Assembly (NCBI GenBank): GCA_963717685.1
Contig: OY970346.1
Coordinates: 258,970-322,969, forward strand
Reading direction: 5' to 3'
DNA: 64,000 nt
From: an uncultured Bacteroidales bacterium
Lineage (GTDB): Bacteria; Bacteroidota; Bacteroidia; Bacteroidales; VadinHA17
Positions 1-64,000 of this stretch are shown piece by piece. A model generated the notes under the pieces. That model had not been told where the DNA came from, did no database searches, and saw only the letters and a program-made list of their open reading frames with translations. How positions within the stretch are numbered: position 1 is the first letter of the stretch; every line of letters starts with the position of its first letter. The translations under genes were made by a program, and so were the position numbers.

Positions 1-966
1 ACCTATAAATCCTATTGCAAATCTTTCATCATAAGCCATTGTCACGATAGCAGCCTTCCCGTATCGTGAAAGCCCCTCTATCCCCACCTTTGCCGCATCA
101 ACTGATTTATCCGTTTCAAAATAATCAAGGGCACGTTCTGCACCCCATGCCCAAGCCCTCAGCGCACCCCAGTCGTCCGGTTTTCTGGGGCCGCCCTTAT
201 TTACCAGCCCGATAATTCCGCTTCTGAGGCCGGCGCCATTATCCGCCTGGATGCTTGCAGGAATCAGTATTGCATAACCCCACCCTGCATCGAGGACCTG
301 CTGCTGCCAGGAAGGACCGGTAATACCCGGCAGTCTTGATTTGTCAGTCCGGGAATTGCTTACAGGAGGCTTCATTCCCGGAGGGAAGATAAAACCAAAT
401 TCCATAATCACCGGAACAGGCCCTTTGGCTCCTGCCGGCGTTGAAAGAGTAAGGTCAATGTTTACCGAAATGGAGGGAAAGGAGGAATTATCAACATGCC
501 CGGTAATATTTCTGGTAATAACCGGAATATTGCCAACCGTGTCATTCGTGACAGTCTGAACTACCCAGGTCACTTTCGGAACATTTGCAGGAACGCGTCC
601 ATAAATCTCCCTGTCGAAATATTCCCTGATTTCAGGGCTGCGCTTTTTCCACCATGTCTTTGCAGAAGTGACACGCTTCCCGTTATTCAGTACAAGCGGA
701 TCGGGAAGCGAAGTGTATTGAGCCGCTTTTGATTCGTCCCTGTTTGCAGCATTCGGAGCCGACGGGTCACCTGACGGACCGGGCCGTACAGAGGTGATCC
801 CCATCCTGTTGCACATATCCTTGTAATCTTGCTGTGTAAGGTTGCGTATACTGTCCTGAGTCTGCCTGGAAAACTGTCCAAACTGCCCGGACAGCACTGA
901 ACAGCATAAAAAGGCAAGAAAAATGAGACAATGCAGTCTCTTTATTTCTGAATGTTTGAATATCAT
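1..966 (-). CDS. Carbohydrate esterase family 15 (glucuronoyl esterase)-like protein, N-terminal ~322 aa; C-terminus lies beyond the window edge
   Basis: Absent from the ORF track because it runs off the window. My translation of the minus strand from ATG at 966 stays open to position 1. It reads MIFKHSEIKRLHCLIFLAFLCCSVLSGQ (signal peptide) ... LPDPLVLNNGKRVTSAKTWWKKRSPEIREYFDREIYGRVP ... GIEGLSRYGKAAIVTMAYDERFAIGFIG. The LPDP..G..V....W..R..EI...YG block and the G-x-S-R-x-G-K nucleophile motif are CE15 hallmarks. Track ORFs 341..559, 496..732 and 687..917 are out-of-frame shadows. Confidence 0.75.
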   Translation of the reverse strand, partial: MIFKHSEIKRLHCLIFLAFLCCSVLSGQFGQFSRQTQDSIRNLTQQDYKDMCNRMGITSVRPGPSGDPSAPNAANRDESKAAQYTSLPDPLVLNNGKRVTSAKTWWKKRSPEIREYFDREIYGRVPANVPKVTWVVQTVTNDTVGNIPVITRNITGHVDNSSFPSISVNIDLTLSTPAGAKGPVPVIMEFGFIFPPGMKPPVSNSRTDKSRLPGITGPSWQQQVLDAGWGYAILIPASIQADNGAGLRSGIIGLVNKGGPRKPDDWGALRAWAWGAERALDYFETDKSVDAAKVGIEGLSRYGKAAIVTMAYDERFAIGFIG

Positions 967-997
967 GTGAGTATGCTTTTGCAATTAGTTCTTATTA

Positions 998-3217
998 TCA
1001 AATGACCGTTATCATTTTCTTCAGGATCCCCGGCTCTTTTTCTCCTGCTTTATTTCCCGGCTGATGGCCGCCCACGTATATCTCAAATTTACCGGGCTTT
1101 ATTTTCCGCTGGTTATCATTATCGATAATTGAAAATGCATCCGGATTAAGTGTAAGATTTACACTTATTGTTTCACCGGGATCAAGATGTATCCTTTTGA
1201 ATGCTTTAAGTGCATGGACCGGGGCAGGAACATACGCGGCAAGATTGGACAGATAAACCTCAATCACCTCATCTCCCCCTCTCCTGCCTGTATTTTTGAC
1301 ATTAACGCTCAGCCTTACCGTATCGCCCTTGTTTACGGTTTCATTCACTTTAAGCCTCCTGTATTTGAATGTGGTGTAACTCAGACCAAACCCGAAGGGA
1401 AACAGAGGCTCACCGGTAAAGTACCTGTAGGTCCGGTTTTTCATGTTATAATCTTCGAACGGAGGCAGGTCATTGACCGATTTATAGAATGTTACAGGAA
1501 GCCGGCCCCCGGGATTATAATCGCCAAAAATGACATCAGCGAGAGCCTGCCCTGCAGCCTGTCCGTCGTACCATGTCTCAATTATCGCGGGTAGATTATC
1601 CTTCTCCCAGTCGACCGCCAGGGCGCTGCCGTTCAGAAGCACAAGAATGACAGGCTTCCCAAGGGCATAAATTTCTTTAATAAGATTTTCCTGCACATCA
1701 GGAAGATCGATCCTTGTTCTGTCGCCTCCTCTGAATCCGTCAATGTTTACTCTCATTTCCTCTCCTTCAAGGCGGGGAGTGATGCCCATGCACATTATTA
1801 TCACATCGGCTTTCCCGGCAACATCCATAGCTTCAGCTTTTAATTCTTCCAGAGTTTTATTATCAGACATCCCATCAACCCACGTGCATCCCCTCGCATA
1901 AAGAACCTGCGAAGCGCCTGCCACCTTTTCCCTTATGCCCCGCAGCGGGGTCACAGGATCGGAAGGAGTACCGTTATAGTTGCCAAGCAGAACAAATGAC
2001 TGGTCAGCGTTGGGACCGATCATTGCGATAGTGCCAATGTTCTTTTTAAGGGGAAGAATATTGCTCTTGTTTTTAAGCAGTACGATGGATTTCAGTGCAG
2101 CCTCCTTTGCGAGAGCCTTGTTCCTTTCGCAATCGACTACGCTGTATGGGATTTGGGTATATCTGACCATTCCAGGAGGATCGAACATGCCAAGCCTGAA
2201 TCGTGCAGTGAAAAGTCTTTTCACTGCAGTGTCGATTTCCTGAACTGAGATAAGATTTTTGTCAATGGACTCCTTCAGGTTCCTGTAAACCGAAGAGCAT
2301 TCAAGATCAGTTCCCGACCTGACGCCCAGGGCTGCGGCTTCAGCCGGAGTTGAAACAAATTTATGTCCTGTATAAATATCATTGATCGCACCGCAATCAG
2401 AGACTACATAACCTTCAAAACCCCATTCTGTACGAAGTATTCCATTTAAAAGACTGCTGTTCCCGCAGCAAGGCTCGCCCTTGTAACTGTTATATGCGCA
2501 CATTACGGAATATGCCTTGCCTTCCTTAATTCCCATTTCGAACTGTGGAAGATATGTATCCCTGAAATCCCTTTCATCAGTGACAGCATCGAATGAATGT
2601 CTTTCGGGTTCCGGACCGCTGTGAACTGCAAAATGCTTCAGGGTTGAAATTGTTTTGAAATATTTCGGGTCATTCCCCTGGAGTCCTCTTACGAACTGAA
2701 CGGCAAGCCTGCCTGTCAGATACGGGTCTTCTCCATAAGTCTCCTGTCCCCTTCCCCAGCGGGGATCCCTGAAAATATTGACATTCGGAGACCAGAATGT
2801 CAGACCCTGAAAAATCCCTCTTGAGCCATGCCTCTCGAACTCATGATGCTTTGCACGGGCCTCATCGGAAATAGCAGAGGCAACTCTGAAAATAAGATCC
2901 TCATCCCAGGTTGCACCAAGGCTGATAGACTGTGGAAAGACTGTTGCCAGCCCTGCTCTTGCCACTCCATGAAGGCATTCACTCCACCAGTTATAGGCAG
3001 GGATTCCAAGCCTGTCAATTGCCGGCGCTGCATTCATCATCTGGCTGATCTTCTCTTCAGTGGTCATCCTTCCGACAAGGTCATTTACACGCACAGCAAC
3101 CGGCAGGAACGGATTCTGAAACGGGTATTCATAAGTCTGCTGAGCAGATAGTTTTTCAATTACAAAGAATTGCATAAGGATCAATAATCCTGTTAAAATG
3201 TAATTTCTGGCCTTCAT
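998..3217 (-). CDS. Glycoside hydrolase family 3 (beta-glucosidase / beta-xylosidase type), secreted
   Basis: ORF 998..3250. The likely start is the internal Met at 3217 (MKARNYILTGLLILMQFFVIEKLSAQ signal peptide). GH3 blocks: SQMMNAAPAIDRLGIPAYNWWSECLHGV and GFEGYVVSDCGAI (nucleophile Asp region), plus a long C-terminal beta-sandwich region. Confidence 0.85.
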   Translation of the reverse strand: MKARNYILTGLLILMQFFVIEKLSAQQTYEYPFQNPFLPVAVRVNDLVGRMTTEEKISQMMNAAPAIDRLGIPAYNWWSECLHGVARAGLATVFPQSISLGATWDEDLIFRVASAISDEARAKHHEFERHGSRGIFQGLTFWSPNVNIFRDPRWGRGQETYGEDPYLTGRLAVQFVRGLQGNDPKYFKTISTLKHFAVHSGPEPERHSFDAVTDERDFRDTYLPQFEMGIKEGKAYSVMCAYNSYKGEPCCGNSSLLNGILRTEWGFEGYVVSDCGAINDIYTGHKFVSTPAEAAALGVRSGTDLECSSVYRNLKESIDKNLISVQEIDTAVKRLFTARFRLGMFDPPGMVRYTQIPYSVVDCERNKALAKEAALKSIVLLKNKSNILPLKKNIGTIAMIGPNADQSFVLLGNYNGTPSDPVTPLRGIREKVAGASQVLYARGCTWVDGMSDNKTLEELKAEAMDVAGKADVIIMCMGITPRLEGEEMRVNIDGFRGGDRTRIDLPDVQENLIKEIYALGKPVILVLLNGSALAVDWEKDNLPAIIETWYDGQAAGQALADVIFGDYNPGGRLPVTFYKSVNDLPPFEDYNMKNRTYRYFTGEPLFPFGFGLSYTTFKYRRLKVNETVNKGDTVRLSVNVKNTGRRGGDEVIEVYLSNLAAYVPAPVHALKAFKRIHLDPGETISVNLTLNPDAFSIIDNDNQRKIKPGKFEIYVGGHQPGNKAGEKEPGILKKMITVI

Positions 3218-3282
3218 ATTGGTTATTTGATTTGAGTTTGACCCACCCATGCCTCCTCACATGAGGGGAACTTTTTGGTTTT

Positions 3283-3400
3283 CCGGTAGCTTTGCCAGAC
3301 GTCTTCGTCGGCCATAGGTCAACTCCGACGACCGGAGGCCGAAGCTTTAGCGAAGTCTGGCCGGAAGCCGCGAGCCGGTAGCCGTTCAGCCCTTACGCGT
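3283..3400. repeat. GC-rich imperfect-palindrome intergenic element (between the activation-domain gene and GH3)
   Basis: An island much more GC-rich than its flanks: CCGGTAGC...GCCAGACGTCTTCGTCGGCC...CCGACGACCGGAGGCCGAAG...CGAAGTCTGGCCGGAAGCCGCGAGCCGGTAGCC. Nested inverted repeats are GCCAGAC/GTCTGGC, CGTCGG/CCGACG and CTTCG/CGAAG. CCGGTAGC occurs as a direct repeat at both ends. It shares the 11-mer CTTCGTCGGCC with the element at 35806-35915. Confidence 0.6.
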
Positions 3401-3416
3401 TTGCACCCTTTTGCCT

Positions 3417-4106
3417 TTATGTCTTCCTGCTGTAAATGCAATTCTCCATATCGCATAAATTGCATGAATATGGCAGCCGCTTGACATTTACGCCGATACC
3501 TACCATGCCGCTGACTGATTTTTCAGGAATCATCAATGCTGAAGGTGTCAGCCTGATGCCGCAATAATTATCAGACATAAGCTGAAATAATTTTTGCTGT
3601 TCAGCGACATCCCATCCGCAGTAACCGGGACTGAAGCGGTTCGTTATCTTCCTTCCCAGGGCACCCATATCTTTTTCAAGCTCATTCTGCATAATATCTG
3701 CTGCCGTTTCGACGATCTCGGTTCCTGTAACGTCATAAATATAGCCTTCCAGCAAATCGCCATTTTTCATTGCCATTCTGCTTCTGACGCCTATCCCCTC
3801 ACCGGCAGTGCACAGGAATAGAGCCGCTGAAGTCGATTTTCTGACCTGGCCATAAATAACCTTTTTGACATCAAATTTCAGGTCGTTTATAGCAACCGTT
3901 TTCGCGTCATAATCGAAATTTATATTCTCAAAGATCCTGTATTCCGCCTTTATTTTGCAAATAGCCTTCGCTTCTCCAATTATTTTACCAATAAGGCCGG
4001 CTATTATTTCAAGTGATTCTCCCTGTTTATAACCAAGTATTTTTTCAATATGTGACACACTGATATTAAGTTCATCGAAGTTATATTGAAATGTTTTATA
4101 AATCAT
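3417..4106 (-). CDS. Methionine-synthase-type (MetH C-terminal) reactivation/activation domain protein, stand-alone
   Basis: 229 aa. FSPGYCGWDVAEQQKLFQLMSDNYCGIRLTPSALMIPEKSVSGMVGIG aligns by eye with the MetH activation-domain block (PGYPACPEHTEK...LTESFAMWPGASVSG). Confidence 0.6.
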   Translation of the reverse strand: MIYKTFQYNFDELNISVSHIEKILGYKQGESLEIIAGLIGKIIGEAKAICKIKAEYRIFENINFDYDAKTVAINDLKFDVKKVIYGQVRKSTSAALFLCTAGEGIGVRSRMAMKNGDLLEGYIYDVTGTEIVETAADIMQNELEKDMGALGRKITNRFSPGYCGWDVAEQQKLFQLMSDNYCGIRLTPSALMIPEKSVSGMVGIGVNVKRLPYSCNLCDMENCIYSRKT

Positions 4107-4382
4107 TTTATTGAATGATGGTATTAAATTTCTTCTGTTCTGACCCTGAATTCCCTAAGGAGATTTAAAGCAGTTCCGGGTACAGGGGCTGTTGAAAAAG
4201 TTGAATGGTTTGATTATTTTCCTTTTTGTAACTTTTGTGGTGCTTTGTGATTCAATAATTTAACGTGAGTTTGATATAAAAACAAATTACTTGACCTTGT
4301 GTTACTTGGCGACATTGTGCCTTGGTGGCAGAGGGTGTTTAGCCACCAGGACTCCAAGACACGAAGGATAACGAATGATTTT

Positions 4383-5828
4383 TCAACGGCCCCATAATCC
4401 TGATTCTGTAACAATCCTCTGAACAATTGCTTCCCATCCCATCGTCATTAAATGGATGCCGTTTATCCCTTTTTTGTTTTTCAACTTTTCAATGATCTCC
4501 AGGACAATTTTAACACCTTCCTCGGGGGCACCGTCGCCCGCCTTTTCAAGTCTTTCAAGCATTTTTTCAGGCAGAGTGACCCCCGGAACCTTATAATGCA
4601 GATACTGAGCTATTTTATAGCTCTTTACAGGGGCAACACCTACGAGTATAAAGACTTTGCTCAGAACATTTCTTTTGTCAAGCTCTTCAAGCCAGGGATC
4701 CAGTCTTTCAGGTTCAAATATAAGATTTGTTTGAAAAAACTGAGCGCCAGCATTCACTTTCTTCTGATCTTTAATTGCCTGCAGGACGGGGTCAAGTGCA
4801 AACGGAGCAGTTGCCGCTCCGAGGAAAAATGAAGGAGGATTCTTTATCTTTCTGCCATCGAGGTAAATGCCTTCATCCCTCATTTTCCTGAGGATCCACA
4901 GCATCTGTACAGAGTCGATATCAACGAAATTCATATTGCTTATGGGCGATAAGCCTATCACCGGATTATCGCCAGTAACGCATAGCACGTTTTTTATCCC
5001 CATGCTGTTTATTCCGATAACGGAAGACTGTAATCCTGTTCTCGTAGTATCGCGGGCTGCAATCTGCAATACGGGCTCTGCTCCGCAATCCAATGCTGTC
5101 ATACAGCATGCCAGGCTCGACATCCTGGGATGTGCGGAGGATGAATCAGTGAAGTTAATGGCATTGACCCATGGTTTTACAAGCTCTATATCATTGCGCA
5201 GCTTTGAAGTGCCTGAACCCAGAGGCGGAGTTATTTCCGTCGCGATCACGAATCTGCCTGAAAGCAGTTTTTCTTCAAATGATGATGCGGGAGGACGGTA
5301 CCTGGGAGGATGATATTCAGAATCCCCGTTCCACCAGTCAGGCTGCCTTACTGTCCTGAATACGCTTTCCCAGACTTCGTTTTTTTTCTTCTTATCCCCT
5401 GATATGATGCCTTTTATGAACCTGCCGGTCCCTGTTTTCCTTACCTGGCTCAGCACACCGGCCCATGTTTCTGTACCTGTCTTGCTCCAATCGAGCGGAG
5501 GAAGGACCTCCAGAAGCCTTTCTTCCCTGCCGGTTCTCAGTGATCTTGTATAAATCGCATTCCAGATGCAGTTCCTTGTTTCATCGACGTAGCATTTTTT
5601 TGCCGGAGTGATCCCACCGCACGGTCCGTTTCTCATTCCTTTCGGACATTCCATCGGACAAATAAATGCAGTTTCCTGGAGCAGGCAATTGCCACACATC
5701 CTGCAACCGAATAAAGGGCCTTTTATTAAAAGTTCGGTTCTTTCGAGAAGCCTGCGAGAAAACTTTTCCTTCCTGAACGGGAAGAATGCCGGCTGCCATC
5801 TGCGGGCTGGTTTAATGCCTGACATCAA
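4383..5828 (-). CDS. metF: Fused MetV-like Cys-rich domain + 5,10-methylenetetrahydrofolate reductase (MetF)
   Basis: 481 aa. The N-terminus CRMCGNCLLQETAFICPMECPKGMRNGPCGG is the Cys-rich MTHFR_C/MetV-type module. The remainder is MTHFR-like (FVIATEITPPLGSG..., NAINFTDSSSAHPRMSS, LCVTGDNP, GAQFFQTNLIF). Confidence 0.7.
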   Translation of the reverse strand: MMSGIKPARRWQPAFFPFRKEKFSRRLLERTELLIKGPLFGCRMCGNCLLQETAFICPMECPKGMRNGPCGGITPAKKCYVDETRNCIWNAIYTRSLRTGREERLLEVLPPLDWSKTGTETWAGVLSQVRKTGTGRFIKGIISGDKKKKNEVWESVFRTVRQPDWWNGDSEYHPPRYRPPASSFEEKLLSGRFVIATEITPPLGSGTSKLRNDIELVKPWVNAINFTDSSSAHPRMSSLACCMTALDCGAEPVLQIAARDTTRTGLQSSVIGINSMGIKNVLCVTGDNPVIGLSPISNMNFVDIDSVQMLWILRKMRDEGIYLDGRKIKNPPSFFLGAATAPFALDPVLQAIKDQKKVNAGAQFFQTNLIFEPERLDPWLEELDKRNVLSKVFILVGVAPVKSYKIAQYLHYKVPGVTLPEKMLERLEKAGDGAPEEGVKIVLEIIEKLKNKKGINGIHLMTMGWEAIVQRIVTESGLWGR

Positions 5829-5859
5829 CTGGATTTATTTAATTGGTAACAAAAAACAA

Positions 5860-6699
5860 TCACTGACGGCTCTGGAAATATCCGACAAACCTTACGGCAA
5901 ATTCGTCTCTTCCCAACACCAGGTCTGTAGCACGGACCATTGAAGTTATCTTTTCAGGGTTTGCAATGGGGCATGTCAGTCCGTTATGAATTGACAGGGC
6001 AATAAAAGCTGCGTTAAGGGATTCCCTGTCGGGCAATCCGAATGAGATGTTGCTTGCCCCCAGAGTAATATTATGACCAAGCTTTTCATGTACAAGGCGT
6101 ATTGTCTCGAGGGTTACAAGGCATGCCCTGGAGTCAGCGCTTACGGCCATTGCTAACGGATCGATAATCACATCTTCGGCCTTTATCCCCGTCCTGACAG
6201 CCCTGTTGATTATTCTTTCAGCAATCGCCAGTCTTTTTTCGGAATCGCTGGTTATGCCGGTTTCATCCATGCACAGTCCGATTATGGCTGCTCCATGGTC
6301 CCTTGCTACAGGAATAAATGCATCAAGGGATTTCTCTTCCCCGTCGACCGAATTTATGAGGCACTTCCCTAAAGCAACTTTCAGAGCGGAATCAATTGCC
6401 TTTGGATTGGGCGAATCGAGGCAAAGAGGCACATCAAAATGCTGTTGCAGGACCCTGACCACCTCAGGCAGCAGCTTTACATCATCTACACCAGGGTATC
6501 CGACATTGACATCAAGAGTATCCGCTCCGGCCTTTATCTGGCTTTCAGCAAGCTCCAAGACGAATTCAAAGTTGCCCTCCTGCAGGCCTGAAACCAGCTT
6601 TTTTCTGCGAGTGGGATTAATGCTTTCACCTATGATGATAACGGGGCCGTCAGTATCAATTACGACTTCCCCCTTTTTCCCGGCAAGAATAGTTCTCAT
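5860..6699 (-). CDS. Pterin-binding (methyl-THF:corrinoid) methyltransferase, MetH pterin domain / AcsE-like
   Basis: 279 aa. IIIGESINPTRRKKL...AGADTLDVNVG...LCLDSPN...LINSV...ISFGLP is the pattern of the dihydropteroate-synthase-like pterin-binding TIM barrel. It lies 14 nt downstream of the corrinoid protein gene and 31 nt upstream of metF. Confidence 0.7.
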   Translation of the reverse strand: MRTILAGKKGEVVIDTDGPVIIIGESINPTRRKKLVSGLQEGNFEFVLELAESQIKAGADTLDVNVGYPGVDDVKLLPEVVRVLQQHFDVPLCLDSPNPKAIDSALKVALGKCLINSVDGEEKSLDAFIPVARDHGAAIIGLCMDETGITSDSEKRLAIAERIINRAVRTGIKAEDVIIDPLAMAVSADSRACLVTLETIRLVHEKLGHNITLGASNISFGLPDRESLNAAFIALSIHNGLTCPIANPEKITSMVRATDLVLGRDEFAVRFVGYFQSRQ

Positions 6700-6713
6700 T
6701 AAATATTTTTCTG

Positions 6714-7382
6714 CTAAGATACGAGATGATTTAAATAGTTTACTGCACCCTGCGGGTCGGGTGAGTAAAAATCAGCTCCTATCAACCGGCAGAAGTCCAT
6801 GGTAACGGGAGCTCCGCCGACCAGAATTTTTGAATCGGGATAGTCCTCCCTGATTTCGGCGACTGTTTTCTTCATGTTTTCCATGGTTGTTGTAAGCAGA
6901 GCGGAAAGCCCTGTTACAGCTCCCGGATTTTCATTGATCGCCCTGATGAATTTATCCGCGCTCACGTCGACCCCGAGGTCAATGACCTCCCATCCGCCTC
7001 CTTCAACCATCATCGCTACGAGATTCTTTCCTATGTCATGAAGATCGCCCGAAACGGTTCCGATAATAAATTTTCCTTTACGCTTTGTTTCCCCCGACTG
7101 GAAAAAAGGCTTAAGGTGCTTCATTGCGCTGCTCATTGCCTTTGCAGCCATAAGCATCTGCGGTACATATATCTCCTTCCTGCTGAATTTATTCCCTACA
7201 GCAGCCATAGCAGGTATCAAAGCATCCTCAAGAATCTTATCCGGGCCAATGCCCTGTTCGAGAGCAATCTTTGCGATCTCATCAGCTCCATCCTCTCCCC
7301 TCATTTCAGGCGGGTAAGGCGAGATCCTGTCAATCTTGCCGAACTCCACGCAACTTGAAAGCAACTGAAGAATTTCACTCAT
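6714..7382 (-). CDS. Cobalamin-binding corrinoid protein (B12-binding cap + Rossmann domain)
   Basis: 222 aa. It carries the canonical DxHxxG...SxL...GG signature: GTVSGDLHDIGKNLV, GLSALLTTT and LVGGAPV. Confidence 0.8.
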   Translation of the reverse strand: MSEILQLLSSCVEFGKIDRISPYPPEMRGEDGADEIAKIALEQGIGPDKILEDALIPAMAAVGNKFSRKEIYVPQMLMAAKAMSSAMKHLKPFFQSGETKRKGKFIIGTVSGDLHDIGKNLVAMMVEGGGWEVIDLGVDVSADKFIRAINENPGAVTGLSALLTTTMENMKKTVAEIREDYPDSKILVGGAPVTMDFCRLIGADFYSPDPQGAVNYLNHLVS

Positions 7383-7460
7383 AAAGATTCATTGTACTTA
7401 AGATGATTATCACTCCGGCAGGAACCGGAGCTGACATTCCCTCTAAATAAGGTAATAGAA

Positions 7461-7502
7461 GAGAACTGAGGATTAATTTCGGGGATTAAAACCTCAGTTC
7501 TC
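7461..7502 (-). terminator. 11-bp stem hairpin between susD stop and the corrinoid gene start (possible attenuator/terminator)
   Basis: GAGAACTGAGG (7461-7471) pairs with CCTCAGTTCTC (7492-7502) across a 20-nt loop. The downstream U-run on the minus strand is weak, so termination efficiency is uncertain. Confidence 0.3.
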
Positions 7503-7534
7503 AAACCTAACCTAAATAACCGTATTCAAACTAC

Positions 7535-9502
7535 TTAATATCCCGGGTTCTGGTATGTTGCTTTAAGTGTGTCGGTCTCTTCCATGCCATTTAGCTGGCC
7601 TATCGGAATAGGACGCAGATAGAGATGCGGATCGATAGTACGGGTATAGGTCACCATATTATGATCTCCCCATGTTTTTCCGCAGATCCGGTAAGTGGTA
7701 GCGATCTGTGACCATGTCTGTGTGCGTACCAGGTCGAACCACCTGTAGCCTTCACCAAAATACTCGCGTGAACGTTCAGCAAGAATATAGTTAATGTCTA
7801 TGGTAGCAGGTGTGGCAGCTATCATAGCTGCACTGTTGTTCTGAACCAGGGCAACATTTCCTCCGTTACTCCATTTCCACATTCCGGCACGTGCACGTAT
7901 GATATTTATCAATCCATATGCAGTTCCGTCATTTGCATAGGTTCCTGTCACAGCTTGAGTGGATGCTCCCTGCACAGCTGCCTCAGCCGCGATAAAGAAT
8001 AATTCCGAGAATTTGGCAATGTTGAAAGGACGTGTACTGCCGGCATTGGGATTCCCCACTCCTGTGCCATTATCGGTACGGTATTCGCCAAGCTTCCAGA
8101 GACCAGGATACATTATCCTGCTAATGCCATATGGCGATACTACAAAAGATCCGTAATTGGGCAGTACACCTGCTCCTACATTACTTTTATATACCGAATT
8201 GGAGTAATCAATGGAATCAGCCGGATCAGAAGGCAGGAAAGTCAGGATTGAATCACCAGGTAGTTTCTGTATATTATTCCCGTTGTACACAAACGCATTT
8301 TTTAAACCACCCAAAGGCCAGTTGGCACGATAAACAGTTGTAAAAGTGCCATCGTACCGTGAGTCATTGGTCTTATCGGCAAAAGTATTTATAAATACGT
8401 CAATAGGTGGTGCCATACGAGTCCATGGTCTTCCCAGGCTCTGTACTGATACGCGCTGAACTGAGCTAATGACCGAACTCCATGTTGGCGTTGTGCCACT
8501 TCTGATCGTTGTATAGTTCCACTGCCCCATCCAGCCCGCAAAATTATCAGGAGCTGCGCCGGAGCCATAAGTAAGGCTGCTTACATTATATAACGCGCTT
8601 GACTGTGTATGGTCGGAATATAGCATACATTCCATATTATAGTCGTTTGCTCCATTATTGACGTCATAGAATGTCGGTTGTAACTTATAAGGACCCGGAT
8701 TTTCAATGGCAGCCACAGCCACGTTGTATGCCTGCTGATAATACCACTGGGCGCTTTGACTGTTAGGGTCGGTCCTGTTGCACACAGGATAGGTAGGAAT
8801 ACTGTTTGGATTTTGGAGCCACCAGGCGTATGTAAGATAAGCTTTTGCCAGGAATAGCTGTGCAACCGTTTTGGTTACACCACCTGTTACACGCGGGTTA
8901 ACCGGCAAATACATTATCGCTGTATCCAGGTCAGGGAATATACATTGTGTATAGACCTCCGGAACAGTATTGCGCGTCGAAGTTCTTATAGGAGTGGTAT
9001 TGAATTTCAGCACTCCTCCACCCAAATCCAGGGGCACTCCGCCGAAAACCTGCACCAGCTGGAAGTAATCAAATGCACGGAAGAACCTGGCTTCAGCAAT
9101 CAATGCATTGGAAACTCCTGCTGATGAACCAAACTGGATTACACCGCTGCAGGTATTGATATTTGGGAATGTGGCTCCCCATAAAACATCTGAACGGTCT
9201 GTTTGGTTAGTAGTCAAGCCAGGCGTGTCTTCGTCTGCATCAAGAAAGTTTGCGTCTGCGCTCTGACCCCATGTATATTCATCGGTCCCGGTTTCGCAGA
9301 AGCCATAGTAATAGGCTTGTCCGTATATGTTGCGCAAGTGATTGTACGCAGCCGTGACCCCGCCTAAAACACCAAGCTGGGTTTTGAAGAAATCCGGTTC
9401 GATAATACTGCGTGGCTTTTCATCCAGAATCTTAGAGCACGCAACCAGGAACGACACCAATAAGGCTGTTCCTATAAATGTTTTTATATTTATACGTCTC
9501 AT
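7535..9502 (-). CDS. SusD/RagB-family nutrient-binding outer-membrane lipoprotein
   Basis: 655 aa. It has a lipoprotein signal (LLVSFLVACSK) and the typical SusD C-terminal block (ERSREYFGEGYRWFDLVR). It lies 12 nt downstream of the SusC-like gene. Confidence 0.85.
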   Translation of the reverse strand: MRRINIKTFIGTALLVSFLVACSKILDEKPRSIIEPDFFKTQLGVLGGVTAAYNHLRNIYGQAYYYGFCETGTDEYTWGQSADANFLDADEDTPGLTTNQTDRSDVLWGATFPNINTCSGVIQFGSSAGVSNALIAEARFFRAFDYFQLVQVFGGVPLDLGGGVLKFNTTPIRTSTRNTVPEVYTQCIFPDLDTAIMYLPVNPRVTGGVTKTVAQLFLAKAYLTYAWWLQNPNSIPTYPVCNRTDPNSQSAQWYYQQAYNVAVAAIENPGPYKLQPTFYDVNNGANDYNMECMLYSDHTQSSALYNVSSLTYGSGAAPDNFAGWMGQWNYTTIRSGTTPTWSSVISSVQRVSVQSLGRPWTRMAPPIDVFINTFADKTNDSRYDGTFTTVYRANWPLGGLKNAFVYNGNNIQKLPGDSILTFLPSDPADSIDYSNSVYKSNVGAGVLPNYGSFVVSPYGISRIMYPGLWKLGEYRTDNGTGVGNPNAGSTRPFNIAKFSELFFIAAEAAVQGASTQAVTGTYANDGTAYGLINIIRARAGMWKWSNGGNVALVQNNSAAMIAATPATIDINYILAERSREYFGEGYRWFDLVRTQTWSQIATTYRICGKTWGDHNMVTYTRTIDPHLYLRPIPIGQLNGMEETDTLKATYQNPGY

Positions 9503-9514
9503 ATCTATTCTCTT

Positions 9515-12500
9515 TTAAAATGTCAAATTAATACCAATCAAGTAGTTGCGGGTTGTAGGAGTATTTGTGCCTATAACAAGCAGACGGCTCTGGTAAGAAG
9601 GAACTGCCTGATTCTGGTTGCCATATGAGTTGGTTTCCGGATCCATACCTGATGCGTTGTAGTAGGGCGAGAACAATACGAATGCGTTCTCAACGGTGAC
9701 ATACAGACGCAGTTTCTCGATCCCTGCGTTCCTGATCCAGCTGAACCGGCTGAAATCATAACCAAGTGATATCGTACGTACCTTCAGATACGATGCATTG
9801 AAATAACCCAGGGTGCTTCCATACTTTGGATTGTCGCCGCTTAATTCTCCGGCCGGGTATGGATACTGGGCATTTGTGTTCCACGGTGTCCAGTAGTTCA
9901 CATTCACATTCTCCCTTCGTCCTGTCAGCAGATCGAGGTACCCAGCCGAATTATAGAGTGTGCTGATAAGGATACCACCGTTCTTGAAATCTCCGACCAC
10001 GTTAAAGTCAAATCCTTTATAAGCCACGCGGGTACTGAAACCGCCCTCAAAATTGGGATCAACCTTGATGGGTTGCATATCAGCGGCACCAATTGCCCTT
10101 GTCGGAGTACCGTCAGCGTTGTAGGTACCGGTATATTGCACCTTTATCATACCCACGTTTCCTCCCGGTTCCAGGATACTAAGATACTGATCTGACGCCT
10201 GCCAGATTCCTGTTTTCTTATAGTCGTAGATCACATTAATCGGATAACCCACGAACCACCAGTTGGCTAAGTCCTGGGTTTCTCCGGAAGCAAGGGACAC
10301 CAGCTTATTGCGGTTGGCATAAACGTTGATGCCGGCTTCCCAGGTCCAGCCGTTGAGGTTATTCAATATCACACCATTGAGCGAAAATTCGAGCCCTTTA
10401 TTCTGGGTTGCCCCGATATTTGACATAAAGCTGCTCACACCAGATGTGGGAGGCAGATTGACGCTCAGCAGAATATCATTGGTCTTTGTTATATAATACT
10501 CCACGGTACCAGAAAGGCGATTTTTCAGTAGTGAAAAGTCAAGGCCGAAGTTCCATGTCTTGGAGTATTCCCATCCCAGATTATAGTTAGGCAACTGGGA
10601 TACATAGTACCCCATTCCGTAAGTGCTGCTCCCAAAGTTCTGGGGTACGGCACTTAAAAGCCCAAGAGTCGAGTAAGGCGGAATAGCCTGATTGGATGTT
10701 TGTCCAAAGCCTACGCGCAATTTCAACATATCTATCACGCTTACATCCCGCATAAACGATTCGTTCTTTATATTCCATCCGACTGATACGGCAGGATATT
10801 CATGCCACTGATGTCCCGGTGCCAGTCTTGATGAGGCATCAGCGCGGAATGTAGCTGTAATCATATACCGGTTGTCGTATGAGTACATTGCCCGTCCCAT
10901 CCACGACATCAGTCCATACATATAATAGTTCTGCGAACTCGGGCTTACAGTAGTTGAAGTACCTTGACCAAGGTTGTAGAATTGAAGGTAATCATCCGGG
11001 ATACCCAGTGCCGAAACGTAGGAGCTGTTATAAAAGGTCTGCTCGGCAGAGTACAATGCAACCAGGTTCAGCTGGTGTTTTTCAGCAAATGTATGATCAT
11101 AGGTCAGCAGGTTTTCCACTGCCCAGTTGGTACTGAGAGAGTTGCTGATCCAGGCAGATGATACGGTCGTGGGAATGCCACTGAACACTCCCTGTCCTGT
11201 GTAGTTCCCGCCATTGGTCACGCGGAAGTTCAGACCGACGTTGATGCGATACTTCAAGCCCTCCACGCCTGGGATCTTCACCTCTCCATAGAGAGAGTTA
11301 TATGAGCCATAAGCCTTGGTTAAGTCTGCCCATGTATCGCCCAAAGCATCCATGGTTTTCCTGGTATATACCCAGTTTTGATCCGCGGCCATAGTAACGA
11401 TTGATTTCATTGTCCCATCCGCGTTGTAAGGGCTGGAAATAGGCGTGGTGCTTAACACACCGTATAGCCCGATGTCAGCGCCGTTAGTCTCTGAATAATT
11501 GTTATTTGAAGTGAAGCCGAGGCGGATATATTTACCTATTTCCTGGTCAACAGAGCCTCGCAGTGTATAACGGTTAAAATTCTGAAGAGGAACCACTGCC
11601 TGATCACGGTAGTAGCCTAGGCCGAAACTGTAGCTGCCTTTTTCGGTACCGCCTGAGACGCCCAGATCATGACTTGTCACCATACCTGTTCTGAAGAATT
11701 GATTCTGCCAGTTTGTATTTAAACTGTCATATTCATCTGCACCGTTTTTGAATTTATTTGCAACCTTGCGCAGAGAATCAAATTGCGGTCCGTTCATCAT
11801 CGGGTAGTTTGAGAAAACCGTTTTCAGACCGAAATAAGCATTGTAGGTTATATGCGGTTTTTGTGCGAACTGCCCTTTATTGGTCGTAATCAGTATGACT
11901 CCGTTAGCGCCGCGTGAGCCGTAGATGGCTGTTGCCGAAGCATCCTTCAATATATCGACACTCTTGATGTCGCTCGGGTTCAGGTCGCTGATACTTCCTG
12001 CATAGGGGATACCGTCGACTACCAGCAGCGGGTCGTTGCTGGCATTCAGGGAACGCGTACCGCGAATACGGATCTGCATTGTGGCGCCGGGTTGTGTGCT
12101 AGTCGGCGACAACTCCACACCTGGAACACGTCCAATCAAAGCCTGCGAAACATCAGAGCTCGGCACCTGACGTATATCATCTCCACCAATTGAAGCGATA
12201 GATCCGGTAAGATCTTTTTTCTTCGCGGTGCCATAGCCAATTACCACAACTTCATTTAATCCTGTAAGACTTTCTGACAGGCTTACATTAATCACAGCCT
12301 GTCCGCCGACAGTGACTTCTTTCGTCTCATATCCGACGAATGTGAAGGTAAGGACTGAACTTGCTGAGGAGATCGATATTGTGAATTTGCCATCAGGTCC
12401 TGTAAGCACACCGTTTATAGTCCCTTTTTCCAATACGTTGACGCCGGGCATCGGATTATTGTTAGCATCAACAACTTTCCCGGTAATACTCCTCTGTTGT

Positions 12501-12649
12501 GAATCTCCCGAATTCTGGGAAATAATTCCAGGGGATGCAAATGCCCGGAATGATCCTCCTAAAAGGAGAATGGCGCATACTCCGGATATAAGCATAATTT
12601 TTTTAAAGCATTCATAAATAAAAATGCTTCTCGAAGGTTTTTTTACCAT
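9515..12649 (-). CDS. SusC/RagA-family TonB-dependent outer-membrane transporter
   Basis: 1044 aa. It has a carboxypeptidase-regulatory-like N-domain (ITGKVVDANNNPMPGVNVLEKGT...TFTFVGYE) and a plug (DILKDASATAIYGSRGANGVILITT). A long beta-barrel ends in an aromatic residue (GINLTF). Confidence 0.9.
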   Translation of the reverse strand: MVKKPSRSIFIYECFKKIMLISGVCAILLLGGSFRAFASPGIISQNSGDSQQRSITGKVVDANNNPMPGVNVLEKGTINGVLTGPDGKFTISISSASSVLTFTFVGYETKEVTVGGQAVINVSLSESLTGLNEVVVIGYGTAKKKDLTGSIASIGGDDIRQVPSSDVSQALIGRVPGVELSPTSTQPGATMQIRIRGTRSLNASNDPLLVVDGIPYAGSISDLNPSDIKSVDILKDASATAIYGSRGANGVILITTNKGQFAQKPHITYNAYFGLKTVFSNYPMMNGPQFDSLRKVANKFKNGADEYDSLNTNWQNQFFRTGMVTSHDLGVSGGTEKGSYSFGLGYYRDQAVVPLQNFNRYTLRGSVDQEIGKYIRLGFTSNNNYSETNGADIGLYGVLSTTPISSPYNADGTMKSIVTMAADQNWVYTRKTMDALGDTWADLTKAYGSYNSLYGEVKIPGVEGLKYRINVGLNFRVTNGGNYTGQGVFSGIPTTVSSAWISNSLSTNWAVENLLTYDHTFAEKHQLNLVALYSAEQTFYNSSYVSALGIPDDYLQFYNLGQGTSTTVSPSSQNYYMYGLMSWMGRAMYSYDNRYMITATFRADASSRLAPGHQWHEYPAVSVGWNIKNESFMRDVSVIDMLKLRVGFGQTSNQAIPPYSTLGLLSAVPQNFGSSTYGMGYYVSQLPNYNLGWEYSKTWNFGLDFSLLKNRLSGTVEYYITKTNDILLSVNLPPTSGVSSFMSNIGATQNKGLEFSLNGVILNNLNGWTWEAGINVYANRNKLVSLASGETQDLANWWFVGYPINVIYDYKKTGIWQASDQYLSILEPGGNVGMIKVQYTGTYNADGTPTRAIGAADMQPIKVDPNFEGGFSTRVAYKGFDFNVVGDFKNGGILISTLYNSAGYLDLLTGRRENVNVNYWTPWNTNAQYPYPAGELSGDNPKYGSTLGYFNASYLKVRTISLGYDFSRFSWIRNAGIEKLRLYVTVENAFVLFSPYYNASGMDPETNSYGNQNQAVPSYQSRLLVIGTNTPTTRNYLIGINLTF

Positions 12650-12983
12650 ACATCTGTAGTTTTAGGGTTAATTAAATAATGATGTTATACAATGAGCATC
12701 TGTAGTTAACTTCTTATTTTCAACAGGAAATACCATCACATCTCCTGTTCATTCTAACAGGAATAGGATTATATCATAGGCATTTTATAATTACTATTTT
12801 CAACCCTGAATCTCATAATATTTCTTAAGAACTCAGAAAGAAATCTCGATCAGCAAGTATCAAATATAAAACATATTTTTAAATATTGCAACCGATTGCA
12901 TAATTTTTTTATACGCTTTCAACATTAATTTTATCAGCTTTATAATAAATCGTATTTATTCTTATATTTTGAACAAAAACCTT

Positions 12984-14510
12984 ATGAAAAAAATTATGGT
13001 CTTTCTGGTCAGCTCCCTAATGCTAAACCCGGCCACAACTCAGAATATGCCGACCGGCATCTTCCGGTTAAGCGGTGATATTGGAAACCCTCAAAACCAT
13101 GGTCTTGCAGTCTATACTGAAACAGATCAGTCGTACAGGCTGAAAGGTTCAGGCTATAATATATGGTTTGACAAGGATGAGTTTTATTTTCTTTATAATA
13201 AAATAAAGGGGGATTTTATTCTGACAGCAGATTTTGAATTAACCGGAAAAGGAGGAAACGCCCACAGGAAGACAGGATGGATGGTAAGGGAGAATTCAGA
13301 AGGCAATTCACCTCATGTTTCGGCAGCCCTGCACGGGAACGGGCTGACTGTAATGCAATGGAGAAGCCAGAAAGGTCAGATGATGAGGGATCCCGAAGAT
13401 GAGATCTTTGCCGGGGATTCATCTTATAATGTCATTCAGCTTGAAAGGGCTGGGAAAAAATTCATAATGAGGGCTGCAAGGGCCGGAAAGCCGTTTGAAG
13501 TAATCGGTTCACATGAAATGGAAGAGATGCCCGACGAGGTTCTTGCCGGAGTGTTCATCTGTTCACATGACCCGGCCGCTACCGAAGAAGTGCTGGTCTG
13601 GAATGTAAGGATAGACAGGCCTGTCAGCGACAATTATGATCCAGGAAAGGACGGCTATCTTGGATGCAGGCTTGAAACAATGAATATTTCTGATGGAAAA
13701 AGGATGGTCATTTTTGAAAAGCCATCCAGGTTCGAAGCACCCAACTGGATGCCTGACGGAAACAGACTGCTTTTTAACATGGACGGATCGCTTTATACAA
13801 TTCCTGCAATCGGTGGCGAAATAACTAAAATCAATACCGGATCAGCCGACAGGATTAATAATGATCATGGCATTTCATTCAACGGGAAATGGCTGGCAAT
13901 AAGCAACAGCCGTGAAGGAATGCCGGGAGGTGGCTCGACGGTATATATGCTGCCTGTCAACGGCGGCACACCAAGGATGATTACCGATAACACTCCTTCA
14001 TATTGGCATGGATGGGCCCCCTCAAACAAGGAAGTCATTTATGTTGCGCAAAGAAACGATATACCTATATATAATATATACAGGAATTCAATCAGGGGAG
14101 GAAAAGAGGTCGCACTTACGAATATAAAGGCAGGTGAACATGTAGATGGCTGTGAGTATTCTCCCGATGGCAAATATATCTACTACAATGGCAGTCAGAC
14201 TGGTAAAATGCATATCTGGCGGATGAAACCTGACGGATCCGGAAGAGAAGAGCTCACTTTTGAAGAATACAATGACTGGTTCCCGCATATTTCACCTGAC
14301 GGCAAATGGATCGTATTCATTTCTTTCTCCGCTGATGTTGACCCGAATTCCCATCCCTCATATAAGAGGGTTATGCTAAGGATAATGCCTGCGTCAGGCG
14401 GTAGCCCGAGGACAATTGCATATTTATACGGAGGCCAGGGTACCATAAATGTTCCCTCCTGGTCGCCCGACAGCAGGTCAATTGCTTTTGTAAGCAATTC
14501 CGGAAAATAA
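12984..14510 (+). CDS. Secreted TolB-like / PD40 beta-propeller repeat protein with an N-terminal ~200-aa beta-sandwich domain
   Basis: The track ORF starts at TTG 12969; the ATG at 12984 (MKKIMVFLVSSLML) is the more likely start. PD40-type repeats: SPDGKYIYYNGSQTGKMHIWRMKPDGSG, SPDGKWIVFISF, WSPDSRSIAFVSN. Confidence 0.7.
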   Translation: MKKIMVFLVSSLMLNPATTQNMPTGIFRLSGDIGNPQNHGLAVYTETDQSYRLKGSGYNIWFDKDEFYFLYNKIKGDFILTADFELTGKGGNAHRKTGWMVRENSEGNSPHVSAALHGNGLTVMQWRSQKGQMMRDPEDEIFAGDSSYNVIQLERAGKKFIMRAARAGKPFEVIGSHEMEEMPDEVLAGVFICSHDPAATEEVLVWNVRIDRPVSDNYDPGKDGYLGCRLETMNISDGKRMVIFEKPSRFEAPNWMPDGNRLLFNMDGSLYTIPAIGGEITKINTGSADRINNDHGISFNGKWLAISNSREGMPGGGSTVYMLPVNGGTPRMITDNTPSYWHGWAPSNKEVIYVAQRNDIPIYNIYRNSIRGGKEVALTNIKAGEHVDGCEYSPDGKYIYYNGSQTGKMHIWRMKPDGSGREELTFEEYNDWFPHISPDGKWIVFISFSADVDPNSHPSYKRVMLRIMPASGGSPRTIAYLYGGQGTINVPSWSPDSRSIAFVSNSGK

Positions 14511-14593
14511 GCCAGGGAATCATAAAAAATCAGGATTTTGCAAAGAATTTAAAAAATATCTTTACTTTGCTATTGGAATATTAACCTGACCTG

Positions 14594-15307
14594 ATGATAT
14601 TTTCGGGTATTTATACCTTGCTTTCCATCCCTGTCTTTGGTATCCTGTATATTTATACCGGCATAAGCTTGCTTTTTGTAATTTCACTGTCATGGATGAA
14701 TGCAAGAAAGCCGGTGCAGTTTATTTTAAAGATCTGGGCCAAGACGGTGTTTTTCCTTATGTTCAAGAAATTGAGGATCCACGGATTGGAGAATATCAAT
14801 AAAAATGAGAAATATATTCTCCTGGCAAATCATGCAAGCCTTTTCGATATTGTGGCAATTGAATCATTCTATCCACGCGTGTCATGGTTCGGGCACGAAC
14901 GTCTCCTGAAAATCCCGCTTTTTGGCAAATTTCTGAAATTGACTGACTATGTGCCTTTCAGGGAACCGACGGTTACAAATACGAGGCACATGCTTGAGCA
15001 GCTGCTTGAAAAAGCCAATAATAGTACAGTTGCGCTGTTTCCCGAAGGCACAAGAACTACAAACGGCAATATAAATCCTTTTTACAGGGGATTCATATAT
15101 CTTTTCAGGACAAGAAACATTTCGATATTGCCTGTGACACTTAACGGCTTTTATTCTTTCAAGCCCAAAACAAGATTCTATATAAATTTCGGGTCGAAGC
15201 TTGATGTTGTGATCCATAAACCTATTCCAAGGCAGGACCTGATAAATAAAAGTGACAGGGAAATAATTGACACAATAAAAGTCGTGATTGAATCGGCATA
15301 TCGTTAA
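14594..15307 (+). CDS. plsC: 1-acyl-sn-glycerol-3-phosphate (lysophospholipid) acyltransferase
   Basis: 237 aa. HX4D motif (LLANHASLFD) and the FPEGTRT block. Confidence 0.8.
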   Translation: MIFSGIYTLLSIPVFGILYIYTGISLLFVISLSWMNARKPVQFILKIWAKTVFFLMFKKLRIHGLENINKNEKYILLANHASLFDIVAIESFYPRVSWFGHERLLKIPLFGKFLKLTDYVPFREPTVTNTRHMLEQLLEKANNSTVALFPEGTRTTNGNINPFYRGFIYLFRTRNISILPVTLNGFYSFKPKTRFYINFGSKLDVVIHKPIPRQDLINKSDREIIDTIKVVIESAYR

Positions 15308-15369
15308 ATGCTCAGCATGCCGTAAAAATACGATCATTACATTTTAACTGTTCTTAATTTATTGTATAC

Positions 15370-16302
15370 ATGGCGCAAAATGATAAAGAGAAATGGGCCT
15401 TTATAGTCAACCCCATTTCAGGGAATTGCTTTGGCAGGACGATGGTCCCAGTCATTGAAGAAATGATGAAGAAATATGACATTGACGGCGAGATACATCT
15501 GACTGAAAGGCCCGGTCATGCGACAGAGCTTTCAAGATCATTCGCAGAAAAGGGCATTAAATTCATTATTGCCGTCGGTGGAGACGGAACGATGAACGAG
15601 GTTGCAAAACCTCTTGTAAATAATGAAAATGCCGTGACGGGAATTATCCCTGCTGGCACCGGTAATGATTTTAACCAGATCCCGGGGTTTCCAGATCGTT
15701 TCAATGAAAACGACTGGGAAATCTTTTTCAGGAAAAACATAATCCGGCTCGATGTCGGAGTTCTGAATGATATATATTTCCTTAATGGACTTGGAATCGG
15801 CTTTGACGCAGAAGTAGCCGCGCAAAACTATACTGAGGAAGGACAGGTAAGAAAAGGAGGAAATGATAAATATATCTGGCATATTGTCAAGACTCTCCTG
15901 TTCTTCAGGGAAAAAAGAATGATTGTCGTAAGCGACGGATCAAGGCATGAAACCGACTGCTTTATCAATACTGTCTCGATAGGAAGGCGCTTTGCGGGCA
16001 GTTTCTTCCTGACTCCAAGGGCTATTGCCAATGACGGGCTGCTGGATGTGTGCTCAATCAGAAAATTAAACCTGTTCAACAGATTCAGACTGCTTCTTAA
16101 AGTGCCTAAAGGAACCCATATCGAAGATAAAAGAGTACATTATTTCCAGACGTCCTCCATTGACCTGGATTTTCCTCAAAAGGTTCCGTATCATGTCGAC
16201 GGTGAGATCGGTTTTGCTCAATCCTTCAAAATCAGGATTATACCGGCTGGCATCAACATCATATATAACCCTGATGGCGATCATTACTTCAAAAGAGGAT
16301 AA
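15370..16302 (+). CDS. Diacylglycerol-kinase-family lipid kinase (YegS/BmrU type)
   Basis: 310 aa. IIAVGGDGTMNEV and PAGTGNDF motifs. Confidence 0.8.
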   Translation: MAQNDKEKWAFIVNPISGNCFGRTMVPVIEEMMKKYDIDGEIHLTERPGHATELSRSFAEKGIKFIIAVGGDGTMNEVAKPLVNNENAVTGIIPAGTGNDFNQIPGFPDRFNENDWEIFFRKNIIRLDVGVLNDIYFLNGLGIGFDAEVAAQNYTEEGQVRKGGNDKYIWHIVKTLLFFREKRMIVVSDGSRHETDCFINTVSIGRRFAGSFFLTPRAIANDGLLDVCSIRKLNLFNRFRLLLKVPKGTHIEDKRVHYFQTSSIDLDFPQKVPYHVDGEIGFAQSFKIRIIPAGINIIYNPDGDHYFKRG

Positions 16303-16960
16303 AGGCTTCAAATACATCGCTTTTTTTGATCTTGACAGGACAATTACGAAGGCTATAAGCGGAAGGGCTATCGCCATAGGCGCTTTCAAAAATGGCCTGA
16401 TGAAAAGAGAGAATATCGCCGGTGCCCTTTACCTTGGAATTTCCTACAGGCTCGGACTGGCTGACCCTGCAAGGGCCTCGGAAAAAATGATCGGCTGGAT
16501 AAAAGGAATCCCTGAAAAGGTAATAGCCGATCTGTGTGAAGAAGTGTTCCGGAAGGTGATGTTGCCTTCAATCTATCGGGAAGCAGCCGCTGAGATAAAA
16601 ATCCATAAGGCAAACGATGCCAGAATTGTGATACTGTCATCCTCGCTTGCCCCAATATGCAGGGCTATTGCTGATTATCTTAATTTTGATGATATAATCT
16701 GTTCCCGCCTTGAAGTCCTGAACGGCTGTTTCACGGGCAGGCCTGAGGGATATTTATGTTATGGAAATGAAAAGCTGGCCAGACTCAGGGAATATTGTGA
16801 AAAAAACAACAGCGCACCTGAAAGTTCATGGTACTATGCCGATGCAATTATCGATCTGCCTGCATTAAGCGCTGTGGGTTTCCCGATATGTGTGAATCCG
16901 GACAACATGCTGAAGAAAGCCGCGCTGGTAAAGGGATGGAAGATTGTCCACTGGAAATAA
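16274..16960 (+). CDS. HAD-IB family hydrolase (SerB-like phosphatase)
   Basis: The track ORF starts at 16160, inside the preceding gene. The plausible start is ATG 16274 (MAIITSKEDKGFKYIAFFDLDRTIT), which gives the DxDxT motif near the N-terminus. Confidence 0.7.
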   Translation: MAIITSKEDKGFKYIAFFDLDRTITKAISGRAIAIGAFKNGLMKRENIAGALYLGISYRLGLADPARASEKMIGWIKGIPEKVIADLCEEVFRKVMLPSIYREAAAEIKIHKANDARIVILSSSLAPICRAIADYLNFDDIICSRLEVLNGCFTGRPEGYLCYGNEKLARLREYCEKNNSAPESSWYYADAIIDLPALSAVGFPICVNPDNMLKKAALVKGWKIVHWK

Positions 16961-17195
16961 GATCAGACAATTTGTATAGACATAAAAACCAGGTACAGAT
17001 AATCTGATCCCAATTTCTGCAGGCAAAAGACAGCATTTACAATTGCAGGCATCTAATATTCAGTTCTGATCGGGAATGACAGCTTTTGAACCCGGTTTAT
17101 TGCAAACTCCTTGCGATAAGTTTTAATTATAATTATTTTTGGGACAGTGAGCCTTTTGATATTTCAGTAATTTTTCAAACTATTCCATATGAATC

Positions 17196-19307
17196 ATGAA
17201 TAAATTAACCATTACCGTTTTGCTGACTGCCATGATGATTTCCTGCAATGTCGGATCAAACAACAGGGTGAAATATCCTGTAACAAAAAAAATAAATGTC
17301 GTTGACACCATTTTCGGCACTCCGGTGACTGATCCTTACCGATGGCTCGAAAATGACATGTCGGATGAAACAGCTGACTGGGTAAAGGAAGAGAATGCTG
17401 CCACATTCGGTTATCTGGAAAAGATACCTTACAGAGAACAAATAAGGAAAGGCCTGACTAAAATATGGAATTATGAGAAATTCGGCCTGCCCTTCATTGA
17501 AGGAGACTTTACCTATCTTGAAAAAAACAACGGCCTTCAGAATCAAAGCGTATTGTACCGCCAGAAAGAGGGAGGAGAGCCCGAATTGTTCCTTGATCCG
17601 AACACATTCTCAAAAGACGGGACCACTTCACTCGGAGAGATCGGATTCTCGAGGGATGGAAGCAAGGTTGCCTATTCTGTATCCGAGGGCGGATCGGACT
17701 GGAGGAAAATCATAGTCATGAATGCGGTCACCGGGAAGATCACTGAAGATACTCTTTACGATGTGAAATTCAGCGGAATATCGTGGCAGGGCAATGATGG
17801 ATTTTACTATTCAAGCTACGATAAGCCAAAAGGAAACAAGCTTTCAGCAATGACTGATCAGCAAAAGCTCTATTATCACAAGCTTGGAACAATGCAATCT
17901 GAAGATAAAGTTGTGTTCGGGCTCGATAAAAAAAGAAGATATGTCAACGGGTATGTCACGGAAGACGACAGGTATCTAGTTGTGACAGCAGCACAATCCA
18001 CTACCGGAAATGAATTATATATAAAGGACCTTACCGGCAAGTCGGCTGATTTCCGGGTGGTAGTCGGGAATTTTGACAGCGACAATAACATTATCGATAA
18101 TCAAGGCTCAAAACTGTTCATCGTCACAAACCTGAATGCACCGAACAACAGGATTGTCACGGTGGATGCCGGAAATCCGGGTACAGGAAACTGGGTGGAT
18201 TTCATCCCGGAGACAGAGAATCTCCTTCAACCTTCCACAGGGTCGGGATATATATTTGCCAATTATCTCATTGACGCAATCTCCAGAGTAAAGCAGTACG
18301 ACAGAAACGGTAAAATGATCCGGGAAATTTCGCTGCCCGGACCTGGCACTGCTTCCGGCTTCAGTGCAAAGGAAAAAGACAATGTGGTTTACTACTCCTT
18401 TACCAATTATATTACTCCTCTCACAATTTTCAAACTTGATCCTCGATCCGGAGAGGCAGATGTATTTAAAAAACCTGCAGTTGCATTTAAAAGTGAGGAT
18501 TTTATATCAGAGCAGGTTTTCTATAATTCCAAGGATGGAACCCGGATACCCATAATCATAACCTATAAAAAGGGGACATTGCCTGATGGCAAAAATCCTG
18601 CATTGCTATATGGCTACGGCGGATTCAGCATAAGCGAAACTCCAGGATTTTCAGTCACCACAGCATTCTGGCTTGAAAAAGGAGGAATATACGCAGTGCC
18701 GAACATAAGGGGCGGCGGTGAATACGGCGAGAAATGGCACCTGGCAGGAACTAAAATGAACAAGCAGAATGTGTTTGATGATTTCATTGCCGCAGCTCAG
18801 TATCTTATTGATAAAAAGTACACTTCACCTGATTTCCTGGCAGTAAGAGGGGCATCGAACGGAGGTTTGCTTATCGGTGCCGTTCTGATACAGCGTCCCG
18901 ATCTTTTCAGGGTGGCTTTGCCTGCAGTAGGTGTTCTTGATATGCTCAGATATCACAAATTCACTGCGGGAGCCGGATGGGCTTATGATTTCGGGACAGC
19001 AGATGATAGCCCTGAAATGTTCAGGTACCTGCTGAAATATTCACCCGTGCAAAATGTCAGAGAGGGGACTCAATATCCTGCAACTCTCATTACCACGGGC
19101 GACCACGATGACAGGGTCGTTCCTGCACATTCCTTCAAGTTTGCTGCCCAGTTGCAGGCAAAACAGGCAGGGACAAACCCGGTATTGATACGGATTGAGA
19201 CGAGGGCAGGACATGGAGCCGGAACACCGGTAAGCAAGACAATTGATCAATATACCGACATCTTCAGCTTCACTCTCTGGAATATGGGCATTAAAAAACT
19301 GAAATGA
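17196..19307 (+). CDS. Prolyl oligopeptidase (peptidase family S9A)
   Basis: 703 aa. N-terminal propeller with DPYRWLE, catalytic GASNGGLL, later GDHDDRV and RAGHGAG. Confidence 0.9.
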   Translation: MNKLTITVLLTAMMISCNVGSNNRVKYPVTKKINVVDTIFGTPVTDPYRWLENDMSDETADWVKEENAATFGYLEKIPYREQIRKGLTKIWNYEKFGLPFIEGDFTYLEKNNGLQNQSVLYRQKEGGEPELFLDPNTFSKDGTTSLGEIGFSRDGSKVAYSVSEGGSDWRKIIVMNAVTGKITEDTLYDVKFSGISWQGNDGFYYSSYDKPKGNKLSAMTDQQKLYYHKLGTMQSEDKVVFGLDKKRRYVNGYVTEDDRYLVVTAAQSTTGNELYIKDLTGKSADFRVVVGNFDSDNNIIDNQGSKLFIVTNLNAPNNRIVTVDAGNPGTGNWVDFIPETENLLQPSTGSGYIFANYLIDAISRVKQYDRNGKMIREISLPGPGTASGFSAKEKDNVVYYSFTNYITPLTIFKLDPRSGEADVFKKPAVAFKSEDFISEQVFYNSKDGTRIPIIITYKKGTLPDGKNPALLYGYGGFSISETPGFSVTTAFWLEKGGIYAVPNIRGGGEYGEKWHLAGTKMNKQNVFDDFIAAAQYLIDKKYTSPDFLAVRGASNGGLLIGAVLIQRPDLFRVALPAVGVLDMLRYHKFTAGAGWAYDFGTADDSPEMFRYLLKYSPVQNVREGTQYPATLITTGDHDDRVVPAHSFKFAAQLQAKQAGTNPVLIRIETRAGHGAGTPVSKTIDQYTDIFSFTLWNMGIKKLK

Positions 19308-19379
19308 ATCTATCCGGTGAAAGGACAAATAAACATGAGTCCTTACCGGCCGTTCATAAACTCATATAAAAACCATAAA

Positions 19380-21083
19380 ATGAGAACAATAAAACTATTC
19401 TCATCAATTTGCCTGTTGACGGCATTATGTAGTTGCAACCAGAAATGGAAGAACCCGCTTGCCCCGGGTTACCTGTCAAGGATTCCGCACCTGGAAAAAC
19501 AGGGTTCTGCTACAAGGCTAATAGCTGATGGAAAGCCTTTTCTGATGCTGGCCGGAGAGCTGCACAATTCTACCTGTGGAGGTCTGGAATCAATGAGACC
19601 TGTCTGGAAAAACATGGCGAAGAAGAATCTTAATACGGTCATCGCGACTGTCTCCTGGGAGCTGATCGAACCTGAGGAAGACAAATTTGATTTTGACCTT
19701 GTCGACAGCATGATAGCTGGTGCCGGCAGGGAAGACCTTAAACTGGTGCTTATATGGTTCGGAAGCTGGAAAAACGGAGGCTCGGTTTATGTCCCTTCAT
19801 GGATAAAGAAAAATTATGAAAAATACCCCCGGGCAAAAGATGAATCCGGCAAGCCGCTGGAAATTCTTTCGACATTCGGTCAGGCTTCCTGTGATGCAGA
19901 TTCCAGGGCATTTGCAACACTGATGAGGCATATCCGAAAGACAGACACAAAAAAACATACCGTGATCATGATGCAGGTCGAAAATGAAATGGGAGTGCTG
20001 GATGAACCGGGCAGGATCCCAGGAAATGCCAGGCGTGATTTCTCCAAGCCTGCCAATGCCGCCTTTAACGGCCCCGTACCTGCCAGGCTGATGGAATATC
20101 TCGGGTCGCACAGGGACAGCCTTTATCCTGAACTGTACAGGGTCTGGAAGGAAAATGGATTCAGGTCTTCCGGAACATGGGAAGAAATCTTTGGGAAAAG
20201 TGAATTCAGACCCGAGGCCGGCGATTGGCAATTTCTTTCATTCTATACGGAGGAACTGTTTTCGGCATGGAATTATGCCGGTTATACCGAAAAAGTTGCA
20301 GCGGCAGGAAAAAGTGAATATCCTTTGCCAATGTATGTGAACGCATGGCTTAAACAGCCGGGGACGCCATGGCCCGGTGTATATCCGTCAGGAGGCCCTC
20401 TGCCTCAGGTAATGGATATCTGGAGGGCAGCTGCTCCTTCCATCGATTTTCTGGCGCCCGATATTTACGTCGATGATTTCAGGTCGGCGTGCCACGATTT
20501 CGCCAGCATGGGTAACCCTTTATTCATTCCGGAAACAAGAGGAGGGGAACCAGGTGCTGCCAGGTGCTTTTATGCTTTCGGGGAGTACAGTGCTGATTGC
20601 TTTTCTCCTTTTGGAATTGATAATATCCGATGGGCAGAGAAGGATCCTCTCGATGAATCCTATGCTATGCTGAAAACCATGGCTCCGTTAATCCTCAGCA
20701 ATCAGGGTAAGGGTACCATGAGGGGAATTCTTGTCGATTCATCAGCACCTGAACAACAACTGGAGCTGGGAAGTTATAAGATCAGGGCAATATTTACACC
20801 GGCACCTGCAAGGAATGTTGCCGGAGCTTTAATCATCAGGACAGGACCTGATGAATTCATTGCAGCTGGTAAGGGCCTCGACATATTGTTTTATCCCATG
20901 GATAAATCGTCAAGGATCGGAATAGAAGCTGCGGATGAAGGAATCTTCAGGGATGGCATCTGGGTTTCCGAAAGGAGGCTTAATGGTGACGAGACGAATG
21001 CCAGCACCTGGTCGGGACCTGGAATAAAGCTGCCATGGGATAAGGCTGATCTGCAAAGGATTACCATCTACCATTACAAATAA
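19380..21083 (+). CDS. Clan GH-A TIM-barrel glycoside hydrolase (GH35/GH42-like beta-galactosidase-type) with C-terminal beta-sandwich, lipoprotein
   Basis: The start is moved to ATG 19380 (MRTIKLFSSICLLTALCSCNQ, lipobox). GKPFLMLAGELHNS, WELIEPEEDKFDF and MMQVENEMG (acid/base NE) resemble GH35-like enzymes of Bacteroidota. Confidence 0.6.
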   Translation: MRTIKLFSSICLLTALCSCNQKWKNPLAPGYLSRIPHLEKQGSATRLIADGKPFLMLAGELHNSTCGGLESMRPVWKNMAKKNLNTVIATVSWELIEPEEDKFDFDLVDSMIAGAGREDLKLVLIWFGSWKNGGSVYVPSWIKKNYEKYPRAKDESGKPLEILSTFGQASCDADSRAFATLMRHIRKTDTKKHTVIMMQVENEMGVLDEPGRIPGNARRDFSKPANAAFNGPVPARLMEYLGSHRDSLYPELYRVWKENGFRSSGTWEEIFGKSEFRPEAGDWQFLSFYTEELFSAWNYAGYTEKVAAAGKSEYPLPMYVNAWLKQPGTPWPGVYPSGGPLPQVMDIWRAAAPSIDFLAPDIYVDDFRSACHDFASMGNPLFIPETRGGEPGAARCFYAFGEYSADCFSPFGIDNIRWAEKDPLDESYAMLKTMAPLILSNQGKGTMRGILVDSSAPEQQLELGSYKIRAIFTPAPARNVAGALIIRTGPDEFIAAGKGLDILFYPMDKSSRIGIEAADEGIFRDGIWVSERRLNGDETNASTWSGPGIKLPWDKADLQRITIYHYK

Positions 21084-21217
21084 ACACATTATCAATAACG
21101 TCTCAGTAAATCCGGTGACTGTATGAATAATGACAGCAATGGACATGCATGAAGAGAAATTTCCGTCATTTTATGATTTCATTTTTGTGATTGAGATGAA
21201 TTGCGCCTTTGTGAAAA

Positions 21218-22405
21218 TCAGTTGACCTCCAGCTCCCTCCATCCGGGAAGGACAGGAAATTTTGCATGGGGCTCGGTCTGATACCAGAAGCATACTGAAG
21301 CCATATCCGATTTTTGCGGGAGGTACCTTCCGCCATGATGCCATCCTAAATCCTGAATTGTGACCTTCAGGTCCTTTTCAAAGCGTATCGGATCCATTAT
21401 ATGCCAGCGATAAAGCCCGAAACGCTGCATTACATCGTAATGGCCATCGCCACGTACGACCTGATGAAGGCCTGAATAAGGCGAACAGAACTCTGTATAA
21501 TTGCTTTCTTCGGTACCTGCAGGATTCCTGCTGCTGGTATCAAAATCATAGGAGCCGCAGAAATAGTCTTCCGTACCTGTTCCGCAGATAGTAGGAAATT
21601 TTGAATCTCCGTCGATAAAGAATTTAATTTCACCTTCTCCCCACCATCCATTATTGTTCACTCCCACTGCTAGGTATACTCCCACATACTGGCCTTTTCC
21701 TTTTACGCCATCGATTATAGTATAATCGGACGCAATATCCGGATTCTGCCTCCGGAACTGTGCATGGAAATAACCGGCATCAGCAGGAACATCAGTGAGG
21801 GCGTAATCAATCTGGTAATAAAGTGTCAGAGGATCTGAATCGCCTATGTTCTGCATTGTTATCCTGCATTTCTTTCTGAAAGGCATCGGCCAGTAACAGT
21901 TAAATGCGCTGCCCGGGTTTACGCACACTGCGAGAGAAGAAAGATGAGCATATACTCCCCATCCCATACCGAAGAAATCGCCAACAGGGCATTCCACTGA
22001 AGGCTCTGTCTCATCGTCCCAATAAATACGCAATATTGAAAAACGCCAGTTTCCAGCCGGGGTCATCCAGATATGCTGTATGATTCCGGGACCTTCAATT
22101 TCGGCAAGAGTAAAGGTCTCTCCGGGTCTTATCCTGATAAATGGATTTATTTTCCAGCCCTGCCCCAGGTCGCGTGCTGCATTTGAGGCATTAGCCATGT
22201 TTGGCTTATCCTTATCGGCAGGATCGGCCATGCCTGCTTTTCCTTTTTCACCGGTGAAGTTTTCAGGGCTAATTGAACGGGTTCTGGCATCTGATAACCT
22301 GTAAATATTTCCCATGTTCATGCCGAGTCCGTCGAATTTGCCCTGAGGCAAAGCCGGAAACGCCATTGAAAAAACTAAAATGAGAGTACTCAGGGTTTTT
22401 TTCAT
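21218..22405 (-). CDS. DUF2961 / glycoside hydrolase family 172-like protein, secreted
   Basis: Start at the internal Met 22405 (MKKTLSTLILVFSMAF). RSISPENFTGEKGKAGMA and CGTGTEDYFCGSYDF are the blocks I associate with DUF2961. Confidence 0.65.
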   Translation of the reverse strand: MKKTLSTLILVFSMAFPALPQGKFDGLGMNMGNIYRLSDARTRSISPENFTGEKGKAGMADPADKDKPNMANASNAARDLGQGWKINPFIRIRPGETFTLAEIEGPGIIQHIWMTPAGNWRFSILRIYWDDETEPSVECPVGDFFGMGWGVYAHLSSLAVCVNPGSAFNCYWPMPFRKKCRITMQNIGDSDPLTLYYQIDYALTDVPADAGYFHAQFRRQNPDIASDYTIIDGVKGKGQYVGVYLAVGVNNNGWWGEGEIKFFIDGDSKFPTICGTGTEDYFCGSYDFDTSSRNPAGTEESNYTEFCSPYSGLHQVVRGDGHYDVMQRFGLYRWHIMDPIRFEKDLKVTIQDLGWHHGGRYLPQKSDMASVCFWYQTEPHAKFPVLPGWRELEVN

Positions 22406-22579
22406 ATTGATTAACATTTAGGTCATTTCCCAGTGAATTTAAAATTAAACATTAGGAGTGAATAAAAGACCCTGGTTCCTGTATAAATATGTGGAGGATG
22501 TAAAAAAAGAGGCAATACTCATGCCCCCTTTTTCAATAAGCGATACTGTCTGTGCATCGGACCGGATATATAACAATAT

Positions 22580-23038
22580 TTATTTTAGAATATATCTGAT
22601 TGAAAGAGCCAGTCCGTCACCGAAGAAATGCGAATATCCAACCAGGTTCAGTTGTGGTTTCCAGTCAAGGCTGAGGTTTATTGGAGCTGACTTAAAACTA
22701 TACTCCATTCCCAGAACTCCGTCAATGCCTACCACTGTTTCTGAGCCTCCCGGATAGCTGGCTCCGTAAAATCCGACATTGGCACCCACTCCATAATACC
22801 ACTTCAACCCTGATGTATTAAAAGCCGGATGATGAACCTCGTACAATCCGACAACCTCAAACCCGCCCCATCTCGTTGTAAGAAGCCCTTCAATGGCATC
22901 ATTGCCGTCAAAAAAATGTTTTATTGTCAAACCATTGTAAAGCCCCAGCCTCAATCCGATTCCCGTTTTGTAATCCTGTGCACCTGCAACAGTAACAATA
23001 CATACTGCCAGTAACAATGTTAAGATCAATTTTTTCAT
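22580..23038 (-). CDS. Small outer-membrane beta-barrel protein (OmpA-barrel/OmpW-like fold)
   Basis: 152 aa. Signal peptide MKKLILTLLLAVCIVTVAGAQ, then alternating hydrophobic strands rich in G/Y/W. Confidence 0.55.
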   Translation of the reverse strand: MKKLILTLLLAVCIVTVAGAQDYKTGIGLRLGLYNGLTIKHFFDGNDAIEGLLTTRWGGFEVVGLYEVHHPAFNTSGLKWYYGVGANVGFYGASYPGGSETVVGIDGVLGMEYSFKSAPINLSLDWKPQLNLVGYSHFFGDGLALSIRYILK

Positions 23039-23133
23039 AAATCAATGCATTTTAATTATAGACACTGCAAATTTACTAAATTTATAATTATCATCTTTTC
23101 TTTACCAGGTCAATGATTATGCGTAAGTTATAA

Positions 23134-24006
23134 TCATATGATCCTGAAATTTTCATAAAATGTATTTATTCCCAGGTACTTTTTAAGAAAGATCTTCCCC
23201 CTGTATTTCAACGACAACCTGTTGAAAGACAAATCGTGATCAAATGTCCAGTTTTTGCTCTTTATCCTATCAGTCATGACCTGGGGATGAGTGCCTTTAA
23301 AAAGGCTGAGCGAATCGATATTTGAATAATCGTATAATTCCTGACCGGTCAGGTTTTTTATCCAGGAGACATTTTCGTAAAAGGACGAAGCATTTTTTAT
23401 TTTCTTCATCATTATTCCCGGCTCTTTGACCCAGCCGTAATGATATACACAGGCATCAACCGGCTTTACATTCAGCTTCAAGTTATCGCCTCTGCGAAAT
23501 CCCTGGGCGTCCCTGTATGAATATATTGACTTATCGTTCCTGATGACCCGGATCTCATTCCTGTACCACCGGGGGGAAACTCCCACATAATCATAAGAGC
23601 CGTAAAAATGAAGATAATTGAATAAAAGACCATCCACTATTTTTTCATCTTTCCATTTTTCCATTTCAGAATAAACAATATCGAGGTATTTCTCATGGAT
23701 TACCTCATCGCCCTGTATATAAAAAGCCCAGTCAGAATCCTCATGGACTTCGTGAAATGCTTTGTTTGTCTCAATGGCAAAAACCTTCCCCCCCTTTTTT
23801 AATTCAGGCGAATCGTCCCAGACGGTTTTAATGACCCTTATTTTTTTTTTGTCAATACCCAGGATAAGATCTTCAGTGCTGTCTTCTGAATCACCCACGG
23901 CAACGACAAAATCATCGCAAACAGGTAAAATTGATTTTATAGCTTCCACAACAGGGTAATCAAATTTTACGGCATTGCGTATAAATGTAAAACCTGTGAC
24001 TTTCAT
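23134..24006 (-). CDS. Glycosyltransferase (GT2-like)
   Basis: 290 aa. The N-terminus MKVTGFTFIRNAVKFDYPVVEAIKSILPVCDDFVVAVGDSEDST...YIQGDEVIHE is typical of a conserved GT2-like family. Confidence 0.5.
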   Translation of the reverse strand: MKVTGFTFIRNAVKFDYPVVEAIKSILPVCDDFVVAVGDSEDSTEDLILGIDKKKIRVIKTVWDDSPELKKGGKVFAIETNKAFHEVHEDSDWAFYIQGDEVIHEKYLDIVYSEMEKWKDEKIVDGLLFNYLHFYGSYDYVGVSPRWYRNEIRVIRNDKSIYSYRDAQGFRRGDNLKLNVKPVDACVYHYGWVKEPGIMMKKIKNASSFYENVSWIKNLTGQELYDYSNIDSLSLFKGTHPQVMTDRIKSKNWTFDHDLSFNRLSLKYRGKIFLKKYLGINTFYENFRII

Positions 24007-24245
24007 AGTTTAAAAGTTGTAATATCCTGTTGAAGGAATAAAAAATAACAGAGAATCTGCAAATTTAAATAAATGAATTTAAATAAAACAGTCCCCGGGA
24101 TATGCCGTGCATAATTAAAGACAGGAACAAAACTGATGATTTCAAAAGGCTGTTTATTTGTAATTATGAAATAATTTACGGCATCTTTCTATAATGGATG
24201 CTGAAATTTATTTCCGGAAATCAGAAAGATTAAAATGCCAATGTT

Positions 24246-25094
24246 TCAGATAAACATTTTTACAGCGGAATAACCAAAAAATAAAGCGAAGAAACACAGG
24301 ATAATTCCCATTATCCTGACAATCCAGTTAAGAATATTTATATCGATCTTCCTGCGAAATCTGACAAGGAGCAAAGAGAGTTGTGAAAACCATAAAAATC
24401 CTCCTGCTGCGAGGGAGACTGAATAAAAAAGGCTTGTCAGAAAATGATAATTGCGCGGAAGCTTTACAGGTTTCCTTACCGGATTGGTTTCCATCTTCTT
24501 TAATATTTTCAGCGTATCAAACTTAAGGTAGGATGGAATCTGCGGCTTTTGTGAAATCTTCCCTTCAATATTCTGAATCTGATTAAGATTCTGATCCACA
24601 ACACTGTTCAGCCCGCCTGTATTAAAGCCCAGAGATGCCGCGAATGACAATGCAACGAACGATGATAGCATCCAGCCGAAAAACAGTGTCGGGTTAAGAA
24701 AATTTATCATAAAACCAGTGTAAAGAGCACCATGGATTTTAGTGCCCTTCCCTTCTGCCAACCTCGTTTCCTCATCAATATGTTCAAGATCAAACTTTGT
24801 CCTGATAATCCTGATTCCAACAAAAAACAGCAGGATTGAGCCTGCTGCCAGGATGTAAGGAATGACCTGTTTATATGCCGAGAAAAGATGCGTTATCCCG
24901 TAAACAGCCACAAGAACGTAAATAAAATCGGCAAATGATGCCCCCAGGGCCAGAAGGTTGCAGTATTTAAGCCTCCCTTTGAGGGCATTTGATGTCACAA
25001 GGATACTTATGGGCCCGGCAATCGGCATCGAAAAGATAAAGCCTGCTGCAAGTCCTATTATTGATATTGTGATCAGACTGCCTGTCAAAGACAT
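24246..25094 (-). CDS. LysE/RhtB-like multi-pass membrane protein (paralog of 47169..48011)
   Basis: 282 aa. The N-terminal block GLAAGFIFSMPIAGPISILVTSNALKGR and YTGFMINFLNPTLFFGW resemble LysE-type translocators. About half the residues match the 47169..48011 product by eye. Confidence 0.45.
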   Translation of the reverse strand: MSLTGSLITISIIGLAAGFIFSMPIAGPISILVTSNALKGRLKYCNLLALGASFADFIYVLVAVYGITHLFSAYKQVIPYILAAGSILLFFVGIRIIRTKFDLEHIDEETRLAEGKGTKIHGALYTGFMINFLNPTLFFGWMLSSFVALSFAASLGFNTGGLNSVVDQNLNQIQNIEGKISQKPQIPSYLKFDTLKILKKMETNPVRKPVKLPRNYHFLTSLFYSVSLAAGGFLWFSQLSLLLVRFRRKIDINILNWIVRIMGIILCFFALFFGYSAVKMFI

Positions 25095-25433
25095 TTTATA
25101 AAACCTGTTAAATCGCTCCCAATATTACCAAAGAAGCATCCCTGTTTTTTAAAGTATCCGCAAAAATAATTAATTGAATTAAATGAAATACATTTCATAT
25201 AAAAATTGAACAACATATCTTCCGTCCTGAGCTTTTGCATGATTCCATAAGCAATTAAAAACCGGGCATGTTACAGCAAGGTGCATAAATATGGAACCGG
25301 AAAGGGATATGACTGCAGTATTCGGTGTTATGGCCCGCATCCTGCGACAGGAATTGTGGAAACATTCACTTAATTCAGGGATATCGTGATTAAGATGCGG
25401 AAGAAATACAGGGCTGGTCAGACTGATTATCCG

Positions 25434-26120
25434 TTATTCGCTGAACCTGTAGCCAATCCCCGGCTCGGTTATGATAAAGCGGGGATGTGAGGGATCGTCT
25501 TCAATTTTTTTTCTGAGCTGAGCCACAAAAACCCTCAGATACTGTGTCTGATCGGAATAGCTGTGTCCCCATATTTCCTTTAGAATATACTGATGAATTA
25601 GAACTTTCCCCGGATTTCTTGCCATAAGAGCGAGCAATGAGAATTCAGTTGAAGTCAGCTTCACGATGGAATTGTCTTTCTTCACAATATGCCCTGAAAG
25701 GTCAATTACCAGAGAGTTGAATGTCAGAATTGTACCGGTGCCTGCAGCATCCTGTGACAATCTTAATGAAGTTCTGATGCGGGCAAGCAACTCTCCCGTT
25801 CTGAATGGTTTAGTCAGATAATCATTGGCCCCGCTGTCAAGTGCCTTAATAATATCCTCCTCGGAGTTTCTGACAGAAAGAACAATAATAGGATTCTTGT
25901 ACCATTCCCTGAATTTTTTCAGAACCGACAGGCCATCTTCGTCAGGAAGGCCAAGATCGAGAAGAACCAGCGACGGATTATGCGTTGTAAGTGCAATCAG
26001 TCCTTCCCTGGCAGATGATGCTTCCATTACCTTGTAATCATTAAGATTCAGGGTAATATTGAGAAGCTTCCTTATCTGAGCTTCATCATCAATGACAAGA
26101 ATAGTATCTCCTTTTGCCAT
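25434..26120 (-). CDS. kdpE: OmpR-family response regulator KdpE
   Basis: 228 aa. Receiver domain (LVLLDLGLPDEDG) plus winged-helix output (GIGYRF). It lies directly downstream of kdpD. Confidence 0.85.
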   Translation of the reverse strand: MAKGDTILVIDDEAQIRKLLNITLNLNDYKVMEASSAREGLIALTTHNPSLVLLDLGLPDEDGLSVLKKFREWYKNPIIVLSVRNSEEDIIKALDSGANDYLTKPFRTGELLARIRTSLRLSQDAAGTGTILTFNSLVIDLSGHIVKKDNSIVKLTSTEFSLLALMARNPGKVLIHQYILKEIWGHSYSDQTQYLRVFVAQLRKKIEDDPSHPRFIITEPGIGYRFSE

Positions 26121-26128
26121 TAATGCAA

Positions 26129-28819
26129 TTATAACAAAATTTTGTTCAGATCCGGCACTTCAGTAGGTATTTTAACCGTTATTCTTGCTCCCCCGTTCTG
26201 CCTGTTTTCTATCATCACAGTTCCGTTATGCGCCTGAACAAAACCCTTTACAATTGAAAGCCCAAGACCGGTACCACCGGAAATACTCCCTTCTAGCCTG
26301 TAAAACTTGTTAAAGACATTCTGAACTTCACCTGGTGGAAAGCCCGGTCCTCTGTCCATTACCTGCATAAAAAAGTTCTGCTGGTCATAATACATTTTAA
26401 TTCTTATTGTAGTCCCGGCTTTCGAATACTGGGTTGCATTAAGAACAAGATTATGCAGGACTTGCTCCATAAGCCCGAAATCAATTTTTACGAGGGGCAT
26501 GTCTTCATTAATATTGATCTCAAGGTTGAATCTTTCAAGATCACTTTTCAACTCCTCTGAAACCTTGTTCGCAAGATCATGTACGTCGTGCCAGTCGAGT
26601 TTGGTTTTAATTCTGCCAGATTCAAGTCTCGACATATTCAACAGGTTTTCAATGAGCCTGTTCAGTCTTTCTGAAGCCTTGTTTATCTCAATAAACAAAT
26701 GATTATTCGTTTCCCTGTCGAACTCTCCGGAGAGTAATGTATCTGAGGCTCCCATGATTGTAGCGACAGGGATTCTCAGCTCATGGGATATTGAATTAAA
26801 AAGGCTTTTATAGAGTTTATCTGATTCGTCAAGCACTGAAGCTCTTCTGGCAATATCGTTCAGGAATTCCCTTTCAAGTGCATTTGATATCTGGGTCCTG
26901 TATGCATCCCAGAAAGCCTCATTATCGCCTGAGAGAGGTTCGTTTTGTTTTATGACCACGACCCCCAGCCTAAGTTTATTTCCCAGCAGCGGATAATACG
27001 TGAAGACTGATGAAGAAAGTGTATCCGTGAATCTCCCTGCCTTTCTTGAGTGCTGAAATGACCACTCAGCCACGCTTAGCTCTGCATCGGATAGACTCAG
27101 GGAGCTGTCCGGTCTTATTACCTTATCCAGCAAATCGTTAGTGCCCTTCAGTATAATTGAGCTTTCCAGTACAGAATATTTTCTTATGTAATTAACTGAT
27201 GTTTTTATGACTTCGTCGATACCTGATGTCATTGACAGTTCCCTGGTCAGCTGGTATAAGGCATTCGTTCTCAATTCCCGCACCCGGGTAAGCCTTTCCT
27301 GTCTTCTGATCCTCGAAGTCATAACTCCTCCTATGAGTGCAATAATGAAATACATTATCAGCATCAGCACATCCTCAAGCTTGTGTACATGAAAAGTTAA
27401 GAGTGGCGGTATAAAAAAGAAATCCCACAATGCAGCGCTCAGTGCTGCTGCAAGCAATATTGGTCCAATTCCCACAAAAATTGCAAGGATTGAAACTGTA
27501 AACAAAAGACCGAATGCTACAACCTGATAACCGATGTATTCTTTAAGCGGATAGAATATTACTGCAGTAAGGATTGTAAAAAAAGCTGAAATTACATATT
27601 GTGAAAAACCGGATATGAAGCCGGAATATTTCATGTATTTCATGTACTGATTTTCATCCGATACATTTGATCCCAGCACATAAACATCTATGTTCCCGCT
27701 GTATCTGATCAGTTTGTTAACGAAATTTCCAAGCACGAAATATGATAAAAGGCTTCTGCGTCTTGGTTTGCCGATAATGATATGAGTTATATTTTCCTTT
27801 TGGCCGATATCGAGTATTGCCCTTACAATATCGTCTCCTGAAGTTGTTATAAATTCAGCTCCCAGTTGTTTTGCCAGACTTATATTCCTGTCAAGCTGCT
27901 CCTTCTGTTGTGGCGTAAGTTTTCTTTTTGATTCCACATAAAGGGATAGCAATGTAGCTCCCATAGTATATGCCAGGTTTTTAGCCCATCTGAGAAGTTT
28001 AGCTGACTGAGGGCTGGGGCCGATGACAGCCATCAGGTGCAAGCCGGATTTCCAGGGGCCCCTTATATGTTTATCGTGCATATATACACGCAGCTGTTTA
28101 TCGACCCTGTCGGCAACGATCCGGAGAGACATTTCCCTCAAAGCGGTCAGATTACCCTTTTTAAAGAAATTCCTTACAGCTTCTGCCGACCTTTCGGGAG
28201 TATAAACTTTCCCGTCAGCGAATCTTTGCAGCAATTCATCGGGAGTTATATCCACAAGCTCAATCTCATCTGCCTTTTCAAAAACCTCATCAGGTACAGT
28301 CTCTCTGACTATAACTCCTGTTATCTGGGATACTGTATCGGCCCTGCTTTCAAGATGCTGAACATTCAACGTGGTGTAAACATTGATACCGCAGTCGAGA
28401 ATATCAAGGATGTCCTGATATCTTTTAAGATGAACGCAGCCCGGTGCATTGGTATGAGCCAGTTCATCAATGATCACGATATCGGGTTTTCTCGATATAA
28501 TTGTTTCAATATCTGCATCTTCTAGTACTGAACCTTTATAGTTAATCTTCTTCCTTGGTACCATCTCGAAACCTTTCAGAAGCTCATTGGTGTCGCGACG
28601 GTTATGTGTTTCGACATATCCGATGATTATATCAGTGCCCTTTGTTTTATCAATCAATGCTGATTCAAGCATGGAGAATGTCTTTCCGACACCTGCACAC
28701 ATGCCGAAAAAAATCTTCAGTTTGCCTTTCTTACTTTGTTCTTCCTCTCTTTTGATGGAAGCAAGCAATTCATCAGGATCAGGGCGTATATTACCGGTAT
28801 TGTCCATAAAGTCTATCAA
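26129..28819 (-). CDS. kdpD: Sensor histidine kinase KdpD (N-terminal KdpD + Usp domains, 4 TM, HK core)
   Basis: 896 aa. Walker-like GMCAGVGKT in the KdpD domain, H-box SISHELRIP, and G-boxes DRGPGFP and GGTGLGLSIVKG. The start may instead be the Met at 28807. Confidence 0.9.
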   Translation of the reverse strand: MIDFMDNTGNIRPDPDELLASIKREEEQSKKGKLKIFFGMCAGVGKTFSMLESALIDKTKGTDIIIGYVETHNRRDTNELLKGFEMVPRKKINYKGSVLEDADIETIISRKPDIVIIDELAHTNAPGCVHLKRYQDILDILDCGINVYTTLNVQHLESRADTVSQITGVIVRETVPDEVFEKADEIELVDITPDELLQRFADGKVYTPERSAEAVRNFFKKGNLTALREMSLRIVADRVDKQLRVYMHDKHIRGPWKSGLHLMAVIGPSPQSAKLLRWAKNLAYTMGATLLSLYVESKRKLTPQQKEQLDRNISLAKQLGAEFITTSGDDIVRAILDIGQKENITHIIIGKPRRRSLLSYFVLGNFVNKLIRYSGNIDVYVLGSNVSDENQYMKYMKYSGFISGFSQYVISAFFTILTAVIFYPLKEYIGYQVVAFGLLFTVSILAIFVGIGPILLAAALSAALWDFFFIPPLLTFHVHKLEDVLMLIMYFIIALIGGVMTSRIRRQERLTRVRELRTNALYQLTRELSMTSGIDEVIKTSVNYIRKYSVLESSIILKGTNDLLDKVIRPDSSLSLSDAELSVAEWSFQHSRKAGRFTDTLSSSVFTYYPLLGNKLRLGVVVIKQNEPLSGDNEAFWDAYRTQISNALEREFLNDIARRASVLDESDKLYKSLFNSISHELRIPVATIMGASDTLLSGEFDRETNNHLFIEINKASERLNRLIENLLNMSRLESGRIKTKLDWHDVHDLANKVSEELKSDLERFNLEININEDMPLVKIDFGLMEQVLHNLVLNATQYSKAGTTIRIKMYYDQQNFFMQVMDRGPGFPPGEVQNVFNKFYRLEGSISGGTGLGLSIVKGFVQAHNGTVMIENRQNGGARITVKIPTEVPDLNKILL

Positions 28820-29378
28820 CTCTCAAATTTAAGAGAAAAACATTAATCCTTGGTTCGCCAAGAATCAAAAACTGTCGCTTTTGCGTCATATCGTTAATAA
28901 GGCTGACGAGCTGATCTTCCCCCTTCCTGCCAAGGTTTCTTGCCTTCGCGACCCGGGATACCTGCAAAATTGCTGCGTAAGGTGAAATTTGGGGATCGAG
29001 TCCACTCCCGGAAGAAGTCAATATTTCAGGCGGCAGGTCTTTCACATCAGGGACATCGTTAATAATGCGGAAGTCCTTTTCTCTTTTAATCACCGTGCTC
29101 TTCAGATCCGGATTTAAAGGTCCCAAGTTTGAAGCACCTGAAGGCAATGGATTATACTGAACTGACGAGGGTCTGGGCCAAAAGTATTTCAGGCTGTCAA
29201 AATTCTGCCCGATCAGCTTTGAACCAATGACTTCACCCTTTATCCTGACGAGGCTTCCTTTTGCCTTATCACTAAAAAAGATATTTGCAATACCGTGAAT
29301 CAAAGCAGGATATAAGAACCCCGTGAGCAGTGTCATAAGCAGTAAAGCCTTTAAACCGGAGACTATATGTTTTATCAT
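28791..29378 (-). CDS. kdpC: K+-transporting ATPase subunit C
   Basis: 195 aa. Single N-terminal TM, GSGLDPQISP motif, positioned between kdpB and kdpD. Confidence 0.85.
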   Translation of the reverse strand: MIKHIVSGLKALLLMTLLTGFLYPALIHGIANIFFSDKAKGSLVRIKGEVIGSKLIGQNFDSLKYFWPRPSSVQYNPLPSGASNLGPLNPDLKSTVIKREKDFRIINDVPDVKDLPPEILTSSGSGLDPQISPYAAILQVSRVAKARNLGRKGEDQLVSLINDMTQKRQFLILGEPRINVFLLNLRVDRLYGQYR

Positions 29379-29383
29379 ACTTT

Positions 29384-31483
29384 TTATAAAATAATATGAA
29401 AAAAGTTAAGTATGAAATCAATAATTTTAATGCCTATGAACGGGGCAATTATACCTCCAAGTCCATAAATCAGGATATTCCCGGTAAGTACCTTGCCGGC
29501 CGAAATCGGCCGGTATTTCACACCCCTGAGTGCAAGCGGAACCAGCATAATTATTATTAAAGCATTAAATATGACGGCACTCAGAACTGCACTTTCGGGA
29601 GTTGCCAGATGCATAATATTGAGAGCTGCCAAAGGGCCCGGCTTCCCGGCCGCAGAATAAAGCGGAATGGAAACTGCAGGAAGAATAGCAAAATATTTTG
29701 CGACATCATTGGCTATGCTGAAAGTTGTCAGGGCTCCTCGTGTCATTAGCAGCTGCTTGCCGGTTTCAACTACTTCAATAAGCTTGGTCGGATTGCTGTC
29801 AAGGTCCACCATATTGCCGGCCTCCCGAGCGGCCTGTGTTCCGGTATTCATCGCTATTCCAACATCAGCCTGTGCAAGGGCCGGAGCATCATTTGTACCA
29901 TCACCTATCATTCCCACAAGATGTCCGTTAGCCTGTTCCTGACGTATCCTCCGCAACTTATCCTCAGGCTTTGCCTCGGCCATGAAATCGTCCACTCCGG
30001 CTTCTGCACCTATTGCTGCTGCAGTCAGATGATTGTCCCCCGTTATCATCACGGTATGTATCCCCATCGCTCTCAATTGTTCAAACCTTTTCTTAATGCC
30101 GCCCTTGACAATATCCTTTAAATTAATTACTCCGAGAACCCTGTTGTTATCGCTTACGACCAGCGGGGTTGCTCCCTGCATAGAGAGTCGCCTGACAGTA
30201 TCCAGAACATTTTCAGGGAAGAATCCATCATTATCCTCAATGAACTTCTTTATGGAATCCGGAGCTCCTTTACGATACTTCCTTATATTCCCGTCAGTCA
30301 TCCTGATATCAATACCACTTATCCTTGTCTGGGCCGAAAATTTTATCAGGGTGGTATCGCCGGGATTAAGGGTTCTCCCTCTCAGGTTAAATTTTTCCTT
30401 GGCAAAAACAACAATTGAGCGCCCTTCCGGCGTTTCGTCAGCAAGAGAAGAAAGCTGTGCAGCATCAGCAAGATCTTCAACAGTCACTCCATCAGCGGCA
30501 ATGAAGTCGGTCGCCATTCTGTTTCCCAGGGTTATAGTCCCTGTCTTGTCAAGAAGCAGGACATCCACATCTCCTGCTGCTTCTACTGCCTTACCGCTGG
30601 TGGCAATGACATTCTTCTGAAGCAGCCTGTCCATTCCACTGATGCCGATTGCACTCAGAAGGCCTCCGATTGTAGTTGGTATAAGGCAGACCAGCAGCGA
30701 AATAAGTATTGTAAGAGGAAGATTCATATTCTGGGGTAACCCTGAGGCTTTAAGACTAAATGAGAAAAAAGCAGGAAGGGTTATAATTACAAGAAGGAAG
30801 ATTATAGTCAGGCCTATTAATAGAATTGAAAGGGCAATTTCATTCGGGGTCTTCTTCCTTCTTGCTCCCTCCACCAGAGCTATTATCCGATCGAGGAACG
30901 CATTCCCCTGTTCAGATGTTATCCTGACAATGATCCTGTCGCTCAGGACCTTGGTGCCACCCGTGACGGCACTCCTGTCGCCACCGCTTTCTCTTATTAC
31001 AGGAGCAGACTCACCAGTAATCGCGGATTCATCAACACTTGCTATTCCTTCAATCACCTCTCCGTCGGCAGGGATCACCGATCCTTCGGTACAGAGGACA
31101 AGGTCTCCTTTTTTAAGCTCAGAAGCCCATACCTCCTCTTGTCTGCCTGAGTCGAGACGGATTGCCCTGGTCATAGTTTTATTCTTTCTAAGGCTTTCAG
31201 CCTGAGCTTTCCCCCTGCCCTCTGCCACGGCTTCTGAAAAATTAGCAAATAAAACTGTTACCAACAGCCAGATTGAAACCTGAAGTTCGAAACTCGAGAA
31301 TGTTCCTGTAAAAATATCGCGGAAGAATATTACTGTAGTGATCGTCGCTCCAATTTCAACAATGAACATTACGGGATTCTTTGCCAGTTTTATCGGATTC
31401 AGCTTGACAAAAGATTCTTTCAGGGCTGTAAAAAAAATCCCTGAAGTAAAAATCTTTAAATCGTTTCCCCCGGATCGTTTCAT
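29384..31483 (-). CDS. kdpB: K+-transporting P-type ATPase subunit B
   Basis: 699 aa. DKTGTIT phosphorylation motif, MITGDN and [10 protein letters not shown]. Confidence 0.95.
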
Positions 31484-31495
31484 CTGGAAAGTGGA

Positions 31496-33172
31496 TTATT
31501 TTGACATCATCAAATGTTCCACGATTGGTCCGAATGACAAGGCAGGAAAAAATGTCAGACCTCCGATAATCACTATTACTGATATAAGCAAAAGTCCAAA
31601 AAGCCATGTGTCAGTCCTGAAAGTCCCTGCTGAAACCGGCGTGATCTTTTTATGGACCATGCTTCCTGCAATTGCCAGGGCTGGAATAATTACCCCATAT
31701 CTGCCAATCAGCATGCCGACACCAATAAGAATATTATAGAACATAGTATTTGCATTAATGCCTGCAAAGGCGCTTCCGTTGTTGCCTGCAGCAGAAGTGA
31801 AGGCGTAAAGGATTTCTGATAATCCGTGCGGCCCCGGGTTATTTATTCCTGCCAGACCGGCTTTTGTAATGGATCCTATCGCAGAGAAAACCAATATCAC
31901 AAAATTTGTTGCAAGAACTGCGATTATCGCCATTTCAACCTCAAATGCTTCAATTTTTTTACCGAGGAATTCAGGAGATCTCCCGACCATCAGGCCTGCA
32001 ATGAATACGGTCAGAATAATGAACATTACCATTCCATAAATTCCAGCACCGACCCCGCCGAATATTACTTCTCCGACCATTATGTTGGACATGGCGGCAA
32101 ATCCTGCCATTGGCGAGTAACTGTCAATCATCGAATTGACGGAACCATTAGATGCAGCTGTAGTTGCGACTGTCCATAGTACACTATTCCCGATTCCGAA
32201 ACGTGTCTCCTTCCCTTCCATATTTGTTGATAAGCCCGGGATGGCATGTAACGTGTACTCATAATGAAATGAAACAACAAGACCAAATATCAAAAATGCC
32301 AGCATAACCAGAAAGAGAGTCCATCCCTGGCGATTGGAGCCTGCCATCCTGCCATAGGTAAATGTCAGAGCTGAAGGGATAAGCAAAATTGCAAGCATTT
32401 CCAAAAAATTGGTCAGTGGAGTCGGATTCTCGAAAGGATGAGCACTGTTGACATTGAAAAAGCCGCCGCCGTTGGTCCCAAGTTGTTTAATGGCAATCTG
32501 GGAAGAGACCGGGCCCAGGGGGATTGTCTGCATCTGACCCTGAAGAGTGGTAATTTTCACATATGGATGGAAAGTCTGGACGACGCCCTGTCCTGCAAGG
32601 ATAATTGCCAGGATAATCGAGAGAGGTAATAATACGTAAAGAACTGATCTTACCGTATCCATCCAGAAATTGCCAACCGTTTCTGCGGTTTTTCTTGTCA
32701 AACCTCGCATCAGAGCAAGAAATACGGTTATCCCGGTCGCTGCGCTTAAAAAATTCTGCACAGTAAGTCCGGCCATCTGAACAAGATAGCTTAAAGTGGT
32801 TTCACCGCTGTATGACTGCCAGTTGGTATTTGTCATGAAGCTCACGGCTGTATTGAAAGCCAGGGGCCATCCGACGCCTGGTAACTTCTGAGGGTTTAGC
32901 GGCAGGAAGTTCTGGAAGAGCTGGAGAAGAAAAAGCACAATAAAGCCAAAGAAATTAAAAACGAGAAGGCTTACGGCATAACTTTTCCAGTTCATTTCCG
33001 AGCCATCACAGGATATAAAACGATAAATGAGATTCTCAAAAGGCAATAATAATGGTTTCAGGATGTGTTTTTCATTCAAAAAGACCTTTGCCATATATCT
33101 TCCGAGCAGGGGTGTAAGAATGACAAGAATAAGAATGAAAAGCGCAACCTGTACCAGGTCAGATTCATGCAT
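31496..33172 (-). CDS. kdpA: K+-transporting ATPase subunit A
   Basis: 558 aa polytopic protein. NTNWQSYSGE and GTNGGGFF selectivity-filter-like blocks. Confidence 0.9.
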   Translation of the reverse strand: MHESDLVQVALFILILVILTPLLGRYMAKVFLNEKHILKPLLLPFENLIYRFISCDGSEMNWKSYAVSLLVFNFFGFIVLFLLQLFQNFLPLNPQKLPGVGWPLAFNTAVSFMTNTNWQSYSGETTLSYLVQMAGLTVQNFLSAATGITVFLALMRGLTRKTAETVGNFWMDTVRSVLYVLLPLSIILAIILAGQGVVQTFHPYVKITTLQGQMQTIPLGPVSSQIAIKQLGTNGGGFFNVNSAHPFENPTPLTNFLEMLAILLIPSALTFTYGRMAGSNRQGWTLFLVMLAFLIFGLVVSFHYEYTLHAIPGLSTNMEGKETRFGIGNSVLWTVATTAASNGSVNSMIDSYSPMAGFAAMSNIMVGEVIFGGVGAGIYGMVMFIILTVFIAGLMVGRSPEFLGKKIEAFEVEMAIIAVLATNFVILVFSAIGSITKAGLAGINNPGPHGLSEILYAFTSAAGNNGSAFAGINANTMFYNILIGVGMLIGRYGVIIPALAIAGSMVHKKITPVSAGTFRTDTWLFGLLLISVIVIIGGLTFFPALSFGPIVEHLMMSK

Positions 33173-33178
33173 GGTTCT

Positions 33179-33298
33179 TCATTCTAAATGTATATGAAAT
33201 ACTTTCTCCAGAATAAACCGGAGAAAGTATCCGACAATAAAAACGCCTGCCACAGATATCAGAAAGATTATAATTTCAATTAAAGTCTTCCAGCTCAT
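33179..33298 (-). CDS. kdpF: Candidate KdpF small membrane subunit (39 aa), not in the ORF track
   Basis: My translation is MSWKTLIEIIIFLISVAGVFIVGYFLRFILEKVFHIHLE, a single hydrophobic helix. Its stop lies 6 nt before the kdpA ATG, the canonical kdpF position. It is longer than typical KdpF (about 26-30 aa). Confidence 0.5.
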   Translation of the reverse strand: MSWKTLIEIIIFLISVAGVFIVGYFLRFILEKVFHIHLE

Positions 33299-33764
33299 TT
33301 TACCTAATTATTAATCATGACAAAACTATGCCGGGTTTTATAAGCAGGGTATAAAGAATTGATTAGCAGATGTAAAGATTTTATAAAACCAGTTCTGCCC
33401 TTTTTCCTGAACTAAATGGAGATATTCAGCGTAAAGACTGTATAACAGGCTAAATCCAGGTTTTTACTCATTATATTGCCTGACAATGACATAAGAACTA
33501 ATCCCGGTCAATCGGGATGTGATTACCTTTTAAGCCATGTCAGCAAAGAATCTGACTAACCAGGATCAAAATCCAAAAACAGGAAAGAATGCTGATCCTT
33601 ATTTTATGTACATTTGTTCAGGATTTCTTTATATTATACTTTCTTTATACTTTCTTTATATTAATTTATACCATTTAGAATACTTTTGCAGGATTTATTT
33701 TCCGACGGAATCAGCATTATCCGGATTGGAAAATAAAGAAATCAGGAAATGAATTAGTTTCATT

Positions 33765-35774
33765 ATGGAGAGGGATAATGCAGATTCAGACTTTGCAGGA
33801 AAATTAAAGGATACTTTCATCGGGAAGGCCAAAGCAATACAGGACAAAAAAATCTTTCAAAAATTATCCCTGGTGGCTTTTTTTGCCTGGATCGGTCTTG
33901 GGGCAGATGGGATATCTTCATCGTGCTACGGTCCTGAAGAAGCGTTCAGAAACCTGCAGGGTCATCCAAGCCTTGCTATATTCGTGGCTTTGGGGACCGT
34001 CATTACTATATCCGTGATCAGTACCAGCTACAACCAGATAGTTCGGTTATTTCCCCATGGTGGCGGGGGGTATCTCGTCGGAAGCAAGTTGATCTCCCCG
34101 GTTGTAGGAATGATTTCAGGGTCAGCGCTTATCATTGATTATGTCCTTACAATAACACTTTCGGTTTCGAGCGGCGCGGATGCTCTTTTCAGCTATTTCC
34201 CCGCGGCCTTTCAGTCCTATAAGCTGCCTTTTGCCCTTGCAGGAGTATGTTTTCTTATCCTTTTGAACCTTAGAGGTGTAAAAGAATCAGTAGTGTCACT
34301 TACACCAATATTCATCATTTTCATAGCTACCCATATCATAGCTATAATATACGGTATAGCGTTTCATGCCTCAAATTTTACAACTGTCGCCAGTGAAACG
34401 GCACATCAGATCAGTAGAACAACTTCACAGCTTGGCGTTTTTGCCACTTTCTTCATAATTCTCAGGGCCTACAGCATGGGGGCAGGCACATATACCGGAA
34501 TCGAGGCGGTGAGCAACGGGATGCCTATTCTGCGTGAACCCAAGGTCGCAACCGCCCGAAAGACAATGATCCTGATGACGGCTTCACTCTCGTTTATGGT
34601 CCTGGGACTGATGATTTGCTATATGCTGTTCAATGTGGACCTTAGTACCCACAAAACATTAAATGCAGTACTTCTTGATAGTATAACCGCAGGCTGGGGG
34701 CATATCGGGGCAAGGAGTTTTGTCCTTATCACGCTGTTATCTGAAGCAGCCCTGCTTTTTGTGGCTGCCCAGACCGGTTTTATTGACGGGCCGAGGATAA
34801 TGGCCAATATGGCAATCGATCACTGGTTCCCTAAAAGATTCGCTTCCCTGAGTGACAGGCTGGTCACCATGAATGGAGTTTTATTAATGGGAATTGCTTC
34901 GATCATTCTAATGGTTCTTTCAAAAGGTTCGGTCGCACTGCTGGTGGTTTTGTACAGTATCAACGTATTTATCACTTTCTCAATTTCCCAGGTTGGGATG
35001 GTCAGGCACTGGTGGATGTCGAGAGACAAGGAGCACCACTGGAAAAGAAAGCTATCAATTAATGGCATCGGTCTGGTACTCACCTCATTTATCCTTATTT
35101 CGGTGATCATCATTAAATTCAGGCAGGGAGGATGGGCTACCTTGATGATCACGGGATTACTTATTTTCCTTTGCCTTAAAATCAAGGAGCATTATTTCGA
35201 AGTCGCCGTCAAGCTTCAGAAGCTTCGGGTTAACGCCTATAGTGAAATTGAGAAGCTGACCGGTCATCATCTTTCTGAAGAGAATAATCAAATTAATAAA
35301 GTGCCATTCAAACCTGAAGGAAAAACAGCAATAATACTTGTAAGCGGTTTCGGAGGAACAGGATTATACACATTCCTCAGGATACTGGAGAACTTTAAAG
35401 GAGTATACAGCAACATAATCTTCCTAAGAATCGGCATAATTAATTCCAAGATCTACAGGGGAACGAAGGAACTTGACCATTTTAAGAAACAGGTCATGGA
35501 AGACGGCAAAAAATACGAAAGGGTTGCCAATCTTTTTGGCTTTTACGGGAAGTGTCTGTGGACTATCGGGACAGATCCGATCAACGAGGTCTACAGAATA
35601 GTCAAAAAAATAATGCCAAAGTTATCAGGTGCAACATTCTTTGGCGGACAGCTGGTTTTTTCAAAGACATTCTATCTTTCAAGATTGCTTCATAATCACA
35701 CTATCTTCAACATTCAGAAGAGGTTTTTTAAATTCGGCATTCCTATCGTGATCTTCCCGATAAAAGTCATCTGA
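33765..35774 (+). CDS. APC-superfamily permease with ~200-aa cytoplasmic C-terminal domain (KimA-like putative K+ transporter)
   Basis: 669 aa with about 12 TM segments. The N-terminal block LGADGISSSCYGPEEAF resembles the SSDALSSVAYGTE block of the KimA/YdaO-type family. It is divergent from kdpFABC. Confidence 0.5.
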   Translation: MERDNADSDFAGKLKDTFIGKAKAIQDKKIFQKLSLVAFFAWIGLGADGISSSCYGPEEAFRNLQGHPSLAIFVALGTVITISVISTSYNQIVRLFPHGGGGYLVGSKLISPVVGMISGSALIIDYVLTITLSVSSGADALFSYFPAAFQSYKLPFALAGVCFLILLNLRGVKESVVSLTPIFIIFIATHIIAIIYGIAFHASNFTTVASETAHQISRTTSQLGVFATFFIILRAYSMGAGTYTGIEAVSNGMPILREPKVATARKTMILMTASLSFMVLGLMICYMLFNVDLSTHKTLNAVLLDSITAGWGHIGARSFVLITLLSEAALLFVAAQTGFIDGPRIMANMAIDHWFPKRFASLSDRLVTMNGVLLMGIASIILMVLSKGSVALLVVLYSINVFITFSISQVGMVRHWWMSRDKEHHWKRKLSINGIGLVLTSFILISVIIIKFRQGGWATLMITGLLIFLCLKIKEHYFEVAVKLQKLRVNAYSEIEKLTGHHLSEENNQINKVPFKPEGKTAIILVSGFGGTGLYTFLRILENFKGVYSNIIFLRIGIINSKIYRGTKELDHFKKQVMEDGKKYERVANLFGFYGKCLWTIGTDPINEVYRIVKKIMPKLSGATFFGGQLVFSKTFYLSRLLHNHTIFNIQKRFFKFGIPIVIFPIKVI

Positions 35775-35805
35775 CCAGGGGCAAATCTTCAGGAAACAGA
35801 TTGGC

Positions 35806-35915
35806 ACGGATGTTCTTTTCAGGAACGTGATCTTCACATCCGTCATCTTCGTCGGCCGCAATTCGGCAACGATTCCGGGGGCCGAATCCGCCGACTGGCG
35901 GAGAAGACGTATTAC
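35806..35915. repeat. GC-rich imperfect-palindrome intergenic element
   Basis: CGTCATCTTCGTCGGCCGCAATTCGGC ... GCCGAATCCGCCGACTGGCGGAGAAGACG forms a long imperfect hairpin. It contains TCCGCCGACTGGCGGA (35887-35902), which matches 15/16 with 56606-56621. It shares CTTCGTCGGCC with 3303-3313. Confidence 0.6.
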
Positions 35916-35923
35916 AAACAAAA

Positions 35924-35944
35924 AAACCGGTCTTAAACCGGTTT
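35924..35944. terminator. Bidirectional intrinsic terminator between convergent genes
   Basis: AAACCGGT-cttaa-ACCGGTTT: an 8-bp stem flanked by an A-run upstream and a T-run downstream. It sits between the permease (+) and the repeat protein (-). Confidence 0.7.
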
Positions 35945-35954
35945 TTATAAGCTT

Positions 35955-36533
35955 TTATTGCTTGTCAGGACTCAAATAGACCTTATCACCATTTTTATTC
36001 ATATAATACTTGCCTCCTTTAGGACCTGTGTACACAGCCTCTCCATTGGGACCTTTCTGTTCTGCTGCAACTTTATCTTCAGCCTTCAGATAAGTCTTAT
36101 TGCCGTTCTTATTGATATAGTACTGGCCGCCTCTGGGACCTTCATATACAGCCTGTCCATCAGGACCTTTCTGCCCGGAGACGATTTTATCGTTCTTGGC
36201 CGTGGAACCGGCAGGAGCAGGTGCAGCTTTGGTTGTCTTGGTCTGTGCGGCGGCGGCAGGAGCCTTGGTAGTCTTTGCCGGAGTGCCGGCGGTAGGAGCC
36301 TTGGTAGTCTTTGCCGGAGTGCCAGCGGCAGGAGCCTTGGTCGTCTTAGTCTGTGTTGCAGCGGCAGGAGCCTTGGTTGTCTTTGCCTTGGTTGATGTCG
36401 TAGCTTTAGTAGTCTTTTCTTTTGTCTTGGTTGTAGCAGTATTCTGAGTAGCCTGGGTAGTATTGTCCTGTGAAAAACAATCGACTGAGCAAACCGTAAA
36501 CACTGCCAGCATTAAAACAACAATCTTTTTCAT
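35955..36533 (-). CDS. Secreted low-complexity protein with TTKAP tandem repeats and two GPxGxxVYxGPxGGxYYxNKNGxKxYL modules
   Basis: 192 aa. Signal peptide MKKIVVLMLAVFTVCSV. (A/T)KTTKAPAA(G/A)TP repeats about 6 times. Then come QKGPDGQAVYEGPRGGQYYINKNGNKTYL and QKGPNGEAVYTGPKGGKYYMNKNGDKVYL. Confidence 0.6.
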   Translation of the reverse strand: MKKIVVLMLAVFTVCSVDCFSQDNTTQATQNTATTKTKEKTTKATTSTKAKTTKAPAAATQTKTTKAPAAGTPAKTTKAPTAGTPAKTTKAPAAAAQTKTTKAAPAPAGSTAKNDKIVSGQKGPDGQAVYEGPRGGQYYINKNGNKTYLKAEDKVAAEQKGPNGEAVYTGPKGGKYYMNKNGDKVYLSPDKQ

Positions 36534-36706
36534 AGTTCAAATATTTAAAAAGTAATGGTTATTTGTGCAAAATTAACATAATAATATTACTCAACATTGG
36601 TTGTATCATTATTAACACTGTACGCTTCCGCATCATTTCGACGGCTGTCGTAAGTCAAATATCCTGCCGGAAAGTAGTTTTTTCTGAAAGGCAGGAATTG
36701 TGTTGA

Positions 36707-36922
36707 TCAGGCTTTAGGAGTAGTAGCAGGGGAGTTTTTGTCTCCCTCGTTCTCATTCTTTTCAGGTTTTTTTTCAGATTCCTCTCCTCTCGAAGCTTTC
36801 TTGAATTCGTTGATACCCTGACCAAGACCACGCATCATTTCCGGTATTTTCTTTCCGCCGCCAAACAGCAGGAGTATTATCAGAATGATAACCAAAAGGT
36901 GCCACGGGCTTAATAAATCCAT
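36707..36922 (-). CDS. tatA: Twin-arginine translocase subunit TatA/E
   Basis: 71 aa. N-terminal TM followed by LLLFGGGKKIPEMMRGLGQGINEFKKA. Confidence 0.85.
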   Translation of the reverse strand: MDLLSPWHLLVIILIILLLFGGGKKIPEMMRGLGQGINEFKKASRGEESEKKPEKNENEGDKNSPATTPKA

Positions 36923-37226
36923 AATAAATCAGTTTTTAAAGTAAAGTCAAATCTTTATTTAATCTTGTAAATATCTGAAAATTATTCCGTTTGTCAATCC
37001 CCGTCATTTCCCCTCAGAAAAGGCTGGGAATTTTTTAGCTACGGGACAAATATAATACTAATTACGTCAGCACATATAAAATGATCTTTCATTTTAAGGA
37101 AATTTAATATTGCAATAGCATCAAACCTAAGTTTATTGGCAAAATGGGGAAAATATTCCCATTTTTGTCTTTTTATGATCATGGTTCTCACTTAACTTAG
37201 TAACTTTGTCAAAATTGGAGGGGAAG

Positions 37227-37643
37227 ATGGGAACAATTCTCTTTTTAAGCGGTCAGCATATTTTTCTAGTCATGATTGTCGTATTGCTCCTGTTTGGCGC
37301 GGACAAAATGCCTGAAGTTGCCAAGGGACTGGCTAAAGGAATGCAGGATCTTAAAAAGGCGACCGATGATATTAAAAAGGAGTTTGAAGCAAGCACTAAA
37401 GAAATACGCAACAATGTGAGCGATATACAGAGCTCAATAAGAAAAGATGCAAGTGATTTTTCTGAAAATATCCGGAAGAATGCCAATGATATATCAGATT
37501 CATTTAAGGATGAGATCAATTCTTCCGATCCTTCAGCCGGAAGTACCCGGTCAATTACTGAAAAGAAAGAGAATAATCCGGATAATCTCTCTGCTAAAAG
37601 CACGGGGCCCATTGAAAACTCCCAAACCGGCTATGCCGGATAA
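37227..37643 (+). CDS. TatA/TatB-family protein (longer, TatB-like)
   Basis: Start moved to ATG 37227 (MGTILFLSGQHIFLVMIVVLLLFGADKMPEVAKGLAKGMQDLKKA). It ends in an acidic/Ser-rich amphipathic tail. Confidence 0.65.
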   Translation: MGTILFLSGQHIFLVMIVVLLLFGADKMPEVAKGLAKGMQDLKKATDDIKKEFEASTKEIRNNVSDIQSSIRKDASDFSENIRKNANDISDSFKDEINSSDPSAGSTRSITEKKENNPDNLSAKSTGPIENSQTGYAG

Positions 37644-37948
37644 CCCTGGTATTTTTCCTCCTGAACGTTTTTCCGGACCAGCCAGTTGATTACCAGAAAT
37701 GATACTTCTTTATGCGTTGAAGAATTCTTCATTGCCAAAACAATACTCTTGCACTAATGCCTTCCGGGTAATGTTTCAGGAAGATGCGTCTGGATACTGG
37801 CAATAAAACCATTAAGAAGGGGAATTTACCTTCCTGACTTATAAATGCTTCCTCTGATGATTATTGCTTCAGACATCCATTAATTAATAAAAAGGATGTC
37901 TGAAGCTGTATCAGGATAGTAATAACCAATCCTGATAAAAGATGTCTG

Positions 37949-38224
37949 TTATTTCTTTGTATTATCAACTTTGGCACGATAAGCCAAGGCCTTTTTCAAT
38001 GATTCTATGGCCTTTTTCGAATCGGCAATAGCCTGGGCTTTGAACCCGCCAAAATCACTTGGGGCTTTTTCCATATAATCCACTGCGCCCTGAAGCTCCT
38101 TGATGGCACTCACAATTCTCGGATGTTCTACAGCTTCTGATTTTACATTCTGCTGAACACCAACAAATGCAGTTGCACTCATGAACATAACTGCAAGCGA
38201 AATAATCATTAGATTCTTTTTCAT
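37949..38224 (-). CDS. Small secreted helical protein, unknown function
   Basis: 91 aa. Signal peptide MKKNLMIISLAVMFMSATAF. No motif recognised. Confidence 0.45.
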   Translation of the reverse strand: MKKNLMIISLAVMFMSATAFVGVQQNVKSEAVEHPRIVSAIKELQGAVDYMEKAPSDFGGFKAQAIADSKKAIESLKKALAYRAKVDNTKK

Positions 38225-38622
38225 GTTTTTTCTTTTTGGTTCGACTTTTTATTCTTGAATTAAAGAACAAATTTAATGAAATCAGATTATTAAAAATGTT
38301 AAAACTATGTGCTTTATTACAGGATCAATAATCCCAAAGTGTTCTCCGGAAAACAGGTGAAAAGATATAAAATTATTTCAGATTACAATTATTATTGGCA
38401 ATAAATAATGCATATTATTTAGCTCGGGGGATTAAGATCCTGGTATTGCAAAAACCCATGAAAAGAAATTCTTCTATTACTGCCCTCAGTATTAAATAAT
38501 GTTAAAAAGAAGAAAACCTGATTCCGTTTAAACATCTTTTTCCCAAATTTGCCACCTGTTTTATGAAAGAAATAATTAAATACTGGTAAAATTTGTTAAA
38601 AATCAATTCGCGTTGCATCAAG

Positions 38623-41091
38623 ATGTCTGTTGCTGTTCTGGCAACAGAGCTTTTCTTTTTCTCAATTCTGTCTGCACAATCGAAAACGACTACGGAAATA
38701 ACGGGTAAGGTTTTGGACAACAGTACAAATGAGCCGTTGGAATATGCCACGGTCTCTGTTTCCGACGAACAGACCGGGAAAATTGTGACAGGCTCCATTG
38801 CAGATGCAAAGGGCATGTTCAAGGTGACTAATTTGACTGCAGGAACGTATAGAATAGAAATAGAGTTTATAGGGTATGAAAAGAAAGCCATTGACAATGT
38901 AAGCCTGAATGCCACCAGACATTCATTATCGCTGGGAACGATATCGCTTGCCTCAGCCACACATAGCCTTCAGGATGTTGAAGTTACTGCTGACAAACCG
39001 GTAGTCGAAAACAAGATCGATAAGATCGTCTATAATGCGTCGAACGATATTACCTCACAGGGTGGGCTTGCCATTGATGTTCTCAAAAAAGTGCCACAGG
39101 TGACAGTTGATATAGACGGCAATGTTGAATTGCAGGGTAATTCAAATATCCGTTTCCTGATCAACGGCAAGCCATCAAGCGTTTTCGGCAACAGTCTTTC
39201 TGATGCGCTTTCATCAATTCCTGCAAGCCAGATCAAAAGTATCGAAGCCATTACAAATCCCGGCGCCAAATATGATTCACAGGGCACCGGGGGAATAATT
39301 AACATAATTCTGCAGGACAACAAGATGGAAGGCTTTAACTGCAATGTAAATATGTCAGCTGGCACAAGGCTGGAGAACGGCTCGGCAAATTTCAATTACA
39401 GGCACAATAATTTTGGCATCAATGCTTTTTTCAGCGGTAACGCCCAGCTTGAATCCGGAGTGCCATTTTCAATGAACAGGGTTTCATCAGACTCGGCAAG
39501 GCAGAATATCACCACATTGACCCAGACCGGGATAAGTAATTTTCTTAGAAACGGATTCAGGTCAGGACTGGGATTTGACTGGAATATAACCAAGAGAGAT
39601 AATATTACAGGGTCTGTCGGCTTCAACCAGTTTTACAGCCGGGGCTTTGGTTTAACAAATCAGGATCAGGTGATGCAAAATGTACCTGCAGATACTGAAT
39701 CCGTGGTAAATACCATAAGAAATTCAGACAGCTGGTCGCGTGTCAGATCGCTTGACCTGAGCCTGGAGTACAAAAAGAAATTCAGGAAAGAGGGCCAGGA
39801 ACTTGACGTTATTTACAATTCAACCAACGGCAGGCCCAATTCATTTTATGACCAGACTCAGCTGTACGATGGCGAATCTTTACCCTATATGGGATCGGAA
39901 AGCTCAAACCCTGGAACGGACGATGAAACTGACATCTCCCTGGATTATTCCCAGCCCATAAGCGAGAGCTTCTTAATTGAGGCAGGAAGCAAGTACATGT
40001 TCCATGATATAAACAGCATTGCGGATACTTATGTATTCACTCCTGTCTCCGACGATTTTATTTATGATCCATTACAATCATATGACCTGAGATATAACAT
40101 GAAGATCTATGCAGGATATATTTCGACAAACTTCAAATTGCTGCATTTCCTTGATGTAAAGGCCGGGCTGAGATACGAGCATACCGATGTTTCCATCGAT
40201 TTCCCTAATACCAGCATACCCTCGTACGGCACATTTGTTCCATCGGTAGTCCTGTCACATAATTTCAGCCAGAACAAAACACTGAAACTCTCATATGCAA
40301 AGCGTATTCAGCGTCCGGAATACCGCGATCTGAATCCGTTCATGAACCTGAGCGATCCATATAACATCACTACCGGAAACCCGCTGCTTAAACCTGAAAT
40401 AGGTCACAATTTCGAACTTGGCTACAATACTGCATTTAAAACAGGCGGAAATCTCTACGTGGCATTGATAGAGAGGATAAGCACCCAGGATGTGGAACGT
40501 ATGACAACATTCTACCCTACGTACGAAATTGGCGATTCATTATATTCAAATGTATCCATTACGACAAACCAGAACGTAGGGACGGAATTCAATTCGGGAA
40601 TCAGCATATCAGGCTCCTATCCTATCTCTAAAAAACTGAATATCAGGGGAAACCTGATAGTTACCCACCGGTATATTGTCAGCAGCATTACGGGTGATAT
40701 GTCGACAGGACTCAGGGGAAGGCTCAATATGAATGCCACCTACGAGCTGCCCAAAGATCTGGTTATCGAGGCATTTGGCTTTTACAATTTCCCATCGCGG
40801 AATATACAGGGCAAAGTCCCGCAGTTTTTTATCTATACATTCGCCTTCAGGAAAATGTTCTGGGATAAAAAAGCGAGCATTGGATTTACGACGATTAATC
40901 CATTCGGTGAATATATAAGACAGTTAACCACAATCTCAACGGAATATTATAATTCATCCTATCTGAGGCAGATGCCATTCAGGTCTTTTGGGGTCAGCTT
41001 TACATATAAATTCGGCAAGATTGAGTTTAATAAGCCCAAGGAAGAAGATGATAATAATGAAATAAATCCTGAAAACAGCAATCATAATTAA
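38623..41091 (+). CDS. TonB-dependent receptor / outer-membrane beta-barrel protein with carboxypeptidase-regulatory-like domain (non-SusC type)
   Basis: The track ORF starts at TTG 38593; ATG 38623 (MSVAVLATELFFFSILSAQ) is preferred. ITGKVLDNSTNEPLEYATVSV...IEFIGYE is the N-domain, GGIINIIL marks the plug end, and the barrel ends FTYKFG. Confidence 0.8.
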   Translation: MSVAVLATELFFFSILSAQSKTTTEITGKVLDNSTNEPLEYATVSVSDEQTGKIVTGSIADAKGMFKVTNLTAGTYRIEIEFIGYEKKAIDNVSLNATRHSLSLGTISLASATHSLQDVEVTADKPVVENKIDKIVYNASNDITSQGGLAIDVLKKVPQVTVDIDGNVELQGNSNIRFLINGKPSSVFGNSLSDALSSIPASQIKSIEAITNPGAKYDSQGTGGIINIILQDNKMEGFNCNVNMSAGTRLENGSANFNYRHNNFGINAFFSGNAQLESGVPFSMNRVSSDSARQNITTLTQTGISNFLRNGFRSGLGFDWNITKRDNITGSVGFNQFYSRGFGLTNQDQVMQNVPADTESVVNTIRNSDSWSRVRSLDLSLEYKKKFRKEGQELDVIYNSTNGRPNSFYDQTQLYDGESLPYMGSESSNPGTDDETDISLDYSQPISESFLIEAGSKYMFHDINSIADTYVFTPVSDDFIYDPLQSYDLRYNMKIYAGYISTNFKLLHFLDVKAGLRYEHTDVSIDFPNTSIPSYGTFVPSVVLSHNFSQNKTLKLSYAKRIQRPEYRDLNPFMNLSDPYNITTGNPLLKPEIGHNFELGYNTAFKTGGNLYVALIERISTQDVERMTTFYPTYEIGDSLYSNVSITTNQNVGTEFNSGISISGSYPISKKLNIRGNLIVTHRYIVSSITGDMSTGLRGRLNMNATYELPKDLVIEAFGFYNFPSRNIQGKVPQFFIYTFAFRKMFWDKKASIGFTTINPFGEYIRQLTTISTEYYNSSYLRQMPFRSFGVSFTYKFGKIEFNKPKEEDDNNEINPENSNHN

Positions 41092-41139
41092 AATTTTCGT
41101 ATACTCACAAATGAACCATTTTTAAAGAAGGAGGTCAAT

Positions 41140-41457
41140 ATGGCATTCAAGGCAGTTTTCATCGCACATGCACCAGATGCAGATCCTGAAAAACATCACA
41201 CCCTGATAGATACGGGCAGGTACAAACTCTATACCTATGTGGTCAAAACACAGGAACAGGCTTTAAAAGTCTGTACGGATCTATATGAAAAGGAGAAGAT
41301 CGATTCAGTCCTTCTTTGTCCCGGATTCACCCATAAGGATGTCGCCGGGATATTTGAGGCCCTCGGGAACAAGGTAGCTGTTTGCGTATCCAGGGGCGAC
41401 GGACCAAGCAGCAGCATAACAGGTCCTGTACTGCAAAGGGAATTCTTCGGAAAATAA
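41140..41457 (+). CDS. Hypothetical protein (105 aa)
   Basis: Clean ORF with an AGGAGG-like sequence upstream. No motif recognised. Confidence 0.45.
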   Translation: MAFKAVFIAHAPDADPEKHHTLIDTGRYKLYTYVVKTQEQALKVCTDLYEKEKIDSVLLCPGFTHKDVAGIFEALGNKVAVCVSRGDGPSSSITGPVLQREFFGK

Positions 41458-41618
41458 TCCGGTAACTCATTGAAGTCATTTCTATTCCATTACAATCTCT
41501 CCCTGCAGTCGCACTGGAAGAGACTGGCACCAGCTGGAAAATCCTGAACATGTCCGCCAGGCTTGCCATTTTAGAGTGATCTTCCAAATAATTATATTTG
41601 GACGGTTAATTCAATTTC

Positions 41619-42596
41619 ATGTTCCAGAAGCCGGTGAGTATATTATTTTTTCTGTTATTGTCATTTGCCGCAGTTCAGGGACACTCCGTCAATGGCTTCG
41701 TTCCATGTACCGGATGGGGAATCTGCAAGAAAGATTCAAAAGAAGTTATTGTTCTGAGGAAATTCATGAAAGAAGACCAGTGCTGGTACTTTGTCGTGTA
41801 TCCCCAATCACTTGCGACAGGCATTGTACCAGCCGACAGCATAAGTGTCAATCAGGCATCCTGGGAAATGATCAGATCCAGATATTCCGGGATGCCTTAC
41901 ATAAGAGCTTTAAAGCAGGCCGGTCTCTCCGGAGGTAATCTCCAGAATGCCGGCTTTACCAGGTTAAACTCGCTGCACGGCGGTATAATTATTACAATTG
42001 ACCTGTGTCCTTCGCCTCGTGCACTGGACCGGATAGTATTCACTGAACTGTTAAGGGAAGCAGGCAAAACCATGGATCCTGTTCCGATAGCCGTTGCCGT
42101 GACCGGCCAATGGTTAAGGATGCACCACTCAGACTTTAAATGGCTGGACAGTCTTGAAAAGGCCGGTGATCTTTCTGTCGTATGGATCAATCATTCATTT
42201 CATCACTTCACCTATGATAATGTTCCTCTGAATATAAACTTCATGGCGGCGCCGGGTACCGATGTCGATTCAGAGGTATTGTCGAATGAGTCAGAAATGA
42301 TTAGGAACAATATTATGCCTTCTGTTTTCTTTCGTTTCCCCGGACTGGTATCTGACACTGTAATATACAACAAAGTCCTGCAACTGGGGCTTATACCCAT
42401 AGGAAGTGATGCATGGCTTGCCAAGGGACAGAAGCCTTCGGATGGAAGTATTGTCCTTATTCATGCCAACGGGAATGATCCCGCTGGTGTCAGGGCTTTT
42501 ATAAGCCTGCTTAAAATCAGGAGCGCCGATTTGCTTTCAAAACGATGGAGGCTTTTTGATCTGCGTCAAAGCCTGGCTGATGATGTCTCAAGATGA
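41619..42596 (+). CDS. Putative polysaccharide deacetylase-family protein, secreted
   Basis: 325 aa with a signal peptide. IIITIDLCPS...VAVTGQWL...WINHSFHHF...VLIHANGN resembles a divergent NodB/deacetylase fold. The canonical TFDDG motif is absent, so the call is tentative. Confidence 0.4.
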   Translation: MFQKPVSILFFLLLSFAAVQGHSVNGFVPCTGWGICKKDSKEVIVLRKFMKEDQCWYFVVYPQSLATGIVPADSISVNQASWEMIRSRYSGMPYIRALKQAGLSGGNLQNAGFTRLNSLHGGIIITIDLCPSPRALDRIVFTELLREAGKTMDPVPIAVAVTGQWLRMHHSDFKWLDSLEKAGDLSVVWINHSFHHFTYDNVPLNINFMAAPGTDVDSEVLSNESEMIRNNIMPSVFFRFPGLVSDTVIYNKVLQLGLIPIGSDAWLAKGQKPSDGSIVLIHANGNDPAGVRAFISLLKIRSADLLSKRWRLFDLRQSLADDVSR

Positions 42597-42648
42597 CAAG
42601 ATCAGGTTTTTAAGACCAGCCGCTTTTTGATCTCTGCAGTCATATTAT

Positions 42649-43767
42649 CTAAAGATCCTTCTGATATATCCTGAATCTTTTAACTACCCTGGCATTTATC
42701 CTCTCACACTCTGCCCTCATTTTATGGTTGTCTTCAAGGATCAGGTGAGAATCTATAAGTTTTATTTTATTTTCAATGCATGATTGCAGGAGCTTAATTG
42801 CCATCAGGACATCAATTCCTTTACCCCTGTAATCCTTTTTTACCCCGCCAAGCAACATAAGAAGCTTATCCGATCTCCTTGATTCCCTGAGGATACTTAA
42901 TATCCCAAATGGCAAAATCCTGCCACCGGCCTTTTTTACTCCCTCGCTTATGTCGCGCATGCCGACAGCAAAGCCTATAAGGCCATTGCTTCCTTCGACA
43001 GCTTTAATGAATTTAGGATCCATGATGATCATGTAACGGGCTATAAATTCCTTTTTTTCATTTTCGCTGAGAGGAACGAATCCGTAAATCTCCCTGAATG
43101 TTTCATTCATCAAATCCAGCATGGGATAAAAATATGGCTTAAGCTCCTTTTTTGACTTGAATTCGATTATCCTGTACCCGTTAAGGGAGACACGTGAAAG
43201 GATTTTTTCATATGCCTCGGGCAGCTTATCAGGTGTCTTGCCCAGGTAGTTTACCAGATCCCTGTATTTTACATATCCCTCCCTGGCTATCATTTCCGGC
43301 AAATAGGGATCGTTTGTCGGACTTACGATGAACTTCGGGCACCCGAATCCCTCAACCTGGAATCCCTGGGGATCCTTATCCGAAAAACCAAGGGGGCCGA
43401 CAAGTTTTACCGCTCCCTTTTCCCTTGCCCAGTTTTCGACCTTTCCTATCAAAGCATGCACAACGTTCTGATCCTCGAAGCATTCAAGAAAGCAAAAGCG
43501 GCCATGCTGTTCATTATGGATTTCATTGTATTTCCTGTGCATGATACCCATTATCCTGCCAACAATCTCCCCGTTCCTGCAAGCCAGGTAAAGCACCGTA
43601 TCTGCATGCTGATAAGATTTGTTCTTTTTTTCGTTAAACAGCTCCCTTTCATCAATATAAAGAGGAGGAAGCCAGGTTGGATTATTTCTGTGAATCTTTT
43701 CGGGCAGGTAAATAAATTTCCTTTTGTCTTTTCTTGTTTTAACTTCCCTTATTATTATGTCATCCAT
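42649..43767 (-). CDS. GNAT-family N-acetyltransferase-like protein
   Basis: Start at the internal Met 43767 (MDDIIIREVKTRKDKRKFIYLPEKIHRNNPTWLPPLYIDE). The C-terminal GGVKKDYRGKGIDVLM is an acetyl-CoA-binding-like Q/RxxGxG/A motif. Confidence 0.55.
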   Translation of the reverse strand: MDDIIIREVKTRKDKRKFIYLPEKIHRNNPTWLPPLYIDERELFNEKKNKSYQHADTVLYLACRNGEIVGRIMGIMHRKYNEIHNEQHGRFCFLECFEDQNVVHALIGKVENWAREKGAVKLVGPLGFSDKDPQGFQVEGFGCPKFIVSPTNDPYLPEMIAREGYVKYRDLVNYLGKTPDKLPEAYEKILSRVSLNGYRIIEFKSKKELKPYFYPMLDLMNETFREIYGFVPLSENEKKEFIARYMIIMDPKFIKAVEGSNGLIGFAVGMRDISEGVKKAGGRILPFGILSILRESRRSDKLLMLLGGVKKDYRGKGIDVLMAIKLLQSCIENKIKLIDSHLILEDNHKMRAECERINARVVKRFRIYQKDL

Positions 43768-44394
43768 GACGTTTGGCGGTTTGGTTTTAAGTGTTATGGA
43801 ACCAAGGCTGAATTGCCCGCAATTTACCAGTGCTTCTGTATGCTGCATTCAATGCCTCTGATAAAAAATCGTGCAAAATCAGGCGTCTGTTTAAGGGAAT
43901 AAATATAAAAATTCTTTATTCTTATTATTAACATATCCTTGCCTAAAAGAGGATAAAATTTATTTTTACTGCATTTAACAGGCTGCGATGAAATAAATCT
44001 CAGTCGTAACCAGACCATTTCTGATAAAGCAATGTCTAAATTCCGGGAAAGCGTCTCCCGGAATAATTAGAATGGAAAGACCAGTGGCAGCATGCATTTT
44101 TTTCAATGTCGTGGAGTTTAATCCGGATAAATTCATTAATTACTGCGCTTCAATTTAAAATTATATCCAGGCTGAAGTGAAATCAGGCAAAGGAAAAGAG
44201 CCTGGGCGAAAAGAGGATAGGTAAAAAAGAAATCAGAATTAAAGCTATTTTTACGGATAATTACAATTAGTTGCATTTTTTATGAAAACATACATTGATA
44301 TCCGGCACACTGTTTTGCTGCAGAAGGATAATAAGCAACAGCAGAAAAGACCAATAGCGAGCATTAAATAACACATAATAATAAGAGGAATAAA

Positions 44395-44784
44395 ATGGAA
44401 AAACAAAAAAATTACACCATTACGGAGCTAGGCCCGATGGAAAGCATCAGCAGGGTAATGCTTAAGGATACCCTGGGACTGACCGGAGCTGAAATCTCAG
44501 CCAATCGTCTTCCGGCCGGATATGCAAGTCCCTTTGCCCATTCGCACAAAAGAAACGAGGAAATATACTTGTTCATGGCGGGCAAGGGATTGTTCTGGCT
44601 TGACGGGACGATAGTAAAAGTAAGTGAGGGAAGTGTAGTGAGAGTTTCCCCGGGTTGTGTCAGGTGCATAAAAGCCGGCGACCACGAGCCGCTATCCTAC
44701 TTCTGCATCCAGGTGGATGAGGGTTCGCTTGTGCAGGCAACGCGGGAGGATGGTATACGCTCCGATGTGAAACCGCAATGGTAA
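44395..44784 (+). CDS. Cupin-domain protein
   Basis: 129 aa. FAHSHKRNEEIYLFMAGKGLFWLDG...VRVSPG has cupin motif spacing. Confidence 0.6.
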   Translation: MEKQKNYTITELGPMESISRVMLKDTLGLTGAEISANRLPAGYASPFAHSHKRNEEIYLFMAGKGLFWLDGTIVKVSEGSVVRVSPGCVRCIKAGDHEPLSYFCIQVDEGSLVQATREDGIRSDVKPQW

Positions 44785-44939
44785 ATCGCAAAACCCGGAA
44801 TGTACCCTAGCCCGAAAAATCATAAAACCAGAAGGTGAACAACAATATAGGGAATATCTGCAGGCTGGCAGTTATCGGTGATCGTGAATCGGCTTCAGCC
44901 GAATATTTGGCATAACAAATAATTGGAAATATTATTTTT

Positions 44940-45173
44940 ATGATTAATCAAGGTTTAACCTTTAATCAATCAATCATGAAAAACATTTATATAGAACTGA
45001 CCGATACAGACAACGTCAAGATCCTTTTTAATGTCCTGCACATTGCATGGATAGAACCTGCCAAAGACGGAACTATCCTAAAATCCAACCTGGTCCATTA
45101 CTCAATTTCCAAAAAAGTCAGGGAACCGTACGAACAGGTCAAATCTTTAATCGCATCACTGAGCTCACAATAA
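44940..45173 (+). CDS. Hypothetical small protein
   Basis: 77 aa ORF (or 65 aa from the Met at 44976). No motif recognised. Confidence 0.3.
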   Translation: MINQGLTFNQSIMKNIYIELTDTDNVKILFNVLHIAWIEPAKDGTILKSNLVHYSISKKVREPYEQVKSLIASLSSQ

Positions 45174-45177
45174 GTCA

Positions 45178-45918
45178 TTAAGCACCTGGCCGTTTAGAAA
45201 CTGTTTTATCAAAATATTCTTTTATCCGGTTATAATCTTCGACATAATCTATCTCTGCCCAAAAAGTTTTACCCTTCAGGTCCAGAATTTTAACTTTATA
45301 CTCTTCCTTTATAAAACTATAGATTACATCCTCCCACCAGCCATTATAATTTCCTGATTCAATCATTTTGTTCAGTCTCGTGATAAAATTCGAAATAAAA
45401 CCAGAAGAAATTTTTGCTAAACCCACATATTCTCCGGTCGTTTCATCATCAGAAAGATCTTTACCAAATTTAAGCAGGGTGGAATCCTTCCAGTTAAATC
45501 TGTAATCTGCACCTTTAATCTTACTTGAGTCAGCTAACATAAGAATCTCATCTTTCGAAACAAGACATTTTTCGATAATCGATTCTTCAAAAAAAACATC
45601 TCCGTTAAGGATTATAGTCTCTTCGCTTCCCCGGAGAAAATCTCTGGCAAACCAAAGTGAAGCTATGGAGTTAGTCACTTCAAAGAAAGGATTATAATAG
45701 ATTTTTACATTTTGGGCTTTCAGAACATCCAATACTTTTTCCTTCCCATATCCGGTAATCAGAGCAATATCAGTAATGCCAACGTTATTTAAAACACCTA
45801 TTGAGTGATTAATTAGCTCAGTACCACCTATGTCAACGCAACATTTAGGAGTATTATTAATAAGCCTGCTGATCCTGGTCCCTTTTCCTGCCGCTAAAAT
45901 CATTGCTCTCATAATCAT
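45178..45918 (-). CDS. LicC/PntC-like nucleotidyltransferase (NTP_transferase fold)
   Basis: 246 aa. N-terminal ILAAGKGTRISRL...PKCCV is the G-x-G-T-R nucleotide-binding loop of sugar-phosphate or phosphocholine cytidylyltransferases. Confidence 0.7.
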   Translation of the reverse strand: MIMRAMILAAGKGTRISRLINNTPKCCVDIGGTELINHSIGVLNNVGITDIALITGYGKEKVLDVLKAQNVKIYYNPFFEVTNSIASLWFARDFLRGSEETIILNGDVFFEESIIEKCLVSKDEILMLADSSKIKGADYRFNWKDSTLLKFGKDLSDDETTGEYVGLAKISSGFISNFITRLNKMIESGNYNGWWEDVIYSFIKEEYKVKILDLKGKTFWAEIDYVEDYNRIKEYFDKTVSKRPGA

Positions 45919-45960
45919 TTAGTTTAAGCCCGTTCAAAAAGTTCTGAAGAATGCACAGTT

Positions 45961-47043
45961 TCAAAATGCTTTATAATATAATTCCATCTTTTCAATCAGC
46001 TTCTGTGTGTATGGAATATCTGTATCTCCCATGTGAGAGACTCTGAATACAGTCTTTTCAAGGTTCCCTCCGTTAGGGCATAAATAAATATTGTACAATT
46101 TTTCGAAATCAAGGACTATCTCCTTTGCATTTTTATTGTCGAGAGGAGTCAAAGCCGTCAGTGCATTTGATGGATATTCCGGATATATCTTCAATGGCAG
46201 TTTCTTTATATTATCCCTGAAATAAGCAGCTGTCATCCTCGTATTTTTAACTATCTCATCCGCTCCGCCCAATTCATTAATTTGAATTAAACGCTTATGA
46301 AGCTGCAATATAATGCCAACCGGAGGTGTAAAGGGGGTTTGCCCTGCAGGGAGATTAGATAAATACTTTTTAAAATCAAAATAATAAGACCTGATGTTGT
46401 CGGTCTGAATTAAGTTTTGGGCTTCCCGGGAAAGGATCACAATGCTTAATCCCGGAGGAAGAGCCAGCCCTTTTTGAGAAGACAAAATAAGGACATCTAT
46501 ATTCTGTTTTTGCATATCAATGCTGTCTGCCAGGTACATGGAGATAGCATCGACTATAAACAACAAATTATTCTTGTGGCAAAACTCACCAACCATTTTT
46601 ATATCGTGCAAAGCACCCGTTGCAGTTTCGTGCCCATTTATCAGCAAAGCTTTTTTCATCTGGAGAGAGGCATTGCATAGTGCAGCAAAAGTTATACTGC
46701 TTCCACTACTGACAAGGATTTCTTCGTTATTTATAGAGTAAAAATCCAGTATATCACAAAATCTTTTACCGAATGTTCCTGAATTGACCGTCAGGATGGA
46801 GTCTGATTTACCAAACAAGTTGCAAATTACTGCATCCATTGCACCGGTACCGGATGCCGATAAAAAGATACATTCACTACCAGCTGGGGCATTCACGCTG
46901 TCTTTAAGCATCGTGTTGCATGCAGAGATAATCTTTGAAAATTGTTTGGTTCTAAAATAGGGTAATTGCCTGGCACCTTCGGTCAATACTATTTCTGGCA
47001 TTTTGACAGGGCCTGGTGTAAATATTAAAAAATCCGGATCCAT
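45961..47043 (-). CDS. Class-V pyridoxal-phosphate aminotransferase (AGXT/PhnW-like)
   Basis: 360 aa. FTPGPV N-terminus, SASGTGAMDA, DAIS, and LILSSQKGL with the PLP-lysine. Confidence 0.7.
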   Translation of the reverse strand: MDPDFLIFTPGPVKMPEIVLTEGARQLPYFRTKQFSKIISACNTMLKDSVNAPAGSECIFLSASGTGAMDAVICNLFGKSDSILTVNSGTFGKRFCDILDFYSINNEEILVSSGSSITFAALCNASLQMKKALLINGHETATGALHDIKMVGEFCHKNNLLFIVDAISMYLADSIDMQKQNIDVLILSSQKGLALPPGLSIVILSREAQNLIQTDNIRSYYFDFKKYLSNLPAGQTPFTPPVGIILQLHKRLIQINELGGADEIVKNTRMTAAYFRDNIKKLPLKIYPEYPSNALTALTPLDNKNAKEIVLDFEKLYNIYLCPNGGNLEKTVFRVSHMGDTDIPYTQKLIEKMELYYKAF

Positions 47044-47168
47044 AGTATTATTAATTTGGGATGATCTCCGGTCGGGATTTTATATGACCACCTTATTGCC
47101 GGAGCTTTTGCAAAAATAACGAATTCATTTATGAATGCTGAAACATTTTTAATATGGAATTTTATATT

Positions 47169-48011
47169 CTACTGATGGATGAGAGTCTTAACTGCCAGAT
47201 AACCAAAATACAATCCGAAAAGAAAAAGGACGAAGCCAAGACTTTTGATAAAGGCAGAAATGATTTTAATATTTATGTATTTGCGGAACCGTACTATAAG
47301 AAAAGTCATGAGATAAAACCAAATTATGGTGCCCAGTGAGATAAAGAATCCATAACATAGGCTGATTATTAAATGAAAATGCTTTGGCAATCTGACCGGG
47401 TCACTTTCCTGAGTATTTTTGCCGGGCGATTGTCCTTTACCAATTTGAATATCTGAAAACATTTGTGGTTTTTCGATTTTCCCGTTTTCAATAATATTAA
47501 TCTCTTTTATATTCTGGTTGATAATTGTGTCCAATCCACCTGTACTAAGACCAAGTGATGAAATAAAAGAAATCACAAAAAAGGACGATGTCAGCCATCC
47601 GATGAATAATGTTGGATTAAGCAGGTTAATCATGCATCCTGTATAAAAGGCGCCTCTTTCCTTCTTTTCAATTTTTTCTGCAATATGGCTTTTATCTTCC
47701 AGATGCTCAAGATCAATCTTTGTTCTGGCAATCTTGTATCCAAGGTAGATAAGGAACACCGATCCTACAATGAGAATATAAGGTACCGCAGGTTTGTAAA
47801 GCGAATAAAATTTTGTCAGGCCGAATATCGCAATGAAAACATAAATGAAATCTCCCAAGGAAGCTCCAATGGTTACCCGATTGCAGTAATTTGACCTGCC
47901 CTTTAAAGCATTGGATGTAATCAGTATACTGACTGGACCTGCGATAGGCATTGAGAAAATAAAACCTGCCAGTAATCCGGCAATCGACATAGTAATTAAG
48001 CTTTCTGCCAT
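47169..48011 (-). CDS. LysE/RhtB-like multi-pass membrane protein (paralog of 24246..25094)
   Basis: 280 aa. GLLAGFIFSMPIAGPVSILITSNALKGR and YTGCMINLLNPTLFIGW are collinear with the 24246..25094 product. Confidence 0.45.
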   Translation of the reverse strand: MAESLITMSIAGLLAGFIFSMPIAGPVSILITSNALKGRSNYCNRVTIGASLGDFIYVFIAIFGLTKFYSLYKPAVPYILIVGSVFLIYLGYKIARTKIDLEHLEDKSHIAEKIEKKERGAFYTGCMINLLNPTLFIGWLTSSFFVISFISSLGLSTGGLDTIINQNIKEINIIENGKIEKPQMFSDIQIGKGQSPGKNTQESDPVRLPKHFHLIISLCYGFFISLGTIIWFYLMTFLIVRFRKYINIKIISAFIKSLGFVLFLFGLYFGYLAVKTLIHQ

Positions 48012-48093
48012 TGAGCGAAATTATTTTTGTAAAAAATAACCTGAAAAGGGCATCCGTTTATTAATGGTCTCAATATTAAAGTATTTCTTGCTT

Positions 48094-48972
48094 TCATCCC
48101 CCGGAATTTAAGAAATATCTATCAATATTGTGTTGAATTACAGATAAAACTATAGCAAGAACGTTAAAACAGCCCAGTACCATCCAAAAGAATATATCAA
48201 ACCTATGGAAAAAAGAACACAGGATCAAAATAGTAATTTTTGAAGTAGGCCCCATTAAGACCCAGAAACGAATGATTATCCTGTTCTTGCTGAAATAAGC
48301 CTGTGAGTCCGTCTGAAACGTTTTTTCTCCTTTCCTTTTTGCAGCAAGCTTTCCTTGTATTTCTGAATATTTCAGATATATAAAAAGAATTGTTTTATCA
48401 ATCCATTTGCCCTTTTGATTTTTAAGGATGTCATATTCAATTCTGAATTCATTATTCCCTTCGGCTAAAGTGTTTTTTCGCTCCAGTACATAATCGAGGA
48501 ATCGAGTCCTGTTATAATCTACCAGAGCTTCCTGAATAATTATGCTTATACCCGATAAAGCCAGCAGAATCAGCATCAACGGAAACTGGTTGGAGTTTTT
48601 TGCAAACCCGACAGCTATGCCGGTATAAATGGCAACTGCGGCTATCAAATCAGCAATACCATCAATAATCCTGCCTATTGGTTTTCCATTGCCTTTCAAA
48701 CGCGCCAACTGCCCGTCACTGCAATCCAGGATATTGAACATCATGTAGAACAAAGCTCCGATTATGCAGCTTCTGTCTGTCCCAAATGAATAAAAAAATC
48801 CTCCGGTAATACCCATTATAATTGCCGCAAATGTTAAATGGTTTGGAGTGATCCTTGTATGATAAACTGTCTTTACAATGAGGAAAGCAATTATTCTGTA
48901 AAAAAAGAGATCCAGCAATTCTTCGACCCTTGCCATTTTTAGAGAGCTCTTATACTCGTTGATCCATTTCAT
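48094..48972 (-). CDS. CDP-alcohol phosphatidyltransferase-family membrane protein
   Basis: 292 aa. The signature D-G-x2-A-R-x8-G-x3-D-x3-D is present: LDCSDGQLARLKGNGKPIGRIIDGIADLI. Confidence 0.8.
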   Translation of the reverse strand: MKWINEYKSSLKMARVEELLDLFFYRIIAFLIVKTVYHTRITPNHLTFAAIIMGITGGFFYSFGTDRSCIIGALFYMMFNILDCSDGQLARLKGNGKPIGRIIDGIADLIAAVAIYTGIAVGFAKNSNQFPLMLILLALSGISIIIQEALVDYNRTRFLDYVLERKNTLAEGNNEFRIEYDILKNQKGKWIDKTILFIYLKYSEIQGKLAAKRKGEKTFQTDSQAYFSKNRIIIRFWVLMGPTSKITILILCSFFHRFDIFFWMVLGCFNVLAIVLSVIQHNIDRYFLNSGG

Positions 48973-49507
48973 GCTATGCTATGCTTTTCTATTTATTAAG
49001 AATTTAGGGGGCAGGTTTCTTTCTTTATGCTCATTCCATGCAGATAATCTATAAACAAATTTAAAGCCATAGATCTGCTTGCCAAGCCATGTTTTATAAA
49101 GCGGGCCTTATATTTTACTGTTTGGTGAATTTCCGATATATCCCGGTCAAAATCATTTTTAACCTCCATACCTTATCATAGGTCTATTATTACCAGGCAT
49201 ATTAGCTAAGAACCACAAGATTGACAAAATAATTAATATTTCAATTAATTGATGACTTAATCTTTGGCTAATTTCATTTAGTCCTGTTGCAATTAATTCC
49301 CATCTCAATATTTGCTTCTTACAAATTAGCCACTTTCTCCCGTTGAAAAAGCCCGTGATTTTGATCATTCCGGGCCGGAAAATATTGACACCAAAAGCCG
49401 GAGCTAAATCTCTATCTGTTACTAATTTTCACCAAATGAGGAATATTGGTGAATTGTAGTAAATAAGCCCCGTTATTGCACGGCTTTACGTGAAGGGGGG
49501 TTTAAAC

Positions 49508-50317
49508 TTAATGTTTGTGGAAAACATAATGCGAATGATAGTGCCTGTGCTCCTCATTTCCGTGCTTATGAACATGTTCGTGGATAAGATTTACACTGAT
49601 CAGGAACGCTTCATCATTCAGTATTTCGGCAGCGTTGCCGGTTTTCATTATAGTATGATCTTCCGACAGAACTGCCACGGATGGCTGAAGGTGATCAATC
49701 AGATCGAGATGATGAGTGGTGAAAATAATGGTTTTCCCTGCATGGTTAAGATCAATGAGAAGTTCCGTAAAAAATGTCTGGGTTCTTGGATCAAGGCTGG
49801 AAAGTGGCTCATCGATAAGAAGGACCTCTGGATTCATAGTAAGGACTGATGCAATGGCGACTCTTTTTTTCTCTCCGCCGGAAAGCATAAATATTGATCT
49901 GTCATGGAGATATTCGATATCAAGTAATGATAAAGTCTGATCAGCCCTTTCTTTCGCTGCTTCATAAGAAATATCCATCTGCAGGGGACCAAACAGAAGC
50001 TCGTCAAAGACGGTGGGGCAAAATAATTGTATATCAGAGTTTTGAAAAACATATCCCATGCTTTGCCGGAATTCCATACTGAAATCCTTATCATGCATTG
50101 ATTCCTCTGAAACCGCATTTCCCTTGTACAGAAATTCTCCCGAATCGGGATAAATAAGTCCATTTAAAATATGCAGCAGAGTCGATTTCCCGCTTCCATT
50201 CAGACCAATTATGGAAAACATTTCACCCCTTTTTACTGAAAGGCTTATATCCTTAAGCGCGGTAATCTTCCCGTAATAAGAATAATCGATATTTTTCAAT
50301 GTAATGATATTTTCCAT
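49508..50317 (-). CDS. cbiO: ECF/CbiO-type ABC ATPase with His-rich C-terminal tail
   Basis: Start at Met 50317 (MENIITLKNIDY). Walker A GLNGSGKST, signature LSGGEKKRVAIA, Walker B LLIDEP. The tail is HEHVHKHGNEEHRHYHSHYVFHKH. Confidence 0.85.
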   Translation of the reverse strand: MENIITLKNIDYSYYGKITALKDISLSVKRGEMFSIIGLNGSGKSTLLHILNGLIYPDSGEFLYKGNAVSEESMHDKDFSMEFRQSMGYVFQNSDIQLFCPTVFDELLFGPLQMDISYEAAKERADQTLSLLDIEYLHDRSIFMLSGGEKKRVAIASVLTMNPEVLLIDEPLSSLDPRTQTFFTELLIDLNHAGKTIIFTTHHLDLIDHLQPSVAVLSEDHTIMKTGNAAEILNDEAFLISVNLIHEHVHKHGNEEHRHYHSHYVFHKH

Positions 50318-50322
50318 ATTCT

Positions 50323-51249
50323 TTAAATTAACAGGATGCAAACTCCGAATGCAACAATTATCAGAAGTGCAATAAAATCCCTGGCAATGAAACTGGTCCG
50401 GGAATGAAGCATCACTTTCCCCTGATAACCTCTTGAGACCATAGCAAAATAGGTCTCTTCATAAATTATCATTGATCTTTTAAAAATAAAAAATATGCGA
50501 CCGCCGACTATTCTTCTTATTTTATTATTCCTGATATTTCCTGATAGTCTTGATCTTAAAGCGAAATAAGTTTCTTCAATTGTGCGGGAAAGGATAAAAA
50601 TATATTTGTAGGCCAGGGAAATAATCATCAGGAATGCATCAGGAACTCCAACCACTCTCAATGATTTTATAAAAGAGGGCAACGACGTGGTAAATATGAT
50701 GAACATTGAAAATGCCACAGAATTAAGGACTCTGAGGAAAATCAGGGATACGACCCTGAATCCATTATCCGTAAACCCAATATCCCGTGGAATATTATAT
50801 ATCCAGAAGTGCAATGGCCTGTCAAACCTGACAATTTCAAGAAGGATTTTCCCCGGCGTTACTATGTTCAGGGAAGCAGGCAATACCGCAAGAAATCCAA
50901 AAATGAAAGCAAGAAAGAATATTCTCCCGTATACCTGGGCGATCCCAGATCTGGCCATAATGAATAAAATCAATATAAAAGCGGTTATGCAGATTTGGCC
51001 GATAGTGTTATTTACGAAGCTTATTACTATTACAAAATAAAGAAGTGAAAACAGCTTGACATAGGGATTTATTTTTTGAATTAAATTCTCCCTTGATGCA
51101 TTTTCAGCCTGCGAATAAACAGACCTGACGGCTTTTGCAGAATTGAAAATGGTTCTATCAAGAAAGGAAAGTCTTATCCTTTTTGCCTGCTTCAATTTTC
51201 GCCGGGTATCTGATGGCTGAAGCAAATATGAAGGAATCTTATTCTCCAT
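50323..51249 (-). CDS. cbiQ: ECF transporter transmembrane (T) component CbiQ
   Basis: Polytopic protein located between cbiN-like and cbiO. The start is either 51276 or, preferred, ATG 51249, which overlaps the upstream stop by 11 nt. Confidence 0.7.
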   Translation of the reverse strand: MENKIPSYLLQPSDTRRKLKQAKRIRLSFLDRTIFNSAKAVRSVYSQAENASRENLIQKINPYVKLFSLLYFVIVISFVNNTIGQICITAFILILFIMARSGIAQVYGRIFFLAFIFGFLAVLPASLNIVTPGKILLEIVRFDRPLHFWIYNIPRDIGFTDNGFRVVSLIFLRVLNSVAFSMFIIFTTSLPSFIKSLRVVGVPDAFLMIISLAYKYIFILSRTIEETYFALRSRLSGNIRNNKIRRIVGGRIFFIFKRSMIIYEETYFAMVSRGYQGKVMLHSRTSFIARDFIALLIIVAFGVCILLI

Positions 51250-51574
51250 TTCTTGCAAGTAATTTTGAAATTGCAACCATTATTATAAAAACAATAGTTG
51301 CTCCTGCTATGCCTGATACAATATAATATCCCGACCTTTGCACAATTGACTTATCCCTGTGGTTAATGGTATAATCAGGCATTGGTGCTTTCCACAGGTG
51401 TGAATATTTCTGCAGTCCTGCCGGCACATAGCCAATAAGCTGCTCAACTGTCTGAGCCGACCACTCCCCCCAGGCATCGCCTGCATTAAAATATGCAGGG
51501 AGTAAAATCCCGACCGGAGTGATCAGGCACAAGACAAGAAGTGCGATAAGAATCCTTTTCTGAAGCTTACTCAT
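51239..51574 (-). CDS. PDGLE-domain / CbiN-like small membrane component
   Basis: 111 aa with two TM segments flanking AGDAWGEWSAQ...WKAPMPDY. Positioned between cbiM and cbiQ. Confidence 0.6.
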   Translation of the reverse strand: MSKLQKRILIALLVLCLITPVGILLPAYFNAGDAWGEWSAQTVEQLIGYVPAGLQKYSHLWKAPMPDYTINHRDKSIVQRSGYYIVSGIAGATIVFIIMVAISKLLARNGE

Positions 51575-52259
51575 TTTTAGCTCCCCTCCTATATGTGTAA
51601 ATCATGCCTGGCTCATTTATCAAAAAATAGTTAAGGATCAGAGCGGTAAGCATCCCTTCAATAATTCCGAAAACCAGCATGTGCCCTATTGCCATCGCAG
51701 GAATTGCAACGCTCAGTCCATAGGGGCAATATAAAGCTTTACCGTCAGCTGTTGATGCAATTAAAGGTTGAATGCCGAGCTCTGTAGCTGTCACTACGGC
51801 GGCCAGGACCAGGCTCAGGTAACCTGAAATAAAAGCGGCAAAAGAAGCATTTGCTTTTCCTGCCGGGTTTTTGCTGAACAATTTAAATAGGTAATAAGCT
51901 GCAAAAGGCATAAAAACTGCCATATTGAAGCAGTTTGCCCCAATTGCGGTAATCCCGCCATCTCCGAAAATAAGTGCCTGAATTATTATCGCTACTGAAA
52001 CCGCAATCATGGCAGCCCATGGTCCAAATATGATTGCAATGACTGCAGAACCGACTGCATGGCCTGTTGTCCCGCCCGGCACAGGCAGGTTGAACATCAT
52101 GATGATAAATGAAAAAGCTGCTGCCATTCCAAGATATGGGATACTCCTTGCAGAAATTTCTTTCCTGACTTTTTTTACGGCTACAGCAATGAAAGACACA
52201 AATACCCCAAAAAGCGGAATATATGTCTGCGGGCTAAGATAACCATCGGGAATATGCAT
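51567..52259 (-). CDS. cbiM: Cobalt/nickel ECF substrate-capture component CbiM/NikM
   Basis: 230 aa. It begins with the hallmark MHIPDGYLSP. Confidence 0.85.
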   Translation of the reverse strand: MHIPDGYLSPQTYIPLFGVFVSFIAVAVKKVRKEISARSIPYLGMAAAFSFIIMMFNLPVPGGTTGHAVGSAVIAIIFGPWAAMIAVSVAIIIQALIFGDGGITAIGANCFNMAVFMPFAAYYLFKLFSKNPAGKANASFAAFISGYLSLVLAAVVTATELGIQPLIASTADGKALYCPYGLSVAIPAMAIGHMLVFGIIEGMLTALILNYFLINEPGMIYTYRRGAKNE

Positions 52260-52640
52260 AATTCATTATCTTAAATCCTTTACGACGCTTTAAAATTATA
52301 CTTTAAAAAATAAATAATCTGCATCGTTATAATTATGTTTTGCCCAAAGTAAGACTTATTTCAGAAATAAAGATTCTGTCAGGATACCAAAGAAGCGGAT
52401 AATTTCAGTGCTATCAGAGTAAAGTCGAAAAATATGTCAACAATTTGGTCACTGTTCAGAATACATAATCCCGCAGACCATTGATCTTCCCGGATATTTT
52501 AAAATGTCAGGGTGAATGAGGTTTGAGAATAAAAAGTACCCCCTCTCGCAGACGAAAGTGTGAGTAGGTATGAAATAAAAGGTTCATAAATAATAAAATG
52601 CAAACTTCATAATAATTTGTAAATTTAGGTTGCCATATTT

Positions 52641-53315
52641 ATGTATAAAATGAAATTAAAATTCGCCATTATCATTTCAGCTTTGATAATTATTGTACAG
52701 GGATCAGGCGCAGCACAGAAAATTAAATATATTTCAGGTATTGTCACAACCTTCAGAAATATTCCGCTGAAAAATGTAAAAGTGACTGCCTTAAAATCAA
52801 AAGAGATTACTCTTACTGATTCTCTTGGTTTGTTTACTTTAAGATGTCAGGAGAAAGATGTTCTTATAGTAACCGCATCAGGTTTTTTTCAAAAGGAGAT
52901 CAAGGTAAAAAATCCAGACAGATATACTATTGACCTTATCTTTAATAACAGTGAAGATGGTTTTAACGATGCAGTTAATAATGGTTATGTTGCCAAAGAT
53001 GTTCTCTGGAAAGCAATTAATTCAAAACCTTTACAAAGAGAAAAAGATTATTCCAGGTACAGGGATATTTATGAGCTTATTAAAAATGAGATATATAATG
53101 TCAAGGTCGAAGGCACATCGGTTCTTACTACCAAGGTTTTGTCTTTTTATGCATCTCCACAGGTTCTTTATGATGTTGATGATATGATAGTGTCTGATAT
53201 CTCATTTATAAATCCTGTTGATGTCAAGACAATTAAGTATATAGACGGCGTTGATGCTTCAATTTACGGATCCAGAGGGGCTAACGGAGTCATCAAAATT
53301 ACTTTGAAAAAATAA
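52641..53315 (+). CDS. Barrel-less protein: carboxypeptidase-regulatory-like domain + short TonB-plug-like C-terminal motif
   Basis: 224 aa with a signal peptide. ISGIVTTFRNIPLKNVKVTAL...LIVTASGF is the CarboxypepD_reg-like part. The C-terminus IDGVDASIYGSRGANGVIKITLKK matches the SusC block DASATAIYGSRGANGVILITT in this window. Confidence 0.55.
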   Translation: MYKMKLKFAIIISALIIIVQGSGAAQKIKYISGIVTTFRNIPLKNVKVTALKSKEITLTDSLGLFTLRCQEKDVLIVTASGFFQKEIKVKNPDRYTIDLIFNNSEDGFNDAVNNGYVAKDVLWKAINSKPLQREKDYSRYRDIYELIKNEIYNVKVEGTSVLTTKVLSFYASPQVLYDVDDMIVSDISFINPVDVKTIKYIDGVDASIYGSRGANGVIKITLKK

Positions 53316-53623
53316 TCCTTATTTCTACCCTCCAAACAGTGCTAATTTAATTTTGCCATTGAATGAAATACATTGGCCAGATAAAGAAAGACTTGAAAAG
53401 ATACATCTGGCTCCCTAAAAGCAGGATGAGGTTGATATTGAGCCCGTTACAAAATCCGTCACCAATTCCCTGCCGGCAGGCAGGCGTCACCTTCTTAAAA
53501 AAGAAATCCTGCTGATCATTGATCCTGCGGGATTTACTGTAGTATGAATGCGAGTATGGAAAAAGGCCGAGAGCTCAAGTTCAAGCTTACTCGCTCTCAC
53601 TCTTGCTCTCGCTCTTTTTTACG

Positions 53624-53696
<73 letters not shown>

Positions 53697-53710
53697 TCCT
53701 TTTGGGATTG

Positions 53711-53718
53711 CAAATATA
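53711..53718 (-). promoter_or_regulatory. Bacteroidota-type -7 box (TATATTTG) upstream of tRNA-Phe
   Basis: The minus strand reads ...GAAATATATATTTGCAATCCCAAAAGGA-GGTGCC. It matches TAnnTTTG and ends 14 nt before the tRNA 5' end. Confidence 0.4.
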
Positions 53719-53763
53719 TATTTCAAAATTGAGGAAGCAAAACTTTGTCCCTAAAAAATCAAT

Positions 53764-55041
53764 TTGGAATCATTTAGCCTATATGGTACCTTTGCGACCT
53801 TATCAAAACCAGATTCAAACGTGCAGTTGCTTTACCATACACTTGACAACGGAATCAGACTGATCCACTTCAGGACAAACGGGATGGTGGCTCACTGCGG
53901 ACTGATTTTCAACACCGGTTCACGCAGCGAAAAAGCCGGAGAACACGGGATGGCTCATTTTATAGAGCATATGCTTTTCAAAGGAACTGAAAAAAGAAAA
54001 ACCTATCATATACTCAGCTGTCTCGATGATGCAGGAGGCGAACTCAACGCTTATACAACCAAGGAAGAGACAGCTGTCCATGCATCCGTCCTTAAAGAGG
54101 ATTTTGAAAAGGCAGCTGATATTATCAGTGACATTGCCTTTAATTCTGTCTTTCCCGAAAAGGAACTTGTCAGGGAAAAAGATGTAATAATTGATGAGAT
54201 AAACTCATATCTCGATAATCCGGCGGAATTTATTTTCGATGACTTTGAAGAGATTATCTTTCCTGATCAGCCTCTGGGCCGTAATATACTTGGCACACCA
54301 GAAACAGTAAGGTCGTTCACCAGGGAGAAGCTCAACGAATTTATGCTGCGGAATTATGATCCGTGCCAGATGGTGTTCTGTTCTGTAGGCAATATCCCCG
54401 ATGACAAGGTAATCCGGCTCTTTCAAAAATTCTTCGGATCCGTCCCGTTCAAAAAAACGAATTCCCGGGAAGGTGCAGCGGCCCGGTACAAGCCGGTAAC
54501 TCTCAAAAGGAAAAAGGATACATACCAGAATCATTGCATGATAGGTAATTCCGCCTATGATTTAAGGGATAAGCGCAGGATCGGACTCGCCCTTCTGAAT
54601 AATATCCTGGGCGGACAGGGAATGAATTCGAGACTGAACCTGTCGCTTCGTGAGAGGAACGGCCTTGCTTATAACATAGAATCAAATTATAATGCCTATA
54701 CTGATATAGGTGTTTTTTCAATTTATTTCGGAACCGACAAGCAGAACCTTGAGAAGAGCATCTCTGTAACGAAAAGGGAATTAGAAAGGCTAAGAAATGA
54801 CAGGCTTGGTCCGGTCCAGCTTTCAAAAGCTAAAAACCAGATGAAGGGTTATATAGCCAGAGGATATGAAAACCATGAGAGTCTTATGCTTGGCCTTGGG
54901 AAAAACCTCATGGTTTTCAATCATATTGATACAATAGAGGATCTCTATGGTAAAATAGATGCCATTACTTCATCAATCCTTCTTGATATTGCCAATGAAA
55001 TTTTCGAATCTTCACGGCTGTCTACACTGATATATAAATAG
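53764..55041 (+). CDS. M16-family (insulinase/pitrilysin-like) zinc peptidase
   Basis: About 425 aa. HxxEH zinc motif (HFIEHMLFKGTEKR). The start is uncertain: TTG 53764 or GTG 53821, with no in-frame ATG near the N-terminus. Confidence 0.8.
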   Translation: MESFSLYGTFATLSKPDSNVQLLYHTLDNGIRLIHFRTNGMVAHCGLIFNTGSRSEKAGEHGMAHFIEHMLFKGTEKRKTYHILSCLDDAGGELNAYTTKEETAVHASVLKEDFEKAADIISDIAFNSVFPEKELVREKDVIIDEINSYLDNPAEFIFDDFEEIIFPDQPLGRNILGTPETVRSFTREKLNEFMLRNYDPCQMVFCSVGNIPDDKVIRLFQKFFGSVPFKKTNSREGAAARYKPVTLKRKKDTYQNHCMIGNSAYDLRDKRRIGLALLNNILGGQGMNSRLNLSLRERNGLAYNIESNYNAYTDIGVFSIYFGTDKQNLEKSISVTKRELERLRNDRLGPVQLSKAKNQMKGYIARGYENHESLMLGLGKNLMVFNHIDTIEDLYGKIDAITSSILLDIANEIFESSRLSTLIYK

Positions 55042-55043
55042 CC

Positions 55044-55676
55044 ATGAACAGGGATCTTGAGAAATACATATCTGAACATTCATCGGCGGAAGATCCAGTC
55101 CTGGAGGATCTATACAGGCAAACCCACATAAGATTCGTAAACCCGAATATGGTTACAGGGCACATCCAGGGCAAGTTCCTTGAATTTATCTCGAAAATGA
55201 TCAGCCCGGAGATGATCCTTGAAATAGGTACGTTCACAGGATATTCGGCAATATGCCTTGCCAGGGGATTAAAGTCCGGGGGCAGGCTGATTACTATTGA
55301 GGCTAATGATGAACACAGGGAATTCAGCCGGTCTTATTTCGATAAAGCCGGTCTGGGTTCTGCTATTACACAAATGACAGGAAGAGCACAGGATATAATT
55401 CCGGAACTTGATATTTCATTGGATCTTGTATTCATCGACGGAGACAAAAGGGAATATTCCGAATATTATCATACGGTCAAGGGAAAAGTGAAAAAAGGCG
55501 GAATTATCGTGGCAGACAATGTTCTCTGGGGAGATAAGATTTTAGAAAAGGATGCCAGGGATCCTCAGACAAAAGGAATTATGGATTTTAATGAGATGAT
55601 CCGTCATCAGACTGATATCGAAAAGATTATCCTTCCGGTAAGGGATGGCCTGATGCTGATAATCAAAACAGAATAA
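55044..55676 (+). CDS. Class-I SAM-dependent O-methyltransferase (family 3, caffeoyl-CoA OMT-like)
   Basis: 210 aa. LEIGTFTGYSAICLA (SAM loop), VFIDGDK and ADNVLWGDK. Confidence 0.8.
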   Translation: MNRDLEKYISEHSSAEDPVLEDLYRQTHIRFVNPNMVTGHIQGKFLEFISKMISPEMILEIGTFTGYSAICLARGLKSGGRLITIEANDEHREFSRSYFDKAGLGSAITQMTGRAQDIIPELDISLDLVFIDGDKREYSEYYHTVKGKVKKGGIIVADNVLWGDKILEKDARDPQTKGIMDFNEMIRHQTDIEKIILPVRDGLMLIIKTE

Positions 55677-55813
55677 AAACAGCATCCGGCATACTGAATG
55701 AGCTTTTAGCCGGTCGCCCCGAAAATTGCCAGTATTTATACGATGAATGATGAAATTCCGTTTTATAAAACATTATATGGTATACTTTTTGCTAATTCAG
55801 AAAAAAAGATAAT

Positions 55814-56479
55814 ATGAAAAAGCTTGTTATATCCCTTTTGTTACTGTCAGTGGTTTACCCATTCTTTGCACAGGATAACAGAGCTGATGTGCTTCAGGGT
55901 CTTGAAAAGAACCAGAACCAGAAACAGATTCCGACACAGGAGGTTAAACGAACAGCTACTCTGAAGTCGGCAACCCGTCTCTTTGAGACTAAGGAGGATG
56001 TCAGTTCAGTGATAATGGTAATTCCATCAGGCGAAGTTGTCGATGTCGTTGATTCTGATTCTACTTTCCTTCATGTTAATTATCAAAACAATGAGGGCTA
56101 TATTCTAAGCAAGCATGCAACAATAAATGAGACTCCTGCTGCAGCTGTTCCGACTATCACGGCTGTCCCTGCTGCTAATGCTGCTCCGGCAAGCCAGCAA
56201 CCTGAAAACTACCAGGAGCAGGATACAACACAGCAGGAACAAGTCAACAGGTTTACATACCTTGAGAACAAGTATGGCACTGATATGGCCAACAGACTAT
56301 ATGCCGGTAAGATCTGGAAAGGGATGAACGGCGATATGGTCAGGGACAGCTGGGGAAATCCTTTCAAAATAAACAGGGTATTCAGGGGGAATGTAATCAC
56401 GGAAGAATGGATTTATCGAAGCACATGGTTGTTCTTCAGTGACGACAAGCTTACCCAATGGGGTCCGACTAAAAGATAA
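55814..56479 (+). CDS. Secreted protein with SH3b-like domain, Ala/Pro/Gln linker and BamE/SmpA-OmlA-like C-terminal domain
   Basis: 221 aa. Signal peptide, then TATLKSATRLFE...GEVVDVVDSDSTFLHVNYQNNEGYI (SH3-like). The C-terminus is KGMNGDMVRDSWGNP...EEWIY. Confidence 0.4.
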   Translation: MKKLVISLLLLSVVYPFFAQDNRADVLQGLEKNQNQKQIPTQEVKRTATLKSATRLFETKEDVSSVIMVIPSGEVVDVVDSDSTFLHVNYQNNEGYILSKHATINETPAAAVPTITAVPAANAAPASQQPENYQEQDTTQQEQVNRFTYLENKYGTDMANRLYAGKIWKGMNGDMVRDSWGNPFKINRVFRGNVITEEWIYRSTWLFFSDDKLTQWGPTKR

Positions 56480-56542
56480 ATCATTGTTACAGGGCTCTCA
56501 TGCCATTTTCGCGGCTCTCTTTCGCAGATAAAAAAAAAATCT

Positions 56543-56550
56543 TATTTTTG
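56543..56550 (+). promoter_or_regulatory. Bacteroidota-type -7 box (TATTTTTG) upstream of the tRNA-Gly-like leader
   Basis: Matches TAnnTTTG and ends 11 nt before the pseudo-tRNA 5' end (56562). No comparable box lies directly before the real tRNA-Gly. Confidence 0.4.
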
Positions 56551-56561
56551 TCCGTGAATCT

Positions 56562-56640
56562 GCGGGAATAGCTCATCCCGATAGTTATCGGGAGGTAGAG
56601 CATAATCCGCCGGCTGGCGGATCAGGATCGCAGGTCGAGA
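56562..56640 (+). pseudogene. Truncated tRNA-Gly-like copy carrying two inserted GC hairpins
   Basis: GCGGGAATAGCTCA|TCCCGATAGTTATCGGGA|GGTAGAGCATAA|TCCGCCGGCTGGCGGA|TCAGGATCGCAGGTCGAG compared with the real GCGGGAATAGCTCAGTTGGTAGAGCATAACCTTGCCAAGGTTAGGGTCGCGGGTTCGAG. The 3' T-stem and acceptor strand are missing. Confidence 0.75.
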
Positions 56641-56652
56641 AAATGAAATAAG

Positions 56653-56725
56653 GCGGGAATAGCTCAGTTGGTAGAGCATAACCTTGCCAAGGTTAGGGTC
56701 GCGGGTTCGAGTCCCGTTTCCCGCT
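56653..56725 (+). tRNA. tRNA-Gly (GCC)
   Basis: GCGGGAATAGCTCAGTTGGTAGAGCATAACCTTGCCAAGGTTAGGGTCGCGGGTTCGAGTCCCGTTTCCCGCT. The acceptor is GCGGGAA/TTCCCGC, the anticodon loop TTGCCAA, and the T-arm GCGGG/CCCGT. Confidence 0.9.
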
Positions 56726-56735
56726 CTGACAAAAA

Positions 56736-56759
56736 GAGCCACAACAGTGGCTTTTTTTT
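56736..56759 (+). terminator. Intrinsic terminator after tRNA-Gly
   Basis: GAGCCAC-aaca-GTGGCTT followed by TTTTTTT. Confidence 0.75.
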
Positions 56760-56918
56760 ATGGCATCTATAAAAGAGCCCCCTATCTCTTTCAGATCTGA
56801 CCTGACAGCTATTTTCTTTTTTACAATTGTTATAAAATGTTAACAGCGGATTCAAATCACCAAAATGTCCTATATTAGGAATCCCATATTTAATAATTAT
56901 TCTATAATTGCTTTTGCC

Positions 56919-59732
56919 ATGAAAAACTTTATTTTGATAATTATGACTTTTCTGACAGCTGTTTTCTTTTCATTCAAGCCAGGGAGGATGGAAGACAAGG
57001 CTATTTCAATACCTGTTGAAAAATACAGTCTGCCAAACGGGCTTACTGTTGTTCTGAATGAGGATAATTCAAATCCCATTGTTTCTGTCGCTATATATTA
57101 CCATGTGGGTTCAAGCAGGGAAACTGAAGGCAAGACCGGATTTGCACATCTTTTCGAACACATGATGTTTGAAGAGTCTGAAAATCTCCCTCGCGGCCAG
57201 TTTGTGAAGAATATCAGCAATGCCGGAGGCACTTTTAACGGAAGCACTACCCAGGACAGGACGAACTATTTTGAAGTCCTTCCAAAAAATTTCCTTGAAA
57301 TGGCGCTCTGGATGGAATCCGACAGAATGGGCTATCTCGAGAATACTGTAACAAGGGTCTCCCTTACCAACCAGCAAAATGTGGTTCAGAATGAGAAACG
57401 ACAGAGCTATGATAACACTCCGTACGGTTTCACCCAGACCGTAATTGACAAAAACCTTTACCCGAAGGGCCATCCTTACTCCTGGGACGTCATTGGTGAC
57501 ATGAAGGACCTGACAAATGCAACGGTCGAAGACGTAAAAGCCTTTCACAGAAAGTATTACTCACCCGGCAATGCATTCCTCGTAATTGCAGGGGATATTG
57601 ATAAAAAAGAAGTAAAAACCTTGGTGGAAAAGTACTTCGGTGAAATAAAGAGCGGAGAGGCAATTGAAAAGAGGAAACCCATGCTTGTCACACTGGCATC
57701 GTCAGTAAAGCTGTACCACCAGGATAATTTTGCAAAAGCGCCACAGTTGACAATGACTTTCCCGACGGCTGAGAGATATTCCAAAGATTCTTATGCCCTT
57801 AATTACCTCGCCGATCTTCTTGCAAACTCAAAAAAATCGCCTCTTTATACCATACTTGTTAAGGAAAAGAAGCTGACGTCAAGAATAATGGCAAGAAACG
57901 CATCCCAGGAACTTGCAGGTTCGTTTACCATCACAGTAACGGCAAATCCCGGTGTCAGTCTCACTGAAGTTGAAAAAGCGATTTTCGAAGGATTCAGGAA
58001 ATTTGAAAAGGATGGCTTTTCCGAGGAGGATCTGATAAGAATCCGGGCAGGATCTGAAACAAGGTTCTATAACACTTTTGCCAGCGTGCTGGGAAAAACG
58101 TTTTCTCTGGCGGATTATACAATGAATACAGGAGATCCTGAATTTTATAAAAAAGATCTTGATAATACGCTGTCTGTTACAACAGCTGATATTAAGACAG
58201 TTTACAACAAGTATATCAAGGACAGGAATTATGTGGAGACAAGTTTTGTTCCAAAGGGAGATACCGGCCTGATTGCCAAAGGATCAGTGAACGCAGGAAT
58301 TGTCGAGGAAAATGTCAAAAAAGCCGCTGAAGTCAAGGCTGAATCAGCTTTACCTCAGGCGATAACAAAAACCAGGACCATTCTAGACCGGTCAGTAATG
58401 CCTAGTCCCGGGCCCGATCCGGATCTTAATGTTCCGGTTCCGTGGGCAAGCTCCCTTTCCGATGGTATGATAATATGGGGCATCGACAAAGGGGAAATGC
58501 CTTTGATTCAGTACTCTATCCTGATTGAAGGCGGCCATCTGCTTGATAATATTGCAAAACCCGGCGTTGCAAATATGCTGGCTGCAATGATGAATGAAGG
58601 TACAAAAAACAAGACTTCAGAACAACTTGAGGACGCCATTGGACTTCTCGGGGCTACAATTAGGGTTTCGGCCGGCAATGAGAATATATCAATTGATGTA
58701 AGCTCCCTTTCACGCGACTTTGAAAAGACATTGGCACTCGTTGAGGAGATTCTGCTTGAGCCACGATGGGATACGGCTCAGTTTGATCTTGTAAAGCTCA
58801 GAATCCTCAATAATCTGAAAAGGAATTCAGCCAATCCCGATTACCTTGCATCGACCACGCTTAACAAACTGATGTTCGGTGACAATATATTTGCAACCGA
58901 TATTTCAGGAACTGAAGCATCCGTAGCCTCAATAACAATTGAGGATCTTAAAAATTTCTATTCCGGGAATTTCTCACCTTCAGTCGCAAAGTTTATTATC
59001 GCAGGTGACATTGACAAAAAACGGGTCGAAGCGGCACTTGCTTTCCTGAACAGGAAGTGGAAAGGCAAAAATGTCGTAATGCCTGAAATTAAGATACCTG
59101 AAGCGCCTTCAAAATCCCAGATCTATTTCGTGGATGTCCCTGACGCCAAACAGTCAGCCATTGCAATCGGAGTGCCATCAATTACCAGGACCGATCCTGA
59201 ATTTTTCCCTGCTGTTGCTGCAAATTACAAGCTCGGGGCCAGGGAGGCATCGATTTCAGGAATCTGGATGCAGATTATAAGAGAACAAAAGGGATTTACA
59301 TATGGAGCTTATTCCTCTTTCACGGGATTTAAAAATTTTGGTTATTTCCTGGTATCGTCGAGGGTGAGAACTAATTCAACTCTTGAATCAATGATGATAT
59401 TCAGGAGCGAGATGGAGAAGTACAGAAAGAATATGCCGCAGGAATATATTGATTTCACAAAGTCAGGGATGATGCGGAGCAACGCACGTCGTTTTGAAAC
59501 ACTCGGGAACCTGCTCGATTATCTTAATGTACTGAGTTTTTACAATTTGCCGACCGATTATGTAAAGCAGGAGGAGGCTTATCTTAAGCTGCTTACGGCT
59601 GAAAGACAACTTGAAATAGTAAATAAATATATTGACCCATCAAGGATGTACTATGTCGTGGCCGGTGATGCGGCCACACAGCTGAAGGACCTTGAAAAGG
59701 TAGGATTCGGTAAACCGATACTGGTAAAGTAA
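56919..59732 (+). CDS. Large two-unit M16-family zinc peptidase (pitrilysin-like), secreted
   Basis: Start moved to ATG 56919 (MKNFILIIMTFLTAVFFSF). HxxEH motif HLFEHMMFEES. It is about 937 aa with a duplicated M16 fold. Confidence 0.85.
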   Translation: MKNFILIIMTFLTAVFFSFKPGRMEDKAISIPVEKYSLPNGLTVVLNEDNSNPIVSVAIYYHVGSSRETEGKTGFAHLFEHMMFEESENLPRGQFVKNISNAGGTFNGSTTQDRTNYFEVLPKNFLEMALWMESDRMGYLENTVTRVSLTNQQNVVQNEKRQSYDNTPYGFTQTVIDKNLYPKGHPYSWDVIGDMKDLTNATVEDVKAFHRKYYSPGNAFLVIAGDIDKKEVKTLVEKYFGEIKSGEAIEKRKPMLVTLASSVKLYHQDNFAKAPQLTMTFPTAERYSKDSYALNYLADLLANSKKSPLYTILVKEKKLTSRIMARNASQELAGSFTITVTANPGVSLTEVEKAIFEGFRKFEKDGFSEEDLIRIRAGSETRFYNTFASVLGKTFSLADYTMNTGDPEFYKKDLDNTLSVTTADIKTVYNKYIKDRNYVETSFVPKGDTGLIAKGSVNAGIVEENVKKAAEVKAESALPQAITKTRTILDRSVMPSPGPDPDLNVPVPWASSLSDGMIIWGIDKGEMPLIQYSILIEGGHLLDNIAKPGVANMLAAMMNEGTKNKTSEQLEDAIGLLGATIRVSAGNENISIDVSSLSRDFEKTLALVEEILLEPRWDTAQFDLVKLRILNNLKRNSANPDYLASTTLNKLMFGDNIFATDISGTEASVASITIEDLKNFYSGNFSPSVAKFIIAGDIDKKRVEAALAFLNRKWKGKNVVMPEIKIPEAPSKSQIYFVDVPDAKQSAIAIGVPSITRTDPEFFPAVAANYKLGAREASISGIWMQIIREQKGFTYGAYSSFTGFKNFGYFLVSSRVRTNSTLESMMIFRSEMEKYRKNMPQEYIDFTKSGMMRSNARRFETLGNLLDYLNVLSFYNLPTDYVKQEEAYLKLLTAERQLEIVNKYIDPSRMYYVVAGDAATQLKDLEKVGFGKPILVK

Positions 59733-59779
59733 TTTATTATAAATTTGCACTGCCATTTGAGTCTTTTGTAATAATAGGC

Positions 59780-60374
59780 CTGCACGACAGCATGTTGAGG
59801 AGTTCCGCTTGAGAGGAACGTATCGGGAACTGCATGACTGCACGACTGCACGATTGCATGATTGCACGACATAAAGATGCCCGGATGGTGGAATTCCCGC
59901 TGCGCGGGACAGGGTCCAACACGCAGGAGTAGAGTTTTTTGAAATAAGGAGAAGGAATATCCATCCGCTGACTGCACGACTGCACGACTGCTTGACATAA
60001 AGATGCCCGGATGGTGGAATTCCCACTGCGCGGGACAGGGTCCGACACCCAGGACTTGAGTTTTTTGAAATAAAGAGAAGGAATATCCATCCGCTGACTG
60101 CATGATTGCACGACATAAAGATGCCCGGATGGTGGAATTCCCGCTGCGCGGGACAGGGTCCAACACGCAGGAGTAGAGTTTTTTGAAATAAGGAGAAGGA
60201 ATATCCATCCGCTGACTGCACGACTGCACGATTGCTTGACATAAAGATGCCCGGATGGTGGAATTCCCGCTGCGCGGGACAGGGTCCAACACGCAGGAGT
60301 AGAGTTTTTTGAAATAAGGAGAAGGAATATCCATCCGCTGACTGCACGACTGCACGACTGCTTGACATAAAGAT
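59780..60374 (+). repeat. Tandem array of tRNA-Leu-5'-derived units (partial leading unit + 4 units of 126/118/126/126 bp) abutting tRNA-Leu
   Basis: Units start at 59879, 60005, 60123 and 60249; the genuine tRNA starts in phase at 60375. Each unit is GCCCGGATGGTGGAAT + TCCCGCTGCGCGGGA hairpin + CAGGGTCCAACACGCAGGAGTAGAGTTTTTTGAAATAAGGAGAAGGAATATCCATCCGC + 8-nt microrepeats (ACTGCACG) + TTGACATAAAGAT. Units 1 and 4 are identical by eye and unit 3 has 1 mismatch. Confidence 0.9.
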
Positions 60375-60458
60375 GCCCGGATGGTGGAATGGTAGACACG
60401 CAGGACTTAAAATCCTGTGGCCATAACGGCTGTGCGGGTTCAAGTCCCGCTCCGGGTA
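60375..60458 (+). tRNA. tRNA-Leu (UAA), class II with long variable arm
   Basis: GCCCGGATGGTGGAATGGTAGACACGCAGGACTTAAAATCCTGTGGCCATAACGGCTGTGCGGGTTCAAGTCCCGCTCCGGGTA. The anticodon stem is CAGGA/TCCTG, the loop CTTAAAA, and the T-arm GCGGG/CCCGC. Confidence 0.9.
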
Positions 60459-60469
60459 CCCAGAGGCAC

Positions 60470-60500
60470 AAGAGGTCAAAATCGACCTCTTGTTTCTTTT
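60470..60500 (+). terminator. Intrinsic terminator after tRNA-Leu
   Basis: AAGAGGTC-aaaatc-GACCTCTT followed by GTTTCTTTTT. Confidence 0.7.
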
Positions 60501-60571
60501 TATGACATCCTGAAACCTTCACTAATTCTAAGGATGAGATGTACAGTGATTTTCAAGGAGAGGGTTGCAAC
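60474..60571 (-). pseudogene. Remnant of the 3' end of a second, related recombinase gene
   Basis: On the minus strand it reads VATLSLKITVHLILRISEGFRMS*. This parallels the C-terminal ...PIQLILRISKVLRRSE... of the adjacent recombinase (copy at 60621-60714), with roughly 75-80% nucleotide identity by eye over about 85 nt. Confidence 0.45.
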
Positions 60572-60573
60572 TT

Positions 60574-62117
60574 TTAAAATTGAAAAATTGGATTTTTTGT
60601 CAGAGTTGCAACCAGGGATTGGTTCAAATCGACTTCTTTCTTATTTTCTGACCTTCTCAAAACCTTACTAATTCGAAGGATGAGCTGTATGGGTTCTGTG
60701 AAAACGGGATACACTATTTCCCCTTTCTCCAAAATCAGTTTTTCGGCAAAGATGTTATTAAGTATTTTCTTCTTGGTAACACCATCTGACTTCCTGTAAT
60801 ATTCCAGGAGGTTCTCCAGCATTGGCACTTCCTTCTGAATGTAATTCTTGAAAGGTGATATTTGTTGTTGATGGTCATTGAGTTTTTCCTTTAAAAGAAC
60901 AAGTTCCTTCTCTACCCTACCCTTCATATCATGATAGTCATTTGAGGTAATCACACGATCCATCAAATCATTCTGAAGGTTTGATTTACGAAGTTCAAGT
61001 TTCTCTATCTCATTCTTTGTTTTTTGAATCTCATCCCTTCTCTGAAAGTCATCCTTTTCAAAAAGTTTCTCCAAAGTTTTCCTATACAGGTTGACGATCT
61101 GAGCAGAACATGAAATCTCCGACAAAATATCCTCAATACTTTCATGAACATCCTGAATCCTATGCCTTTGTTTACATTTGTCTTTGCACAGAGATAATAA
61201 TGATGGAGTTTCCCTGTGTGACTCCGACAGGCATAAGCTGTTAAAGATCTGTCGTGTTCAGGGCACTTTAAAAACCCTTTAAGAGGATATAAGTCTGATT
61301 TATCATCATGGAACTTCATATTTCTTCTGCGACCTGACAAGAAATCGTTAGCTCTATGAAATATAGTTTCGGTTACTAAAGGGGGGTGAAGTCCATTTAC
61401 GTCCTGAGATGGTTCTTTTTTCCATGGACCTGTCCTTATCTTTCCAATATAGACAGGATTTCTTATGCACCTCAAAAATGTATTCTTACTGATTTTTAAT
61501 TTATTATCATTCAACCATTTTCTGACTTCATCGGCAGAGTATGTACCTGATGCTAACATATTGAAAGCTTCAATCATCAATGGAGCCTCAGTAGGATTAG
61601 GACGAAGTGTTGACTTTTTATTGTCCCTGAAATTTTCGTATCCCTTCGGGGCCTGTGCCGTCCAGAAACCATTCATCCTGGCTCTCCATGAACCTTCAGC
61701 AGTCTTCTCTGAAATCCGGTCATTCTCCACTTCTGGCACTGTCAGGTACAAACTAAGAAGGATTTTATTTTCAGATTTTGTAATATCAAGAGGTTGTTCA
61801 ACCGTATTGACAGTTACACCAAGTTTATTAAGCTCTTTAATAACTGTCATTGCATCATACTGGTTCCTTGAAAATCTGTCCCAACGATTACAAAGGATTA
61901 AATCAACCTTACCCCTATTCCTTTTAATAAAGGACATTATTTTGATCCATTCTGGTCGATTAAATGATTTACCGGAATAGTCCTCCGTATAAATGTCAAC
62001 AATATTGTGATTGTTAATCTCACAGTATTTCGTCAGCATCACTTCCTGATGTTGAAGGCTATGTCCCTGGTCAGCCTGTTCGTCGGTACTTACCCTCTTG
62101 TATAATATTACATTCAT
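60574..62117 (-). pseudogene. Large serine recombinase (resolvase domain + recombinase domain + zinc ribbon + coiled coil), interrupted by a -1 nt frameshift near 61178-61186
   Basis: Track ORFs 61005..62156 and 60574..61125 overlap in different frames. The N-terminus is MNVILYKRVSTDEQ (catalytic Ser). The zinc ribbon CPEHD...YYLCAK continues only in the other frame as KCKQRHRIQDVHESIEDILSEISCSAQIV..., followed by a coiled coil (KNEIEKLELRKSNLQNDL). Combined length is about 510 aa. Confidence 0.75.
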
Positions 62118-62268
62118 AGTTGGTAAACTTGCTTTGATTCTGCTTGTAGCAGTCAAATTCTATCTGGGCTAAAGTCGTAATGAATTCCCGAATGATCAGC
62201 ATTTCTTCATGGGTAAATTTGAACACACCTTCATTTAATATTCTTATACATTCTTGTTCGTTTATCAT
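62071..62268 (-). CDS. Small hypothetical protein upstream of, and overlapping, the recombinase start
   Basis: 65 aa ORF (MINEQECIRILNEGVFKFTHEEMLIIREFITTLAQIEF...). It overlaps the recombinase ATG by about 47 nt. No motif recognised. Confidence 0.3.
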   Translation of the reverse strand: MINEQECIRILNEGVFKFTHEEMLIIREFITTLAQIEFDCYKQNQSKFTNYECNIIQEGKYRRTG

Positions 62269-62598
62269 TAAAATGCTCTCTTTTAATAAAATATAAACAA
62301 AAAGAATGACAAAGTCAAATGATCACCCTATCCTTTTAGTGCTAATTCCATTCACCAGGTTTCCTGAATAAAGGAAGTTGGTTGAGTGGATTTGTCATAA
62401 GATTATCTTTGCTTCTCCCAAATCTATATCTGCTTGTCAAAAATAATTGACTTGTATTACCTTTTGTCATAACTTGCTTGTACAAATTGTTTTCAATCAA
62501 CTAACCAGGCCACCGGCCGTAGGCCAATACACCATCATTAATCCGATCGCTTTGTGCTTTTACGACCTTTAGCTCCGGGGCCATAATATTTTACCGCT

Positions 62599-64000
62599 AT
62601 GAAAACAAAACTCCTCCTCACAGCACTTTTGTCTTTTCCCTTTTATCTTTTGTCTTCTCAAGTCCCGCAGGGCTTCAATTACCAGGCTATAGCCCGGGAC
62701 GGATCAGGTAATATCATTGCGAACAAATCGATTCCCATAAAGATTGATATCCAGACCTCTCTGACCGGGGGTACTGTAATCTATGAAGAGACATTTTCTC
62801 CGATAACATCGAACCAATTCGGGCTGATCACCCTTGTAGTGGGCACAGGCACCCAGACAGGCGGAACAACTGCATTCTCGGCAATCGACTGGAAAGCCCA
62901 ACCTCTTTACCTGATGACTACAGTTCAGTATCCAGGTACGACATGGACAACCATGGGTACCAGTCAGATATGGGCAGTTCCATATTCTCTTGTTGCAAAG
63001 GATGTGCAGGGACCATTAACAAGCCTCGGGATAAACGGTACCACTACTTATACCGCAGACTCAGCACTATTTGAAGTGAAGAATAAGGACGGCAATACTG
63101 TCTTCGCAGTTTACAATGAAGGTGTAAGAGTGTATGTATCCAATGAAACAAAAGGGCTGAAAAGCGGCTTTGCAGTGGGAGGCTTTGGAACTGATAAAGG
63201 AACCTCACAACCCTATCTTGTCGTTAGTGAAGACAGCATCAGGATGTATCTTGACACAAATCCCCTGACAAAAGGATCAAAAAGCATGTTTGCTGTAGGA
63301 GGCTACGATATGACTAAAGGAGCATCCCAGGATTATCTGGATGTCAGCCCTGACAGTGTTAATATATATATCAATTCCAATCCTTCGGCAAAAGGTGCAA
63401 AAAGCATGTTTGCGGTAGGAGGCTATGATATGACAAAAGGTGGAACTACAAATTACCTGAATGTAAATACGGATACGAGTGGAATTATCAATCCATCCCA
63501 GAACAGGATATTGTGGTATCCTGTTAAAAATGCTTTTAGTACCGGAAGAGTACTGATAGAAGCGCCGGATAGTGTTGGCACCAACTCATTTGCCAGCGGG
63601 TATGAGTCAAAAGCTAAAGGGCTTTATTCGCAGGCGTTAGGTTACCAGGCTATAGCCCGGGGAAATTATTCAACCTCAATCGGATATCAGTCCGTAGCTC
63701 AGGATTCAAATTCCTTTGCATTTGGACAATGGGCTAAAGCATCTAACAGTGAAAGTTATGCATTTGGCAGGGGAGCTATCGCGGAAGGATATCGAAGTTT
63801 TGCTTTTGGGAGCGCCGGTGTTGATTCTCTTGGAAAAACAACCGGAGTTGCATATGCTAGGGGGGATTACTCATTTGCCATAGGACAAGGTTCACAATCT
63901 TTAGGTACTGGTTCATTTGCTTTTGGCCTTGCCGATACTGCAAGAGGTTCGTACTCTCTTACTCTTGGATACAAAGCTAGTGCAAATGGATGGTATTCAA
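62599..64000 (+). CDS. Surface adhesin-like protein with YadA-head/tail-fibre-like GxxSxAxG repeats; N-terminal 467 aa, continues beyond the window
   Basis: Absent from the ORF track because it runs off the edge. My translation from ATG 62599 has no stop. It reads MKTKLLLTALLSFPFYLLSSQVPQGFNYQAIARDGSGNIIANKSI..., then three ~40-aa repeats (KG.KS.FAVGG...TKG....YL.V), then SFASGYESKAKG..SQALGYQAIARGNYSTSIGYQSVAQDSNSFAFGQ..SYAFGRGAIAEGYRSFAFG. Confidence 0.7.
   Translation, partial: MKTKLLLTALLSFPFYLLSSQVPQGFNYQAIARDGSGNIIANKSIPIKIDIQTSLTGGTVIYEETFSPITSNQFGLITLVVGTGTQTGGTTAFSAIDWKAQPLYLMTTVQYPGTTWTTMGTSQIWAVPYSLVAKDVQGPLTSLGINGTTTYTADSALFEVKNKDGNTVFAVYNEGVRVYVSNETKGLKSGFAVGGFGTDKGTSQPYLVVSEDSIRMYLDTNPLTKGSKSMFAVGGYDMTKGASQDYLDVSPDSVNIYINSNPSAKGAKSMFAVGGYDMTKGGTTNYLNVNTDTSGIINPSQNRILWYPVKNAFSTGRVLIEAPDSVGTNSFASGYESKAKGLYSQALGYQAIARGNYSTSIGYQSVAQDSNSFAFGQWAKASNSESYAFGRGAIAEGYRSFAFGSAGVDSLGKTTGVAYARGDYSFAIGQGSQSLGTGSFAFGLADTARGSYSLTLGYKASANGWYS

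Follow-up and report, generated by a model that had tools for sequence, protein, structure and literature searches.

A conserved partial tRNA-Leu(UAA) module, locally amplified upstream of its own tRNA gene in uncultured Bacteroidales

The four repeat units that lie between an M16 peptidase gene and the gene of tRNA-Leu(UAA) in the analyzed stretch of DNA (64,000 nucleotides from an uncultured Bacteroidales bacterium, hereafter the window) are, on well-supported grounds, a local amplification of a module of approximately 52 nt that resides 5' of tRNA-Leu(UAA) in a broad clade of uncultured Bacteroidales. Between 1 and 8 copies of this core occupy the corresponding position in 63 related loci, all from uncultured Bacteroidales. 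The preliminary description had taken the near-identical array as the essential feature. That feature is instead the deeply conserved module, of which most relatives have one copy, the array being an amplification specific to certain lineages. The module constitutes a clean RNA motif without an Rfam entry, and it explains the spurious ORF calls and the assembly breaks at this locus.

In this assembly the units are in phase with one another, with lengths of 126, 118, 126 and 126 bp (Table 1). Tandem Repeats Finder delimits a period-126 array at 59844–60390 (4.4 copies, 91% matches), and the 16-mer GCCCGGATGGTGGAAT is found at positions 59879, 60005, 60123, 60249 and 60375, the last of these being the start of tRNA-Leu(UAA), as located by ARAGORN and Rfam, exactly where a fifth unit would be expected to begin. 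Base-level comparison reveals that units 1 and 4 are identical, that unit 3 is one base away from them, and that unit 2 carries 8 substitutions and an 8-nt deletion. Each unit contains a hairpin TCCC(G/A)CTGCGCGGGA (starting at 59895, 60021, 60139 and 60265), a segment (G/A)ACAC(G/C)CAGGA, an arm GGAATATCCATCCGC (starting at 59954, 60080, 60198 and 60324) and a tract of 8-mers. This arrangement had been reported from inspection of the letters, including the phase of the tRNA, the degrees of identity between the units (with one 8-mer missing from unit 2) and the order of hairpin, tRNA-like resumption, arm and 8-mers, and its coordinates proved correct to the base; the partial unit said to precede the array corresponds to the 3' part of a unit, that is, an 8-mer tract followed by CATAAAGAT. 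We likewise agree that the array is neither a CRISPR, the units being contiguous and the whole 126-nt period being repeated with no variable spacers, nor coding, the three long minus-strand ORFs being artefacts of the repeat. A plus-strand frame of 21 codons (ATG...TGA) in each window unit was also discarded, most relatives having CC, not AT, before G1.

Table 1. Features of the tRNA-Leu(UAA) locus, in window coordinates
Feature	Positions	Strand	Remarks
Bacteroidetes-type -7 promoter motif TAAATTTG (TAnnTTTG)	59740..59747	+	sole such motif upstream of array and tRNA
Leader module Y: GTTGAGG, small hairpin (GTTCC...GGAAC), CGGGAAC	59797..59828	+	homologous segments in L007/L041/L078 and L030
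8-mer microrepeat tract (ACTGCACG/ATTGCATG) and CATAAAGAT, the 3' part of a unit	59829..59878	+	
Unit 1, 126 nt	59879..60004	+	core 59879–59929; D-loop hairpin 59895–59909; arm against own 5' end 59954–59968
Unit 2, 118 nt, divergent copy	60005..60122	+	A.C mismatch in hairpin; GGACTT retained
Unit 3, 126 nt	60123..60248	+	differs from units 1 and 4 by 1 substitution
Unit 4, 126 nt	60249..60374	+	same sequence as unit 1; abuts the tRNA
Genuine tRNA-Leu(UAA), class II tRNA	60375..60458	+	ARAGORN; Rfam RF00005, 61.1 bits
Intrinsic terminator closing the tRNA transcription unit, strong, with a T-run after a 10-bp stem	60468..60493	+	

That the assembly might have inflated one unit to four is scarcely credible. 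Tandem repeats are indeed error-prone and many short-read MAGs show one copy, but unit 2 is distinct from the other units and 2 to 8 units are present in independent assemblies, long contigs included. Moreover, in an independent short-read assembly of the locus (Logan, ERR11594402) the leader is identical and the contig ends at the edge of the array, after 6 nt of unit 1, just as one would expect where a genuine repeat begins.

In order to find relatives, the translated antisense pseudo-ORFs of the array were used as search bait, which led to two syntenic loci with 4 units of 80 nt and 6 units of 88 nt, respectively. A genome scan with an insert-specific pattern identified 22 Bacteroidales MAGs, each with one locus directly 5' of tRNA-Leu(UAA), and a metagenome scan with a pattern anchored on the tRNA-like parts alone added 39 further loci, in all of which the insert is identical in kind. 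The conservation of each part of the core was in this way seen in a sample chosen without regard to that part. The core consists, in this order, of tRNA-Leu nt 1–16, a 6-bp hairpin with a free loop (UCCCGC-loop-GCGGGA, in the wider definition UCCCGN-loop-NCGGGA), ACAGGGUCC, and tRNA nt 21–32, the tail after ACAGGGUCC reading GACACRCAGGAC. It is a rearranged version of the 5' half of the tRNA in which the hairpin and ACAGGGUCC stand in for the D-loop. All four window units fit this definition, units 1, 3 and 4 with AACAC and GGAG variants, and the window array, like the family, lies directly 5' of tRNA-Leu(UAA), in phase with it and downstream of a single promoter. Units measure 80–163 nt across the family, and the range of copy numbers indicates that dosage is loosely constrained. 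The upstream M16 orthologues are 50–72% identical to that of the window, and spacers from different genomes defy alignment; across 35 units there are 51 invariant columns, nearly all of them situated in the core or in the first 16 nt of the next copy. A G/A polymorphism at the equivalent of tRNA nt 26 is confined to the mimic, which speaks against the tRNA simply converting the mimic on a continuing basis.

Several familiar identities were tried and rejected. A MITE or REP-type repeat does not fit, because in the window the probes match this locus only (unit-specific probes gave no match outside the array in the 64 kb, with 0 expected) and because the single locus of each of the 22 MAGs is always at tRNA-Leu(UAA); dispersal to scattered non-tRNA sites, named beforehand as an observation that would speak for such an element, was not seen in the scan of these genomes. 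The units are not tRNA genes or pseudogenes either: ARAGORN and Rfam score only 60375–60458 as a tRNA and leave the units unreported even at E ≤ 10. Rfam scans, of the window at gathering thresholds and of the region at E ≤ 10, gave only weak mascRNA and snoRNA noise for the repeats. As to a phage origin, neither unit pattern has an exact match in viral contigs and BLAST returned no phage match, while the sole plasmid match in BLAST is the microrepeat.

The D-loop hairpin is paired in 98% of cells. Its loop takes 35 different sequences and its stem varies in a compensatory manner (TCCCGA/TCGGGA, TTCCGC/GCGGAA), with extended stems and one G.U pair in addition. As for the closing arm, in L028 the unit begins with GATGATG and the arm reads CATCATC, a matched change. 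The GC hairpin and the arm that can pair with the 5' end of its unit, both originally read from a single sequence, are thus real features, supported by comparison with relatives. The compensatory changes anticipated for the repeat were accordingly found in the D-loop hairpin, but covariation is limited to this one short hairpin. The few changes at putative D-stem or acceptor positions of the mimic (L028, L035, L039, L049.1, L014.2) are uncompensated. D-stem and pseudo-acceptor pairings within the core, which show no covariation and are disrupted by rare variants, were discarded, and the folds of single units are not significantly more stable than those of shuffled sequence (z = -0.3 to -1.1). 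A derivation of the hairpin from the tRNA T-stem was considered because the Leu stem equals T-stem strands 61–65 and 49–53; it was abandoned, since the stem varies in the L044 group while the T-stem is constant, and the hairpins of the tRNA-Phe and tRNA-Gly analogues described below do not fit their own T-stems either.

The distribution of promoter motifs suggests how the units are expressed. Of 51 loci, 48 have a TAnnTTTG motif in the 250 nt that precede the first unit, its context TTATAAATTTGCA being conserved among relatives, and within the arrays the motif occurs at chance level (2 matches in 8.3 kb). Since the promoter is found solely upstream and none lies within the array, the units most likely form, judging from these sequence features, the 5' leader of pre-tRNA-Leu, and of the roles initially offered that of a structured leader is the best fit. 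The terminator that follows the tRNA recurs in L001, L004, L013, L030 and others, and related (GAC)YGCA(N) microrepeats fill the corresponding part of the leader in most relatives. It is very unlikely that each unit is an independent small-RNA gene with its own promoter and terminator. Many units do carry a T-run after the core, and the window spacer includes TTGACA, a sigma-70-like -35 hexamer; however, the units lack the Bacteroidetes promoter motif, a sigma-70 scan found nothing on the plus strand, and the T-run is not conserved (GGTTAGGG, GTTGATAG, GGATAAGA). Furthermore, a terminator-like site, a weak one, is seen in unit 2 alone and none in units 1, 3 and 4, and efficient terminators would leave the tRNA with little transcription. 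An attenuator based on an intrinsic terminator was rejected on the same site count, the U-run being moreover replaced in many relatives. Head-to-tail, near-identical repeats ahead of a downstream gene are also seen in ToxI arrays of type III toxin–antitoxin systems, transcription being predicted here; yet ToxI antitoxin units are about 34–40 nt long and are followed by a toxin ORF, whereas the present units of 80–163 nt have a tRNA and its terminator downstream, with no plus-strand ORF, and this identity was therefore rejected.

Bacterial tRNA precursor leaders are usually regarded as short and unremarkable; here, a single, presumably essential tRNA follows a leader in which its own 5' half is copied and which is near-unchanged across a deep clade. 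We tentatively favour, at somewhat less than even chances, a domesticated partial tRNA duplicate that would compete in cis with the genuine 5' half in folding and RNase P processing, and that would have been amplified in this lineage by unequal recombination. Given its position between a single promoter and the tRNA and the lack of promoters within it, the array would be transcribed as the 5' leader of pre-tRNA-Leu, which RNase P would then remove. The mimic keeps the 5' strands of the acceptor and anticodon stems, that is, the partners of the tRNA 3' half, and also the strands that could pair with "anti-5'" arms of the leader; on account of these preserved strands we propose that it serves as a cis competitor or decoy for those partners and may in this way tune or delay the folding and RNase P maturation of tRNA-Leu. 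Each added unit would supply one more competitor, and after cleavage the leader would become a freed tRNA-half-like RNA.

The predicted primary transcripts of 48 loci were folded with RNAfold, which leaves out tertiary structure, co-transcriptional folding and proteins, and in these predictions the tRNA 3' acceptor strand pairs with the mimic (median P = 0.82) far more than with the genuine 5' strand (0.004). When the leader is cut to 8 nt, the predicted pairing with the genuine strand rises to 0.93. Genuine pairing with P > 0.5 is predicted for 2 of 35 native leaders versus 40% of shuffled ones, shuffled leaders themselves disturbing the predicted genuine pairing (median 0.22). Mutation of mimic nt 1–7 restores the genuine stem in part only (predicted median 0.21), and in L035 the predicted competition is lost. 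If the leader does compete with the genuine 5' strand, the folding of the tRNA and its processing by RNase P would be under control encoded in cis, a kind of regulation of which we know no description.

An action in trans appears less probable and, in our estimate, rather unlikely. According to this explanation, the leader or unit-length pieces released by RNase P would be a stable, tRNA-half-like small RNA that titrates a protein, a nuclease or toxin, or an RNA; the titrated factor would recognise the tRNA-Leu 5' half, or the hairpin with ACAGGGUCCG, and copy number would set the dose. The non-tRNA insert is invariant even where single-stranded, which suggests sequence-specific recognition, and copy number is variable; regulators derived from spacers reportedly have precedents in the 3'ETS of leuZ and in rtT RNA. 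On the other hand, the units lack a promoter or terminator of their own and one copy suffices in most genomes. If true, trans action would mean a new tRNA-derived small RNA.

With regard to the origin of the competing duplicate, part of the tRNA gene would first have been duplicated in tandem; the extra copy would then have acquired a small palindromic hairpin within its D-loop, and the module would have been fixed. Later, in some lineages, unequal crossing-over or slippage, together with concerted evolution, would have lengthened or shortened the array, and this would account for near-identity within a genome and unalignable spacers between genomes. The younger analogues at tRNA-Gly and tRNA-Phe and the resemblance of some hairpin variants to a dispersed palindrome, both described below, speak for such an origin. 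A recombination target at the DNA level, i.e. an array of att sites used by an integrase such as the neighbouring serine recombinase, is most improbable. Such a link had been suggested by the large serine recombinase gene (Resolvase and Recombinase domains) about 120 bp past the tRNA, but this gene is situated on the 3' side of the tRNA and appears frameshifted, and dozens of loci bear the module or arrays with no recombinase. There is no mobile DNA between the copies, and the way in which stem changes compensate each other suggests pairing between nucleic-acid strands. As the preliminary description had recognised, it is the 5' side of the tRNA that is duplicated (the core copies nt 1–16 and 21–32); with nothing between the copies and the module present where there is no recombinase, an att duplication left by an integrase was rejected as well.

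The repeats might also be a functionless by-product, although we regard this as improbable: recurrent breakage, repair and slippage at tRNA genes, with GIY-YIG nucleases as possible agents of breakage, would generate partial duplicates that gain palindromes and amplify. Copy number is labile, and sporadic analogues that are clearly younger than the Leu module exist at other tRNAs. An analogous mimic is found at tRNA-Gly in the window and otherwise in L025 only, and analogues at tRNA-Phe occur in the relatives L043 (with three hairpins) and L005, beside GIY-YIG genes. Elsewhere in leaders (module X) the 5' end of tRNA-Leu is also repeated, in direct as well as inverted orientation; for this module, an SRP RNA, considered because of GAAGCAGCCA, was rejected as Rfam gave no match at E ≤ 10. 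Moreover, the GIY-YIG nuclease SegB drives segmental tandem amplification of tRNA-Tyr in phage T6 (PMC13096335), where, as here, the junction of the tandem segment is at the tRNA 5' end. However, T6 amplifies whole functional tRNA genes in a recent, dosage-selected event, whereas the present half-copy is not a tRNA and is anciently conserved. No GIY-YIG gene adjoins the window Leu locus, and the near-invariant 52-nt core and compensated stem persist despite the divergence of the flanking proteins and scrambled spacers, which speaks against a lack of function and in favour of the domesticated duplicate.

Comparison with known tRNA-associated RNAs underlines what is particular to this module. 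The 178-bp repeats of the E. coli tyrT locus, source of rtT RNA (RF00391), are reported to lie downstream of the tRNA, to start with the tRNA 3' end, and to be co-transcribed and released by processing. Both systems have repeats beside a tRNA gene that each open with a fragment of that tRNA, but here the fragment is 5', the repeats are upstream and carry the D-loop hairpin design, and the sequences are unrelated, the RF00391 model giving no match to the units even at E ≤ 10. We found no published description of such an arrangement, nor was any paper on the tyrT/rtT locus returned. The 3'ETS of leuZ, a 3' spacer that acts as an sRNA sponge after RNase processing, is likewise a transcribed spacer of a tRNA precursor, the function being only proposed in the present case; the leuZ spacer pairs with sRNAs, whereas here a 5' leader copies the tRNA's own 5' half. 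Finally, mascRNA, bacterial YrlA and the tRNA-like domain of tmRNA reproduce the acceptor/T-arm in full and serve as RNase P substrates by themselves. Like the present module they imitate tRNA, and this resemblance shows in the mascRNA alignment, weak at 15.8 bits where the threshold is 42.5, but the module lacks any 3' half. The 8- and 9-mer tracts of the leaders (ACTGCACG, TAACTGCA, ACCTGCAAG) resemble the TAACTGA heptamers, short intergenic direct repeats of Beggiatoaceae, Cyanobacteria and some Bacteroidetes (PMC4679880), as short tandem repeats in leaders; they differ in period and sequence, accompany a tRNA mimic and precede a tRNA rather than a start codon.

The Leu module, its Gly and Phe analogues and a dispersed palindrome together point to an unrecognised remodelling of tRNA genes, and the tRNA-Gly mimic hints at a wider class. 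One can conceive, although we think it unlikely, of an undescribed class of "loop-capped tRNA mimics" in environmental Bacteroidales, and perhaps their phages, consisting of spare tRNA copies with a small palindromic hairpin of the UCCCGAUAGCUAUCGGGA family closing off their D-, anticodon- and T-loops, which would be seeded by duplication at tRNA genes, some of them beside GIY-YIG nucleases, and domesticated as regulators or decoys. Possible roles include gating tRNA maturation or shielding tRNAs and their genes from tRNA-targeting nucleases. In such a class no member would be older or more amplified than the Leu array, and the Gly mimic and the tRNA-Phe copy of L043 would be younger. Downstream of tRNA-Leu, no mimics of the 3' half were found. 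The hairpin variants of the L044 group and of L055 resemble the dispersed 18-nt palindrome, from which the small D-loop hairpin may be derived. This palindrome is directly nested in outer helices at 8 of 52 sites (15%), compared with 1.9% in the control, which is a tendency and no rule.

The 126-nt period detected by Tandem Repeats Finder covers the four tandem units, each of which opens with a 16-mer exactly identical to nucleotides 1–16 of tRNA-Leu(UAA), and the start of the genuine tRNA is placed at the same position by both ARAGORN and Rfam (see table). Units 1 and 4 have the same sequence, unit 3 is different at one base, and unit 2 carries 8 substitutions and lacks one 8-mer. The repeat period, 16-mer positions, unit differences and tRNA placement put forward in the preliminary description are all borne out. 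Probes for the non-tRNA parts of the units matched only the four unit sites in the window, where none would be expected by chance. An assembly artefact is rejected in view of the distinct unit 2 and of independent arrays elsewhere; in a separate short-read assembly from the same organism, the leader is identical and the contig stops six bases inside unit 1, as a real repeat would lead one to expect. Since the minus strand of the repeat has no stop codons, gene callers make pseudo-proteins from such arrays: the three long overlapping ORFs of the window (234–279 aa) are artefacts of this kind, and one of them is a predicted protein in public collections (P0001).

Locations of the features discussed, in the window unless a relative (L-number) is named
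Feature	Location	Sequence or remark
126-nt period	59844–60390	
16-mer, units 1–4 (starts)	59879, 60005, 60123, 60249	GCCCGGATGGTGGAAT
16-mer, genuine tRNA-Leu(UAA) (start)	60375	GCCCGGATGGTGGAAT
Artefact ORFs	59640–60522	minus strand
-7 motif	59740	TAAATTTG
YGCA microrepeats	59829–59870 and inside each unit; L056, L018, L009, L061, others	about 25 copies in L056
Module X	L019 7346–7445 and 7613–7705; L030, L056, L065, L047	5' of first unit
tRNA-Gly mimic	56562–56652	
tRNA-Gly mimic promoter motif	about 56543–56550	
Real tRNA-Gly	56653–56726	
tRNA-Phe features	L043 480–860; L005 5780–6530	L043 on minus strand
tRNA-Met(CAU)-like sequence	L090 4826–4912; also L111	
Copies of tRNA-Leu 3' flank	60498–60543 and 60644–60689	80% identity
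51-nt palindrome	60563–60613	GGTTGCAAC...GTTGCAACC
Large serine recombinase	60574–62156	minus strand

The first relatives were obtained by searching a protein collection with three translated frames of the array, which yielded two metagenomic contigs, one with four units of 80 nt and the other with six of 88 nt, both in the order M16 peptidase, array, tRNA-Leu(UAA). A second scan, of species-representative genomes with a pattern derived from the shared non-tRNA insert, gave 37 matches, 15 of them chance matches in other phyla; the other 22 belong to Bacteroidales or 'Rikenellaceae' MAGs, and in all 22 there is a single locus, directly 5' of tRNA-Leu(UAA) and in phase. For the metagenome scan the pattern was fixed on the tRNA-like parts alone, with a free gap of 10–40 nt, in order to avoid circularity; 39 of the 45 matches were true and all 39 contain the same insert. 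Including the window, 64 loci were collected, some of them redundant. Most contain one copy and several contain two or three; four are present in the window and in L001, six in L002 and eight in L004, counts that short-read assemblies may have lowered by collapsing arrays. A dispersed MITE is ruled out by the single locus per genome, a CRISPR by the absence of spacers and a Type III antitoxin array by the absence of a toxin ORF. At gathering thresholds Rfam recognizes only the three tRNAs of the window, and at E <= 10 the units return nothing except a weak resemblance to the tRNA-like mascRNA; nothing similar to the array was found in phage collections, plasmid collections or viral contigs, and no description of such an arrangement in the literature. 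The feature is a new RNA motif, a conserved mimic of the tRNA-Leu 5' half in a probable pre-tRNA leader, amplified four-fold here. The nearest known parallels, the tyrT/rtT repeats and regulators derived from spacers, differ from it in side, design and conservation.

The conserved core of about 52 nt consists of GCCCGGAUGGUGGAAU (tRNA nt 1–16), the hairpin UCCCGC-loop-GCGGGA, ACAGGGUCC and GACAC(G/A)CAGGAC (tRNA nt 21–32), and is followed by an AU-rich, often U-rich spacer that is different from genome to genome. In 'short' units, which are about 80 nt in length, the last bases are usually AAUUCC, the complement of GGAAUU at nt 12–17. 'Long' units (119–163 nt, the type of the window) have an arm complementary to unit nt 5–13 and, after it, 8- or 9-mer microrepeats. 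In the relative L028 the 5' part of the unit is changed to GAUGAUG and the arm reads CAUCAUC, a matched change that lends comparative support to the long hairpin between arm and unit 5' end proposed earlier from the window alone. In most relatives the tRNA-Leu leaders, which are rich in short tandem repeats, are filled with microrepeats of 8 or 9 nt that share a conserved YGCA core (ACTGCACG, ACCTGCAAG, TAACTGCA) and are reminiscent of the repeated TAACTGA heptamers known from some Bacteroidetes (PMC4679880); downstream terminators are often made of (GAGAGY)n repeats. Some leaders also contain a module of about 95 nt, here called X, which opens with tRNA-Leu nt 1–11, closes with tRNA nt 3–17 in inverted orientation and has within it AGCGAAGCAGCCAG as well as a terminator-like hairpin; it folds well in L019 (z = -4.5) and more weakly in L030 (z = -1.7) and L056 (z = -2.1), and has no Rfam match.

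The M16 orthologues beside these loci are 50–72% identical in protein sequence to that of the window and the spacers cannot be aligned between genomes. Nevertheless, 35 distinct units agree completely at 51 columns, almost all of which belong to the core or to the 16 nt that open the next copy. The D-loop hairpin is paired in 98% of cells with 35 different loop sequences, and occurs with the compensatory stems TCCCGA/TCGGGA and TTCCGC/GCGGAA, with extended stems and with one G.U pair. We conclude that the hairpin acts as a nucleic-acid structure; covariation is confined to this one helix, and single units fold no better than shuffled sequence. The 12-nt tRNA-like segment of the mimic is invariant apart from a G/A polymorphism at the equivalent of tRNA nt 26, which is frequent in the mimic and never found in the tRNA, indicating that this segment is not simply overwritten by the tRNA. 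Judged among module-bearing loci, we conclude that the module appears to be under purifying selection in its own right. Units within one genome are 97–100% identical and spacers are unrelated between genomes, a pattern characteristic of unequal crossing-over or slippage accompanied by concerted evolution; the module itself need not have arisen very recently for its copies to be so alike.

In 48 of 51 loci the canonical Bacteroidetes -7 motif TAnnTTTG is present 5' of the first unit, and its two matches inside arrays (8.3 kb) correspond to chance level. In the shortest leaders it ends about 14 nt before G1 of the first unit, which suggests that the ancestral state was probably promoter, short leader and tRNA. 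Many relatives have other sequence in place of the T-run 3' of the core. Within the window, unit 2, the divergent copy, is alone in looking terminator-like, and a strong terminator lies 3' of tRNA-Leu. Based on the upstream-only promoter motif and this terminator pattern, the array would most simply be the 5' leader of pre-tRNA-Leu. Independent sRNA genes are rejected, the units having neither promoters nor conserved terminators. Among the roles considered in the preliminary description, a structured leader is retained; a serine-recombinase target, like an att duplication, is rejected because the recombinase gene lies 3' of the tRNA, is apparently frameshifted and is missing from the other loci.

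Strands able to pair with the tRNA 3' half are retained in the mimic, which has no 3' strand of any kind. Primary transcripts predicted for 48 loci were folded. With the full native leader, the 3' acceptor strand pairs with a mimic at a median probability of 0.82 and with the genuine 5' strand at 0.004; the latter value is 0.93 for the tRNA with only 8 nt of leader, 0.21 after mutation of mimic nt 1–7 and 0.22 with shuffled leaders, bearing in mind that thermodynamic models are crude for tRNAs and that the leader effect is partly generic. Genuine-strand pairing exceeds 0.5 in only 2 of 35 native leaders vs. 40% of shuffled ones. In short units, the leader AAUUCC together with GCC can also trap nt 9–17 in the following copy or in the tRNA. 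In predicted folds the leader thus shows itself to be a strong built-in competitor, and from this competition we infer, as the favoured function, a role in cis in which it would tune folding and RNase P maturation. Maturation by RNase P would release a tRNA-half-like leader RNA; the main rivals of the cis role are a decoy acting in trans and a by-product without function.

Other tRNAs were checked for similar mimics in all fetched DNA. In the window, tRNA-Gly(GCC) has an upstream mimic of the same design as the Leu module: the promoter is followed by tRNA-Gly nt 1–14, a D-loop hairpin (TCCCGATAGTTATCGGGA), tRNA nt 18–32, a GC hairpin where the anticodon loop would be, a degenerate 5' strand of the T-arm, a spacer and the real tRNA. 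The only other Gly mimic, that of L025, is devoid of the D-loop hairpin, and there is no mimic at 24 further tRNA-Gly loci, which marks the Gly copies as young and places the insertion of the hairpin after the duplication. L043 has a complete second tRNA-Phe gene under a promoter of its own, with 18-nt palindromes (TYCCGATRGCTATCGGRA) in the D, anticodon and T loops. Palindromes of this type are also found in tRNA-Phe fragments, both 5' and 3', on either side of small GIY-YIG nuclease genes (Pfam PF01541) in L005 and L043. The same palindrome (TCCCGATAGCTATCGGGA) is dispersed: in viral contigs (L086–L133) it occupies 52 distinct sites vs. roughly 3 expected from a rough estimate of collection size, and 15% of the sites, vs. 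1.9% in controls, are nested in an outer helix. Some viral contigs carry several copies, often flanked by short tandem repeats, and copies sometimes sit at the tip of terminator-like hairpins or within one another; no match was found in the literature. The Leu hairpin variants TCCCGATAAATCGGGA and TCCCGACTAGCGTCGGGA connect the Leu stem with this palindrome family. As a likely history of the Leu module, a tRNA gene would have been partly duplicated, a palindrome inserted in the D-loop of the spare copy, and the module fixed and then locally amplified. On phage contig L090 a tRNA-Met(CAU)-like sequence has its D-loop replaced by the same 18-nt palindrome; it contains mismatches in the acceptor stem, so it is perhaps not a gene but an attP core.

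The large serine recombinase of the window (Resolvase and Recombinase domains) is split into two overlapping ORFs of 383 and 183 aa, which points to a frameshift or to decay of an element integrated immediately 3' of the tRNA. The tRNA-Leu 3' flank (terminator and following sequence) is duplicated, and the 51-nt palindrome between the two copies, which has only a weak resemblance to CRISPR-DR50 (E = 3.2), is also found 3' of the tRNA in L001, where there is no recombinase; the palindrome may represent the attachment region of the integrated element. The tRNA-Leu(UAA) of L034 continues after its 5' half with a different variable arm, a different T-arm and a mismatched acceptor 3' strand. The gene is possibly chimeric or degenerate and might mark a junction with an integrated element.
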